A DNA stretch of 64,000 nucleotides from positions 310,001 to 374,000 of the forward strand of contig CM039003.1 in the NCBI GenBank assembly GCA_017499595.2. The letters run 5' to 3'. A program made the translations under genes and the position numbers. This stretch comes from Psilocybe cubensis (Eukaryota). Each line of letters begins with the position of its first letter. Within the stretch, counting starts at the first letter, position 1. The notes under the pieces were generated by a model that was not told the DNA's origin, made no database searches, and saw nothing but the letters and a program-made list of their open reading frames with translations. Below are positions 1 to 64,000 of this stretch, piece after piece.

Positions 1-2342
1 GACAGAGGCGGCGGCGGCGGCGGCGGCGGTATGGATCTGGGAAGGACGTGTGGAATGAGGTGAAGAACGCGGCTCTGAACTGTCGACGGTGTGGATGCGT
101 CCCGCCGGCGGTGGTGAAAGATGTTGGAGGGACGCGTCAGGCCAACTGCTTGCTGTCGCGGAAAGGCATGGCTGGCGTGATGGACATTGCTGCACCAGTC
201 GGGATGGTTGTAAAAGTCGGGCATGATTGTGGAGCAGACCGGCGCGGGCAGCCGCGCTGGGGTTCATGTCTCTCCAATCGAGGTATTTACGCGGAGAGGC
301 GGTGTGATGCGCCAAGGCGGTGCGCCTGTTTACACGCACAGCGCAGAGGCCGTTCGTAATCCCTGGCATTCAAGTTCCGCTTTAAAACGGTGGTATCATA
401 CATTCGTTGACGGGGCCGCTTTGCTCACAACCATCCCCCCTGCTCGTCGCCAGCCCCGCTCCCCAGCATCTAATACATCTATTCACGCACGTCGCCGCAC
501 AACCGCCCCCGAGAACCATGTCGGAAATCAAAGGAACCTTGTCATCGTTGGTGATGGTGCTTGCGGAAAGGTATGATCGGCTTTTGACCAGCTCAGAGAA
601 CGTCAGCTTGCATGCTGATCATCGTCACCCGTCTAGACTTGCCTTTTGATTGTGTTATCCAAAGTCATATTCCCAGAGGTACGTGCATCGTTAGCCGCCG
701 TTCAGCCAGCCGAGGTGTGCGGCTTGCTGCTCCTCATTGCACCGTTATGGCGGTGTTTAGACAGCTCCAGCAAATACCTGGCGGCTTCGTTCGAGGTGTA
801 GAAGGCTGATATTAGTGTTAAAGTGTAGGTCCATGTACCCATCGTGTTCCGGAACTACGTTGCCAATGTCGAGGTCAATGGTAAGCACGTTGAGCTTCAA
901 TTGTAAGCACGTCGAGCTTCGATGGTAAGCATGTCGAGCTTCGTCTCCACCCTCTTAGTTATTATAATTCGCATGTCATCCTCATCTGCTTTGCCGTCTA
1001 CCCCTCTTAGTTATTATGATTCGCATGTCGTCCCCACCTGCTTCGCCGTCGACTCCCCGATTCCCTTTATAACATCCAATAAAAGGTTTGTCTTGTCTTT
1101 TCTTCATTCCCTCTGCCTGTATAATATCAGACACCGCAATTTACTAACATTGTTGTTGTGTGGTTCCTCTCTTTTTAGTGCCATACCTATGCCTGCCTGC
1201 CTCTCATTCTCGTCGTCTGCAAAACAGATCTCAGACCTGACTCCCGTGTGATTGAGGTTCTTAGATAGACGAGCCGTAACCCCCGAAGAGGTGCGTTTCT
1301 TTTTTCTACGTCACCTTTATTGTTTTTCGTACAACTTTGGTGTGTATGACACGCCCTGGGGCCTGGCCCCTTATCTGAGTGCCATTTTTGTGCTTCGTTC
1401 GAATCACCCACGCATTCTTTTTGATATCCTGTTTATTACCCTTGCCTCATTCCCGCTTCTCTTATCCACATCGTGATCCCCGTCGCCACCAACATTGACG
1501 CCGTATTTCAATCCAATTTTATTTTATTTTTTTTTTCATGCATCATGTTTTATTTATTCCAACTTGGTACTCGCCACCAACATTGACGCCGTTTTTCAAT
1601 ACAAATTTCATTATTTTTTCCATGCATCATTCTTTTACACTCTTCCTCTTTTGTTGATTCCAACTTGTCACTAACCGTCATGTTTCTAGGGTATGGCAGT
1701 CGCCCAGAAGATCGGGGCAAAGCACTACCTCGAGTGCTCCGCCAAGTCGGGTGAGGGCGTCCGCGAAGTCTTCCAGTACGCCACCCGCGCCGCACTGCTC
1801 AGCAGAGGAAAGGGCAAGAAGAGCCACCATTGCATCGTGTTGTAGATGGCGTAGCTTATCCCTTTTACCATTTTTTTTTCTTTCCATCTTCATTCTTCCT
1901 TCCTTTCTTCCTTTTTTTGCTTTTTTCTTCCTTGACGACTCTCTTTCACTCTTCTTTCCGAGTTCCTTGCTGGATGGTTGAATTGAGGGTGGGTGAAGGT
2001 GCAGGGAGGAAAATGGGAGGTGGAGCGAGGGAGGGGTGGGGTGAGGTCAGGTAGGGAGGAACTTCAACAAGGATAGGGAGGGGCTTGAATATCATTTATA
2101 CTCGCACCTCGCCACCTTCTCTTTCACCTTGTTCCGGTTGGTTGTGGATAATGAACATGTGTTAATGCCGGTGGAATGCTCTTCGGTTTCTTTTTTTTTT
2201 CTCTTACCTAGTCTTTTTCACTTGATACCGCTTCTTTCTTGATTTTGATTGATGATCCACTTTTGACTCTTCTTCTCAAATATACTGCTGCTGCTGCACC
2301 TCCTGACTGCGACGAGTTGGCTATCTGTTTGTCTCTCCTTGA
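1..2342 (+). repeat. Segmental duplication copy A (RHO1-pseudogene-bearing block; continues off the left edge)
   Basis: Aligns base by base with 12920-15204. Both begin gacagag(gcg)7gtatggatctggg; the offset is 12919, then 12879 after an indel near 230-290. Clear homology ends at tgtttgtctctccttga. Confidence 0.95.
518..1845 (+). pseudogene. RHO1: RHO1-like small GTPase pseudogene, copy A (introns retained)
   Basis: Exon 518-570 reads MSEI..LVIVGDGACGK with a 1-nt frameshift. Exon 637-678 reads TCLLIVLSKVIFPE. Exon from ~829 reads VHVPIVFRNYVANVEVNGKHVEL, but the ALWDTAGQEDYD segment is missing. Last exon 1690-1845 reads [51 protein letters not shown] with a CAAX box. Confidence 0.93.
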
Positions 2343-2445
2343 GCTTCTGTTGCTTTGGCTAAGCCCCTATGGATTCCGAGCGTGTATTGCAATTTGAACA
2401 AAGTTGAAGTCTAATTGTTTTATATACGTTGTGCTGCCAGATATA

Positions 2446-5400
2446 AGATTGGGCTCATCAGGAACCAGCACGTTTACGTAATCAAAAGGCTTGGCGCCAA
2501 GAGCGGCCAAAATCGACTTCAGAAAAAATCAAAAGTTATGTCGACGGAAATTTAGTACAAACACAAGAATAAATGGTAGAAAGTATCATGTAGAATAACA
2601 TTTGTGCACTAGATAAGTGTATCTATGGTTTTCAAATGATAGAAACAGACTCTTATGCAGACATATACTCTGCACGTACTTTGGCAATCATATCTGGAGG
2701 AAGTGTACGGTGACTATGATATCTCTTGTTTATCCAGTGAACTTGTGGACCAGTTAGACCATGCTCATAGCCTGAAATAAACCTTGCTGATCGGTTTGCA
2801 TATCTATTGAACATAATTAGTGAAAAGTTAAACTTTTATTTGTGAAAAGTATAAAAGAATACCTTCTAATCTGAAGTAAAGGAATATCATCAAGGCATTG
2901 AATTACATTGGCTTCCATTTCATCAATGTTGCTTGTTTTGGGTGTATTACGATAGCGAAGCTTTGCTGCTCCCCAGTATTGTTCAATGAAATTGAGTTCA
3001 CAATGATATTTCGGATAAAAATCACAGATGTGACCGCGGGAAGTGATCAATTCCTCAAGGCGTGATTTTTGAGCCACAAAGTCAGGTTGCATGAATAGAA
3101 TACGTCGACAGCAGCAATCAGTCTTGCCTGGTTCGCATTTAAATCCTTCACATTGGGCAAGAAGTCCAGATTCTTTCCAAAGACCTCTTTCCCGGATAAT
3201 TAATTCCATTCCTTTAAACCATCCGGGCATGGTGGGATGGTTATCATCAAAATAGAAGGACTGTATTTGGCCATTTGGAAGGGTAGTAGTTCGCATTTTG
3301 GCACCTCCTTTACGATGAGTCCAATATTGTGATGGATTTTTAGGCATTCTTCTTGCAGATAATGCATCATCAGCACGTTTTTGATGACTTGGGGCATTGT
3401 CAAACAAAAAAAGGCCAGTAGCAAATCCATTGGTCCGTCCTTCAAAAATGTCAATTGCATGATCCACCTGATTAATCAAATCATCCGAGGTGAAATATCC
3501 ATCACGATTTTTTCCTGCTTTGAATAAAATTCGTGCTGATCTAAAATTGATATTTATTAATTCAAACACATATGGATAAAATTTAAATAACATACTCTGA
3601 ACCATCTTGACTTTGCAATCGGCCCCATTCCACAGTAAGAAATTCTGATGGCATGATTGATGTACCTTCTCCTTTTTTTATTGGAACCGGGTTGGTAGAT
3701 TTGTGTGACCATACATTTTTACGGCGATCTGTTTCATAGAATGTTGATTCATCATGGGTAATAAGGATAAGGCGAAAGCGCTGGCCAGCAGGAACAGAAA
3801 AGCCTGAAAGCTGAGAGTTACAATTTCCATCATTATCATAGGAATACATCCGTTTTTCATAGTCCTTCCAGCGCTTGATAAATTCAATCCGGTACTGCAC
3901 AACATCTTCCCGCTCATGACCATCTATATACATACCATTTCGTATTTTTCCATATCGCCAACCCATTTTGTGTAGCCATCGTTTGGCAGTAGAAAGATGA
4001 ATTGATTTTTTTTCAACTCCAAGTTCCTCTAGTTTTTCTTGCATTTCAGGTGTTTGGATAAAGTCCACGATATCTTGAGCACAAATATAGCCAGTTTTTG
4101 CAATGCTAGAAAGATGGAGCTGTATTGCCTCTGAAAAATCTTCATCATCAAGAAGAGAAGGCTGAATACGTGTAACACGGCGGAGTGGAAGCTTTCCAGA
4201 TTTCAAAAACGTGTGGATCCAGCTGCGTATATTCCGAGCATGATTAACCCCACAGCCTTGGGATTTAGCAACTATCAAAGAAGATTCACGCCAACCATAG
4301 GAAAGTTGTGGATCAAGATATAAGTTCAACACGCCAACCATTGCAGTAAGTCTTGCTCGAAGAATAATGTCAAGTGTCTTTTCCTTGCTTCGTACAGTCA
4401 AGGCTGCACAGACCCGACGAAGTTTTGGAAAGTCTTTGTAGCTGAGTTGATCAAGTATGGCATCAGATTCCGTAGGCAAGCTAAAATCCTCAACCTTTCC
4501 ACCTGCTTGTAAATGTTGCAAGAAATTATTGACAGTTTCTTGTGCATCCGAAATTGTAGAGTTGGCAGGCAAGTTAGATTGGGGTGGGTCATTATTTGCA
4601 ATAGGTTGTGCATGATCCAGCTGGGAATTAATATCTCCATCACTTTGTGTATCAGAAGAGCTGTCGGAATCAGATATGGTAATAATATCCACGTTATTTG
4701 TATTGACAGTAGTGGCTGAAGAGGTTGCTGTGGAAGGATTTTTTGGTGTCTTTGAAAACCACTCGGAAATGGGGTGTATTCCTTTATCCCTAAGATCCTT
4801 TCTTGCTCTCTTCTGTCGACGCTTGGTCCTAGCAGAGTTTTTAAGGTACATTTTTGGCCTATTAGTCCTTTCATTCTCAAGCTCCACTGCAATCCGTTGG
4901 GCCTCCAGTAAAATGTTTGAGAATGTTTGTAAATCTGAAGGAGTATTGATCTCTGAGTTCTCTGGCTGCTGTTCCATTTCGCCATCTGATTCAGAATCAG
5001 AATCTTCATCTGAAAGAGTAGAAGAAGATGGTTCTTCAAAGTAATCAAGAAATCCTTGCAAGGTGAAGGAGCCATCTTCATTATATGTTATAATCCCTTC
5101 ATCACTGATATACTCTGCAAGGCTCTTCACATTTGGGCCAGATTGGGGACTAGGGGTTGAGGATTGGATGTCCTCCTCCGGAATATCTTCAATAGAAACT
5201 GAATGATGTTTCTTTTGTGCATATTTGCCCAGGTTTTTGGCTCTAGAAAGTGAGGCTTTGGATTTTCGGGCCATAGATATGATGTATGATGATAGTCGAG
5301 TGGTTCCAAGTGGTCTACTTTATTTTATATCGCTCAAATCACTGCCAACGAGGCTGAGAAACATGCATCGAGGCGTTATCATGATCTTCCGGGAGGTCAC

Positions 5401-5705
5401 GTGATCTATTATATAAGCGGCCAAAAGTGACTTCGTCGAATTTTCAGAAATTGCCCAAACTCGTTAAAACATCATTTCCAATGCTTTACAATAAAAAAGG
5501 GGGGGAAAATTTTGTAAGCCTTATATCTTTCTCAAAAAAAATTTTTTTTTCAAAAAAAAACCGCAGATCTATTCAGAAATACACCTTCTACATATCTGTG
5601 GTTTAAAAATGCAGGATAATGTGGTTGTGCGAGTGGTGAAAACGTTCGGAGGTAAGCCAACTTTTGCTTACCTAAGGGGGTGCTGGTTCCTGATGAGCCC
5701 AATCT
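2446..5705 (-). mobile_element. Tc1/mariner-IS630 superfamily DNA transposon, apparently full length
   Basis: Perfect 26-bp terminal inverted repeats agattgggctcatcaggaaccagcac at 2446-2471 and 5680-5705, flanked by TA (2444-2445, 5706-5707), enclose one DDE transposase gene. Confidence 0.93.
2653..5274 (-). CDS. DDE transposase (DDE_3-like), 3 exons, ~835 aa
   Basis: Exons 5274-3596, 3540-2863 and 2803-2653 join in frame (2508 nt) through GT-AG introns. Motifs: ITHDEST, FLFDNAPSH, YPKYHCELNFIEQYWG and a C-terminal KRYHSHR. Confidence 0.9.
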
Positions 5706-6140
5706 TACATCGCTCGCTGTTGTGATGTATTTTACGAGAAGATACTAGCTTTATATGGCATTAGATACCTTATTGAGACAACCCTGAGCAAATGAGATAG
5801 AAGTTTTTTGAATTTTCGAGTCGTGTTCTGGTATCGTACAAGCAGAGGTTAGCCCCGCCCGAAGGCCAGCAGGGTCCGCCTCTGCTCTATCTACCTATCT
5901 AGTACGTACCTGGTCCGAATAAAGTCGGATAGAACCGCTCGAGGTGCATCCAGAGTTTTCACAAGTCCGAAAATCGAACAATCGGTTGCGTGAAGTCTAC
6001 CGAGTAAGTACATACCCGCTCTTGACACCGCCTCAGAACTCATTCGGCGTCGCCTACAAGCTGTCACACGACCCTTGAGCAGGTGAGTACTATATAAATG
6101 TTAAGTGCCAGTTCATAAAGTCTACCAATCAAAGTACACA

Positions 6141-7037
6141 CCTTGTTTGCCGGACGTCCAGAAATCGAAAAAAAGTCCGGGAAAGTCCAGATACATGCTC
6201 GACGTCATCTACTAGATGCAGATGGTGAGTACTATATAGATATTAAGTGCGGGTACATACCTTGTTCGCCGGACATCCAGAAATCAAATAAAAACTGTGC
6301 AGAAGTCAAATACATGCCCGACGATGTAACCACCTCAACACCGCTCGCCGGATGCAATAACAACTGCAAGAGGGTTATGTGAACTTCAACAATCAAAGTG
6401 AAAAACTCAGTCAACACACCAGGCAGCCAACCCTCGCTCGCCGGAACTCCAAAAATCGAAAAAAATGTGCAACGACATTCCACGGCACTGGTAAGCTGTT
6501 GTTCATTAATTTGACGCCGCTCGCCGGATGTCCAAAAATCGAAAATAGTGCGAGGCGTTAACGGGACTTCAAACGTCTGTTGAGAAAAGCTCAGTCAGTA
6601 CTCGGGTCTGCAAACTATGTAACACACCTTGTTGTGCAACAACCCTCGCTCGCCGGAACTCCAAAAAACGAATAAAAAGTGCAAAGGCGGGTACTGTGTA
6701 GATGGTAAGCTGTGGCTCAACAAACTCTAGCAAATAAAGCACGTACCTCACTCGCCGGACATCCAAAAATCAAAAAATAACTCCGTGGCATGTCCAAACG
6801 TCGACTCCGTCTATGGAAGACAACTCAAGCCAACGACTAGATGTGACACGTACTGGTTTCATGGCACGGCGGCAGATGAGAGCTGTGTAAAGAGATCAGT
6901 GATGGCCCATTAAGTGTACTAGGTAACATACCTTGCTCGCCGGACGTCGAAAAATCGAATAAAACTTGCGGCTCCATAGGTAGACACTGTCGATAGAATA
7001 CAGGTTCGCGGGAACTCCAAAAATCGAATAAAAAATG
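6141..7037 (+). repeat. Array of nine interspersed ~30-bp motifs (consensus YTCGCCGGAnnTCCAAAAATCGAAWAAAA)
   Basis: GCCGGA cores at 6149, 6268, 6347 (degenerate), 6440, 6523, 6652, 6754, 6939 and 7008 (GCGGGA variant), all in the same orientation with irregular spacing. Confidence 0.85.
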
Positions 7038-9700
7038 CAGGAGCATAAGGACGGGATACGTGTTGGGGGTTCCCCAAAACCCACTTCACTTTATATCCTT
7101 TTCCCTAATGCTTCTAGTTTATTCAACGTCACGCAATATTTGCCCGTTGCCCCCGTTTCCAAACTAGAATGTGATGTCCAATATACCTGCAAGCTAAAAT
7201 TGGCTCATGTAAATTTTCAGTTGCGGTCTCCTATCCCGGTCTTTTGATTCAACTCCGCTGCTTGTTTTCCCCAATCGCCTGTTCTTTCTCATTATCATAA
7301 ATCATGCTCTCCCCGTCCTTTGTACATCAAATGCGAAATTTCAGTCTCGGTCTCCTGTTCCGGCCTTTTCAATCAAGTCCACTGCGTTCTTATTGTCATG
7401 AAGCTATGCTTCCCGTCCTTGGTGCATCAAACTCAGGTATGTATCATTTCCTATGCTTTACAATTCTTGTACCCACCACAATCCAAAAATTTTGACCCCT
7501 AGACTCAGTAGCTCGTCACTGCGCAGACTCGCGCATCGCGACCCAAGCAGCTAGTGCAAGGCAATCACCATTTAGCTGACGCGATGACCTCATGTCGTTC
7601 CAAACTACTGGACCTCAGTCAGATCGGGTATCCGACTCGCAAAATCTCTCCAGATCGTTGGTTTTCGAAGCTCAAATATTCGATTTTTAGGCTGCATTAA
7701 CGTATTCAGGGTCGCATTCAGGAACACCTGAGCTGAGTAATGAGATTTCAGTAACCGACGACTCACTCAACGCCCACGAAATCCCAAGACAGCAATACGC
7801 TTCACATTCGCTTCCACGGGGTAGATTTTGTCACAGTCCCCTATTTTCTTTGACGACCTATTAATTAATACATTAAATATGTTCACAAAACGCAGACAAG
7901 GTTCACACGTAGAGTCAAAGGGTGACAGAACCAACAGGCGGAGCTCAAATTAGGCGCCCGTGAGTCCGCACTTGCTTCTACCACGACGTCACCTATCCAT
8001 ATCACTCCCACATCCAGTCTGACGTACCGATAACCCCACACAATACCCCCAAAAACGTCGTTCTCGCCCTCTGACTCTCAGGACAACGTTGCCACGTGGC
8101 GACTTGAACCAACATTCCCGTCTTCCGATTCATCGACGCAGGCCAGATTCGCGTACAAGGCACTCGGAAATATCATTCGAATAGGCTGTAAGCTCGAGTT
8201 AGGCATGTTTGAAATGAGGTAATGAGAAATTCGACTCACCCCTCGAGCTAAAAATCGAGATTTACTCGCACCGATCTCTAGATACTTCTACGCAATGTAA
8301 TTACTCCAACACAGTACAACACCCCAAAACAAACTAGCATATCTTTCCAACGTACGCGCAAGAGATAGGTGTGACGAGTCTGCGATTGAATTTTTGTATC
8401 TGCGCTGTGTCGGTGAGTTCTCCACAAAGAGCTGTTTTGTACACCCAAATGCGCCGCTGAATGAGGTCAAGATGTCAATCCTAGACCTCTGAATCATCCT
8501 CAGTCGACTATTAGAAGCTCCCGAAACATGGCTATGAGCGACATTGAAATCATTCGGGCACATACGGCACCTCCTTCTCCTCGCACCCCGATACGCCATC
8601 CACCTTCCACAATAACGCTGTTTCCAGCCCAACCTTGTTAATTAACCGTTCACGTAAGCTTCTAGTACCTTTCGTAACGATATTCAGCGGCGAACTGACC
8701 TTTGAATTGCGTTTGCAGCGGCCACGTAGACGTTGTCCCCGGGAAGCGCCTGGTAAGATCTTGCAATTCTACGCGTTTTCGAGAGGTTTTTGAGGCTAAT
8801 ACTGACTGGAACTGTGTTCTGAATAGGGGTTGGACGGTTTGCGATGCGAAGAGCAACACAAAACGTTGGGAATGAACAAATACATCACGTTTGCTTCAAT
8901 GTACACCAAACAGCGAATTTCGTTGTTTTCTTTGAACTACACATTTCAAACTGCTCACAGATAGACATCCCAGCACTGCATAGCATCTCTCAATGTCCCT
9001 GAAAGCTCCCGCAATCACAGAGTAAGCAATCCAATTCAACGGAGAATATTCTCCTCGCACCTTCCCTCGACGCGAAATTGCATGTACGTCGTTTTTCCGG
9101 CTTCCATTGGTCTCCTGTGAGTCATGTCGTAACGGTTATGTACGTGAATATTAGGCTGAAACGGTTGGAATTTTTGTGGAAGACGGAAATGCGGAGTGAA
9201 TGCAAATATTGCGAATACGAGTGTTAGCGCATCCGGACCATGTCTGCGATGCGCGGTAGTTGTATAGCTACCTAGAGTGATATATCTATCTTATCTATCG
9301 TGTCTTATTCTGTTTTCATAATGTCTGGCTCGTCGAGTGTAATAAAATGAATACCTACAAACACATCACGTCAAATCTAACAAACACAGCAATTCGCACC
9401 TCTCTCCAAATTCCCGTCGATTTAAAGTGATGTACACACCTGAATATACAGTATACCCTGATCCTGCACCGCAGAAATCCGTCAACAAAAGTGCAAATCA
9501 TTGAATACCAATCGGATAACCAAATCCACGACATGACACACCCTCGCCTCCCGCCCAAATTCGCAATTACACACCCATTCGAAACGCTAGAATAAACTGA
9601 CTGGTCTATTCGGTTCTCGGCTCGGGTCTGGTCCGATCAAGGGTCCTGTCAGGTATATTGAGAAGGCCTTCGTAGTTTACTGTACGTTGGTATGTGTGCT

Positions 9701-10632
9701 CCTTCAGTAGATATTGCGAATGGCGTTGTAATTGATGTACGTACGTTTAATTGAGAGTAGGTGGAGATATTGGTATACCATTACATGCCTGCTTGACTTT
9801 GGAAAAGTGTGAGTTGAGACGGGGATGGTTGAAAAAGAAAATGTGAACACTCGAGGACTCCTGCAGAACGCGAATGCGTGAAAACAAGCAAAAAACACAT
9901 TTCATTCACCATAACCATGTTACTACAAACATTAGAATAGTAAGTACCCCTAAGAATACACTACACCCAACTGTCCAAAGACCCTCGAACTCGATTTTCA
10001 AAAATGTATCACTCACCTCACCCGACCTTCCTCTCCTCCCGATCTTCCGCACTAACGGGCTGAAAAACACCTCTGGATTGTTACCACTCGCCCCTGAAGC
10101 ATCCGAAGTCGCCGAAGCCGTAATAATAATACCAAATTTCACAGAAAAAATTGGCAACTTACGTTTTGTAATTTTGTTGAACGTTGCATGTGGACGTAGT
10201 TCTCCTTCAGTAGATATTGCGAATGCCGTTGTAGTTGTTGTACGTACGTTGAAATGAGAGAGAGTGGAGATATTGGCATACTGGTACATCCAGTGGTTGA
10301 CTTTTGAGAGATGTGAGTTGAGATGATGGGTATTTGGAAATGTTACAGAGAGATATCTTCACCCGAACGTGAATGCTTGAAAAACACATAAAACACATTT
10401 CATTGGCAATCCTACTACTCACATTGTGCAGATGGTACATCTATAGGTATCCTACGACCCACCCAGCAATACTCGAACTCGATTTTCGAAATGTATGGCT
10501 CACCTCACATCACCCTCTCCCAACCTCCTTCTCCTCCCGATCTTCCGCACTAACGGGCTGAAAAAAACGTCTGGATTCCTACCACTCGTCCCTGAAGCTC
10601 CGAGGTCACCGCAGCCGTAATCCCAATACCAA
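9701..10632. repeat. Diverged ~500-bp tandem duplication
   Basis: ccttcagtagatattgcgaatg at 9701 and 10204. ctcccgatcttccgcactaacgggctgaaaaa and cctgaagc..ccga also recur ~498 bp apart. Confidence 0.88.
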
Positions 10633-11377
10633 AATATATCGCCAACTTACGTTCATTCCTTTCGTTTTGCTCGTTCGCCGGGCTTGATCCTCGTCGATTC
10701 ACGCACAATTGTGCAATTGTACAACCCTAGAAGGATTGCGTGCGTTATCTGCTATGCATATGGAGCGACTCCTGAGCTTACCTGGCTGGTTACAGACTTT
10801 CAGACACCCAGACAACTCGTCGAAGACCCAATGATCCTCTTGACCCCGATACGACCCTCCGCTTCCATTTCAAAAACAACGCAATTTCCGCTGCATTCGA
10901 CGTATCCAGGGTGTTGTAAGCTAGTGTATATTGCCAACGTAATGCACTAGAGAGGTTCCGAAATTTTGTTTTCGAGGTTAGTTGCATTCGGAATTGAGAG
11001 ATTGGAGATGGGTACGTACGCATTGTGCAGCAAAGAATGCGATCCGGAGCTTTCTACGTGTGTTCCAGTGTTGTTTTGGGAGACTCCTATTCACATTGAG
11101 GTGTGCTTCGATCGAAGGTCGAATGCTCGATAACTGAAAACACGATGAAAAGAGAGGGCGAATGCAAACATCTTGTGCACATTCAAGCCCGATTCGTGTC
11201 TCGCCGATTAGACCCAATAGCGGAGATCCCGACGCCTAGAACAAACGACAGCCTCGAAAGAATATATTGAACGAATCACGTACCCAGATTCAAAAGTAAA
11301 AAGTGAGATTTGAAGGGAATCGCAACCTATTCCGGATGTCGTCACAGGGAGGAAAACACGAAAATAACACACCCGGG

Positions 11378-11435
11378 CTAGCGCGACGGGTTCCGTGTGG
11401 ATGTACGTACACGGGCGTGTCGCGCTAGTATAAAG
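11378..11435 (+). promoter_or_regulatory. Palindrome abutting a TATA box (candidate promoter)
   Basis: CTAGCGCGAC (11378-11387) and GTCGCGCTAG (11419-11428) form outer arms, with inner CCGTGT/ACACGG arms. TATAAAG follows at 11429-11435, then a pyrimidine-rich tract and the first splice donor at 11511. Confidence 0.55.
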
Positions 11436-12920
11436 GCAGGCGTGTGGTGGTGTGTTTTTCCTCATCCCCTCTTCGGGTTCTCGGCCTCGTCTCCTCCTCC
11501 TCTCCTCAAGGTAAGCGCGATTCTCCTTGAGCGCGTCGGTTGACTGTTGAACATTCAACTCGCAGGTTTTGGTGCTGGGGCGCGTCGGGACGAGTGGTAC
11601 TGCAGGCAGGCAAGTCAATATTTGCCACTGTGAGGATCGTGCTCACCATGTATTCGAGCAGCTCGCCGTTGCCGCCTTGTAAACTTGTCGGACGAGCTAG
11701 ATGGCGGGGAGCGAGGTAGGTGTTTCCACCTTTTGAAGGACCATGCTGATGGTCGACGTGGCTAGTGGTGTAGACGCGAGTCGGAGCCTGCTCGCTGGTG
11801 AGTGTTGCCACTGGCTTGTGTGCACTGCTGATGCTCTTGTTGCAGATAGTGTGCTCGTTGTGGCGGGTGTTGGTGTCTCCGTAAGTCGGGTTTTCTTTAC
11901 CTCGACGCGTCGTAGAGTCTCTGTTGATGTATAATGACACAGCGGACAACACGTCATGCGGCGGAGGTGCTGGACTGTGGGGGTCGCATTGGGGTGTGCT
12001 GTAGGCAGGTAAGTCACTGTTGGTCACTGTGGGGAATGTGCTGACCGTGTCTTTTAGCAGCTCACCATTATTGCGGCCGTTGTAAGTGGTAAGTATATCC
12101 TCCTATCTCTTGGATGGCGCGGCTGATGTTGTGTTGTTGCAGACTGGTAGGTGTTTTCACCCACTTGAAGACAGTGTTGATGGACGTGGCAGGTGGCGTG
12201 GACGCGAGTCGGGGAGGGCTTTCAGGTGAGTGTTCCCACAGACTTGTGGTCATTCCTAATGCTTTGACAGCGTGCTCGTTGTTGCGGGTGCTGCCGTCTA
12301 GGTCAGTCGGCTTTCCTTTACCTCGTCGCGTCTGTTGACGTGGGATGAGACAGCGGACCTTGGAGATGCTGAACGCGTCATTCGGCGGAGGCGGACTCGG
12401 ACTGTCAGGGTCGCATCGGGATGTGCTGCAGGCAGGCAAGCAAGTCAATGTTGGTGAGTGTGGGGAATGTGCTGACCGTGTATTTGAGCAGCTCACCGTT
12501 GCCGCCTTGTAGACTTGTCGGACGAGCTAGATGGCGGGGAGCGAGGTAGGTGTCTCCACCTTTTTGAAGGACAATGCTGATATTCGACGTGTCTAGTGGT
12601 GTAGACGCGAGTCGGGGCCTGCTCGAGGGTGAGTGTTTCCCCTGGCTTGTGTGCATTGCTAATGCTTTGACAGTTTTCTCGTCGTTGCGGGTGCTGGTGT
12701 CTAGGTGAGTCGGCTTTAATTTACACCGTCGCGTCGTAGAGCCTGTTGACGTAGGATGAGACAGTGATAGTCGACGCGTCATTTGGCGGAGGTGCTGGAC
12801 ATTTAGGTCAGTGAATGTTTTCTCTCTGCGTGAGTGTGCTCACCGTGTCCTGTACATGTATATAACCAGTCATTGAGATACTGACTCCCAAGGCGTCGGT
12901 GGCGCTGAGCTATGTTGCAG
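11429..12920 (+). ncRNA. Putative multi-intron, micro-exon non-coding transcript or leader (~15 introns)
   Basis: Consecutive donor/branch/acceptor sets: 11511-11565, 11610-11661 (GC), 11716-11765, 11798-11845, 11881-11942, 12009-12060, 12089-12142, 12147-12192, 12226-12270, 12302-12353, 12440-12491 (GC), 12546-12596, 12629-12673, 12705-12764, 12807-12920. No long ATG-initiated ORF was found after splicing. Confidence 0.6.
11570..12845 (+). repeat. Three tandem ~400-430-bp units; units 1 and 3 most alike
   Basis: gacgcgagtcgg occurs at ~11773, ~12201 and ~12604. Segment 11662-11765 is near-identical to 12492-12596 (offset 830). Confidence 0.9.
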
Positions 12921-15204
12921 ACAGAGGCGGCGGCGGCGGCGGCGGCGGTATGGATCTGGGAAGGACGTGTGGAATGAGGTGAAGAACGCGGCTCTGAACT
13001 GTCGACGGTGTGGATGCGTCCCGCTGGCGGTGGTGAAGTATGTTGGAGGGACGCGTCAGGCCAACTGCTTGCTGTCGCGGAAAGGCATGGCTGGCGTGAT
13101 GGACATTGCTGCACCAGTCGGGATGGTTGTAAAAGTCGGGCATGATTGATTGAGGTATTCATGCGACAGCCGGAGAGGCGGTGTGATGCGCCAAGGCGGT
13201 GCGCCTGTTTACACGCACAGGGCAGAGGCCGTTGGTAATCCCTGGCATTCAAGTTCCGCTTTAAAACGGTGGTATCATACATTCGTTGACGGGGCCGCTT
13301 TGCTCACAACCATCCCCCCTGCTCGTCGCCAGCCCCGCTCCCCAGCATCTAATACATCTATTCACGCACGTCGCCGCACAACCGCCCCCGAGAACCATGT
13401 CGGAAATCAAAGGAACCTTGTCATCGTTGGTGATGGTGCTTGCGGAAAGGTATGATCGGCTTTTGACCAGCTCAGAGAACGTCAGCTTGCATGCTGATCA
13501 TCGTCACCCGTCTAGACTTGCATGTTAATCATGTTATCCAAAGGTATATTCCCAGAGGTACGTGCATCGTTAGCCGCCGGCCAGCCAGCCGAGGTGTAGC
13601 GCTTGCTGCTCCTCATTGCACCGTCTTGGGTTGTGTTTAGGCAGCTCCAGCGAATCCCTGGCGGCTTCGTTCGAGGTGTGGAATGCTGATATTGACATTT
13701 AATTCTAGGTATATGTACCAACCGTGTTCGAGAACTCTGTTGCCAATGTCGAGGTCGACGGTAAGTACGTTGAGCTTCAATTGTAAGCTCGTCAAGCTTT
13801 GATGGTAAGCACGTCAACCTTCGTCTCCGCCCTCTCAATTATCCTGATTCGCATGTCATCCCATCCTCATCAGCTTCGCTGTCGACTCCCCAATTCCCTT
13901 TATAACGTCCAGTAAAAGGTGTGTCTTGTCTTTTCTTCATTCCCCCTGCCTGTATAATATCAGACACCGCAATTTACTAACATTGTTGTTGTGTGGTTCC
14001 TCTCTTTTTAGTGCCATACCTATGCCTGCCTGCCTCTCATTCTCGTCGTCTGCAAAACAGATCTCAGACCTGACTCCCGTGTGATTGAGGAGTTTAGAAT
14101 GACGAGCCGTAACCCCCTCAAAGAGGTGCGTTTCTTTTTCCTACATCACATTTCTGGTTTTCGTACGACTTTGGTGTGATGAGGGGCGAGGTGTGTACAC
14201 ACCCCGACCCCTTATCTGAGCGCCGTTTTGTGACATTTTTGCGCTTCGTTCGAATCTGAATAACGGCATTCTTTTTTTGATGTCCTGTTTATCACCATTG
14301 CCTCGTTCCCGCTTCTCTTATCCACATCGTGATCCCCGTCGCCACCAACATTGACGCCGTATTTCAATCCAATTTTATTTTATTTTTTTTTTCATGCATC
14401 ATGTTTTATTTATTCCAACTTGGTACTCGCCACCAACATTGACGCCGTTTTTCAATACAAATTTCATTATTTTTTCCATGCATCATTCTTTTACACTCTT
14501 CCTCTTTTGTTGATTCCAACTTGTCACTAACCGTCATGTTTCTAGGGTATGGCAGTCGCCCAGAAGATCGGGGCAAAGCACTACCTCGAATGCTCCGCCA
14601 AGTCGGGTGAAGGCGTCCGCGAAGTCTTCCAGTACGCCACCCGCGCCGCACTGCTCAGCAGAGGAAAGGGCAAGAAGAGCCACCATTGCATCGTGTTGTA
14701 GATGGCGTAGCTTATCCCTTTTACCATTTGTTTCTTTCCATCTTCATTCATTCTTCCTTTCTTCCTTTTTTTGCTTTTTTCTTCCTTGACGACTCTCTTT
14801 CACTCTTCTTTCCGAGTACCTTGGATGGTTGAATTGGGGTGGGTGAATGTGCAGGGAGGAAAACGGGAGGTGGAGCGAGGGAGGGGTGGGGTGAGGTCAG
14901 GTAGGGAGGAACTTCAACAAGGATAGGGAGGGTCTTGAATATCATTTATACTCGCACCTCGCACCTTCTCTTTCACCTTGTTCCGGTTGGTTGTGGATAA
15001 TGAACATGTGTTAATGCCGGTGGAATGCTCTTCGGTTTCTTTTTTTTTTCTCTTACCTAGTCTTTTTCACTTGATACCGCTTCTTTCTTGATTTTGATTG
15101 ATGATCCACTTTTGACTCTTCTTCTCAAATATACTGCTGCTGCTGCACCTCCCGACTGCGACTGTGAACGAGTTGGCTGTACTGACATGTTTGTCTCTCC
15201 TTGA
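12920..15204 (+). repeat. Segmental duplication copy B (RHO1-pseudogene-bearing block)
   Basis: Direct repeat of 1-2342. Confidence 0.95.
13397..14701 (+). pseudogene. RHO1: RHO1-like small GTPase pseudogene, copy B
   Basis: Same exon-1 frameshift and same loss of ALWDTAGQEDYD as copy A. Last exon 14546-14701 is intact and ends HHCIVL*. Confidence 0.93.
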
Positions 15205-18200
15205 TCTCCTCTTCTATCCCCCCTCGGCTTTTCCTGTTTCCTCTGACCTCTTTGTTGATTTTTTTTCTCGTGCGTTTATCGTGAACTCTGAGTCTCAAAT
15301 CTACCATTCGTCTCGATCTTTTTCTTTGTCCAAGCTCCTATTCCACTATCCGGATTCTGTCGATTCTAATTTGAACAAACTTGGATTTTAATTTCAAGTC
15401 CAATTACATTCCATTGTGATCACTTTTTCTTTTCTTTTACTTATAACGCTCGCCTCCTCGTCCATGTTACTTAGGTTGTGCGTCTGCTTTTGCTATACTT
15501 ACATATATCGCACTTACGAATTGTTGCTGCGCGTACATATGTGCATATTGTGACATTTACATATACAGATATACATACATTACTGTTATCCTTTTCGCTT
15601 TTTGGGACATTGGGTTGTTCTGGGCCGTTCTTGTGCTAGATGGATGTTTTGGTCATTTGCTTCTCTTTGATGCTTCGATGTGGCCTGTTTGTGTTATGTT
15701 ATTAACGTTTATGCATGATGGGTTGATATTGGTCGGTTGGAAAGAAGGATACATTCCTTGTATGCTCTATAGGGAAAAGGTTCAGTATTCACTTGACGCC
15801 CATGTAAGTGCTTCAGTGTCGGCGCCGAAGGTCATCCTACGTCGATGATTCGAGTCTAATTGATGGCACAAAAATTGCTTTTACATGTCTAAGTTCTCGA
15901 CATTTTGTGTACTTTTTCTATAATCTCTGGTTAGGTTTAAATGTTTCCATGTCCTTTATGCACTACGCATTCTTCCAGGACGTCTGCTGGCGCCCATTAT
16001 TATCTCATGAAAATGTGTCGTAAAAATGACAATAATGATAATTCAATTCTTACCACGTAAATAGGTTGAATAGGGAATATTTTGGTTTAGATTTGAACTA
16101 CTTACGGCGTTTTGTAACTCAAAAATGCCTCTTTTTACAAAGTGAACAAGTTTCTTCTTATAAAATCAATGTAAAAATGGGCATTTTCTATCGGATACGT
16201 TTTGGGTGTCCAAAGACAATACCTTGGGGCGTCAGACCTGACGGATGCAAATTTCCTGGGCTGGAACACCAATACATCCTGAAGCTCCCCCCAATGAATA
16301 GTTTTTTGGGAAGTTGTTACAAAAAGTAAACATTTTCCTTGACTAAAATGTTGCAAATGTTTCAAATCATTGCATTTTATTATTGGTTTTTTTCATCGGT
16401 CAAAGGCACTCTCAGTTTGCTCACTTAAATTCATATTTTGCATTATTGCCATTTTTACGAGGGAAATTTCTATGCACGCCAGCAGTAAGCGGCAAAGGCA
16501 ATATTTATTACGTAATCGAGCTTTGATGCACTGCCAAGTTTTCGCGTAGCCGTCATCTTTTCCCTCTTCTCTCTCGCTCACCACTAAATCAAGGTTCTTA
16601 TTGCTGCGATCAGATGAAGCAAGTTGTTGTACCATACAAACTGAGTATGTCTCGCGCGGACAGCTGCTCACAATTGGCTGGATGCCCGACTCTAGCGGGA
16701 TTGTGTAGCCAGCGCGCAGTGAAAACTGTCGTCACGTCGTGCAATCTGGACTTTCTTGGGCAATTTTATTCTGGGTTTCCTGTATCAAAGGTCGGTTATT
16801 TTGTCATGCAATCTTCCGGACGTGGTTCGAGCTCGACAGGAAAAGGAGCTGGGATATTTAAAATTTTAGATGGCGCTTGCATATATGCATATGGTGTGTA
16901 TACTTGTATTGTAGTGCTGTCCCAGGTCCTTGTCTTGTCTTGTGGGCGGCGTGTACGACATCATGATCAACTGTGGCGTTGTGGTTGGATTATACCGGTG
17001 TAGCTGGCGCTGGCCTGGTGATTGGTGATCTTACCGCTGGTTCAATGCGTCGTGAACAAGGTGTGCTGTGGGCGGTGGGACATGCTGTAATTTGTGGGTG
17101 CCGCGTCACGGTTGCTGGATCAGAGTGAAGAACGACTGAAGTTGATATCATATCAGTACGCCGCTGACCATTAAACCACACCTCAGCGCGCTACGGACAA
17201 GTGGAAACTAACCACATCGGTGCTGTCTCCCTTCCGATTGAAACTCGTCTCAGGTCAGTAAAGACTATCACCAAGCAAGTGCTTTATCTAATCGCGTCGT
17301 CCTCCTTGACCGCTGCGCGGGATGCAGTCTCGGAGGTTTTCCAGCTTCACTGTCATTGGTGTATCATAACCTGATAAAAATAAGCATTCTGCCCTAGTAC
17401 GGCGGTAATAGTCCGAGTAGTACCTGTATTCGAGTGAGTGACCTTGTTTTTTCATTCGCTCGTAAAAGGCTCCGTTAATTCCAACTTGTATGAAAGTCGT
17501 ACACGACGTGTCTTCGGTTATGACTCCGCGGTGGGGGGACCGGAGGTTTGTAGCTATTATGGCCCATATATCGCTGCAAGTCGGATCACCTTTGAAGCAG
17601 GACGAGACCGTCTATTCTTGTGGAGACGCTTTGGACGGACCCCGCACGTGGAAAAGGAAGACCATCTTGCTGAATCGCCTTGGGTTCTCAAGAGCGTCAG
17701 TGCACAAGAAGCATTTTCCTGGAATCACCCGGAATAGCTGATCATAGAGTTGTGCTGTGGGCGATCGCATTCAAACTGTTGTGGGGGGTTCATGGCGGGT
17801 GTAAAGCGCAAGCAAAGACAATTGGAAACACAAGGGAAGCCTTGTACACCGTCAATCTTAATTGTGACTCATACACAACGCCCACAGGACACTCTACCTG
17901 CCCGATGACAAACACACCTGCGATGATGGAGTATCTGTCATTGTGTGAGATTAGCCTCTGAACATCCCGTTGGATAAATCTATCAGGCAGTATGGTACGC
18001 CAAACTGCTAGGCACGAGGTCGAGTACCTGAGGGATCTTAGGTCAGAACGCCTGAGAAGATAATAGGACAGAGGGCGGCCCTGTGGGCACTTCTTACTCA
18101 GTACTGCACGGTCTAACCGCCTCGTGCCCTCCGTTTGCTTTTTGTTACCGGTTTAGCCACCCAAGCGGCTAGGCCTTTGACGGACGCATGACTCATGGAG

Positions 18201-19105
18201 ATTTGCGTATGTCGGAATATGCCAAAACATTTACACATGTGCAAACCCACCTTCCATTTTTCCCTATGAGCCCACAGTTTTCCACGGGTGTTACATCAAG
18301 AAAAAAAAGGCTGCGATCAGCGAAGACTCGAAGGTCCGAGTCGTATCCCGTGTCTATTATGTTTATTGGGTTCCTAATTATGACATACTTTAAAGGGAAC
18401 CGGCGGTACTCCATATAGCAAGCTCGGTACTCCATAAGGCAGGCTCTTATCGAGAAAAAGACAAAACTAATGAGACCTCGAAAGGAACTCGTAAAATAAA
18501 CCTTCCGTGCGCTTTTTTGGTGCCGAAAATTATGTCGGTGGACAATGATTGTGACATGTGCAACCGAAGCGAGGTTATCTCTATCTGATCATGATTAACA
18601 CCAGGGACTTTCAATCTCCGAGGGGACGCCCCCGGTGCTGCAGTCGACCATATACAATAGATTATTCAGGATGCGACCAAAAAAAAAATCACCCACGTCC
18701 TTGTTGTTCCAACCCTAACTGGGTCGGCTCCCCCCTCCACCAGTCGGTTGTTAGAAGGTAAAATGTCGTATGTGCGACCTGGCATCCTCCGAAAAGCTGG
18801 TCCGTGCCTTTGGGAGGCTCTGCACGTATAAACATCATCGACCACAGCCAAGTACGATTGCTGATTTCGTCTCATCACCATCTTCTTTGCTCCTTCTCCA
18901 ACTCTCCCCCTTTACTCGCGGCGCATTCCGTAAGAAATAAAACGTTCGGCCGCTCTCCTGGTGTTTTGCACAGCTCTGCAGGTTGCTGTTGTGGTAGTGG
19001 TGATTCGTAATCGGTTATTATGGTCTTTTCTCAGTCCCTTCACTTTCATTTGTTTCTTCTGCTAACTACACCCATTAGCTTCGTGTTCAACTCTCCCTTT
19101 AGAGA

Positions 19106-20653
19106 ATGGTAGACCGAGAAGAGCTTCTTCAAGATGACGCTTCGCCCGCAACGCCGCGTACGTATACGGGCCGCTTTCGCATCGATAATAGACCGGTGGA
19201 CGACAATAGCGACGGGTAAGTGAAAAACAGTCTCATTGTGTACAACATTCCGCGTACAATTTCAAATTTCACATTTTGTAGGACGCCTCAGCCCCCGTCG
19301 TATGTGCCAAGTGCGATTGCAAGGAAGATCATGAAAGGGTCCAAACGAGGAAAGGGTAAATCATCTCAGGGCTCCAGTCCCTCTCCCGTGCCCACATACC
19401 GTATAATACGAGGTCCTCCGTCTGACATTGGGCCTCCCTCGAGGAGACACGATGGGTCGAGTCAGATGTCCTCACGATCCATTTCCGTTCCGTCCGAATC
19501 CGAGCCGCCTTCTACTTCTGTGACCAGGGTATCATCACCTGATAGGGAAGCATCATCCGCAGGCCCCTCAAGCTCGAGATCATCGCCGTGGGGCATGCCA
19601 GGAAGCACATCACCGCGCCGACGAACGCAGACTAGCAAGCTGCGGAATGTAATGATCGCTCAGGACCCGGCGTCCCCACAATATTGCGACACAGACGTAG
19701 AGGTAGAGGTAGAGGTAGAGGCTCCGCCTTCTCCTCCATATGTGCCGCATCCCCATCCGCCCGCAACTCCCCCGCCGCGTGTGTTTCCACCACGCTCTTC
19801 CCACCCATCGGTGAGCACGTCACTGCGGCATGCGTCGCTTCCCCCATCATTGTCGTATCACCATGTACCATCTCACACGCGCCATCCGTCGCTCCCTCCG
19901 GATACAGCATCAGAGTGCCCTGCTGACTCAAGGTATCCGTCGGTACCGCCGTCGACTCCACCAAGCCTTACCCCTCGATTGCGGCACCCTTCACTTCGAT
20001 CCGCCAGCCCGTGGCCGTATCCGGCCTCGCCGTCGAAGAACCCGCCTCTTCGACCACGCTCTTCACACTCTGCAATTTTGCCTCGTCCGCCGTCTCAGCG
20101 GCCTGCATCACCATCATTATCATCGCCGCCGCCACTGCCTGCACCTGCTCCCCCCATAGCAAGCTCTACCTCGGCATCAACATCAGCATCTACATCGACA
20201 GATACGAATACTAATGTGGGCAGGAGACGTGCAAAAGGAAACAGTAAGAGTAATAGCAGTGATGGATCTTCCAGGCCGCCAACAGAGGCCATCATCCACT
20301 GCCAATGGGAAAGTTGTAAATTCGTCATTACAGGTATCCAGAACTTTGGCAAACACCTGAAGCAAGAGCACAGGCTTCCCGTCGTGCAGCACGGGCGGCA
20401 GTCGGGCCCCGTAGTGCAGTGCAACTGGGGACAGTGCGGTGTGGAAATTGCTGGCTTGGAGTTGTATATCCATATTCTGCAGATACACCTCAAGTTTGGG
20501 TATCACTGTCGTGGACTGCAGAAGGATGGCAAGTCGAGGTGCGAGTATAGGCCAAATAGGCTGGACACACTGGAGAGACATTATAAGGCTATACACCCCG
20601 GAGAAAAGAGGCAGTGGGACGAAACGCTCCTGGCGGTCCTGCCTCCACGGTGA
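19106..20653 (+). CDS. Pro/Ser-rich protein with three C-terminal C2H2-type zinc fingers (~493 aa)
   Basis: Exons 19106-19215 and 19282-20653 join in frame. Fingers: CQWESC..HLKQEH, CNWGQC..HILQIH and CRGLQKDGKSRC..HYKAIH. Confidence 0.8.
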
Positions 20654-22445
20654 ATGTTGTGTTTGGAGTTCGGAGGGCGCTTCTAATGCTGCAGCGCCCA
20701 GCCCGTATAACTTATCTGTGATTTTTCATCCTGAGTGAAGGATGCCTGTTGATGCTGCGGATCTGCGCGCGCGTCTAAGTATTTATGCAGTATGTCTAGC
20801 CTAATATGCCATCCTTCAATTCTTATTTACATTGTATATGAATCATAAATAACTTTAGTCGTTGTCCTATCATTTATGCGAACCTATAATTAGATTTACA
20901 TTAGTGGCGTAGGCGCCGCGTTTGCCTTTAATGTATACAAGTTACAACGGATCCCCGAGTGACCCTTTGCAACCGCGCCTTGGCAAGCAAATTTCAATTG
21001 ATGTTATATTGGTCAATTGACGTAACTTGAAATGTGACACTTTGATAGACAGCAAGTCATTTATTTCTCCGCAGAAAGTATAATATTAGCCATGGGATAT
21101 AGTCTACATGTTATCTACGTGTCAACTCTGTGGTGCTGTGGGCAATAAAACAAAGGGGAGGATAAGGCCTCGTCAAGAAGTAGTTTAACTCCTTACTGTG
21201 TATCTTGCTTGATTCATGTTTAACTTTATGATAAAAACCAGCATACACGGTTTCATAGAGTGACTGCTTATCAGTTCCCAGTGTCTGCTCATCGCATCCT
21301 CCTGAGAGCGCCCACACTTGAAGACCCACAAAAGGGCGGCAGTTCGGCAGTTCGTGCCGAGCAATCCGAAATAACAAATCACTCTGTCGGAGTTTGTATT
21401 ATTTGATTGACTGCAGAGATGCCGAGGACGGTTGTCCAACGTGGAATAAGTCGCAATTTCTCAAGAACATATTGAACGTCAATTTGAACATGCAGTATCG
21501 GTATCCGAGTAATTAGAGACATATTTGAGTGTCGGAATGCCAGTACAAGAAAACTCACGGAGATCGAAAGATGTACTCCAGATAGTACGCGTAGTAGCTC
21601 ACACTTGCATCACACATTGCGTGCCTGAAATTGGTGAGTATGTTAGCAAGACATAGAATAATTTATGCGGTCAAATAAAATTCGTTGAGGATTGGCAACC
21701 ACAAGGCATCCAAGGAAGCGAATGTACCCATCAGAACATAAGTCACCTCAAAAGAATGATACCACTTGCCATGGCTGAGGCAATTGTAAGTTCTATTTTC
21801 TGAATACATTCCTCTATGTCTTCATGAAAGCTAATTGCGAGGCATACTTTCAGAGGATTCACATATCAGAGGTATCGCCTGCCGCAACTCCCAGTCCTCC
21901 TTCATCCCCATCTTCAGACTCACATGCACATGCATCCCATCAGCAGCGAAGTGATTCCCCGGCCTATGAAGATCCAGTGATAATGCTGGGTGACATGGTC
22001 ATGGGAAATTCCAGGGGCTCAGAAAACGGAGGGAATGGTTCTTACCATGCTGCTCGAAGGTGAACATGAATCACTTCTCTGAACATGAGAAAATCTTCTT
22101 GATCTGAAAGATGTATGACGAGTTTTGTGGTCCCTTCACACATTCTAGTGGGCTTCGTCTCCAATGCTTCGCGATAGTCTGTCTGTATGATACACAGTAT
22201 CACTCCAATATATGCTATGGTGCCCATGTATTTCTTATTACGTCGTGTGCTATCTAGAGCTGTGTGCTATCTAGAGCTGTGTACAACATGTACATCTATC
22301 GTAAGAGAGAATTGAGGTGCTATTTTTCGTTGCCGGTGCATTGGTTTCCGGCGAGTTGAATTGTTCTTTAATTGCCGAGAGAAGGAATCGGAGTGCGAAA
22401 ACCAACTTGACTCCCAACCACACGCACAATATCACACATCAAGAC

Positions 22446-22897
22446 ATGGAACTGCCACTGCCGAAAGAAAACGTTATACAGGATCAGGATAATGTACATC
22501 AGAAGGTGAAAGAATCGGTTCATCGAACCGTCCAAACATTCGTGGCCTTGTTAGTCACACCATCCTCTCTACGTTCGCCTAGCAGATATAATGGATTTTT
22601 CTCCTAGGTGTCATAAACAGGAAGAAGCCAAATTCTTAGCAGCGTTGAGCCCGAAGAAGCTAGATATGATCGCAAAAAACATTTCTGAAGGGCTTATACT
22701 CCCAGACAATGTGATGGAACCTGAGGAGCAGGATAGTCTTGACCAGATTACGCTGTTTCTTGTGCTAGGTGAAGTAGTAAGCTACCCAGATATCTACTTC
22801 TGATAAGACATATCAGGCTCATGGTTATATTATCTCTAGATTCCTCCTAGCTTTTATATCAAGAAACATCGTGGAAAGAAAGCCAACAGCCTTTTGA
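22446..22897 (+). CDS. Small hypothetical protein (about 3 exons)
   Basis: The MELPLPKENV.., CHKQEEAKFL..VLGEV and AHGYIISRF..* segments can be linked through GT-AG introns. No family recognised. Confidence 0.4.
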
Positions 22898-23412
22898 AGT
22901 CAGCTTTAGAGCGTTCCTCTTACAACAGCTCCAAAGAAACGCAACAAGCACCCCCTAGCCATCCCCTAGGTACTGAAAATGACAACACAGTATCCAAGCA
23001 ACCTTCCGAAACTTAAAATTACGCTGTTAAGCAGACTCTTAGTCGATTTGGGAACGCAATATAATGTAACAGCGTAATTATGCTTTTATATACATGGTAC
23101 CGTACTATGCTTTACCTCGGTAACGAAACAAATGTGGCCTAAATCTTTACAACAATGACTTCAAATATCGCTTCACTACATAAATTTCATTGCCATGACC
23201 AGCGAGTATTCAAGTTACCTAAATGTGTGTTACACTTGGCCTATCGTAATGGTACAGATATCCAGATAACTAATGACGGCACTACGTACAATGATGATAC
23301 ATGTTGAAGTCCAAAAATTTACCCATAGTTTAAACATAACATAACAGGTCTATCAATAACCTGTCCGTCCTCTGAGTGCTAACCAGAGCACCGTATTCCA
23401 GAATGGGCCAAC

Positions 23413-24322
23413 TTAAGAGCTGCGTGGGACGTGCAGAGGAGCATTAGCGACCTTGTTCTTCTTCTTGAAGGCGTTTAAAAGGGTCTTCATTAGCCCTGGC
23501 TCCACCGCTGCTGTTGTATTAGTCGTCGACGAGACCGGTGAATTTCTGTCCTTTGGCTTCTTCGGAATGTACCAGGATCCGTTGGGACCCAGCTCGTTGA
23601 CGTAAATCGCAGTATTCGGCGGACGCTTCATAACTCTTCCAACTTTGCCTGCCTGTCCCGTAATCTTCGCCTTTCCCGACGCTTCTACCCTTGCAAGCCC
23701 CGCGCCAGCGCGAGTCGCTCTCGCGCCGCGAGATGTACTCCCGTTCCCATTTGCTGCTCTCCTCTTGGGGAGCAAAGCCCGTTCCATACTATTTCCACCC
23801 GTGCTACTGGGACCTGACCCGTACGAGTACACCGACGAAGCGGGGGGAGAGGGTGCAGGCATCGGATGGGCAGTCGCATCGCGATGATGACCGATGAAGT
23901 GTTTCTCTACATCGTTCGCCCTTGACTTGAACGTGTCCGAGGCATAGTTCGCCTTGGTATTCGGCTGAGACTGCAGTTGAACACGCGCAGCTGCCGGAAC
24001 TTGGTGGGCACGCGCATGTTGGGTGCTGTTCGGTACATTCGCTTTGGTGGCATTCGGATCGCGATTCTCTCGTCCAGCACTGCGGTCGGAGTCGAGAGTA
24101 CCAGTACGCGAATTTGGTTGGGATGTGGTGGGGGATGTTGTGGACAGAGATGTTGTTCCGAGAGACGTTCTTCTCATGATGATTGTTTGACTTTGCCCGT
24201 TTGGCTTGTACCAGCCTTCTGTGGACTGCAGATATAAAAAAAGCATGAGAGAAATTAGCTGAGTGTAATCATGCACACCAGAATGGTTCGCGACGTACGT
24301 TGTAAGAATACGGGAGTTCCAT
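23413..24322 (-). CDS. Hypothetical low-complexity (Ser/Thr/Arg/Ala-rich) protein
   Basis: A 24-nt first exon (24322-24299, MELPYSYN) splices in frame to the long exon 24225-23413. Confidence 0.6.
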
Positions 24323-24832
24323 GACTGAGATAGCGTAGATTCGTTCTACAGAAGTCTGTAGAATTATGTCTATCTATAAATACCTCTGAAGAGGTCCCTA
24401 TATCCTTCGGCTCGCAGGAATCTGGAGTGTTCTCTAAGGATTTGTAGGGACGCCGAACCTCGTATCACTGTAGATATAATGTTAGGTTTTGTAAGATGTT
24501 GACAAACCAAACCAAAACAACCGATGACAGGGCGACGACCTCAGAAAATTGGTTAAGATGTTTGCACCACACAGACGTGGTAAATTTTCGTACCTTGTTC
24601 ATCGTCGAATGATACAGTCGACATTGTCGTTGAATCAATAATCTCCTTGTGGGAATATTTACGTGTTACGCGTCGCGCGTTGCGCGTGCGCACGGGGCCT
24701 ATTCATTAGATATTCGTGGGAAATATCTCCAAACCTCAAATTGTCAACCAACCTCAAGGCTTGTCCTTGGCTTGTCCGAAGCGAACCTCAACTCCAACTG
24801 TACAACATTTGTGATCCTCCTGCGTCTGAAAT

Positions 24833-26156
24833 ATGTTGCTGTGAGTTTAGATTTTTTTTTCAAAATGGCACGTAGTTCACTTCACCCACGCCTCACCTGA
24901 TCGCCCTAGGCCATCAACCACCGATGACAGCCTTTTCGACGGGCTTTCTCCAGGAGACCTGTACAGATACGGTAGAACTTGTAAAAGGGCTCACGACGCA
25001 GTAAATTCCTTCATAAGGCGTAAATTCCATTTGCATGGTTTACTTGAGCGGTATTTCCAACCCAACGATGTATTCGATTTCCGGCGTCTACAAGCCAAGA
25101 CAGGGATGTTTATCTCTGGATCAACCGCCCTGCAATTCCTGGACCGCGTCGTATATCCAGAGTCTGACTTAGACCTATATCTTGAACATCGCTATCGCCA
25201 TGTAGTCGCACTATGGCTGACACAAGCCGGTTATCGTTACACGCCTCCGGTGACCTATCCGGACGAAACGCTTGATGAAGCGTTGGAACTGGTATCCGAT
25301 CTTCCACGTTTGGATGGGATGTTCTACACAATTACTCCGAAAGGATATTTTGGTGCAGCTATTGTGCTCAACTTCGAAAAGCAAAACCCTTGTCGTAAAA
25401 TCCAATTGATCACTTCTCACCATTCACCATTGCAATTGGTACTTAATTATCATTCGAGTGAGCCTTCCCTAAAAGTCGGGTTTGACGTATCTAAATCAAT
25501 TAAACAGCGTGCGTTATGAATATTATCACCCATGAAAAAGCATATTCTCTCTATCCACGAGGAACATTCGATGAGCGACGATCTTTACTCAACCTCCCAC
25601 TCAAATCGGAGCGCCTACAAGTAGCTACTACTAAATACTCTGCGAGGGGGTGGAAGATCGTTTCTAAGATCTCCACAGAGGAATTTGAGAATCCCAGGTC
25701 TGCCTTCTCACACGGTTTGCGCTACATTGGTGACGGAAAATGCTGGACATTATCCATTCTCCCCAAGCTTAACCTTCCTGATAGCACCATCGAAACAAAC
25801 TCATGGGTACACCTTTATGATTCTGACCTGGTCCCAACTATGTCCGCTACTGTCTTTGTCTCGGGTAGGCTTCGCTATGGATACCTCATCGGAGACGAAC
25901 CACTGCGCAGATATGTATCACACGTTTCGGACGCGTTTGATGGAAATTATCGGTCCGGAGAACAGTACGTATCTCGACTGTCATGCACTACAACGATTGA
26001 CTATATTCCACCAGGCAATTGGATTATATTTTTAGCAAAATGATTGAACATTTCCGCCAGAGAAAGAAGGCTAACCGTGATCCTGTCGATAGCCTGGGAG
26101 ATGAGAATGCGCCGCGGGAAACAAGGTCTGATTTTGCTGATACAAATACAGAATGA
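24833..26156 (+). CDS. F-box-like N-terminus plus nucleotidyltransferase-motif domain protein (~384 aa)
   Basis: Exons 24833-24840, 24910-25457, 25508-25964 and 26015-26156 total 1155 nt in frame. The protein starts MLLPSTTDDSLFDGLSPGDLYRYGRTCK and contains ISGSTALQFLDRVVYPESDLDLYL, KIQLI, YHSTCVMN and KYSARGW. Confidence 0.75.
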
Positions 26157-26327
26157 AATCAGCCCAAATATCATCGTTCTACATCCATATGATTGCCTAA
26201 TGTGGTTGCCCATCCTTTGGAATCTGGTCACGACTGCGCGCTAGATCGTCCATCGGAAATACCTGGCCCCCTGGCCTTGCGCTGCTGTCCGCTGTATATA
26301 CAGACACCCTTGCTGGCCCCACGGCGT

Positions 26328-27978
26328 CTACCGAATTACTACTGGTAAGTTGTTGAATTCGCTTTAGTTTCCAATGCACGTACATTGAGGATTATAAGTC
26401 TCAAGTCCTGTGATTCCTTGATTTGTATCCATCTCTTTTGAGCCCACTCTGCGTAGATTGAGAATTAATCTTGAAAGCATCAAGCTAGTTATTCTGTTCA
26501 CATGACACGGACCGGAGTTCAGGTTACTGCATCGTATCACCAGGGAGAAAGCTACTTACAAAGAACTGAAAGTGGCGTTGAGAGCTTTTAAATCTCCCTG
26601 CCAAGATAGTCTTTAGCTCAGGATACGACCTGTTGCGGATTGATTGTGGAGCTTACAGGCGCAGTCTTGGGAGAGTAGAGCGTCAGGGTTATGGGTTGTG
26701 CTATTGTCTGGAAATGAATGCACGTACAAGAAACATCACACTTGTAACGATGTTAGCGGCGCAAATGACCGCGAAGTAAATGACACCTGTGGGTTCGATC
26801 AGAACCGGAAGACCTGCGTAGGTTAGCACCAAGCATATGCGCACCGTCCCGAAACATCAGTTGGAGTAGCGACATCGTGGTACCCTTCATCGACATGTTG
26901 AGCATGACCGTCCTTACAACAGTGAACAAAAACATGGTTGTATCTGTAATTATTTGTTAGCACTGCTGTTTCAGTATTAGAGATTACCGTTATGTTACCA
27001 AATGCTAACTCGGCAACCCATGTCATTGCGAAGCGACTAGAAACAAACAGAATGGGATGAGCGTTTCGCCCAAGCCAGTCATACCACATACACTTCCTGT
27101 TTTCCGACAAGGATGCATCCCACAAGACCTTGGAGCCATTGTCACAGCGTAATGCTTCATATACGAGCGTTTGCATACCTGGAGGAAGAATTAATCTCGT
27201 CCCATTGGTCAGCGAAGCATACTGATTGAAATTTAATTTGTCAAGCTTGAAGGGGGAAAAATAGAAATGGAATTACAATTTTAACTGCGAGCTCTGCAGA
27301 TAGAAGAAGGGATCCAATAATCACCATCCGTTTGCTGGTCCCATAAAGTGCATAGATTCGAACGATGAATATAGCTTTAGGGAGTTTAGACTTTAGAGAT
27401 AGGCTAATGGTATGTTTCTGATCTCACCTCCAATGATTGCGTTGATAAAAAGCCTCACGATCTCAGGGAAGAGAACATATCGATCACAGAGCTCTGGACT
27501 CCAATTCGAATGAAATGCTTATGCACAGTTATAAGTCGGCCCATCAAAATTGGGTTCCTGTTAGATTTTTCTCACCAAAAATAATGAATATGAACCCTAG
27601 TGGGGAGAGATATCGATTCTGAAAGTGGGAGGTCAAATCCTTGTCCAATTGTAAAAGAAACAACACCTTGAGGGCCACATTGACTGACCAGGAACCATAA
27701 TATCGTAAATCTGGTAAATTTGCGGCGCCAAATACATTTTACTTCGTCCCCAAAAGTAAGCAGTATGTCGTAGTACAGCATGACTTGAGATTAATCAGCT
27801 GAGAACAGAAATTGAAAAGATACTGATTACACACCGCAGGAAGCCAATGAAAACATCTTCAGTGCCATACTATGATAATTGCAGGAGGTCACTGGCACTT
27901 CTCATGCAAGCATAAGTACACTCCTTACAGGTGATACGCAGCGGCAGCATATTGTTTAGAATCCAACTGTGTCTCCAT
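26328..27978 (-). CDS. DUF6533-type multi-pass membrane protein (multi-exon)
   Basis: The spliced N-terminus METQLDSKQYAAAAYHLMALKMFSLASCVMLYYDILLTFGDEVKCIWRRKFTRFTILWFL-NRY and the C-terminal MLSRLILNLR are hallmarks of this Agaricomycete family. Confidence 0.8.
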
Positions 27979-28950
27979 GGCTCAAAGTCGCAAGCAAGTA
28001 GGCGGGGAGAACCAGAGGACCAAGTGGGAGGTGCCGAGCTGTGAGATGTCAACTCGCCCTGCAGGTTTTAACCTTAACGTAGACGTCAGGCAATCTCATC
28101 AATATGCGCAGGAAGGTTGTGGGGTCAGTTCTCGCAGTGGGAAAAGACGGGTATAAAATAGAAAGAAATTTAAGCACAAACGCAACTGTTACTGTTTAAA
28201 ATGCCATGACAAGATGATCTCTGATGTTTTCCTTCTTCGCGTATATTTGGGATTGACCGGATGATCGGTTGCTATTGAGTAGTCGTTATGAATAGAAAAC
28301 GGATTTCTCAGGTTGGCTGAGATGTACCTCGGGTATATGCGCTTATTCATATGGTGCCTTCAATACGTAGTTCGCTACAGAGGCTGGCCAAGATCATGAG
28401 TCAAAAGGGTTCGACTTGGGTTCCGCCCAAGTTCCACCATATAATGGACGATTTGTGCTAATCTTGGAAGTGTGAAATGGTACATAAACAGAAAATCATG
28501 TGGGCCTGACAAGAACATTCGGACATCTACTAAACGGAAGTCTTTTCCCAGTGTTTTTAACCTTGATGAATTCCTCAATTCAGTTCACATTGAAATAGAA
28601 CCATTTCCGGACACCCCATCAGTTGATGCATACGGTACTGAGGTACCAGCGGTAGTATGGTGTAACCTTCAGAATCGAGGGAGATTAGTACATCTGGTTT
28701 AGAAATGGCTAGAACTTCCAAAGACCCCTCTGATCTTGCAAATACTTTTGGAGCGTGACACTTCAATTTCGCTAATTAGACATCCTCTCTACTTTCAATG
28801 CATCGAATCCTTCATAGGGTTTCATACACGAGTATCGGGTGTCAACAAATAGGCTTGGAGTCGCAGAAGAGATAAAGGTTTAGGTCGTTCAAAAATAGTT
28901 ACGTAGGGATGTGGGTAAGAGAGACAGTAATAAAAATATACCATTTAAGG

Positions 28951-31900
28951 TCATAGTCCATAATGAATAAATGGCACCCAGGAAAAGAAAGAAGCCTTGT
29001 ATGAACGATCTTCCCGGAGAGTCTTTAGTGCGTAATGTAGCGCATAGGCCGAATCTGTCGGGTCAGGTTTTGGCCGACTGAAAAGATAAGAATAGAAAAG
29101 ATCTGCAATTCTTGGACCGTCATCGTCAAAGATCGACCACATTGTCCCAACAACACTTTGGTAGCCTGCGGAGAGCATTCCTGCAGCTATATGCACCGCT
29201 TCTTCGGGCAAAAGTTCATCGCCAGTGGCTGTTTGACATGCAGAGAGAAAGGCAAACTCTGCATGGGGCAACGAAAGTTTAGAGATGTCGGATAGGGTCA
29301 GCTTGCCCCCACCTGATAGCATTAGGGCGCTCATGTGCGGGTCGTTTGGGTTATGGATACCGTGGCATGCAAAATGAACCCAGCCTGCCGACTGCATCCC
29401 ATTCAACACGTTTTCTCGAGTGGCTTCTAATTCGATTAAGGTTGATACTGGAAAACGGTCGTTGAGATTTTGTATTACCTCTACTTCAGCTTGTGAGCAA
29501 GGTAGTCCAGCCTCCACGGGCAGGGAGATAGCCACTAGATTCTGCCGTTTATTCTTGCGAGGAGTCATGCAGTTTATAAGCGAGCCTAGAGACGGAATGT
29601 AGGAAGAGACAGCGTAGTCTGAAACCTTGGACCCACGCCGTGAACTACCATCTTGCTCATAAATTCCAGCAGCATGGATGGGAAGCATGGTAAGAGGGCC
29701 CGTCAGACACCACCATATATGAGGGAGTTCCGTAATATTGTCGGGGTTTTTCTGAAATGAAGGTATTAGAAGAATTCAGACAGTGTTTATAACTGACTCA
29801 CAGCAAATCCGATTCCGTCTAGTATTGGTTTAACAACACCTGTCCAAAGTTTCGCCAGCAGGCCTGAGAAAATAACCTCGGGGTCCTGCGAGGTCTTGGG
29901 GGTAAGTGGCGACCTTTTTCTTGGTCCTCGGTTACTTCCACGAGCCCTGGTTGCACGTCGTATAAGGCTCTTCATAGTTCCCATTAAACCGTAGGCTTCT
30001 GACGAAGAAAAATTGTCGAGTGGGATGAGAACTATATTTTCTTGACCGGGTAATATAACCAGCGCGTCGCATCTGAATTTATTAATATTGACAGCAATAA
30101 CTGGACCATTGGAAGCTGCTCGGAAAAGGCTCGACATATCTTGAGGCTTGAGAAAATCGTGAAAGTTGTCTAGACCTCGAATTTTTTCCAGAAGTTTTTC
30201 CCTTTCATCTGCTAATTCGTGATATCGCGGCGAACCATTTCGAGTTTTCCTAGGCACAGATAACATCCGTTGTGAAGGGTTCTCGTCTTCCATATTTGCC
30301 AGCGACAGAGAAACCTCTATAAACTTCTGAGCAATATCGGGATACTGTGATGACAAAGAGTCCGTCGGTGCTCGAAGCTGTAGAATTTGACTCCAAATAA
30401 TTGAACGACCATATTCAAGCCATTCGAATGCAAGGTCGTATCGAGTAGCTTTAATGGCTGCCGCAACGGCGTCCAGAACCACTTCACCGACCTCAAGAAG
30501 TTGATGTTGTCGATTACGAATAGAGATACCCAGCCATGCTAAATTTGGGAGAAGCTGCATCGACGTTGTGTATCCCTTGATGGGGTCTCCATGATTCAGG
30601 GATTGACACCAGTATCCACGAAGTGACGCCGCTCGAAAGCGCCAACGAAAAGGGGAAGATTGCAGTGTCGAAGCTTTCAACAGTGCTGCATCGGCAGCCT
30701 CAAGATCCTCCACATTACGCAGACGCTCGTAGCGGACTGGAAGCCACCGACCGATATCAAATAAGAGCATATACCGATGGTCGTTTTTTTCAGTAAGTAT
30801 ATCCTGCGCTTTGCGATATAGGGACAGACATCGGTTGAGGTCGTCAATTTCACTTCTTTGAACATATCTCTGCGCAAGGGCCGAGCCGAGATCATGCATG
30901 ACGCTTGCCTTTTGCGACGAATCTTCGGAGAGTCGGGCAAGAGCGGATTCGAGTGTAACAATGGCTACGTTTAAGTCGTCTGGATCGCGGAAGTGCCAGT
31001 ATCGATCCAGTACAGCTAGGCTATACCTAGCCACAGCGTCCACCTTTTTTGTGTCTTCATCGGGTAAGCGTTCCATATGTTCCTTGAGGAATGCTACCGC
31101 ATCATTTGCGTCATTTATATCACCCGAAAGTTTGAGCCTCCTAAGACGCAGCAATCCTATGTTTGACTGAAGGTCATCATCGTTGTTGTCTCGGGATGGG
31201 GCAAGTTTAAGAGCTTTGTTATAAGCTTCGGCTGATTTGTTGAAATCATCGATATCACCTATGAGATCATAGCGATCCATAAGCGAAAAGCCCAGGTCGT
31301 TCAAAAGGGTATACTTGGTGATGTCTTCGTCCTGACGGATAGAGACAGCCTCGTCCAGAATACTGATTGCTTTGTTGAGATCAGCGAGGTTTCCAGATCG
31401 GCGGAACCGTCGAGTAAGAGCTGTAGTAAGGGCCCGTATATAGGACGAAGAAGGCCCAGATGATTCATTAGGAGATATAATGCAATGTTGAATGGATTCT
31501 GTGCAGAAGAAAACAGCGTTGTCCAAATTCTCCGCATCGCCTGCAACATCGAATTGTTGAATGTACACCGCCAAAAGCATGCCTAGCCATCTTGCCTTGT
31601 GAGTATCAGTTATAGGGAGAGAATCTGCCAGTGTTGAGATAGATTCCAGCATGTTCTGGTCGACTGAGCCCTGAAGCGATTCAAAACGAAGCGAGAGAAA
31701 AATACCAATATTGTGAAGGCGCAGCTTTCCTGCTAACCCTGTATCGCCCATCAACGACTCCATTTCTTCTTTGCAAACGTCCATATCAGTGGTACCGGAA
31801 AAGTTACGGAAAACCTCTACTAGGTCATAGAAACGTTGTTCTAGAATGGCAGTATTATTGACGTTTTCTAGGTCTGAGAATGAAAGAGGGTCTTCGAGGT

Positions 31901-34471
31901 ATTCGACGGCATCGTCAAGGTCGCAAAGTTGGTACGTCTGGTTGAACCGAATAAACAAAGACCGAGCCAGATTCATATAGCATTCGCTGACTAGTTGAGC
32001 GTCGTTCATCAATCCTTTTGATGCGTCCTTTAGGGATTGTATCGCCTTGTCGATGTCCTCTGCATGTTTCAGAACATCAAATCGTCCCATATATGCACGA
32101 CCGAGTTCACTGCACCAGCGAAATTTTTGAGGAACACCCTCCGGAAGCCCCCTCAATGCCTCCAGATAAGAGGTAATACATCGATTCAAAAATAATACGT
32201 CATCGTCTTTCAGAAAGCGCTGGTATAACAAAGAAGCGAGTGTGGCGAGGAGGTAAGGTCTGTCGCCGTGGTCAGTGGGAAGTGGTTGTAACGTCATCGT
32301 TAAAACGTTGTCGGCCTGGTCTAGATCAGATAGACCTTTGAAATGAACATATTTGCTGATGTACGCTTGTACAAGGGTATTTTTCCATAGTACCGTTCTT
32401 GAAGAATATGCTGAGGATGAAATGGATTGTTCAAATAAATCGATAGACTGGTCGATCAGCAAACGTTCTCTGCGTTGTTCGAAAAGCCGGAAGAGTAATG
32501 AGCCGAGATGAAATAACACCAGCGACTTGGAGAAACAGCTATCCGGGAGCTGCATGATAAAAGACCTAAAATGCGGCAGGACATCATCCAAGATGACGTC
32601 GGTCGAGATATTCGCCATTTCAAGTTTGGTAAACATGTTAAGATCCTGCATGATGGCATCGATGTTACCTTCGTCAAGTGCATCGATGTTACTGGCGAGG
32701 AGATTGGTGTACCTTCGGAACTCCTCGATACCCCACACCCCTTGATGCATCTGGCTATGAATCGCGTTCCCGAGGTTCTTGATATACTCAACCCTGTTTG
32801 GGTCCGTGTCGAGTGTGAGTGCAATTGCGTCTCGAATAAGTTGCGTTAGCCGATCAATATCTGATGAAGTACCTCTGGCCGCAAGAGATGTGGCCAGATT
32901 GTTCAGGACAGACGGTTTGAGAGGATCAACTTCGGGGAGTAGTTCCAGAGCCTGTTCATAAAGCGCTACCGATTCTTCGATGTTGGATTGGGTCCTGGTT
33001 TCTTTGAATTGTGAATACAGCGAATGAGCGAGGGACATGAGGAGATGGATTTTTCGTGGGTTGTCGTCAGGGGTAACACGCAAGAATCTCTTTTTGACAT
33101 CGAGGAGCCGTATAGTGTCACCACTGGTATTGCGTAGGGAAACACGAGTGTTCAAAACGTCGATCAAATCGATTAAAAGGGACACTATATGCGGTTCGCT
33201 GTCGGAAGTCAGTCGGATAGCGTTCTCTTGAGCAGCAATGGCGGCATCCAAGTCCGAGTCCTCTTTGCTTTCCAAGAAGCAATTAGCCAAAGCCACACCA
33301 ACGTAGTTACAAAGCACAGGTTTTTGCTTCTCGGTGTCGTCGATGGTCAGGACGACATGGTACATTCGCAATGTCATGTTTTTGAACATCGAAGGTCGGG
33401 AGCTGGAATATTGAACCATTTGTCGCTGATAGCACATACAAAGACTGATCATCATCCACTGCTTCTTTGGGTGGTCACCCGCGGCAAGTGAGAGGGCACT
33501 TTCCAGCATTGAAATAGCGACCTTAAGACCACGATTGTATACTGGGTACATTGGATACTTCTCTGGTTCGTCGCCTACGATGTTTAGGAAGGAATCATAG
33601 CGTGCCAGGTAAATATTTGCGAGCAGTGCCAGAGATCGAGGTGTATGCACATCATCTTTACGGTGCTTTAATAAAGTTCCGTATATTGTACTAAGTAGAC
33701 CTTGATCGGCACTCATGAAACTGGTGTCGGAATCGAGAATCTGGGTGAGCAGGAGGTCAATTGACTCCATTTCCATAGCCTTGACTGCACAGAACTTCGA
33801 TTCAGCAGGATTGGGAAATAAGGGTATGCGTACCGACTGAGATCACTGACTCAGGAGATAGACCTTTCTTAACGTTGGAGGTCATCAAATATGCCGTGAA
33901 AGAGAGGTTTAGAAAAAAATGCTGATCATCCTCGGATGAGATGTCGACAAGAAAACCTATACTAGTTATAAAAATTCACTGATAACGATGTAGAGTGATA
34001 AGCATTACGCACGGGTCTCTCGCTGTGAAGCAGGTGCTTGAATTTGCTCAGTGATTATATCAACAGTACCTAGGGAATTCTTCATGCCGTGATCGTCCAC
34101 TTGAAGGATTCTGATAGCGAATAAAGGATATATTATAGAGCTTCATGTGCTTTCAAGATTGTTTTCTGACGGTAGAAAGGTATAAAACTCACATCAGAAG
34201 TACCTCTTCCTCAAACGACCAAACTCCAGATTCCTTTGCAACTGCTTCTGTTTCGTCATGCACCACATCTTCAATGACTATATGCGCCTCAAATCGACAA
34301 CTATCATCAAATGGAACATTTTGCGAGGGCGCAGGAAGAATGCTGAGATCTACACAAATCAGCACGCTATTAGGACTGTTTCGAGCGAAAGTGCCTCACT
34401 TCGAAGAACGATTCTGCACAAATATATCAGTAAACTTTCAGATTGTTAGAAGGCTACACTGACGTGTCCAT
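28951..34471 (-). CDS. TPR-like repeat plus CHAT (caspase-fold) protease with an N-terminal C2-like domain (~1739 aa)
   Basis: Exons 34471-34458, 34413-34400, 34349-34193, 34140-34013, 33956-33834, 33784-29802 and 29751-28951 total 5220 nt in frame. Many DLDxAI-type helical repeats precede the CHAT motifs HIWWCLTGPL, WVHFACHG, FAFLSACQTATGD and WVPFIHYG. The first two micro-exons are less certain. Confidence 0.9.
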
Positions 34472-34892
34472 TGCACTTTGATTCTAGTTGAAGAATTTGC
34501 TTCTTGGATTCAGAACGAACCAGAACTATACGGGCGTTCTAAAAACGAACGCAAACGAGAGAAAGGGGTAAGAGATGGGCGGCCTAATATGCCAGCCAAA
34601 CTTTCCCTCCGACATTGTTCCTGTCGATATTTTCAAAGCTGTGTCTTGCATTCAGTTTCCAAGTCACCTCGAGTTTGAAGACGTATGAGATGTTGCGGAA
34701 AAAAGGAATCAACCAAGCATGAAACGGCGATGACGGCAAAACAATAATTTTTGTAATTCTGTTGCTTCAATCTTGAATCGGCGATTAAATGCTCAGTGAG
34801 ATGTTGGCCTCATTGTGCGTGATTGATTCAAACTCCGCATTTCTGCTCGCAAAACCTCCCATTTCCTCCAGTTACAACGGTTTCGGGCGCAT

Positions 34893-37800
34893 ATGTCAGG
34901 AGAACCCGTAATTATTGAAGATATTAATGAGGTATGAATATATTGAACTGAAGATGGGTGAATTTTCTTGACATATTGCAGTCAGAACTTTTGGGAGAGA
35001 ATGGCGAGGTTTACCTGTTTCAATGGCTATCCTCTACGGAAAAGCGATTAGAAAGTGTCGGATTGGTGAGTAATCATGGTCATTGAGCTTTTAAAATGTA
35101 TGCTAACTGAAAAATATCAATTCAAGGCAGATCTCAAGCCAAAACAATCAGATTTAGAGAAAGTGTTTGTCAAGGCCATATCTGCAGCAGATTCGTATCC
35201 ACCACCTGGACGCGCGATTCGCAACGTAATCGGACGATGTTTGGTTACCCTGTATACCCGCGGAGAGTCAAGATCAATGTTTGATACGATGCAGTCGTTC
35301 TTGAGGCTCGTTGGTGATTTCAAGACTCCCGACAAGGATGTCGTCAAGATGTGCGTTCTTTGCCTATTCTGCATGGGTTATATCTGATGATTGTATAGCG
35401 CTGCGTTCTCTTGTATTGGGGACCTAATGGCAGTTTTCGGATCTCAAGTGAGTTTACGAACTACTTATGTACTTTTAACTGTCTGAACCAGTCAGGTTAT
35501 GTCGTTTATGGCCGAAATATCTGCTGTCACCATCAAAACATATAAATCCTCGACTGTAAGTCCTTTACGGACGCATGTTATGACCTTGATGCTCAAATAT
35601 CGCAGCTAGTCCCCTCTTCTTCGATATCATGCGCTTGTGGCTTTATCTAAATCTTTAACGACGGCGAAACGAGCCGTGACGGATGCAACTTGCAAGGATA
35701 TCGTGAAACAGGCAAAGTCAGCTCTCACGGACAAATCATTGGCTGTACAGAGGGCTGCCTGTCAGGTATGTCTCGACTTGAATTCGGAAGAACGGCCCTG
35801 ATACTCCACAGATTCTGATCGCCATGTACACTACCAGCGATTCATTGAGCTTAACACCGAGCGAGGTGGATTCTATCGTTTCACAATCTGTGAAAAGTCT
35901 GGAGTCAGGAGATCAAGCTACACGACACGCTCATGCCCAACTTGTCGGCCACATTCTCGCGTCAACACAGATCGAGAGGGTTGTCCCTACACCTCAGGCT
36001 CCTCAGAAGAGTACAAAGGATGGAACACCGGAACAGGCTGACGACGGGATTTCATCATCGATTGCTGCAGCGGAAGTGACAAAAGCGATGTTTACCCCGC
36101 AAGAAATGTTCCTTCACCTTTCTACTCATTTTAACAAACCAAACGCAACTCGCAAAACAAGAATTGGAATATTCGACTTTTACGCAGCCCTACTAACCAA
36201 ATTGGGTATTACTTTTGTTGAATCGAACTTTTCGCTCATTGTGGCGCATTTGGTGTCCGACATTGCATCGAACCCGAGGAGCAACAGTAATCGCTATGAG
36301 ATTCTATTCACTCGATCGTTGGTTGGAATTTTGCTCCGCGATTTGGTTGGAACCCGCATGTTAAGCGAGCAGGGGCAGATAACTGCCATCCAGGAGATGG
36401 CAACTGCTTATCTCAAGCGTTGGCCAGCGATGATGCCTGGACAGGTGGCACCGTCTTCCACAGTTTTGGTGATTGTCCTCCGCGAAGTTGCCGGCCTGCT
36501 ACAACAACTTGGCAATGCCCCGCCTCCTGTCCAGGTATGTTACAAAATGATTTACATTTTACATTCTTTAATCACTTTCCCATCAGAATGCACTCGCAGA
36601 ACCGCTTGTTACGCTACTTTCACATCCCAGCCATACTGTTCGAGTAACAGCGTCATGGGCGCTCCGATGTTTCTGCCATTCAACGCCGCTGCGCTTGCCG
36701 AAGACAATCTTGACGGTGATGGATAAGCTCCAGAGAGACTTGTCGTCGCTAACAAACCCCAATAGCGCCGCCGAAGTTCCACTCAGAGCACTCGGTCATG
36801 CGTATGGTTTAGCCGCACTTGTTTCCATCATCCCACAGCGTCCGCTGTATGTCTCATACGACGTTAGTGCCAAAGTACTTGACATGGCCACTCAACTCCT
36901 CAAGCGAGCAGGAGAGCACGATGTCAAAGTAGCCGCAGTTGAAGTCGAGGTCGCATGGACACTGATTGCATCGTTGATGTCACTCGGCCCCAACTTTGTC
37001 CGCCCGCACCTACCCCAACTTCTTGTCCTATGGCGAAATGCACTTCCTAAACCAACGACTAAGGATTCGACAACCAATGCGGGCCGCTCAATCCATGAGT
37101 GGCTATTTCTTTTGCATGTGCGGGAAAGTGCTCTGGGGGCCATCTTATGTTTCCTGGAGAATAACGCTTCCACCCTTGTTACTTTGGATGTTGCCCGCCG
37201 TATCGCTTCTCTCCTCAGTAACGCCCTTTCATTTGCCAACAATTTCATCTCTCAAAACGTGGAAGATCCCACCGAGACCCAAGTGTCTTTGGTCCCCCGC
37301 AAAGGTCTAAATCTCCGAGAACGCGAAGCACTCCTTCGACGCCGCGTCCACCAGTGTTTTACTGCACTAGGATTCTCAAGTATTGCGGAATCCACACAAA
37401 TGGTGTTGTTGCAATCGGTAATCACCCTTTTTGCAAGCCCGGATGGTTATGCAGGTTCATCCGTACAGGCTGCGATTGCTTCATCATCCGGGACGTTCTC
37501 ATCTGTTTGGCAAAGTACAGATGGGTATGCATATGGTGTTACCTTCAATGAAGTTATCGATTTCGGTGGCATCGAGACCGGCAGTGATCTTGCGCAAGGA
37601 GCAAGTGATTATCTCAATCGCGATACTGTCGAAGTCTCTATTGATGCATTGGTATGTTGTCTATGAATTTCATTCATTTTCCGACGCTCATACTCCATCT
37701 AAGAATCGTAGACCTGTCTTTGGTGCATGCGAACACGACCCCTTGTCACTTTGCCAGACCAAGCAATCGGACACCGAATTTCAACTTCTTGAGCCTCCTC

Positions 37801-40800
37801 CCCCTGCCACTTCTGTCGTCGACACAGCCATCGAGTTATTCGCCAAACTTTTGCCCCTCCAAGACCTCTCTTCAACCGTCAAGGTTGTCACACAACTCCT
37901 GGAATCGGTTAGATCGCCCAAGTTGGAAAGAAACGCTGGCCGGAAATCCGCCGTGTTTATTAATGCCACGGTTGCTCTTGTCCTTGCCTTGCGTCAAGCA
38001 ACGACCTCGCACTTCCGTCAAGCTAAAGAGACGTTTGGACAGAGTCAAATCACTTCCTTGCTATCACCTTTCCTGTTGGTGAGTAACCGCTCTTCCTGTA
38101 ATGCTGGTCGATCCTTAAACATTTTTGCAGGAAGCTGTCATTGACGGCGACCTCGTTCTTCGATCCGCTGGCAGCGAATCTCTTGGGCGGTTAGCCAGTT
38201 TGTCTGGCACAAATTATCTGACGAATGCGATCAAAAACCTTGTCGACCAAGTAGTCAACAATCGAAATCCCAGCGGACGAGCTGGATGTGCATTAGCATT
38301 TGGCTCCATCTACAGTCACGTTGGAGGACTTGCCGCCGGTCCATTGCTGAAAACTACGGTCAATGTCCTCATGTCGCTGATCAATGACCCTCATCCTGTT
38401 GTCCACTTTTGGTCTTTGAATGCCCTTGCGCGCGTCATCAATGCCGCCAGTTTGGCGTATGCCCCTTTCGTCTCAAGCACCCTTGGCATGCTACTCAAAG
38501 TATATCTTACGGAATCGCATGAAAAGGAGGGAGGGTCTCTTTCCAACTCGAATATCAGTGGCGACCTCCCTGCGTACCCAATTGTCTGCCAGATCATCGA
38601 TTCCGTCATCACGGTTCTCGGTCCCGATATCCAAGAATCTTCCAGGACAAGGGCACTGGTGCAAAGCCTTGTCCATGAATTCTCTCTGGAGGATGACGAG
38701 GGTATATGTGTTGAAGCAATCAAATGCATCCAACATTTCCTCATGTTTGCCCCTGAACACACTGACATTCCTAACCTTGTCAAACAATTCAGGGGTCATT
38801 TGTCATCGTCACGCCGGCCCCTAAAGCTTGCTTCAATCAATGCACTGTATCAACTTGTGCAGAAAGATGCTCTATCTATGTCGAAACTTGGAGGAGATCG
38901 ATTAGTCGAAGATTTGTTCGGGATGTTGGATGACGACTCGTCAGTACAGGGTGTGCGTAATGTGATTTCAAGTTGGCTGCAGCAGACTGTCATCTATAAC
39001 CCATCAGCGTGGATCGACCTCTGTCAGCGTATTATGGCTCGTACAACTGCCTCACAGCAAGTCGCTGACGCCGCTAGTCGCCAGAACATGCGAGACGATG
39101 AAGGCGAGTCTCTCAATGTCGGCTTGTCCCAAGATTCGAAGGCTGGTGGTCGAGGTCACCTGACCTCTCGGTGGAGGACACAGTTATTCGCCCTTCAGTG
39201 TCTACATGACATCTGTGTCACTGTTTCTAGCAGCGGAAGGCGCGAGCATCTTAATGCAATCTTTGCACGAAACCAGAACATCCCTACATCTGGCTTGCTT
39301 TTCTCGAGAGTGAGCGATTTGATCAAGATGGCATTTACCGCTTCTACTGCATATGTCACCGAGATCCGTTTAGCTGGACTAGTCATGTTGCGAGACGTTA
39401 TCGAGGCGAGTTTATGCATTTGTCGCTTGGTCAGAATGCTAAGTTTTAAATGCCATAGATTTTCGCAGCCTCGCCAGACCCGGCATATGACGATGCACTC
39501 CTTCTCGAACAACATCAAGCACCAATCACGGCCGCCCTTACACCCGCGTTTTCATCTGATTCCACCCCCGAAATTTTGGCGTCTGCTGTTGACGTTTGCG
39601 CTGTTTTCGTAGGGTGCGGTGTTGTGAAGGATGTTAGTAGAATGGGTCGTATTTTGAAACTCTTAATTACAGGCTTAGAACAATCTAAAGGCGAGTGATT
39701 GCTTACTTTTTTTCTGCTTTTAAATTGACTGTTTGCTTCAGATTCCGGCATGCTTTCACTTGGAGACGCTGGTGAACTAAGCCCAAACGCATCGGCGATG
39801 TTGAGAATCTCGACCTTATCGGCATGGGCGCAGCTACAGGTCTCGAGCACACAACAAAGTTACCTGGAGAATGTGGTCAAGCCTTATCGTTCAACTCTTT
39901 GCTCGTTGTGGATTGCATCCCTTCGGGATTATGCAAGCATCAGAATCGACTCGGAATTTCTACATGACACATCCTCGGTCGTTGATTCTTCCTACTCAAG
40001 TCTCGGAAAAGAGGTGTTACTTCCTGTAGGATGATATCTTCTACACATCATCTGTTCATCAAGTCACTCATTATATTTTTAATAGTATTACTCAAGATCC
40101 TGGTCCATTATCCTGCAAGCTGTTGCAACTGCCATGCAGGCAGGTGATCCCCACATCTTAGCCGCTATGGACGGAAGAGAGTACGATGAAAAGAAGGTTG
40201 ATTTAATTACCTCCACGGACAGGAAGGAACCTACTGCTTTCTTCTTTGTTGTATTTGGCCTCGTTTACGAAGCCTTGGCCACGTCGTCGGCGGATTCTTC
40301 TTCAACTACACCAGCCAGGCAACTTGGCGTCATTTCAGCCCTCCAAGCCCTGAAATGCCTTGTCAAGCCCGAGTACTCCGGTGCTGCAATCATGGAACCC
40401 ACAATTTTCGAAGAGTTCATTAGTCTTTGCTATCGGATGGGAATGACTGAAGCAGCTGCGGTTCAAATCCATCTAGTCGAAATGCTTGCCGTTTTTGCAG
40501 CTTCGCAGTCATCGACAACTCCAGGATCCGATGTCCTCTCGCTCACTTCGCCTCGTGTGCATTGCCTGCGGATATGTGCTCACATTCTGAAACAATCGAC
40601 ATCGCTCTCCCGTGCCAGTGCCGCACGTAAGTCCGCTGTCTTATGTTTGACCAACAATTCCCTGATCATATGACAGAGAGTCAAGTTGCCGATCGGATTG
40701 CTCTATTGTCTACTTGCCTATCAGCATTCACATCCATCGCTGCTTCTATCACCTCCTCACAAAGGGAGGATGTCCGTGGCGTGGCCTCTCTACTATACAA

Positions 40801-41850
40801 CGGTAAAAAATTTGCCCTCTTAAATCTCAGCATTCATTGACATCATCTCAAAGACCTATTGAAGGATGAGTCTTCTGAGCTGGACTTGGTGGGACCAACC
40901 CTTCCGGCTCTTAAAGGTCTTCTTGATCTTCCTGTCGGAAATGACCCCGAAGACAAAGATAGATATTCAAAACTTGTTCATTCTCTGCTATCTGCTTGTC
41001 TTCACAACATTGATAATATGCGGTTAGTCTGCCACTAAACATACTCGAAATACACAAGTACTGAAGTTTGATTTAGTGGCCGGCATGGGGCGATCTCAAC
41101 AAAAAAAGTGAAGAATAATATGTTAGCGGCCGTTCTTATCTTAACCGTTATTCCCTCATGGGCAAAAGTTGGTGGTGCTGTCGTTGAGCATGGATGCTAC
41201 TTGATTTCTCAAAAACTTCTCGACGCCGACGAGGCAAGGCATTCCAATTTGTATTGTCATGTGTTATACTCACTGCACTTCTCTAGATGTCTTTGACAGC
41301 GGCCCATTGTGCGAAAACACTTATACTGGCGTCATCGTCGGGAAATGGGATGCTTCTTCAATGCGCACGACTTCTTATTCCGGGTCTAATCGAGTTCATT
41401 GCCAAAATGGCTCCATTGGTTCACGATGGTTCGCTCTCTGATTCTCAGTCAGCTGCCATAAGTGAAGTATGGAAAGCATTTGCGACGTTGTTCACATCGA
41501 CGGCTGAAGATAATCGTGGGCATCTATTTGCATTGTTGCCGGCTCTAATTTACTTATTTCCTTTTACCCCAGGTCCACGTTTACTCGGAGTATTCTTACC
41601 GACCATTTCCCTCGTTCTGGCAAACACGCCCCCTCCGCAGCCAATCGCAGCTTCAATAACCACGCAGACAATTTCACAATTGCTGTCATTTGCGACAACG
41701 TCACCCCTGGCGTTCAAAGAAGCCCTGGGAAAGATGGATGTCTCTACACGTGAACTTCTCGAGCAATGTATTCGTCGCGCTGTCGGTAATTCCTCAACTG
41801 GCAGCTCGCAGCCCGCGGCCAAACCACAGATATCTCTGAGATCATTTTAA
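34893..41850 (+). CDS. LAA1: HEATR5/Laa1/Sip1-like AP-1 accessory HEAT-repeat protein (multi-exon)
   Basis: Motifs FVRPHLPQLLVLWRNALPK, GRAGCALAFGSIYSHVGG, RWRTQLFALQC, DLIKMAFTAST and LLEQHQAPITAALTPAF, with a C-terminal KPQISLRSF*. Confidence 0.88.
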
Positions 41851-42148
41851 ATTTTCATTTGATATTGTACTTCTAATATAATCCTCATCCAAGGATGCTT
41901 CTTTTCATCTCGTTTCTGTGTAGCGATGTCGCACTGTATATGAAACCTTAAAAAGGTCCAATATCAAGGCTTGCATCACAATCGCGACTCCTGCTTAGGA
42001 GTCCCCAACTTCTACTTAAGGTTACCGGTATTCACTTGCTGGTAGACATGATCCGTCGGATCATCCCGATTTCAATCTCCTCCGGAGATTGTTAAATTGA
42101 TCATGAGTCCACGCAGTGCCCACTCTTGCACTTCAACCACCAACCACC

Positions 42149-43466
42149 ATGAGTTTTCCTACAAGATATGAGGTTTGTTATTCCTCAGGCTTGCTCATTA
42201 TTCTAAACGGCGAACGGGGTTTTATAGTCTGTCCCCGGATTCTTTGTTCAAGACGATGCACATGCAATCGCAGTAGCGGTGAGGAACTTGGGCTTGCTTG
42301 CCCAGGCAATGATGTTTTATCTAATTAAATTGTTGTCGCTATCAGGTTCCACCGCGTCTTGGCTTGAAAGATGCTTCAGATGATCGATGGCCTAAATTTC
42401 TGGCACTGGTTGAAAAGCTAAACGCCGAAAGCCCTCCTGATGTCTCGTACAAGTTCTTCTTGCTTATTCGTCACGGGCAAGGATATCGTACGCTGCAACA
42501 TGTTTGCCACTAAAACTCGTGTTCTGACGCCTTTCACCTAGATAATGTGGGAGAGGCAAAGTACGGTAGCGTAGACTGGGATCTGTAAGTTCAGTCGCGT
42601 GCTACGACAACTGCGCGCGTGCTCAACCCCTGAACTACAGAAACTGGTCGAGGATCAACGGGGACGATGAAATGACCTGGGGACGTCAGTGCTTTCCATG
42701 ATTAAGATCATGGCTGCGTCTGAACATATTTCTCTTTTTGATATTATATAGCCGATCCCCTCCTGACGCCTCTTGGAAAACAACAGGCGGCTGATGTGCA
42801 AAGAGAAATGGTCCTCGAGGCAGCTGCAGGGTTGCCTCCCCCCCATAAACGTTATTGCAGCCCATTCTCACGCGCACTGGATACTTGTGACATAGCCTTC
42901 GCGGGGGTCTACGAGGAACACCCATACCCCGTCCTTGTCGTCGAGGTAGGCGAATCGAGTTGTATAAATATAGATATAGAATCACCAGCTAATAATGGAA
43001 TGTGTAGGATTGCAGGGAGGAAAATGGTGTTCACACCTGTGACAAACGCAACACGCGCTCATATATAGCCAACTATAAACCCCATTTCTTGATAGAAGAG
43101 GGTCTTACAGAGTTGGATGACCTTTGGGACCCCAACGTGCGTGAAACCAAAGAGGAGGTTTCGCTGCGCGCACGGTCAATTATAGATAGGGTCTTTGCGA
43201 ATGATACTGAATCCTACTGTCAGTATTTATCTTTCATTTCTCATGCTTTGCTGAAGGCTGCTTGGCAGACATCTCGATTACATCTCACAGTGGTTTCATC
43301 ACTGGATTTTTGCAGGCAATAGGGCGCGAGCGGTATCCGCTCCCAACTGGAGGTATAGTCCTCACTGCAGCATCCAATGTCTCCGGCGCTAATACCCTCA
43401 ACTCTTCTTCTACTAACAGGGGTCATACCCGTTCTGGTTAAGAGAACTCAACTTTCTTCCTCTTGA
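42149..43466 (+). CDS. Histidine phosphatase / phosphoglycerate mutase-like protein (PMU1-like), multi-exon
   Basis: YKFFLLIRHGQGYH-NVGEAKYG, DPLLTPLGKQQA, YCSPFSRALDT, CREENGVHTCDKR and ITSHSG. Confidence 0.85.
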
Positions 43467-44402
43467 TGGGCGTCAGTTGCCCGAAGGCGATGACGTAAGG
43501 TGTCGGACTCTGATAAGATACAGTAATTTTTCCATACACGCACTTTGACACGCACACGGTTCTTAAATGAAGCATTTGATTTTGATTGAGTGATGGGGCA
43601 CTTGACGTAGTATTTACTGAGATTATCCCTTTTGTTGGTACCGCGTAGAACTGCCTATTTGTCTCAAAATGCGTTACTGAAAGAAATACCTGACCCCTGT
43701 GAGCTTCTGCTGGAGCTAAGCTCAGTAGAAGCACTCCAGTGAAAGCCACTGAATTCGTACTGCCTCAGAGTACAATTGTTTACTATGCCAGATGAATGGG
43801 ACTATCATTATACAAAGTAAAAAGTTCATCAAATTGTCAAGACAAAGAATAATAATAATATATTTACAGGGTATGCCCAATAAAACAACCAAGATGCCCA
43901 AAGGGGTGGAAGATCGTGTATCCAACCACCAGAAAAAGAAATGGTAGTAACGACAATACTATAATTGAAGGACTAGGGGTATGGATAGCAGGGGAGTACA
44001 ATAAAATAAATGAACCACGAAAAAGGAGTGAAAGTTAAAAATAACAACAAGAAGGGAATAAACTGAGCATACAATTCACAGACTCGGAATAGTCCAAACG
44101 AGGGGAAATGATTAAGAGAATGATATCTTCACAGGAATGGGTAAACCTATCGGATCAAAAGAGCGTCGAAAATCCGAGAAATAACAAGAAAAGGGGATAT
44201 TGTACCAGGGGGGCGCGTAGACCAAATTAGCGCCTAAAAAGCGTGACAAGAAAAATGGGGACAATGAAACGGAGGTGGGCTTCCTGACATCATCAGTGAC
44301 GTGCGATTGGAGACATTAGGGGGCTTTTCCATTGGCATTCGTGGTCGTCGGAGACGACGACGAGCAAATGGGTTCCGTTGTCTTGCGGCCGTCGTCTGTC
44401 GT

Positions 44403-45005
44403 TCAACTCGTGAAACGCCTGGTCATTCCGGGTCTTACGGCGGTTCCGAGAGAACTCTCCCAGTCTTGAAGGGCCCGCACAAAGCCTGAGTTAGGTTTGA
44501 TACAGGCACGCTTTTTGAGGACGAAAGAATGGGCATTCGAGTAGGACATGTGGTGCACGCGCATTAGATACGCTATGATGATGGCAGGTGAGCGGGAAAT
44601 TCCCTGTAATAACGCGTTCAGCGAGTGCTTAATCACGCCTAACCACAAAGACAGCAAGCTTACCTGTTGACAGTGTACAAGGACGCTCCGCCCTTGAGCT
44701 AACGCCCTCGCAATCCACGCGCACACCGCCTCGAGGTATGGCCGTAAATCCACGCTGCCTTCGTCCTGGATCGGGATTTTGTAGCATTCGAAACCATCCT
44801 TCTCGGATACGGGGAGCCAGGGGACATCGAGGACCTGTACCAAGTGTGTGATATTGTGCTGGCGTAGCAAAGACGTATCCTGGATTGCCGAGAGTGATCC
44901 GAGGTACAGCGATCCTGGGCTCTGGTTGGTCGGCGGGAGTATGTTGTGCATAGGGGTGCACATCGCCTGCATCACCTCGGGGGGAAGATTGTCGAACCTG
45001 ATCAT
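44403..45005 (-). CDS. Atypical dual-specificity protein phosphatase
   Basis: LYLGSL, ITHLVQV, active site VLVHCQQ|GISRS (restored by removing the intron at ~44606-44663), AYLM and IKPNSGFVRAL. Confidence 0.9.
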   Translation of the reverse strand: MIRFDNLPPEVMQAMCTPMHNILPPTNQSPGSLYLGSLSAIQDTSLLRQHNITHLVQVLDVPWLPVSEKDGFECYKIPIQDEGSVDLRPYLEAVCAWIARALAQGRSVLVHCQQVSLLSLWLGVIKHSLNALLQGISRSPAIIIAYLMRVHHMSYSNAHSFVLKKRACIKPNSGFVRALQDWESSLGTAVRPGMTRRFTS

Positions 45006-45950
45006 CGTTGTGGATGACTAGCAGAGGAGATGGACGTCGTACACAGCGTCAGTGATCGACAAACCCTCTTGGACAATATGTATTGCCGTACCTTAGTTGG
45101 AGCACAGAAATTTGAAAAAACAAGTTGATCGCGTGCTTTGATCGAGATTCAAATGGGCAACCTGCAAGACGTGGAAGCACGTTCTATGAGGGTACCTGTG
45201 AGGGGAGAGCTGGAGGGGGCGCTGGAACTCTCAAGTGCGTAGAGCTGCTGAAAAAATAAGAAAAGAGATGGGTTATATACACAAAATTTCCGCTGTTGAC
45301 GTTGACAAACTCCGAGACGCGTCCGCGTCCCGTGTAATAAAGATAAAGTTCGAAAGTTGCAGTATCAGGATCGAATCAAGAATATGCGATGTATCTCGTT
45401 GTTTTTGGATTTGTTCAGCTTCTCCAAGCAAAGCTTGAGAGTCTAGGCTTCTAGAAATCCAGGAAAGATCGCTCCTGTCCAGTGCGTCTGTCATGGAGTC
45501 ATGAATAATCAAAGTCCCGGCCTGTCTTTACCCTTTAAAAAAATCTGTACAAGATGTAAGGATCAGAAAGTAGGCTTGAAACAGATATCGTTGTTTTCTT
45601 ACAACTCTAAGTATAGCCTTCCAATGATTCCTATCTGTCTATCTTGCCATCTAACAGGAACTCGAAAGTCTGGACCTGACATGTGCCTTAGAACCATTTA
45701 ACGTAATCATTAATTGTGAGCCACCAATTGGAACGCGACTGCGCTGCCGATATCCGCTGTCCAACCAATGTGGAATGTATGAGAATGTATGTCGTGTCAG
45801 AGTCACTCGTCAAGCATTGATTTATCCATTAAACTTGTGAAGATCGCCCGGGTAAACGCGCAATTGCCACATAATTTCTGTGATTCGTCATAACCATATA
45901 TCATGACGGACGCGACTTTTGCCGCGTTAGGTACAAAGGATTGACTCTGC

Positions 45951-46237
45951 TATGATGTAGACTTTCCAACAATGCCAGGGATTATTCTGTTCAGAAATCC
46001 CAGGGGTTTCTGAATAGTCCTCGATGCAACATTCAATACCCATTCAGTGCATTTTTAAGCAATCTAATGATTACTACACGAAGAGATATCATACAGAATT
46101 TCCAAGGTTTTTACTTTTTTAATTTGCTACTTTTTGCCTGTTTCGAGCCAAGTTACACCTACGTTGGGGTTTCTATGGGGTTTCTGCGGTTTCTGATTAG
46201 TTTAATACAACCTGGTATGATGTAGACTTTCCAACAA
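45951..46237. mobile_element. Possible MITE remnant bounded by 22-bp direct repeats
   Basis: tatgatgtagactttccaacaa at 45951-45972 and 46216-46237. The interior starts near CCAGG (45975) and ends CCTGG (46215), with imperfect inverted ends. Confidence 0.5.
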
Positions 46238-49200
46238 CGCACTCCTCGCACAGTGTAATGTATACTTTGCATCGATGCAAGTCAGGCACTGTCAAAGTTG
46301 CAGAGATAGAAAGTTTATGATGACTTCTTATTTTAATCCTTTTTTCTCCTTCATCAAGTGTATTGAATAGAATTTCCTACGCAAAAATAGAAATAATCCG
46401 CCCTCTCCACATCATCTTCTGAGATCAGGAGTTTGCTTGTACTCTCGGTTCTTCTCTCTGTAAATCAAGCGTGAACCTCGTGTACCCATCTCGGAAATTA
46501 ATTTCGGAGAACCTCCCATCCTTTCTTCTTCTTTCGTTACTTTGCAAATACAATACGTGCGCTTAAATCGTCTATATTCTTCGCGTAAATTCTCAGAAAT
46601 CCAACAGAAATCCATTGTGTAGTGCCAGAGCGTAACCGGCAGTTTATTCCATTAATTTCTCTGTCACTGGATATGGCGAAAAAAATTTCCCGGCTACGTA
46701 CCTGTTATCGACGGGTGCGCCACCAGGGCATAAAGCACGAGTCTCCCTGCATGGTCTAGAATTACTTGATCGAGGACCCTTGTCCCTCCTCCGAGAATTT
46801 TGTGGGGTCGGTAGATTCCTTGGCATCCAGGGAAGTGCGCTATGTTTAGTAAGTGCTTCCTACAAACCCCATTGGCTGCTCGACGAGGACGTTATGGGAC
46901 ATTATGACGAATATGGTTAGTTCTGTGGAGTGGGAACGCCAACAAGATGCTTGATATTCAGCACTGACGAGCAGATAGATAATCAGAGTGCCGGGGCCTG
47001 GGCCTGGAAGACGTCTAGTTTAATTGAGATACTTTTGATAAGCTGTGTCAGTCGTCTTGACCAAGGAGAACCCCTCAGCGAGGCACCAATTCATACGGGC
47101 GCTTGTGGGGTTTATAACGGGCGGCATCAGTAAAGAGCCTGTATTCGGGAACCCGGACCTGCTTTGCCGGTTGTTGGTAAGTATACGACCCTCTGAAGGC
47201 CAGGTAGGAGTGGGTCGGGATAATAGGGCTGACCTTGCTTGCAATTTTCTTGGATCCGGAGCATATAAAAAGACAGGGAAATAGTTGTAGAGAAATATCA
47301 AACTCTTTTAGACAAATAATAATAACTACATTTCACTTCTAGGATTTCACGAGAAAAAATGCTTGATATTAAAAGGCCGATTAAAGGCAGGTCAAGCCCC
47401 ACTGAGCTCAATCAGTCAGATTTTTCCAATCAGAACAAGGCCCCAATGGAAAGTATCTCATGAGACCGAATCATGCGCGGCCACCGCTTCTTCTGTTCTG
47501 CTTGTCAATATATCCGACGTGAGACACTCTCCATCGATGATCGTATGTGCGGCAGAGAAAACACTGATATCCATGGTGTAGTAATTTTCTTACAAAGTTG
47601 TGAAACACCGGCGTGTCCAAACGCCTTTTGCACACCTCCGCATCCCGCATTATATCCCCTCTCTGAATCTGACATACCGCTGCGGACAACAGCGTGAGTA
47701 TAGCGGGGAGTTGGTTCCTCTGAACCGATAATTATTGCGCCAATTTAATGGAAAGTGATCCGGGGTACAGTATATATCATGATTCATGATGCTCTTACCG
47801 AGAAGAAGGGTCGAATCAAGAAGCACCGCCGAAAGAACCGTGTCAGCGATGGTTTTATTTTTCCTTGATGGGCACACGTCTGTCATACACTAGCTAACCA
47901 TAAACACGAAATCAGAGAGCCTATTAATTAATTTACGATAGTAGAAGTGCTGTTGTTGGAATAATGACCAGTTCCTGTTTAAAGATCGGCGCACGGTGCA
48001 TGGGCTTGTTGACATTGACTTCGTGTGCTTAACACCCTATTGTCCTCAATATATCCAAAACACCTATCGGAACGCTTTCAAGTACAAGAGGAACTCTGGA
48101 GAGGGAAATGTCTGATCGACCTGAGGCTTCCAGCTTGATGTCGCATGTCTCTCTGTCTTTGACATTCAAAAGTAAATGATTGATGGAAGGGTCAATGTAG
48201 TGGATAAACGTCGAATTAGTACTCTCGATTGTGATCCATGGATCGTGTACGTGACAAGAGCGTTAATATACTCAACAAAACGCTTACTCGGTTCCTGTGC
48301 TAAGCAAGGGCCTCCGGAGTGTTAGGTGCCCGTCTTCCACCCAGTTTAAAGAAGCGGTCGGCTCTCACCGTTTGTGGACTGTAAGAATTGCATACCCTTG
48401 CACTCCTTTGATTGGGATGAGCTGATAAGCATCAACTTCAGAGAATCCGCTATGGTTTGGCGACTTTAACCGAGTCGTAGAGCGTACCTTGTGCAAGTAC
48501 ATTCCGATATGTTTTGACACATATGACGTGTTTAGCCCTTGACAGGCGGGACTCGGCTTCCTAAATGAACCAGTGCGTGGCTGATTGATCCGAAGGTATT
48601 GCTCCCTTTACTCATAAATTATAATTACATGCGCCACCGTCACGTATGGTTTCTGTGCTGAAGCGCGACACACCCGGATTTCTCTCAGAACCTTCAATGC
48701 TCACATCTGTTTACTGGCGGTCAAGGAACATGCCATATTATATGATCTGAACATTACAATACACTTGATTGATCGTTCGACGTTTTGATGTGTTTGTTTC
48801 GAATTATATCGAGTGCAAAGAGCAACTTGCGAGGAGAAGACTCTGGTTTTAGTCGAAGCACAGTGGCATTATTGCCTTTCTTCTTATGTTAGAAATTTTG
48901 AGAAAGACATGTTAATATATTGTTGGCATCCTGATGAAGCATAGTTTTTTGATCCTTCGATGAGTTTTCACCGAGAAAGCTGTGTCAGTACAATTGGCCA
49001 AATCAGTCTTTAAGACAGTGTAGAGTTTTCTATGTCTTTGAGTGCTCTACAATAAATTGAGGTGCTTCTGTGACATATGTTTAAGTTTCAGGCCCATAAA
49101 CGTTATTTAAGGAGCGAAAGGATAACGGAAAAAGAAAAAAGGAAAGAGGAAGCGTGAAATGACATGTTCGGCAGCATATTATAATTAAAACGGAGCTTAA

Positions 49201-49362
49201 AGTGTATTAGAATAGTAATCATCACGTGGTAGTAGCAGTGCAACACTTTTTCAATTCATTGACTTTTTTCCAACTTATTTTTTTTCTGCGAATTAAGGAT
49301 CCTGGATTTAGCGGAAAAGTGGTAGGAGTTTGTGTATCTGTCATTTCCTGTGCTCAAGCCCT

Positions 49363-49925
49363 TCAAAGCGAATGCATACTCGTTGACGGTCCAAACGGAT
49401 CCCTTGACACGGACAATTTCGTACAATCTGGAACACCGCAAGTCTTCCGGCGATTGATCTGACGCCTTTTCGATTTCTGGTGTTTCACCCGACTAACTAA
49501 AACGAATATCAGTCAGATTATATCGCATTTTGAGTAATTTAGGGTTGCATACCAGGTTTGGGCTCTCCCTCTCCATCAACAAGGTTCAACTTGTGGATTA
49601 TTCTCTCCCTCGTTAAACTTTCCCCACACATACATGGGCACTTGAACCTCTTAGCAAACGGCGTACACAACATCAGAACGTCGAGCCTGGTCTGCATCAA
49701 ATCCCTGTTGATTGAAGTAACGTGGTCGGCTAATGGTGAACCTGCCCTCTCTCCAGAAGCTGGATATTTGCCCATGGCGCGTTCCAGAAACTTTGGTGCT
49801 TCTTTCTCCTTGTTGGCTTTTGGAAGCCGAGAGATATCGGTGTATTCGCGCAGGACGTTGAAGTAGTCGGGAGTCTGCTTACATATAAGCACGTTGGTGA
49901 TGGCTTGCTCGAGGTTGCTGAGCAT
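49363..49925 (-). CDS. Small hypothetical protein (2 exons)
   Basis: A 128-codon ORF with a GTATG donor near 49551 splices in frame to an exon ending at TGA 49363. A TATAAAG lies ~70 bp upstream. Confidence 0.5.
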
Positions 49926-50577
49926 GGCGGTAATAGATTGTGACTGAAAATTAAAAGTGGGTTTGAAGAGAGGTTACTAGGAGCTGCTGTCTTTATATGC
50001 CCACTGGACTCAGCGTGAGTTAATGATGTTAACTGTCGTGTCTTTGAATCTATTTATTTGAAAGTGGGTTGAAAGAGAATCATGGGCGCAGCACAAACGC
50101 ATAGTACTCGGCGTACGGCCACGAGGCTGAATATGCTCAAGATATAGACTTGGCTGAAAACATCCGGGAGATTCTACCGACATCTATAACCTTCTAGAAC
50201 TATACCGAACCTTCACAATAAGTGGTAGACAAGAAGACATTTTGGTTGATCATGACGGAGCTGATGAGTCCGTGCAAAGATTAGTATGAGGCCGGTATGA
50301 AGCTGCAATTATTAATTCAACCAGATTTCTCAATTTAATCTCGGTTAAGGCAGGTTAATAGCGTATCATTATGCCGTCTTTCACTAGTCTTTCATCCTTT
50401 TTCTTTAAACCATTGGCAATTTCTTTGTGGTGCGTAATGATTGAAATTTAACTTCAAGCGGCGATTAAAAATAAGAAGCATGATCCGAGACTTTTCTACA
50501 AAGACGATACACCTATTATGCATGCTACTTAACATTGACGGCTTGAAGCCAGTGCACGGCTGTCATATAGATGCTTC

Positions 50578-53180
50578 ATGAACGACCCTGGTCTTGGACA
50601 AGTCATTGAAAGATCAGAAGAACAGGTAACTGACGAAAGGAGGTATGTAGACTTGTAATGTTGTTTGTCTGTGGATACTAGCTCATGAAACTAGGTACCG
50701 CGGTGAACTAGAGCGTCGCCATACTGTAAAGCATCACAAGAAGAGACGCGAAGAATACGGAAACGATAGCGCTATATACCAGCCAACGTATGTGCATTTG
50801 CATTCTAGTGGAGTTTCGTTCATCAATGTTGGCAGGTTATGGTGGTTTTCTTCCACAGCTTTTCCTCTTTTCGCTGGAACGTTTGGCCCTGTATCTAATT
50901 TGTTCTCGGTCTGTGCCCTTGTACAGACATGGCGCATCTCAATTCTTGACGGGAAAAGAGTTCCCGACCCTCCTTGGTCAGCTTCTATGTTGTTAGATCA
51001 TCGTGAAGCTGATAGAATTGCCAGGTTGATCGCTATGAACATTTGCTCGCTTGTCTTTGCCCTAATAGCAAACCTCATCCTATTATTCAATTTTGCGAGA
51101 AGGATACCCTACATCATAGCGCAACCCTTGACCATCACGCTTTGGTAAGTAAGATGACGTGCTTGTAAATTTAGATCCACTGACGTTTTGAAAGGTACCT
51201 GGCATCGTTATTTCTGCTCCTCCCCATCTGTTTGGCCCACAATGACAACATCGACCCCAAGCCGTTCGTGGTGGTATGGACCCAGTCATATTACTATGCA
51301 TTGATCTCGTGTATTCTCTATTTCTGTGTCTCGACCCTTCTCCTTGTGTCGACTCTTGGTGCTACGGTATTCCATGCGTACAAGCCATCCTTTGCGACCC
51401 TGACGGGTCCACAGCGTACTTTGATGCTGCAGACGATATCTTTTACGCTCTATCTAGCTCTAGGAGCCGGTGTGTTTTCCACAGCAGAGGGATGGAGTTT
51501 CACGGATGGCGTTTATTGGGCCGATTATACTCTGCTCACAGTTGGCCTCGGCAGCGACTTTCCGCCAGTCACTACTCTCGGGAGGATGCTACTGATACCT
51601 TATGCTGCGTTCGGTATCACGCTACTTGGTCTCGTTGTTAGTAGCGTTCGTGGATTGGTCCTGGAACGCGCCAAAACCAAGGTCGCACTTCGACATCTTG
51701 GAAAGCAAAGAGAAAAATGGAAGCAAAACATCATCGAGCGAAGGCATCTTTCGAAAACGCCGGATTCTGAAATCGGTCTTACCAGATTTCAGAGATGGCG
51801 AAAAGCGTGGAAAGAAAAGAGATTGATGCGTCTGCCCAACCGATTATCCAAAGCTACTCCTGTTCATTTGGAAGGGCGGGAGCATCACAAGCGGTGGCAT
51901 CGCACCGAATTCGAGCTGATGAGATACATCGAAGAAAACGCCGAAAGAACTGAACGATATGCCGCCTTGACCGCCTCGTTTCTCGTTATAATCGTGGTGT
52001 GGATCGGTGGGTCTCTCATATTCTGGTCTTGTGAACTGGTACGCCCCTGTTCTTGCCTTTTGTCGAGTATCGCTGCTCAAGAATGTGTAGCACATCCAAT
52101 CGATGACCTATGTCGAATCATTGTATTTCACATATACAACCTTGTTGACCATCGGATACGGAGACTTTTACCCAAAATCGTTCGCCGGCAAGCCATTCTT
52201 CGTTGTATGGAGCTTGATATCCGTCCCAGCGATGACTGTATTGATCTCAAACATGGGGGACACCGTGGTGAAATGGGTGCAAGATGTAACTGTCTGGGCG
52301 AGCAGATGGACAATTCTTCCAGAACGAGATCCTCCCGAAACGCTCACGCCAGCGGTGAAACCAAAACATAAACGGCGTCTGTCTGTTCCACGCCGTCGAG
52401 AGCACGTCCATATCCGCCATCCTTCGCGTTCTCACAGATCACACGATATAGCAAATGACGAAAAGCAGTCGGAGGAGATGCATCACGATCACACTGGTAG
52501 ATTTGAACGCGACATTGAATTACTGGGGGAGCATGTCCGAGGGTTCGAGGAAGAGGAAGGGAGAGGCGGGAGTCTGGCCGCACGGCTGGCGCGCGAGATA
52601 TCTCACCTCGCAAAAGATATCAGGAGTAACCCACCCAAGAAATATTCATGGGAAGAGTGGTCAAGATGGCTCGAAATGTTGGGTGAGCATGAGCCACCAG
52701 AACCAACCATTCATCCACCTGCTTCGCCTATTGCACAATCTAACTCCAAATCACCGCCCCCCGAGGTTCTCATCCCGGACGCGCTTGATAGAACTAAATC
52801 TCAGACAAATGCGACAGCTGCGGCAGCTTCTTCTTCTGCCGAGAATGACTTAGAAGGTACAGCGACTTCGAGCTCTTTGCAAATTCACGCGCGACACGGT
52901 CAGCCAAATGCAACTGAAAATATACGCAGTAGGTCCGGCTCTGAGCATGACTGGCATTGGTCGTGGCTCGACGACCAGGGACCCCTCTTCAGCGAGTTAA
53001 CAGAGACCGAATGGATTATCGAGAAGCTGTGTTTCCGTATGGAAGAGGTTCTCGAAGATGAAATTCGCCAGGCCATTGGAGAAGGAGGAAAGCATAAATC
53101 AGGATGTAAAGTAAGATTGTTTTTACTTTATTGTCCTTCTAATTGTATTTTTATTGACACTCGACATTTAGTGCGAATAG
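50578..53180 (+). CDS. TOK1: TOK1-like two-pore outward-rectifier K+ channel (multi-exon)
   Basis: MNDPGL start, WWFSSTAFPLFAGTFGP, QRTLMLQT, pore 1 TLLTVGLG and pore 2 TLLTIGYGDFYP. The 3' end is approximate. Confidence 0.9.
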
Positions 53181-53696
53181 ACGACGAACGCTTGTTGATT
53201 TATTTTATTCCATCTTTCGCACAATATTCCTCCATGACCTTGAACCATTTGTCAGTTTTACAGAACACGAGCGACGTGTATTCCAATGCAATGAGCATTT
53301 TATATATATATTACACACCCCAGAAAGTGTTCACTGCTCAAATTGATTTCCGGCAAAGCAGAAACCCTTTTGTAATCGGAATATGGCCAAGTTAGAAGCT
53401 GAAACGACAATGTTATTACACTTCCGGTATGTTAAAGTCCAAACAAAATTTCTACGTGTACAGAATGACTTAAGGCATCAGTAAGATCGGCAGAAATAAG
53501 TCGTCAAAATTCCCACAATTTTCTTACCACCTCTCTCGTTTTTTCGGGAGGCACCCGGATGTAGCGGTTACCTTTCCGGAAATGATACGACGTCTGCGCA
53601 TAAATGGCCATTATTTATAGGCTGACCATTTATCATTGAATTCACAGGCCACTTGAACGCTCACCATACATTCATAACGCTTCCTTCCCTTGACCC

Positions 53697-54780
53697 ATGT
53701 CTTGTCCAAACTGTGCCAAAGGCGACTTCCTACCGGGAGAGCCGACAGGATCTATTAGAAGTGATTTCCAAAACGCTTACCTTGCTCCAGCTCCAGAAGG
53801 AGATTCGTCTTCCTACGCCGTTCTGCTTCTGACAGATGCTTTTGGCCTGCCTTTGAAAAATTGCAAAATAATGGCAGATGAAATGGCCAAGAGACTTCAA
53901 TGCGATGTTTGGATATCCGACTATTTCAATGGTGAGCTTCAGACCGTCAGCAGAGTACTTCGTGATTCTAATGAATACTTTAGGAAGGCCTTTGATACCA
54001 GTCAATGCTATGACTCTCCCAGATAAGCCTGGAGTGAAACTGAGTACTTGGGATTGGATAAAATTCTTCTTTACGGTGATCCCAAACATACCAACATTCA
54101 TAAGCAATAGACCATCTGTTACAGATCGGCGAGTCGAGTCGGTTCGTACAAATATATGATACATCTGCAGTTTCTGACCACCTATCCAGCTAATACATTC
54201 TCTGAAAGAAAAAAAGAAATATAAAAGCATTGGGGCAGTGGGGTATGTGGAATCATCTTTGCTACTGATCCTCAATTGAAGTACTCCAAGATATTGTTTC
54301 GGAGGATCTACATGCGTGCGCTTTGGTGGAACAGGCTTGGTTGACAGCGTTGTCGTTGTTCACCCCGGTAAATTCTCTCTGGACCAGGTCAAAGCTATAA
54401 AAGTTCCAACAGCATGGGCATGCGCAGAAGGTGACAAAGTTTGCAAGACTAAAAACTCAAAGGAACAACGCTGACGCTGCAAATGCTCTGACTTTATACT
54501 TTAGAGGATATGTGGTTTCCTGATACACTTCGTTCTGCCGCTGAGGCAGAGTTCGCATCGAGGAAAGGAAAAGATAACTTTGTAGAATACGAATTCAAAG
54601 AGTACAAGGGTAAATTCATACATCGTTCAATCTATTTGGCATTTGATATATATTTATGTCTCTTTAGGCACGACCCATGGGTTTGCCTCTCGTCCAAATG
54701 TTTCAATCCCAGAAGCAATAGAAGCTCATAAAGCCGCCCTTGATCAAACTATCGAGTGGTTCAAGAAAACGCTAGCCTAA
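53697..54780 (+). CDS. Dienelactone hydrolase family protein, copy 1
   Basis: MSCPNC, LLLTDAFG, intron-split GYCFGG nucleophile motif, HGFASRP and WFKKTLA*. Confidence 0.9.
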
Positions 54781-55037
54781 TGCATGCTTTGTAACCTCTT
54801 TAGTACAGAATCAGAAAACTCCCGCTGTAACTTATCTGAATGAAAAGCAAATGTTGCAGACTTTCTCATCGTAACGGTCCCAAGTGCAGTACTGACGTCG
54901 ACCTGCCGAACAAAAGTCCAGGATCGGCTGTGCCTGATCAAACTCTGATGGCAACCAACGGTGACTCCGGCTTTAATAAACCGCGACAACTCGCTCACTT
55001 TATCAAGAGCTAACTCATTTCTCGCTCTCACCGACCA

Positions 55038-56115
55038 ATGTCTTGTCCAGACTGCGTTAAGGGAGATTTTCTTCCCGGAGAACCAACAGGGACCATTAAA
55101 GTCGACTTTCAAAACGCTTACTTGGCTCCCGGACCAACAGAAGGCACTTCCACGCGCACAGTTTTGCTTTTGACAGATGTTTTTGGTTTGGCGTTGAAGA
55201 ATTGTAAGATAATGGCAGACGAAATGGCAAAGAAGCTCGAGTGTGATGTTTGGATACCTGATTACTTCAACGGTAACACTCTCGAAAAGACCTTTGCCTG
55301 AAGCATGACTGACACTGTTTTGCTCTTTGATCAGGGAGACCTCCGTTCCCATTAGATGCAATGGCCATGCCAGACAGACCTGGGGTGAAGCTAACCTTCT
55401 TCGACTACCTGAAATTCATATGGGCTGTGATTCCCAACATCCCAGGGCTTATCCGTTCTAGACCGTCTGTTGTTGATAAACGTCTGGAATCGGTTTGTGG
55501 TTACATTCAAAATGGTTACTCCTGCTAACCAACCTACCCAGTTCATACATCTTCTGAAGGAAAAGAAGGGATATGAAAAGATTGGAACAGTGGGGTAAGC
55601 AAATAGACATACTCTGATCATCTTAATATAACTAATGATGTATGATGTCCAGTTATTGCTTCGGAGGTGCTACTTGTGTTCGCATAGGAGGATCAGGCCT
55701 CGTCGACAGTGTTGTTGTTGCTCACCCAGGACCTTTCTCAATAAGTCAAGTCAGGGCCATAAAAGTCCCTACCGCATGGGTATGTGCAGAAGGTAAGAAT
55801 ATTCCATTGACAGTGACCTGAGATTATCGTAATCCGAGCACCCAGATGATATGACGTTCTCAAAATCCTTCCGTTCGGAGTGTGAAGCTCACCTTGCTGG
55901 GAGAAAGGGCAAGGAAAACTTCGTGGAATATGAATTTAAAGAGTACAAGGGTGAGTTTACCCATCCTTGAAGCTGTATGATGTTAATGCGGTTTGGTATC
56001 AGGAACAACCCATGGCTTTGCCTCCCGCCCGAATCTTGCTATCCCAGAGATACGAGAGGCACATCAAGCTGCTCTTGACCAAACTATCGAATGGTTCAAG
56101 AAGACTCTGATTTGA
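55038..56115 (+). CDS. Dienelactone hydrolase family protein, copy 2 (tandem paralogue)
   Basis: MSCPDC, LLLTDVFG, GYCFGG, HGFASRP and WFKKTLI*, with the same intron positions as copy 1. Confidence 0.9.
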
Positions 56116-56719
56116 TACATGCTTGGTAACTTTTTTTTATTTCAAGGATCACGCGGGTTCAAAGCGGGAATGTGATACGTTCAACATCGAGGTACACGCT
56201 GTCGGATGATACCAATTGTACCGATCGTCATTACAATCACACGGCCTCTCCACAGGAATTGAACGGCCGCCTGGATATTCACTCTTAAGCAAAAAAGCTG
56301 CCCATGCCTTGCTTCGCCCTGTGTATCTTTAGTTGAGAATCTGCGGCTTCTCGACGATCGCAGTCATCATCACAGTCAGACACTCACAATGCACATCAAC
56401 ATACTATCAGCTGACCAAAGTGAGTTTGTTGAGGATCACCAATTCTCAGGCTGCCACTTCTTTTCAGTGAACACGGTGTATTGAAAAACTTCGTTCGCTT
56501 TACCATTTGCCTCGTTGGAACCTTATCCCTGCAAAGCATATCAGAAATAGAGGGCTCGGATGCGTGAGGTGGAGCAGAATAATATTCGCTCAGGTGAAAT
56601 TATGATTCTTTGGCTAGGGCGCGCGGGGTTCGTTCAAAATTCGTAAAAGGAAACGGGAATCCCAGTTTACAATTTGATAACCGTTTCGACATATTGCGTT
56701 GATCCTTACGCAAGGCCTT

Positions 56720-59823
<3,104 letters not shown>

Positions 59824-60223
59824 GACCCTTGTTACTGATGAAAAAACAGGCTGAAGACCTTGAGAAAACCCAATGAGTTCGGTGATTATGCCAGGTGATC
59901 ACAGTGCACGCTTTCACGATGATAGACCCTAGAACACGCAGAGGATACGCCACCAATTGAGTTTGGAAAAAGCTCAGAGGCTGATCACAAGGGTGACATG
60001 AAATAAGGCCTTGACGATATCAGGTTCGAGGAAAACAAGAGCAGAGGCCCACCACTCTGAATGTCTTCCAGAAATAAGTCAGAAAGATGATGTAGACAAA
60101 TTTTTGTTATCAAATTCAAATTCCGCCTTGAACTTTCAAAAATAACAAACCACAATAACATTGCATCACAACGCGTGATGGCCACTTTGCTCGACGTTCT
60201 CAACAGCGACGACGGCTTGCTCA

Positions 60224-62161
60224 ATGTTGGGCGCACGGCGCTTTCTATGGCCCCTAATACTTCTAAATCTCTGTATAGCATCTCATGGATCTTCTTTTGA
60301 AATCTTTAACGAGAGCTTGTCGTTGAAAACCTTACAGGATGGCAAAGTTGCGTCCAAGTTCACATTTACAACTCTCCTGAAGGACGCTGCACCGAGGGAC
60401 CCTAGTACGCTGGATTCACAGGATGAATGTGTGTAAATGCGGCTTGATAATGTCGCTGTTATAACTCAACATCTATAGCCCAGCATTATACACTCTTCCC
60501 TCTTGCGTTGGGTCAGATCCTACGTCAATACGCTGTGACTGAAATGCATTTGGCCTTAAACGCTGGGAATTGGAATTACGATCGGTGGGGATATCCGGAA
60601 GAACAGGGTGTGGGTACAGGTGCTGAATTATGGGCGTGGATGGGCGATGGAGCTGCCATAACGTGAGTTTCTTCCAACTATTTGTGTGCTCCCCCAAAAT
60701 CACAAAGATTGTGCAATACCCAGGGTAGATGAACGATGGAAAGGGCTTCGGAATGCGCTTGCAGGTCTTTTTTGCGCTTCTCTCGGATCCCTGGATGAAT
60801 TGCGAACTACATCCCCCGCTCAAACTTTCATTCCTGAGGGCACGCTACCGGATTGGGGCGTTCCTCATACAGTTCGACACGCGTCATTACCTTCGGAACA
60901 TGTCTGCACCGAAAACTTGACGCCTTTTCTCAAACTCCTTCCTTGCAAATCTTTGTCTGGGATCGCTAGTCTCTTGAACCCACACCGCCTGTTCGATGCC
61001 GACTGGCACGGGATGGGGGTGCATGTTCTATGGCGCGAGGGAGAAGGAGTTGAGATGAGATTGACCTTCCAATCCGTGTCTGATCCTCTGCGCCATGATG
61101 CAGCGAAGAAGCAAGGTTCGTGTCCACTTGGTCCCATTTTCCTGCTTGACTAATTGCCCTCTTTAGATTGGTCCCTTCAATCGCTCTTTGACCGCACCAT
61201 TCACCGGTCATGCCCTGTCGCACACTCCAGTGAAATCGTTGTGGCTCTGCCGAAGAACGCCTTCTATTCAATCAAACCTGAACCTCCCGTCATTGACAGA
61301 AGTTCGGCACATTTCGATGTTAATATTCGTAAGGTCATCGCATATTCCGGGGTTCTTGTTCCTCAAAACTATGTTTAGATCAAAAGCCATTGGACGTCAT
61401 ATTAACATGGCCAGAGCCCTTTAGCTATCGTAAGTTTCTCACAGCTGTGACTGTAGGATTTCTAACTCTTTCTCTTGTTTGGCTTCCAGCTTTGGATTAT
61501 CAATCTGAATCCACAAATTTTTCTGTCAAACGAACTTTGAGAGGGCCGAGTCAGGCTCACGGTCAGCTTTCTCTCGTGATAACGAATCATCGGCCGTATA
61601 CTATTCATACATTGTATCTGGAAACCATGCCCTGGCTACTCCAATTTTATTTGCATACCCTTGAGGCGCGTGTGGACGGTGTTTTGCGAGGTTTGTCGGC
61701 ATCTAGCTGTCATAGAAATTTTTCAATTCTGACCTTCTCAATCAAATCAAGCGGATATCATCTCCAACCTTACCTATATCCCTTCGGTACCACACTCTCG
61801 GCCGACGACCTTCCAAGCTCTCTTGAGCCTCCCACCGAGTAGCACCGTCGAGATTACTATGGACGTTACGAAAGCTTTCTTGCGCTATACTGAGCACCCG
61901 CCGGATGCCCAGAGAGGCTGGGATCTCCCTCCTGCTATATTTACGCCCGTGGAATTCGCGAAAAATGGTACCTCTTTTTCTGTCAAAGAAGGCCGTCTGT
62001 ATACCTCAACCCTTCTTGTCGACCTGGCCACACCAGACTTCAGCATGCCTTACAATGTGATCATCTTCACTTGTTCCGTCATTGCATACATATTTGGCAG
62101 TATCTTCAATTTGTTAACTCGGCGGTTTGTAATAGTGCACATAGAACCCACCAAATCCTGA
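60224..62161 (+). CDS. GPI16: GPI transamidase subunit Gpi16/PIG-T
   Basis: Signal peptide, RWKGLRNALAGLFCASL, LPSEHVCTENLTPFLKLLPC, EHPPDAQRGWDLPPA, and LATPDFSMPYNVII followed by a transmembrane helix. Confidence 0.95.
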
Positions 62162-64000
62162 CGATACCGTTTGTAATAAACATAATTTATTCATCCATCT
62201 GGTCCGCGGTTTGGCAATAGTATTACCGGCTTTGCGTCCTGTTACGCAATGGTGGCGACAGATAAAGCCCTGCTATGGGTTTAACGAGGTATCGCCTTTT
62301 GTTGGCCTGTTCTTTGAAGGCCACACACCGGTAATACTAATCCAATCTCAAGGGCACTACGAGACACGTTTATGACAGATAAGGATGAAGAGCGGTATAT
62401 CACCTCTTGAATGGTCCCCGAAGTCCGCGAAGCAGACATCACGGATCTTGAGTGAAGAGTCGAGTCGCTATCGCTATCGTCCTATCGCCCAGACGCCCTC
62501 GTTCTCATCCCTAGTTTATCAATGCGCAATCAGTGAGAGCGGAAGCTCGGAATTTCTTTTGCACGGTCCTCCCCTTTCCACATGCGATAGCTCCTCAAAT
62601 ATCGCTTTTAGAAGCCATGTTATAGTCCAGTTTCACACGATTTAGGTGTGGCACATCGAGCTACATGATCTTACCGCGCATCACCACGCACCACCTTGGT
62701 GTTGTGTTCCTTGACAAATACGTCGTGATAGAAAGGCCGGGCGACGTATGACGAATATAGATGGCCTTGTTAGGATGATCTCGATCTTCGCTTTAACAAA
62801 CGGCCAAGGATTTGGTTCCGTTTGAGAGATACTCTAGCACTGTAGCTTCCTCGGGAGAGACGGTCCCTGGCGGTCCTCGATGTTATTGTTTCAAATACCG
62901 TCATTGACTCGGTGAGCCCATGATGCCATCCCCTTTTCAATATCATTACGCGGGTTATTGTTATCAAATGTGATATTAATGCAAATAAAGAATGAAAGAG
63001 AATGTTGAAAGGCCGTCGCTTAGTGCCTCTTAGTGCGAGGGTCTTTACCTGCGCTGCCGAACTACCTTTAGCTCGTTAGGATCCTGACGACAGCCTGTTA
63101 AGTGAATAGAAGCCCGTCAAACCATCAATGAACGTTCAAGTGTCAGATTCAGTCGAAAGAGAATCTAAAAAGAAACATATACAAGCCCGAGTCACATGTA
63201 GAAATGGGCAATCAATACCTCAGATGCCATAAACATCGGAACGGAAGGAAAGGAGATCTTATAAAAAACATTATTTACACATGTGGGTAATCCCACGGCC
63301 CTGCTATGAGCGTTGGACGGATGTTGATGGAAGGTTTATGATGGACCAAAGTGCTACGCCCCATCTTGGCCTTTATCCTATCTCTCATTGGAGCTTCCCG
63401 AATTCGCATAAAGTACTTAAGCACCCATGTTTCTTTAGTCTCTCTCCACCGCCCCTTGCTCGCCCCCACTACATATTTCCTCCTCCAAGTCTATTCTTCT
63501 CCCCCGTCTCCCTTCCAAGTACTAGACTTGGCTTTATATAGGAGCCCCCCCAAGACCATCAACTTCTCGAATCACTCGTCATAACATGTGCCAACAGATC
63601 GCGTATGTCCTCGTTTAACCATGACGTTGTTGCCGTCTCCTAACTTTCATTTGTTTCCAGTGAAGGGACGCGGTGGACTCGTTGTGGGGTATGTTCCTGA
63701 GACCTATTGGCGCCCATATATCCCTGGACCAACCTGCTATATTCATATACAGCACTTCCAACGCCACCTTGTCGTGGCTATCCTCGACTGCAATAAGGCG
63801 CGCTGCGAGCGCAGCTACTCTCACCCCCCAGCGTGTCGGCTGCCAACATGTTATAGTGTAAGTTGGTATCTACCTGGGACGACCGCTAAGGGACCGGCTC
63901 ACAGCGGCGGCGCACCAGTCCCTTGGCGTTTCTCCGTTCCGTTCCAGTCGTGACACTTCATCTAATCTGTTATCTCGATTTGCAATTTTTTTTATCCGCA

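Follow-up and report, generated by a model that had tools for sequence, protein, structure and literature searches.

Among mammalian lincRNAs, multi-exon transcripts have been described in which constraint falls on splice-related motifs rather than on exon sequence. The locus described here, an array of intron-like modules in a 64-kb window of the Psilocybe cubensis genome (the window being the whole stretch of DNA that was analysed), is like these in that its splice signals are better kept than the interiors and no ORF accompanies them. It differs from them in showing no splicing in the contigs seen, and its density of about one segment per ~80-100 nt and its origin as a tandem repeat are unusual for that class. 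Many introns and short non-coding exons are also the hallmark of snoRNA host genes of the UHG/GAS5 type. However, at 45-62 nt the segments of the array could not accommodate a snoRNA, and an Rfam search of positions 9000-16000 (E <= 1) returned no snoRNA and no relevant family, its single match being to a bacterial sRNA at chance level. Introner-like elements of fungi and algae are dispersed, near-identical copies with complete splice signals that lie inside genes; the array likewise is a repeated sequence with complete splice signals, whereas its modules stand in tandem, outside any coding gene, and BLAST of a unit against the 64-kb window gave no matches outside the array.

Other fungi offer precedents of a different kind. 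SCANR of Cryptococcus neoformans represents spliceosome-coupled RNAi (PMC6643885), and retained introns in Schizosaccharomyces pombe centromeric ncRNAs are reported to help to recruit RNAi factors (PMC5322907). The array resembles SCANR targets and the dg/dh repeats in that its repeat-derived RNA has intron-like segments that stay unspliced in the contigs seen. It differs in that its signals are near-consensus and numerous, rather than weak and few, and in that its host is an agaricomycete. A limited literature search found no paper on the array, and no claim is made that none exists.

The repeat array and its leader

Three tandem units of approximately 420 bp had been proposed in the earlier note, and they were borne out by a repeat search, which placed units of ~400-430 bp at 11429-12920 with start-to-start spacings of 399-431 nt. 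Tandem Repeats Finder did not report the ~420-bp array, which both the repeat search and BLAST do recover. The array and its borders comprise the following features.

10800-11428, no strand assigned: left flank, belonging to the duplicated segment and covered by the RNA contig that also spans the beginning of the array
11429-11436, + strand: TATA-like GTATAAAG (from reading the sequence), with a pyrimidine-rich, exon-like leader downstream at about 11455-11510
11566-11982, no strand assigned: tandem unit 1 (repeat search, BLAST)
11983-12409, no strand assigned: tandem unit 2, with one extra intron-like module at 12089-12142
12410-12830, no strand assigned: tandem unit 3 (repeat search, BLAST)
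12926-12948, no strand assigned: GGC microsatellite, a breakpoint of RNA contigs

Units 1 and 3 are about 81-83.5% identical, and unit 2 stands at about 70-77% to the others (73.6% to unit 1, 77.2% to unit 3). Each unit holds four or five modules spaced at ~80 nt, and the B and C modules can be aligned to each other. The + strand of the array is G+T-rich (A 16%, C 22%, G 33%, T 29%).

The intron-like segments

About 15 back-to-back intron-like segments had been described on the + strand, and all 15 were recovered with their signals, separated by spacers of 4-86 nt; the observation of an intron-like array is thus confirmed. In order along the + strand they are:

11511-11565, + strand: intron-like segment 1, GTAAGC..TTGAC..CAG, 55 nt; within RNA contig piece 11023-11593 and so not removed
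11610-11661, + strand: A1, GCAAGT..CTCAC..CAG, 52 nt; overlapped by a minus-strand intron-like segment, 11646->11600
11716-11765, + strand: B1, GTAGGT..CTGAT..TAG, 50 nt
11798-11845, + strand: C1, GTGAGT..CTGAT..CAG, 48 nt; within the 97 letters placed from 11787 by contig 1/6
11881-11942, + strand: D1, GTAAGT..TTGAT..CAG, 62 nt
12009-12060, + strand: A2, GTAAGT..CTGAC..CAG, 52 nt
12089-12142, + strand: X2, the module peculiar to unit 2, GTAAGT..CTGAT..CAG, 54 nt; within two contigs of run X2 (12070-12147 and 12046-12145)
12147-12192, + strand: B2, GTAGGT..TTGAT..CAG, 46 nt; preceded by a 4-nt 'exon'
12226-12270, + strand: C2, GTGAGT..CTAAT..CAG, 45 nt
12302-12353, + strand: D2, GTCAGT..TTGAC..CAG, 52 nt
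12440-12491, + strand: A3, GCAAGT..CTGAC..CAG, 52 nt, or 38 nt from an alternative donor GTGAGT at 12454; within contig 2/7 piece 12408-12494
12546-12596, + strand: B3, GTAGGT..CTGAT..TAG, 51 nt; within contig piece 12497-12800 (0 differences)
12629-12673, + strand: C3, GTGAGT..CTAAT..CAG, 45 nt; within contig piece 12497-12800
12705-12764, + strand: D3, GTGAGT..TTGAC..CAG, 60 nt; within contig piece 12497-12800
12807-12920, + strand: last, long segment, GTCAGT..CTGAC..CAG, 114 nt; its end coincides with the onset of homology to the copy at window base 1

GT (or GC)..AG ends and the extended donor consensus are present in 15/15 segments, with a branch motif (YTRAY or CTCAC) 6-35 nt before the 3' end. 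The prevailing lengths of 45-62 nt can be set against the 56 and 66 nt of the two RNA-confirmed introns of the neighbouring gene. At the A modules, intron-like signals occur on both strands. One RNA copy has 20 extra letters after 12145, which would lengthen the 4-nt 'exon' before B2 to 24 nt.

Splice signals against chance and between units

A strict scanner, demanding a donor, a YTRAY branch 6-35 nt from the end, a YAG acceptor and a length of 40-80 nt, found 13 non-overlapping + strand matches in 11429-12920, as against 1.33 +/- 1.07 (maximum 5) in 1000 dinucleotide shuffles. Taken singly, the units gave 3, 5 and 4 matches where 0.35-0.41 were expected (P = 0.005, 0/1000 and 0/1000), and every other 1492-nt window, on both strands, held at most four. 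It is conceivable that a G+T-rich + strand simply throws up GT...AG strings and that triplication multiplies any chance match threefold, and in one case, a proven genomic deletion, GT..AG ends have indeed arisen by chance; nevertheless, the excess over shuffles in the whole array and in the single units makes such an origin highly implausible. Features that lie outside the scan also fit introns, namely the length range, the letters preceding the donor (G at -1 in 13/15, A at -2 in 10/15, counts that are not independent, as the units are copies of each other) and the alternation in GC content between exon-like (62%) and intron-like (50%) stretches. The same scanner recovers neither of the two RNA-confirmed introns of the neighbouring gene (0/2), the array segments being closer to consensus than those two.

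The claim that splice signals persist while neighbouring bases diverge also held among the three units in the window: 51 of 60 splice-signal columns (85%) are invariant, compared with 180 of 279 other columns (65%; Fisher P = 0.002). Block permutation gave P = 0.005, 0.12 and 0.003 when unit 1, unit 2 and unit 3, respectively, served to define the signals. The interiors of exon-like and intron-like stretches are conserved at 68% and 65%, respectively, and are thus equally free to change. CpG decay was considered as a cause of the better-kept signals and rejected, since the gap persists when CpG columns are left out. This pattern speaks for splicing of the + strand having been under selection, in any case since the unit was triplicated.

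RNA over the array

RNA data came from two runs of one study, X1 and X2, as assembled contigs that carry no strand. The RNA nature of these runs is argued from their content and not from the run records: they have poly(A) loose ends at 15147 and 15151, a neighbouring gene whose contig is cleanly spliced (GT..AG joints 19021>19078 and 19214>19281), and zero depth over an intergenic stretch, 15476-16477, that the DNA run X3 covers. The DNA runs X3 and X4 do not cover 10800-13137 at 90% likeness, which is a hole only.

The contig pieces follow the DNA at 11023-11593, for 97 letters from 11787, and at 12046-12145, 12070-12147, 12408-12494 and 12497-12800. At least seven of the 15 predicted introns are contained within the pieces listed, and none of the 15 predicted + strand junctions occurs among the 15 of 27 joints listed. 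The array is transcribed, and the accumulated RNA matches the DNA collinearly, with no splicing at the + strand signals. The earlier interpretation is thus supported only in part: non-coding status and better-kept signals stand, whereas the proposal of a spliced lncRNA or leader was not upheld. With unspliced RNA over the array, it is for now best described as a non-coding repeat that is transcribed, the spliced RNA being a candidate still to be proven. Contigs attest presence, not absence, and a fully spliced + strand RNA would break down into blocks of 4-86 nt, which may be unplaceable. The acceptor of the last segment (12807-12920) lies in a repeat masked in the contig placement (12916-12959). 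Where the source of a contig can be attributed it is mostly the other copy or copies of the array, so that the contigs do not provably stem from the locus in the window.

To the left, the flanking contig pieces 10800-10964 and 11023-11593 show 4 and 24 differences, and the contig runs on for 415 letters left of 10800. A TATA box followed by a transcription unit had been suggested; the TATA-like element is present, but an RNA contig piece (11023-11593) runs straight through it, so that it is at most a candidate start.

Two skips within the array deserve separate mention. One joins two stretches of a single contig:

11999-12045, minus strand: 47-nt skip in one run-X2 contig at depth 45, with CT..AC ends, that is, GTCAGC..CTACAG on the minus strand

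This skip is marked 'between: not known', shares its acceptor, 11999, with a public minus-strand gene model, and is the sole canonical-type joint, of the minus-strand kind, among the joints listed. The other, a 193-nt GT..AG skip (11593>11787), was rejected as an intron: alignment of the tail of a second public protein model, P0006, identifies it as a genomic deletion in a second copy of the array, the last 75 residues being identical to the deleted form at 72/75 positions in one ungapped block and at 41 to the window as it stands.

That the + strand houses a non-coding RNA unit starting from the TATA at 11429, truly spliced at most of its 15 introns, with splicing itself the object of selection and the unspliced RNA being antisense or precursor, is in our estimation unlikely, though it deserves serious weight. 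A putative role for such a unit would be that of a leader that stabilises or exports RNA running into the downstream RHO1 pseudogene. In its favour are a full intron anatomy far above chance (13 against 1.33), the GC alternation of exon and intron, conservation specific to the signals with interiors of both kinds free, the TATA and pyrimidine-rich leader, lengths near the confirmed 56 and 66 nt, and a match to a stricter consensus than two real neighbouring introns achieve. To these may be added that in basidiomycetes introns are reported to increase the accumulation of RNA in a cumulative way (PMC3744415). Against it, the contigs retain at least seven of the introns and, among the joints listed, show none of the junctions; a contig crosses the TATA and presumed start, while a neighbouring gene in the same runs is cleanly spliced; and the contigs seen show no link from the array to RHO1, the downstream gene being frameshifted in both copies.

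Coding potential and the opposite strand

Protein coding on the + strand had been considered unlikely, and this assessment stands: splicing in silico gave no long ATG-started ORF, and the spliced units, at 187, 182 and 159 nt, shift frame with respect to one another, so that homologous exons change frame. In public databases the array is annotated as 'uncharacterized proteins', on the strand opposite to the intron-like architecture, and one of these models matches the window exactly.

11509-12782, minus strand: public gene model P0005 (UniRef A0A8H7XKW0, 321 aa), exons 12782-12477, 12331-12165 and 11998-11509; exact translation match

The public P. cubensis models of the array are A0A8H7XKW0 (P0005), A0A8H8CFI9 (P0006), JR316_0006648/0006650 (P0001/P0002), A0A8H7XLH1 and A0A8H7XNL5. 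P0005 thus represents identical DNA (window 12782-11509, minus strand) and the others represent further copies; they differ from the present description in that they read the opposite strand as protein and record no + strand intron architecture. P0006 corresponds to the second copy, with 225 of the first 226 aligned residues identical (1 difference) before its deletion, and four further models are about 90% identical.

Taken at face value, these models would describe an orphan protein gene on the minus strand, with three exons and a repetitive, disordered product of 321 aa, and the + strand signals would be incidental. Six public models, stop-free frames of 144-198 aa, a gene-like codon score in the annotated frame (0.070 for the 198-aa frame against -0.017 +/- 0.04 in simulated open frames, P ~0.01, scored on sense codons only because the absence of stops alone yields a positive score) and a minus-type joint that uses the model's acceptor at 11999 speak for such a gene, and given this somewhat gene-like codon usage a young minus-strand coding gene may exist. 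We nonetheless regard the reading as improbable. The longest open frame, 198 aa, is close to what composition leads one to expect (shuffle mean 136, P = 0.052). Differences between units show no codon-phase bias (P = 0.12, 0.37 and 0.58), indels do not come in threes, and the model reads homologous parts of the units in different frames; judged from these comparisons, a reading frame is conserved on neither strand. The introns of the P0005 model are long (about 145 and 166 nt, as compared with 56-66 nt in the confirmed neighbours) with weak donors (GTCAGC and GTGGGT), RNA contigs 12408-12494 and 12046-12147 read across both of their borders, and the position of the first intron differs between two public annotations. 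Combining minus-strand intron candidates across the three units yielded at most 324 stop-free codons, by arbitrary choices, and no clean gene. The P0005 product has no Pfam match, a single-sequence AlphaFold2 prediction of the 321-aa model has a mean pLDDT of 37 and a pTM of 0.14, and a search of 1.84 billion representatives for relatives outside P. cubensis gave only one bacterial low-complexity match. Moreover, a view of the + strand signals as incidental fails on the 13 segments observed where 1.3 were expected. In sum, the public minus-strand orphan models look spurious.

The duplicated segment and the RHO1 pseudogenes

The duplicated segment in which the array lies spans 4.4 kb or more (10800-15162) and also holds a RHO1-derived pseudogene, of which the window contains two copies, both pseudogenes.

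12920-15162, + strand: block B, RHO1-derived pseudogene with ATG at 13397 and a first-exon frameshift; public model P0009 starts at 13186
1-2313, + strand: block A, second copy of the RHO1 pseudogene block, with the same first-exon frameshift

Blocks A and B show mosaic identity, 81-100% per 200 nt. The last acceptor had been read as opening onto the duplicated RHO1 block, and homology does begin at 12920; this coincidence is, however, an artefact of the window edge, as the other copy starts with the very first base of the window, and the homology of blocks A and B may extend further left, beyond that edge. The suggestion that the array feeds into the RHO1 copy found no support: contigs break at the GGC run, which lies in the masked stretch, and public models treat the pseudogene as a separate + strand gene from 13186.

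The number of array copies, as judged from public proteins and RNA contigs, is at least two. One contig joins 12800 back to 12408, which indicates an extra unit in the copy from which it derives. No terminal inverted repeats were detected on either side of the duplicated segment, the only ones recovered being those of a separate Tc1/mariner element. This transposon lies nearby.

Interpretation and significance

The account we prefer, and hold as plausible yet tentative, is that of a transcribed non-coding repeat, present in several copies and specific to its lineage, in which the + strand intron architecture genuinely exists at the level of sequence but goes unused in bulk RNA. It builds on the observed anatomy, its excess over chance, the better-kept signals, the absent coding constraint, the multiple copies, and the transcription with intron-containing contigs, and adds to these a strand and a start of the RNA and an origin of the modules that we infer. 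Each module combines the full anatomy of a short spliceosomal intron on the + strand with a GC-rich mini-exon, and the duplicated segment would evolve by gain and loss of units, indels and gene conversion. The RNA reaches more than 1 kb further left, beyond the TATA-like element; most of it would be a long, largely unspliced minus-strand transcript, with its start presumably in the spacer shared with the 5' flank of the RHO1 pseudogene, and gene callers would have turned this transcript into an orphan ORF. The assignment to the minus strand draws on indirect arguments and the one joint marked 'between: not known', the contigs having no strand. The + strand architecture would descend from an intron-dense + strand transcription unit and would now be idle, except perhaps in some minor or unstable RNA. 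What points against an unused relic is that signal columns are kept at 85% versus 65%, which is not expected of one.

A further scenario is that of a retained-intron platform, in which the signals engage the spliceosome without completion and a repeat-derived RNA rich in stalled or repressed introns, perhaps together with antisense RNA, would feed silencing of the duplicated pseudogene family by small RNAs or heterochromatin. Conserved signals found alongside unspliced RNA would suit it, as would the multi-copy nature of the repeat, the transposon nearby, the presence of intron-like signals on either strand of the A modules, and the precedents of SCANR in C. neoformans and retained introns in S. 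pombe. We give it only a slim chance, for the introns in the precedents are few and suboptimal while those of the array are many and near-consensus, and the unspliced RNA, seen as contigs that carry no strand, would have to stem from the + strand. In its fullest form, which we offer as a long shot, the array would be a selected 'spliceosome-engaging' non-coding repeat whose near-consensus introns are kept yet largely unspliced, with both strands possibly transcribed, and would act as a putative platform that flags the duplicated pseudogene family as a target of small-RNA silencing or RNA surveillance.

Should the + strand signals prove unused, the locus is a caution on two counts: a reading from sequence alone was drawn to perfect-looking introns on an unspliced strand, and automatic annotation filed the opposite strand of a repeat as orphan proteins in public proteomes. 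Were the spliceosome-engaging reading to hold, agaricomycetes would have their own analogue of SCANR in Cryptococcus and of the retained dg intron in fission yeast, with introns packed much more densely and multiplied in tandem. If the signals are in use, or serve as binding sites only, the locus would offer a rarely clean natural example in which selection acts on splicing signals and nothing else: an intron roughly every 80-100 nt, an absence of coding constraint, and equal rates of change in exon and intron interiors. It would also be a way into the question of how basidiomycetes, with their many introns, distinguish 'self' from repeat transcripts.

Organisation of the array

The array opens at window position 11429 with GTATAAAG, a TATA-like sequence followed by a pyrimidine-rich stretch, and continues as three tandem units, unreported by Tandem Repeats Finder:

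about 11566-11982, tandem unit 1
about 11983-12409, tandem unit 2
about 12410-12830, tandem unit 3

The spacing from start to start is 399-431 nt; identity is 81-83.5% between units 1 and 3 and 70-77% between unit 2 and the others. The earlier note had described 15 plus-strand intron-like segments here, and all were located, each with the donor, branch-like site and YAG acceptor described; the last measures 114 nt and the other fourteen 45-62 nt, with spacers of 4-86 nt between them. In one RNA-derived copy the 4-nt 'exon' of unit 2 (12143-12146) is 24 nt long, with 20 extra letters after 12145, so that spacer length appears free to vary by non-multiples of three.

This anatomy is real and striking, and the intron-like architecture exceeds chance. 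A strict intron scanner, which detected neither of the two RNA-confirmed introns of a neighbouring gene, found 13 non-overlapping plus-strand matches in the array region, as well as 4 minus-strand ones. Across the full 64 kb the counts were 53 and 31, respectively (means of 1.2 and 0.7 per 1492-nt window), and no other 1492-nt window had more than four on either strand. Dinucleotide-preserving shuffles (n = 1000) gave 1.33 ± 1.07 plus-strand matches (maximum 5) and 0.65 ± 0.79 on the minus strand. Because the units are copies of one another they were tested singly, and units 1, 2 and 3 held 3, 5 and 4 matches versus 0.35-0.41 expected (P = 0.005, 0/1000 and 0/1000). Three features outside the scan criteria likewise match real introns: 13 of the 15 donors have G at -1 and 10 have A at -2, GC content is 62% in exon-like and 50% in intron-like parts, and segment lengths lie near the 56 and 66 nt of the two RNA-confirmed introns. 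That pure chance produced the plus-strand segments is very improbable.

The splice signals were also said to persist amid diverging neighbours, a claim that column and block tests support, over three units only. Donor, branch and acceptor columns are invariant in 51 of 60 cases versus 180 of 279 other ungapped columns (Fisher P = 0.002), and in 50 of 58 versus 141 of 213 once CpG columns are removed (P = 0.003); invariance is similar in exon-like (68%) and intron-like (65%) interiors. Same-size blocks placed at random gave P = 0.005, 0.12 and 0.003 with signals from unit 1, 2 or 3 alone. That the signals are better kept speaks against the array being a dead relic and leaves two alternative readings in play. 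One is that the plus strand is really spliced, into a minor or unstable RNA, which we regard as rather unlikely; the other, less likely still, is that the array might serve as a retained-intron platform tied to RNA surveillance or RNAi, for which PMC6643885 and PMC5322907 offer precedents.

RNA over the array

X1 and X2, two sequencing runs from one study, have no RNA label on record and were judged by their behaviour, which is that of RNA: loose poly(A) ends occur at 15147 and 15151, a neighbouring-gene contig of 2.0-2.3 kb carries clean GT..AG joints (19021>19078 and 19214>19281), and depth is absent at 15476-16477, a stretch covered by the DNA run X3. In each run, contigs occupy every bin of the array and are collinear with the DNA. 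The following RNA contig pieces contain predicted introns:

11023-11593
11787 onwards, 97 letters
12046-12145
12070-12147
12408-12494
12497-12800, 0 differences

The claim of a spliced unit did not hold up in these data: among the pieces listed, at least 7 of the 15 predicted introns are retained, and none of the 15 RNA joints listed is a predicted plus-strand junction, in contigs that are strandless and informative on presence rather than absence. A fully spliced plus-strand RNA would comprise successive blocks of 4-86 nt, possibly unplaceable on the window, and the last predicted junction lies inside a masked repeat (12916-12959). Piece 11023-11593 spans the TATA-like sequence and the supposed start, and its parent contig extends 415 letters left of 10800.

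A 193-nt skip (11593>11787) has GT..AG ends plus two extra letters. It was rejected as a splice, since the public model P0006 is encoded by exactly the deleted form: its last 75 residues match that form in one ungapped block (72/75 identical), whereas the unaltered window sequence gives 41 identities. Structurally different units or copies are indicated as sources of the RNA by further skips with GG..TT and TA..GT ends, by the 20-letter insertion following 12145, and by a joint that leads from 12800 back to 12408.

The sole canonical-end joint among those listed, 11999-12045 (47 nt, CT..AC; GTCAGC...CTACAG on the minus strand), occurs in X2 only and is recorded as 'between: not known'. Its acceptor is that of a public minus-strand model, and the scanner had picked out the homologous site in unit 1 as a candidate minus-strand intron.

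Minus-strand models and coding potential

The array is already in the public record as minus-strand protein models. P0005 (UniRef A0A8H7XKW0, Psilocybe cubensis, 321 aa) is the exact translation of 12782-12477, 12331-12165 and 11998-11509. P0006 (299 aa) represents a second array copy, with 225 of the first 226 aligned residues identical and one different before the deletion; four more models are about 90% identical, two of which (JR316_0006648 and JR316_0006650) share one 3.6-Mb contig. Among 1.84 billion representatives no relative was found outside P. cubensis, bar one bacterial low-complexity match.

These models look forced. The introns of P0005 (about 145 and 166 nt) have weak donors, the first is positioned differently by two public annotations, and both intron borders are crossed by RNA contigs. 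A structure predicted from the single sequence, which is weak evidence, has a mean pLDDT of 37, a pTM of 0.14 and almost no secondary structure. Stop-free minus-strand frames reach 144-198 aa; the plus strand is A-poor (16%), and frames of 198 aa arise in 5.2% of shuffles. Differences between units lack codon-phase bias (P = 0.12, 0.37, 0.58), indels between them are non-multiples of three, and the same models read homologous unit stretches in different frames. A weak counter-signal is that the 198-aa frame is somewhat gene-like in codon usage (0.070 versus -0.017 ± 0.04 for the longest simulated open frames, P about 0.01), in a weak test that gives negative scores to some real genes in the window. 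A genuine minus-strand orphan protein gene is improbable. The plus strand had likewise been thought unlikely to code, in agreement with our finding of no long ATG-started frame after splicing in silico; the spliced units, of 187, 182 and 159 nt, shift the frame from one to the next.

RHO1 blocks and neighbouring features

1-2313, block A, with RHO1-derived pseudogene
2440-5711, Tc1/mariner-type DNA transposon, shortly to the right of block A
2440-2471 and 5680-5711, its terminal inverted repeats (32 nt, 97% complementary)
2817-3677 (weak DDE_3 match) and 3583-5319, minus strand, its ORFs, lying between these repeats
9696-10136 and 10199-10633, two tandem copies of about 440-460 bp, 76% identical, left of the array
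12920-15162, block B, duplicate of block A
28951-33842, minus strand, large gene with a CHAT protease-like domain (E = 5.5e-39), unrelated to the array

ORFs of the two tandem copies have no Pfam match, and the RNA contig crossing the TATA-like sequence reaches into the second copy. Next to the CHAT protease-like gene lies an open frame of 1351 codons that matches TPR weakly.

Both RHO1-derived genes share a first-exon frameshift and are therefore pseudogenes. RNA of the true RHO1, whose locus lies elsewhere in the genome, cross-maps here, one extra letter after 13409 restoring the frame. At 13409/13416 that letter accounts for 134 of 192.6 depth in X1 and 301.5 of 372.4 in X2, and the remainder implies that pseudogene-type copies are apparently transcribed too. 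Likeness to the true mRNA begins only 11 nt upstream of the ATG, with loose ends before 13386, and reaches the poly(A) site at 15147/15151, 11-15 nt short of the block end; the captured piece is thus roughly transcript-sized, introns nonetheless present.

The last acceptor (12920) had been seen as opening onto the duplicated block, a coincidence that is an artefact of the window, because the other block begins at window base 1. Most likely an array also precedes block A, which fits two arrays per public assembly. Nor does the examined RNA support the array feeding into RHO1. No public model links array 'exons' to the pseudogene, which P0009 treats as a separate plus-strand gene starting at 13186 and divergent in orientation from the minus-strand model of the array. 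The two blocks match each other as a mosaic (81-100% identity per 200 nt) and the two arrays of this assembly have nearly identical protein-level sequences, as gene conversion would be expected to produce. In the 5' flank of block B, one RNA contig (12962-13148) differs from both window copies at six positions in about 190 nt, which suggests at least a third block copy in the genome. Exactly at 15162, joints occur in the DNA runs X3 and X4 (15162>15363, 15393>15589; 'between: not known'), making the right end of the block also a structural breakpoint between strains.

Nature of the array

The reading that we prefer, tentatively, is that the array is a transcribed non-coding repeat, present in multiple copies and specific to the lineage. 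Its plus-strand intron architecture would be an inheritance from an intron-dense transcription unit and would go unused in the bulk RNA, which would most simply be a long, largely unspliced minus-strand transcript.
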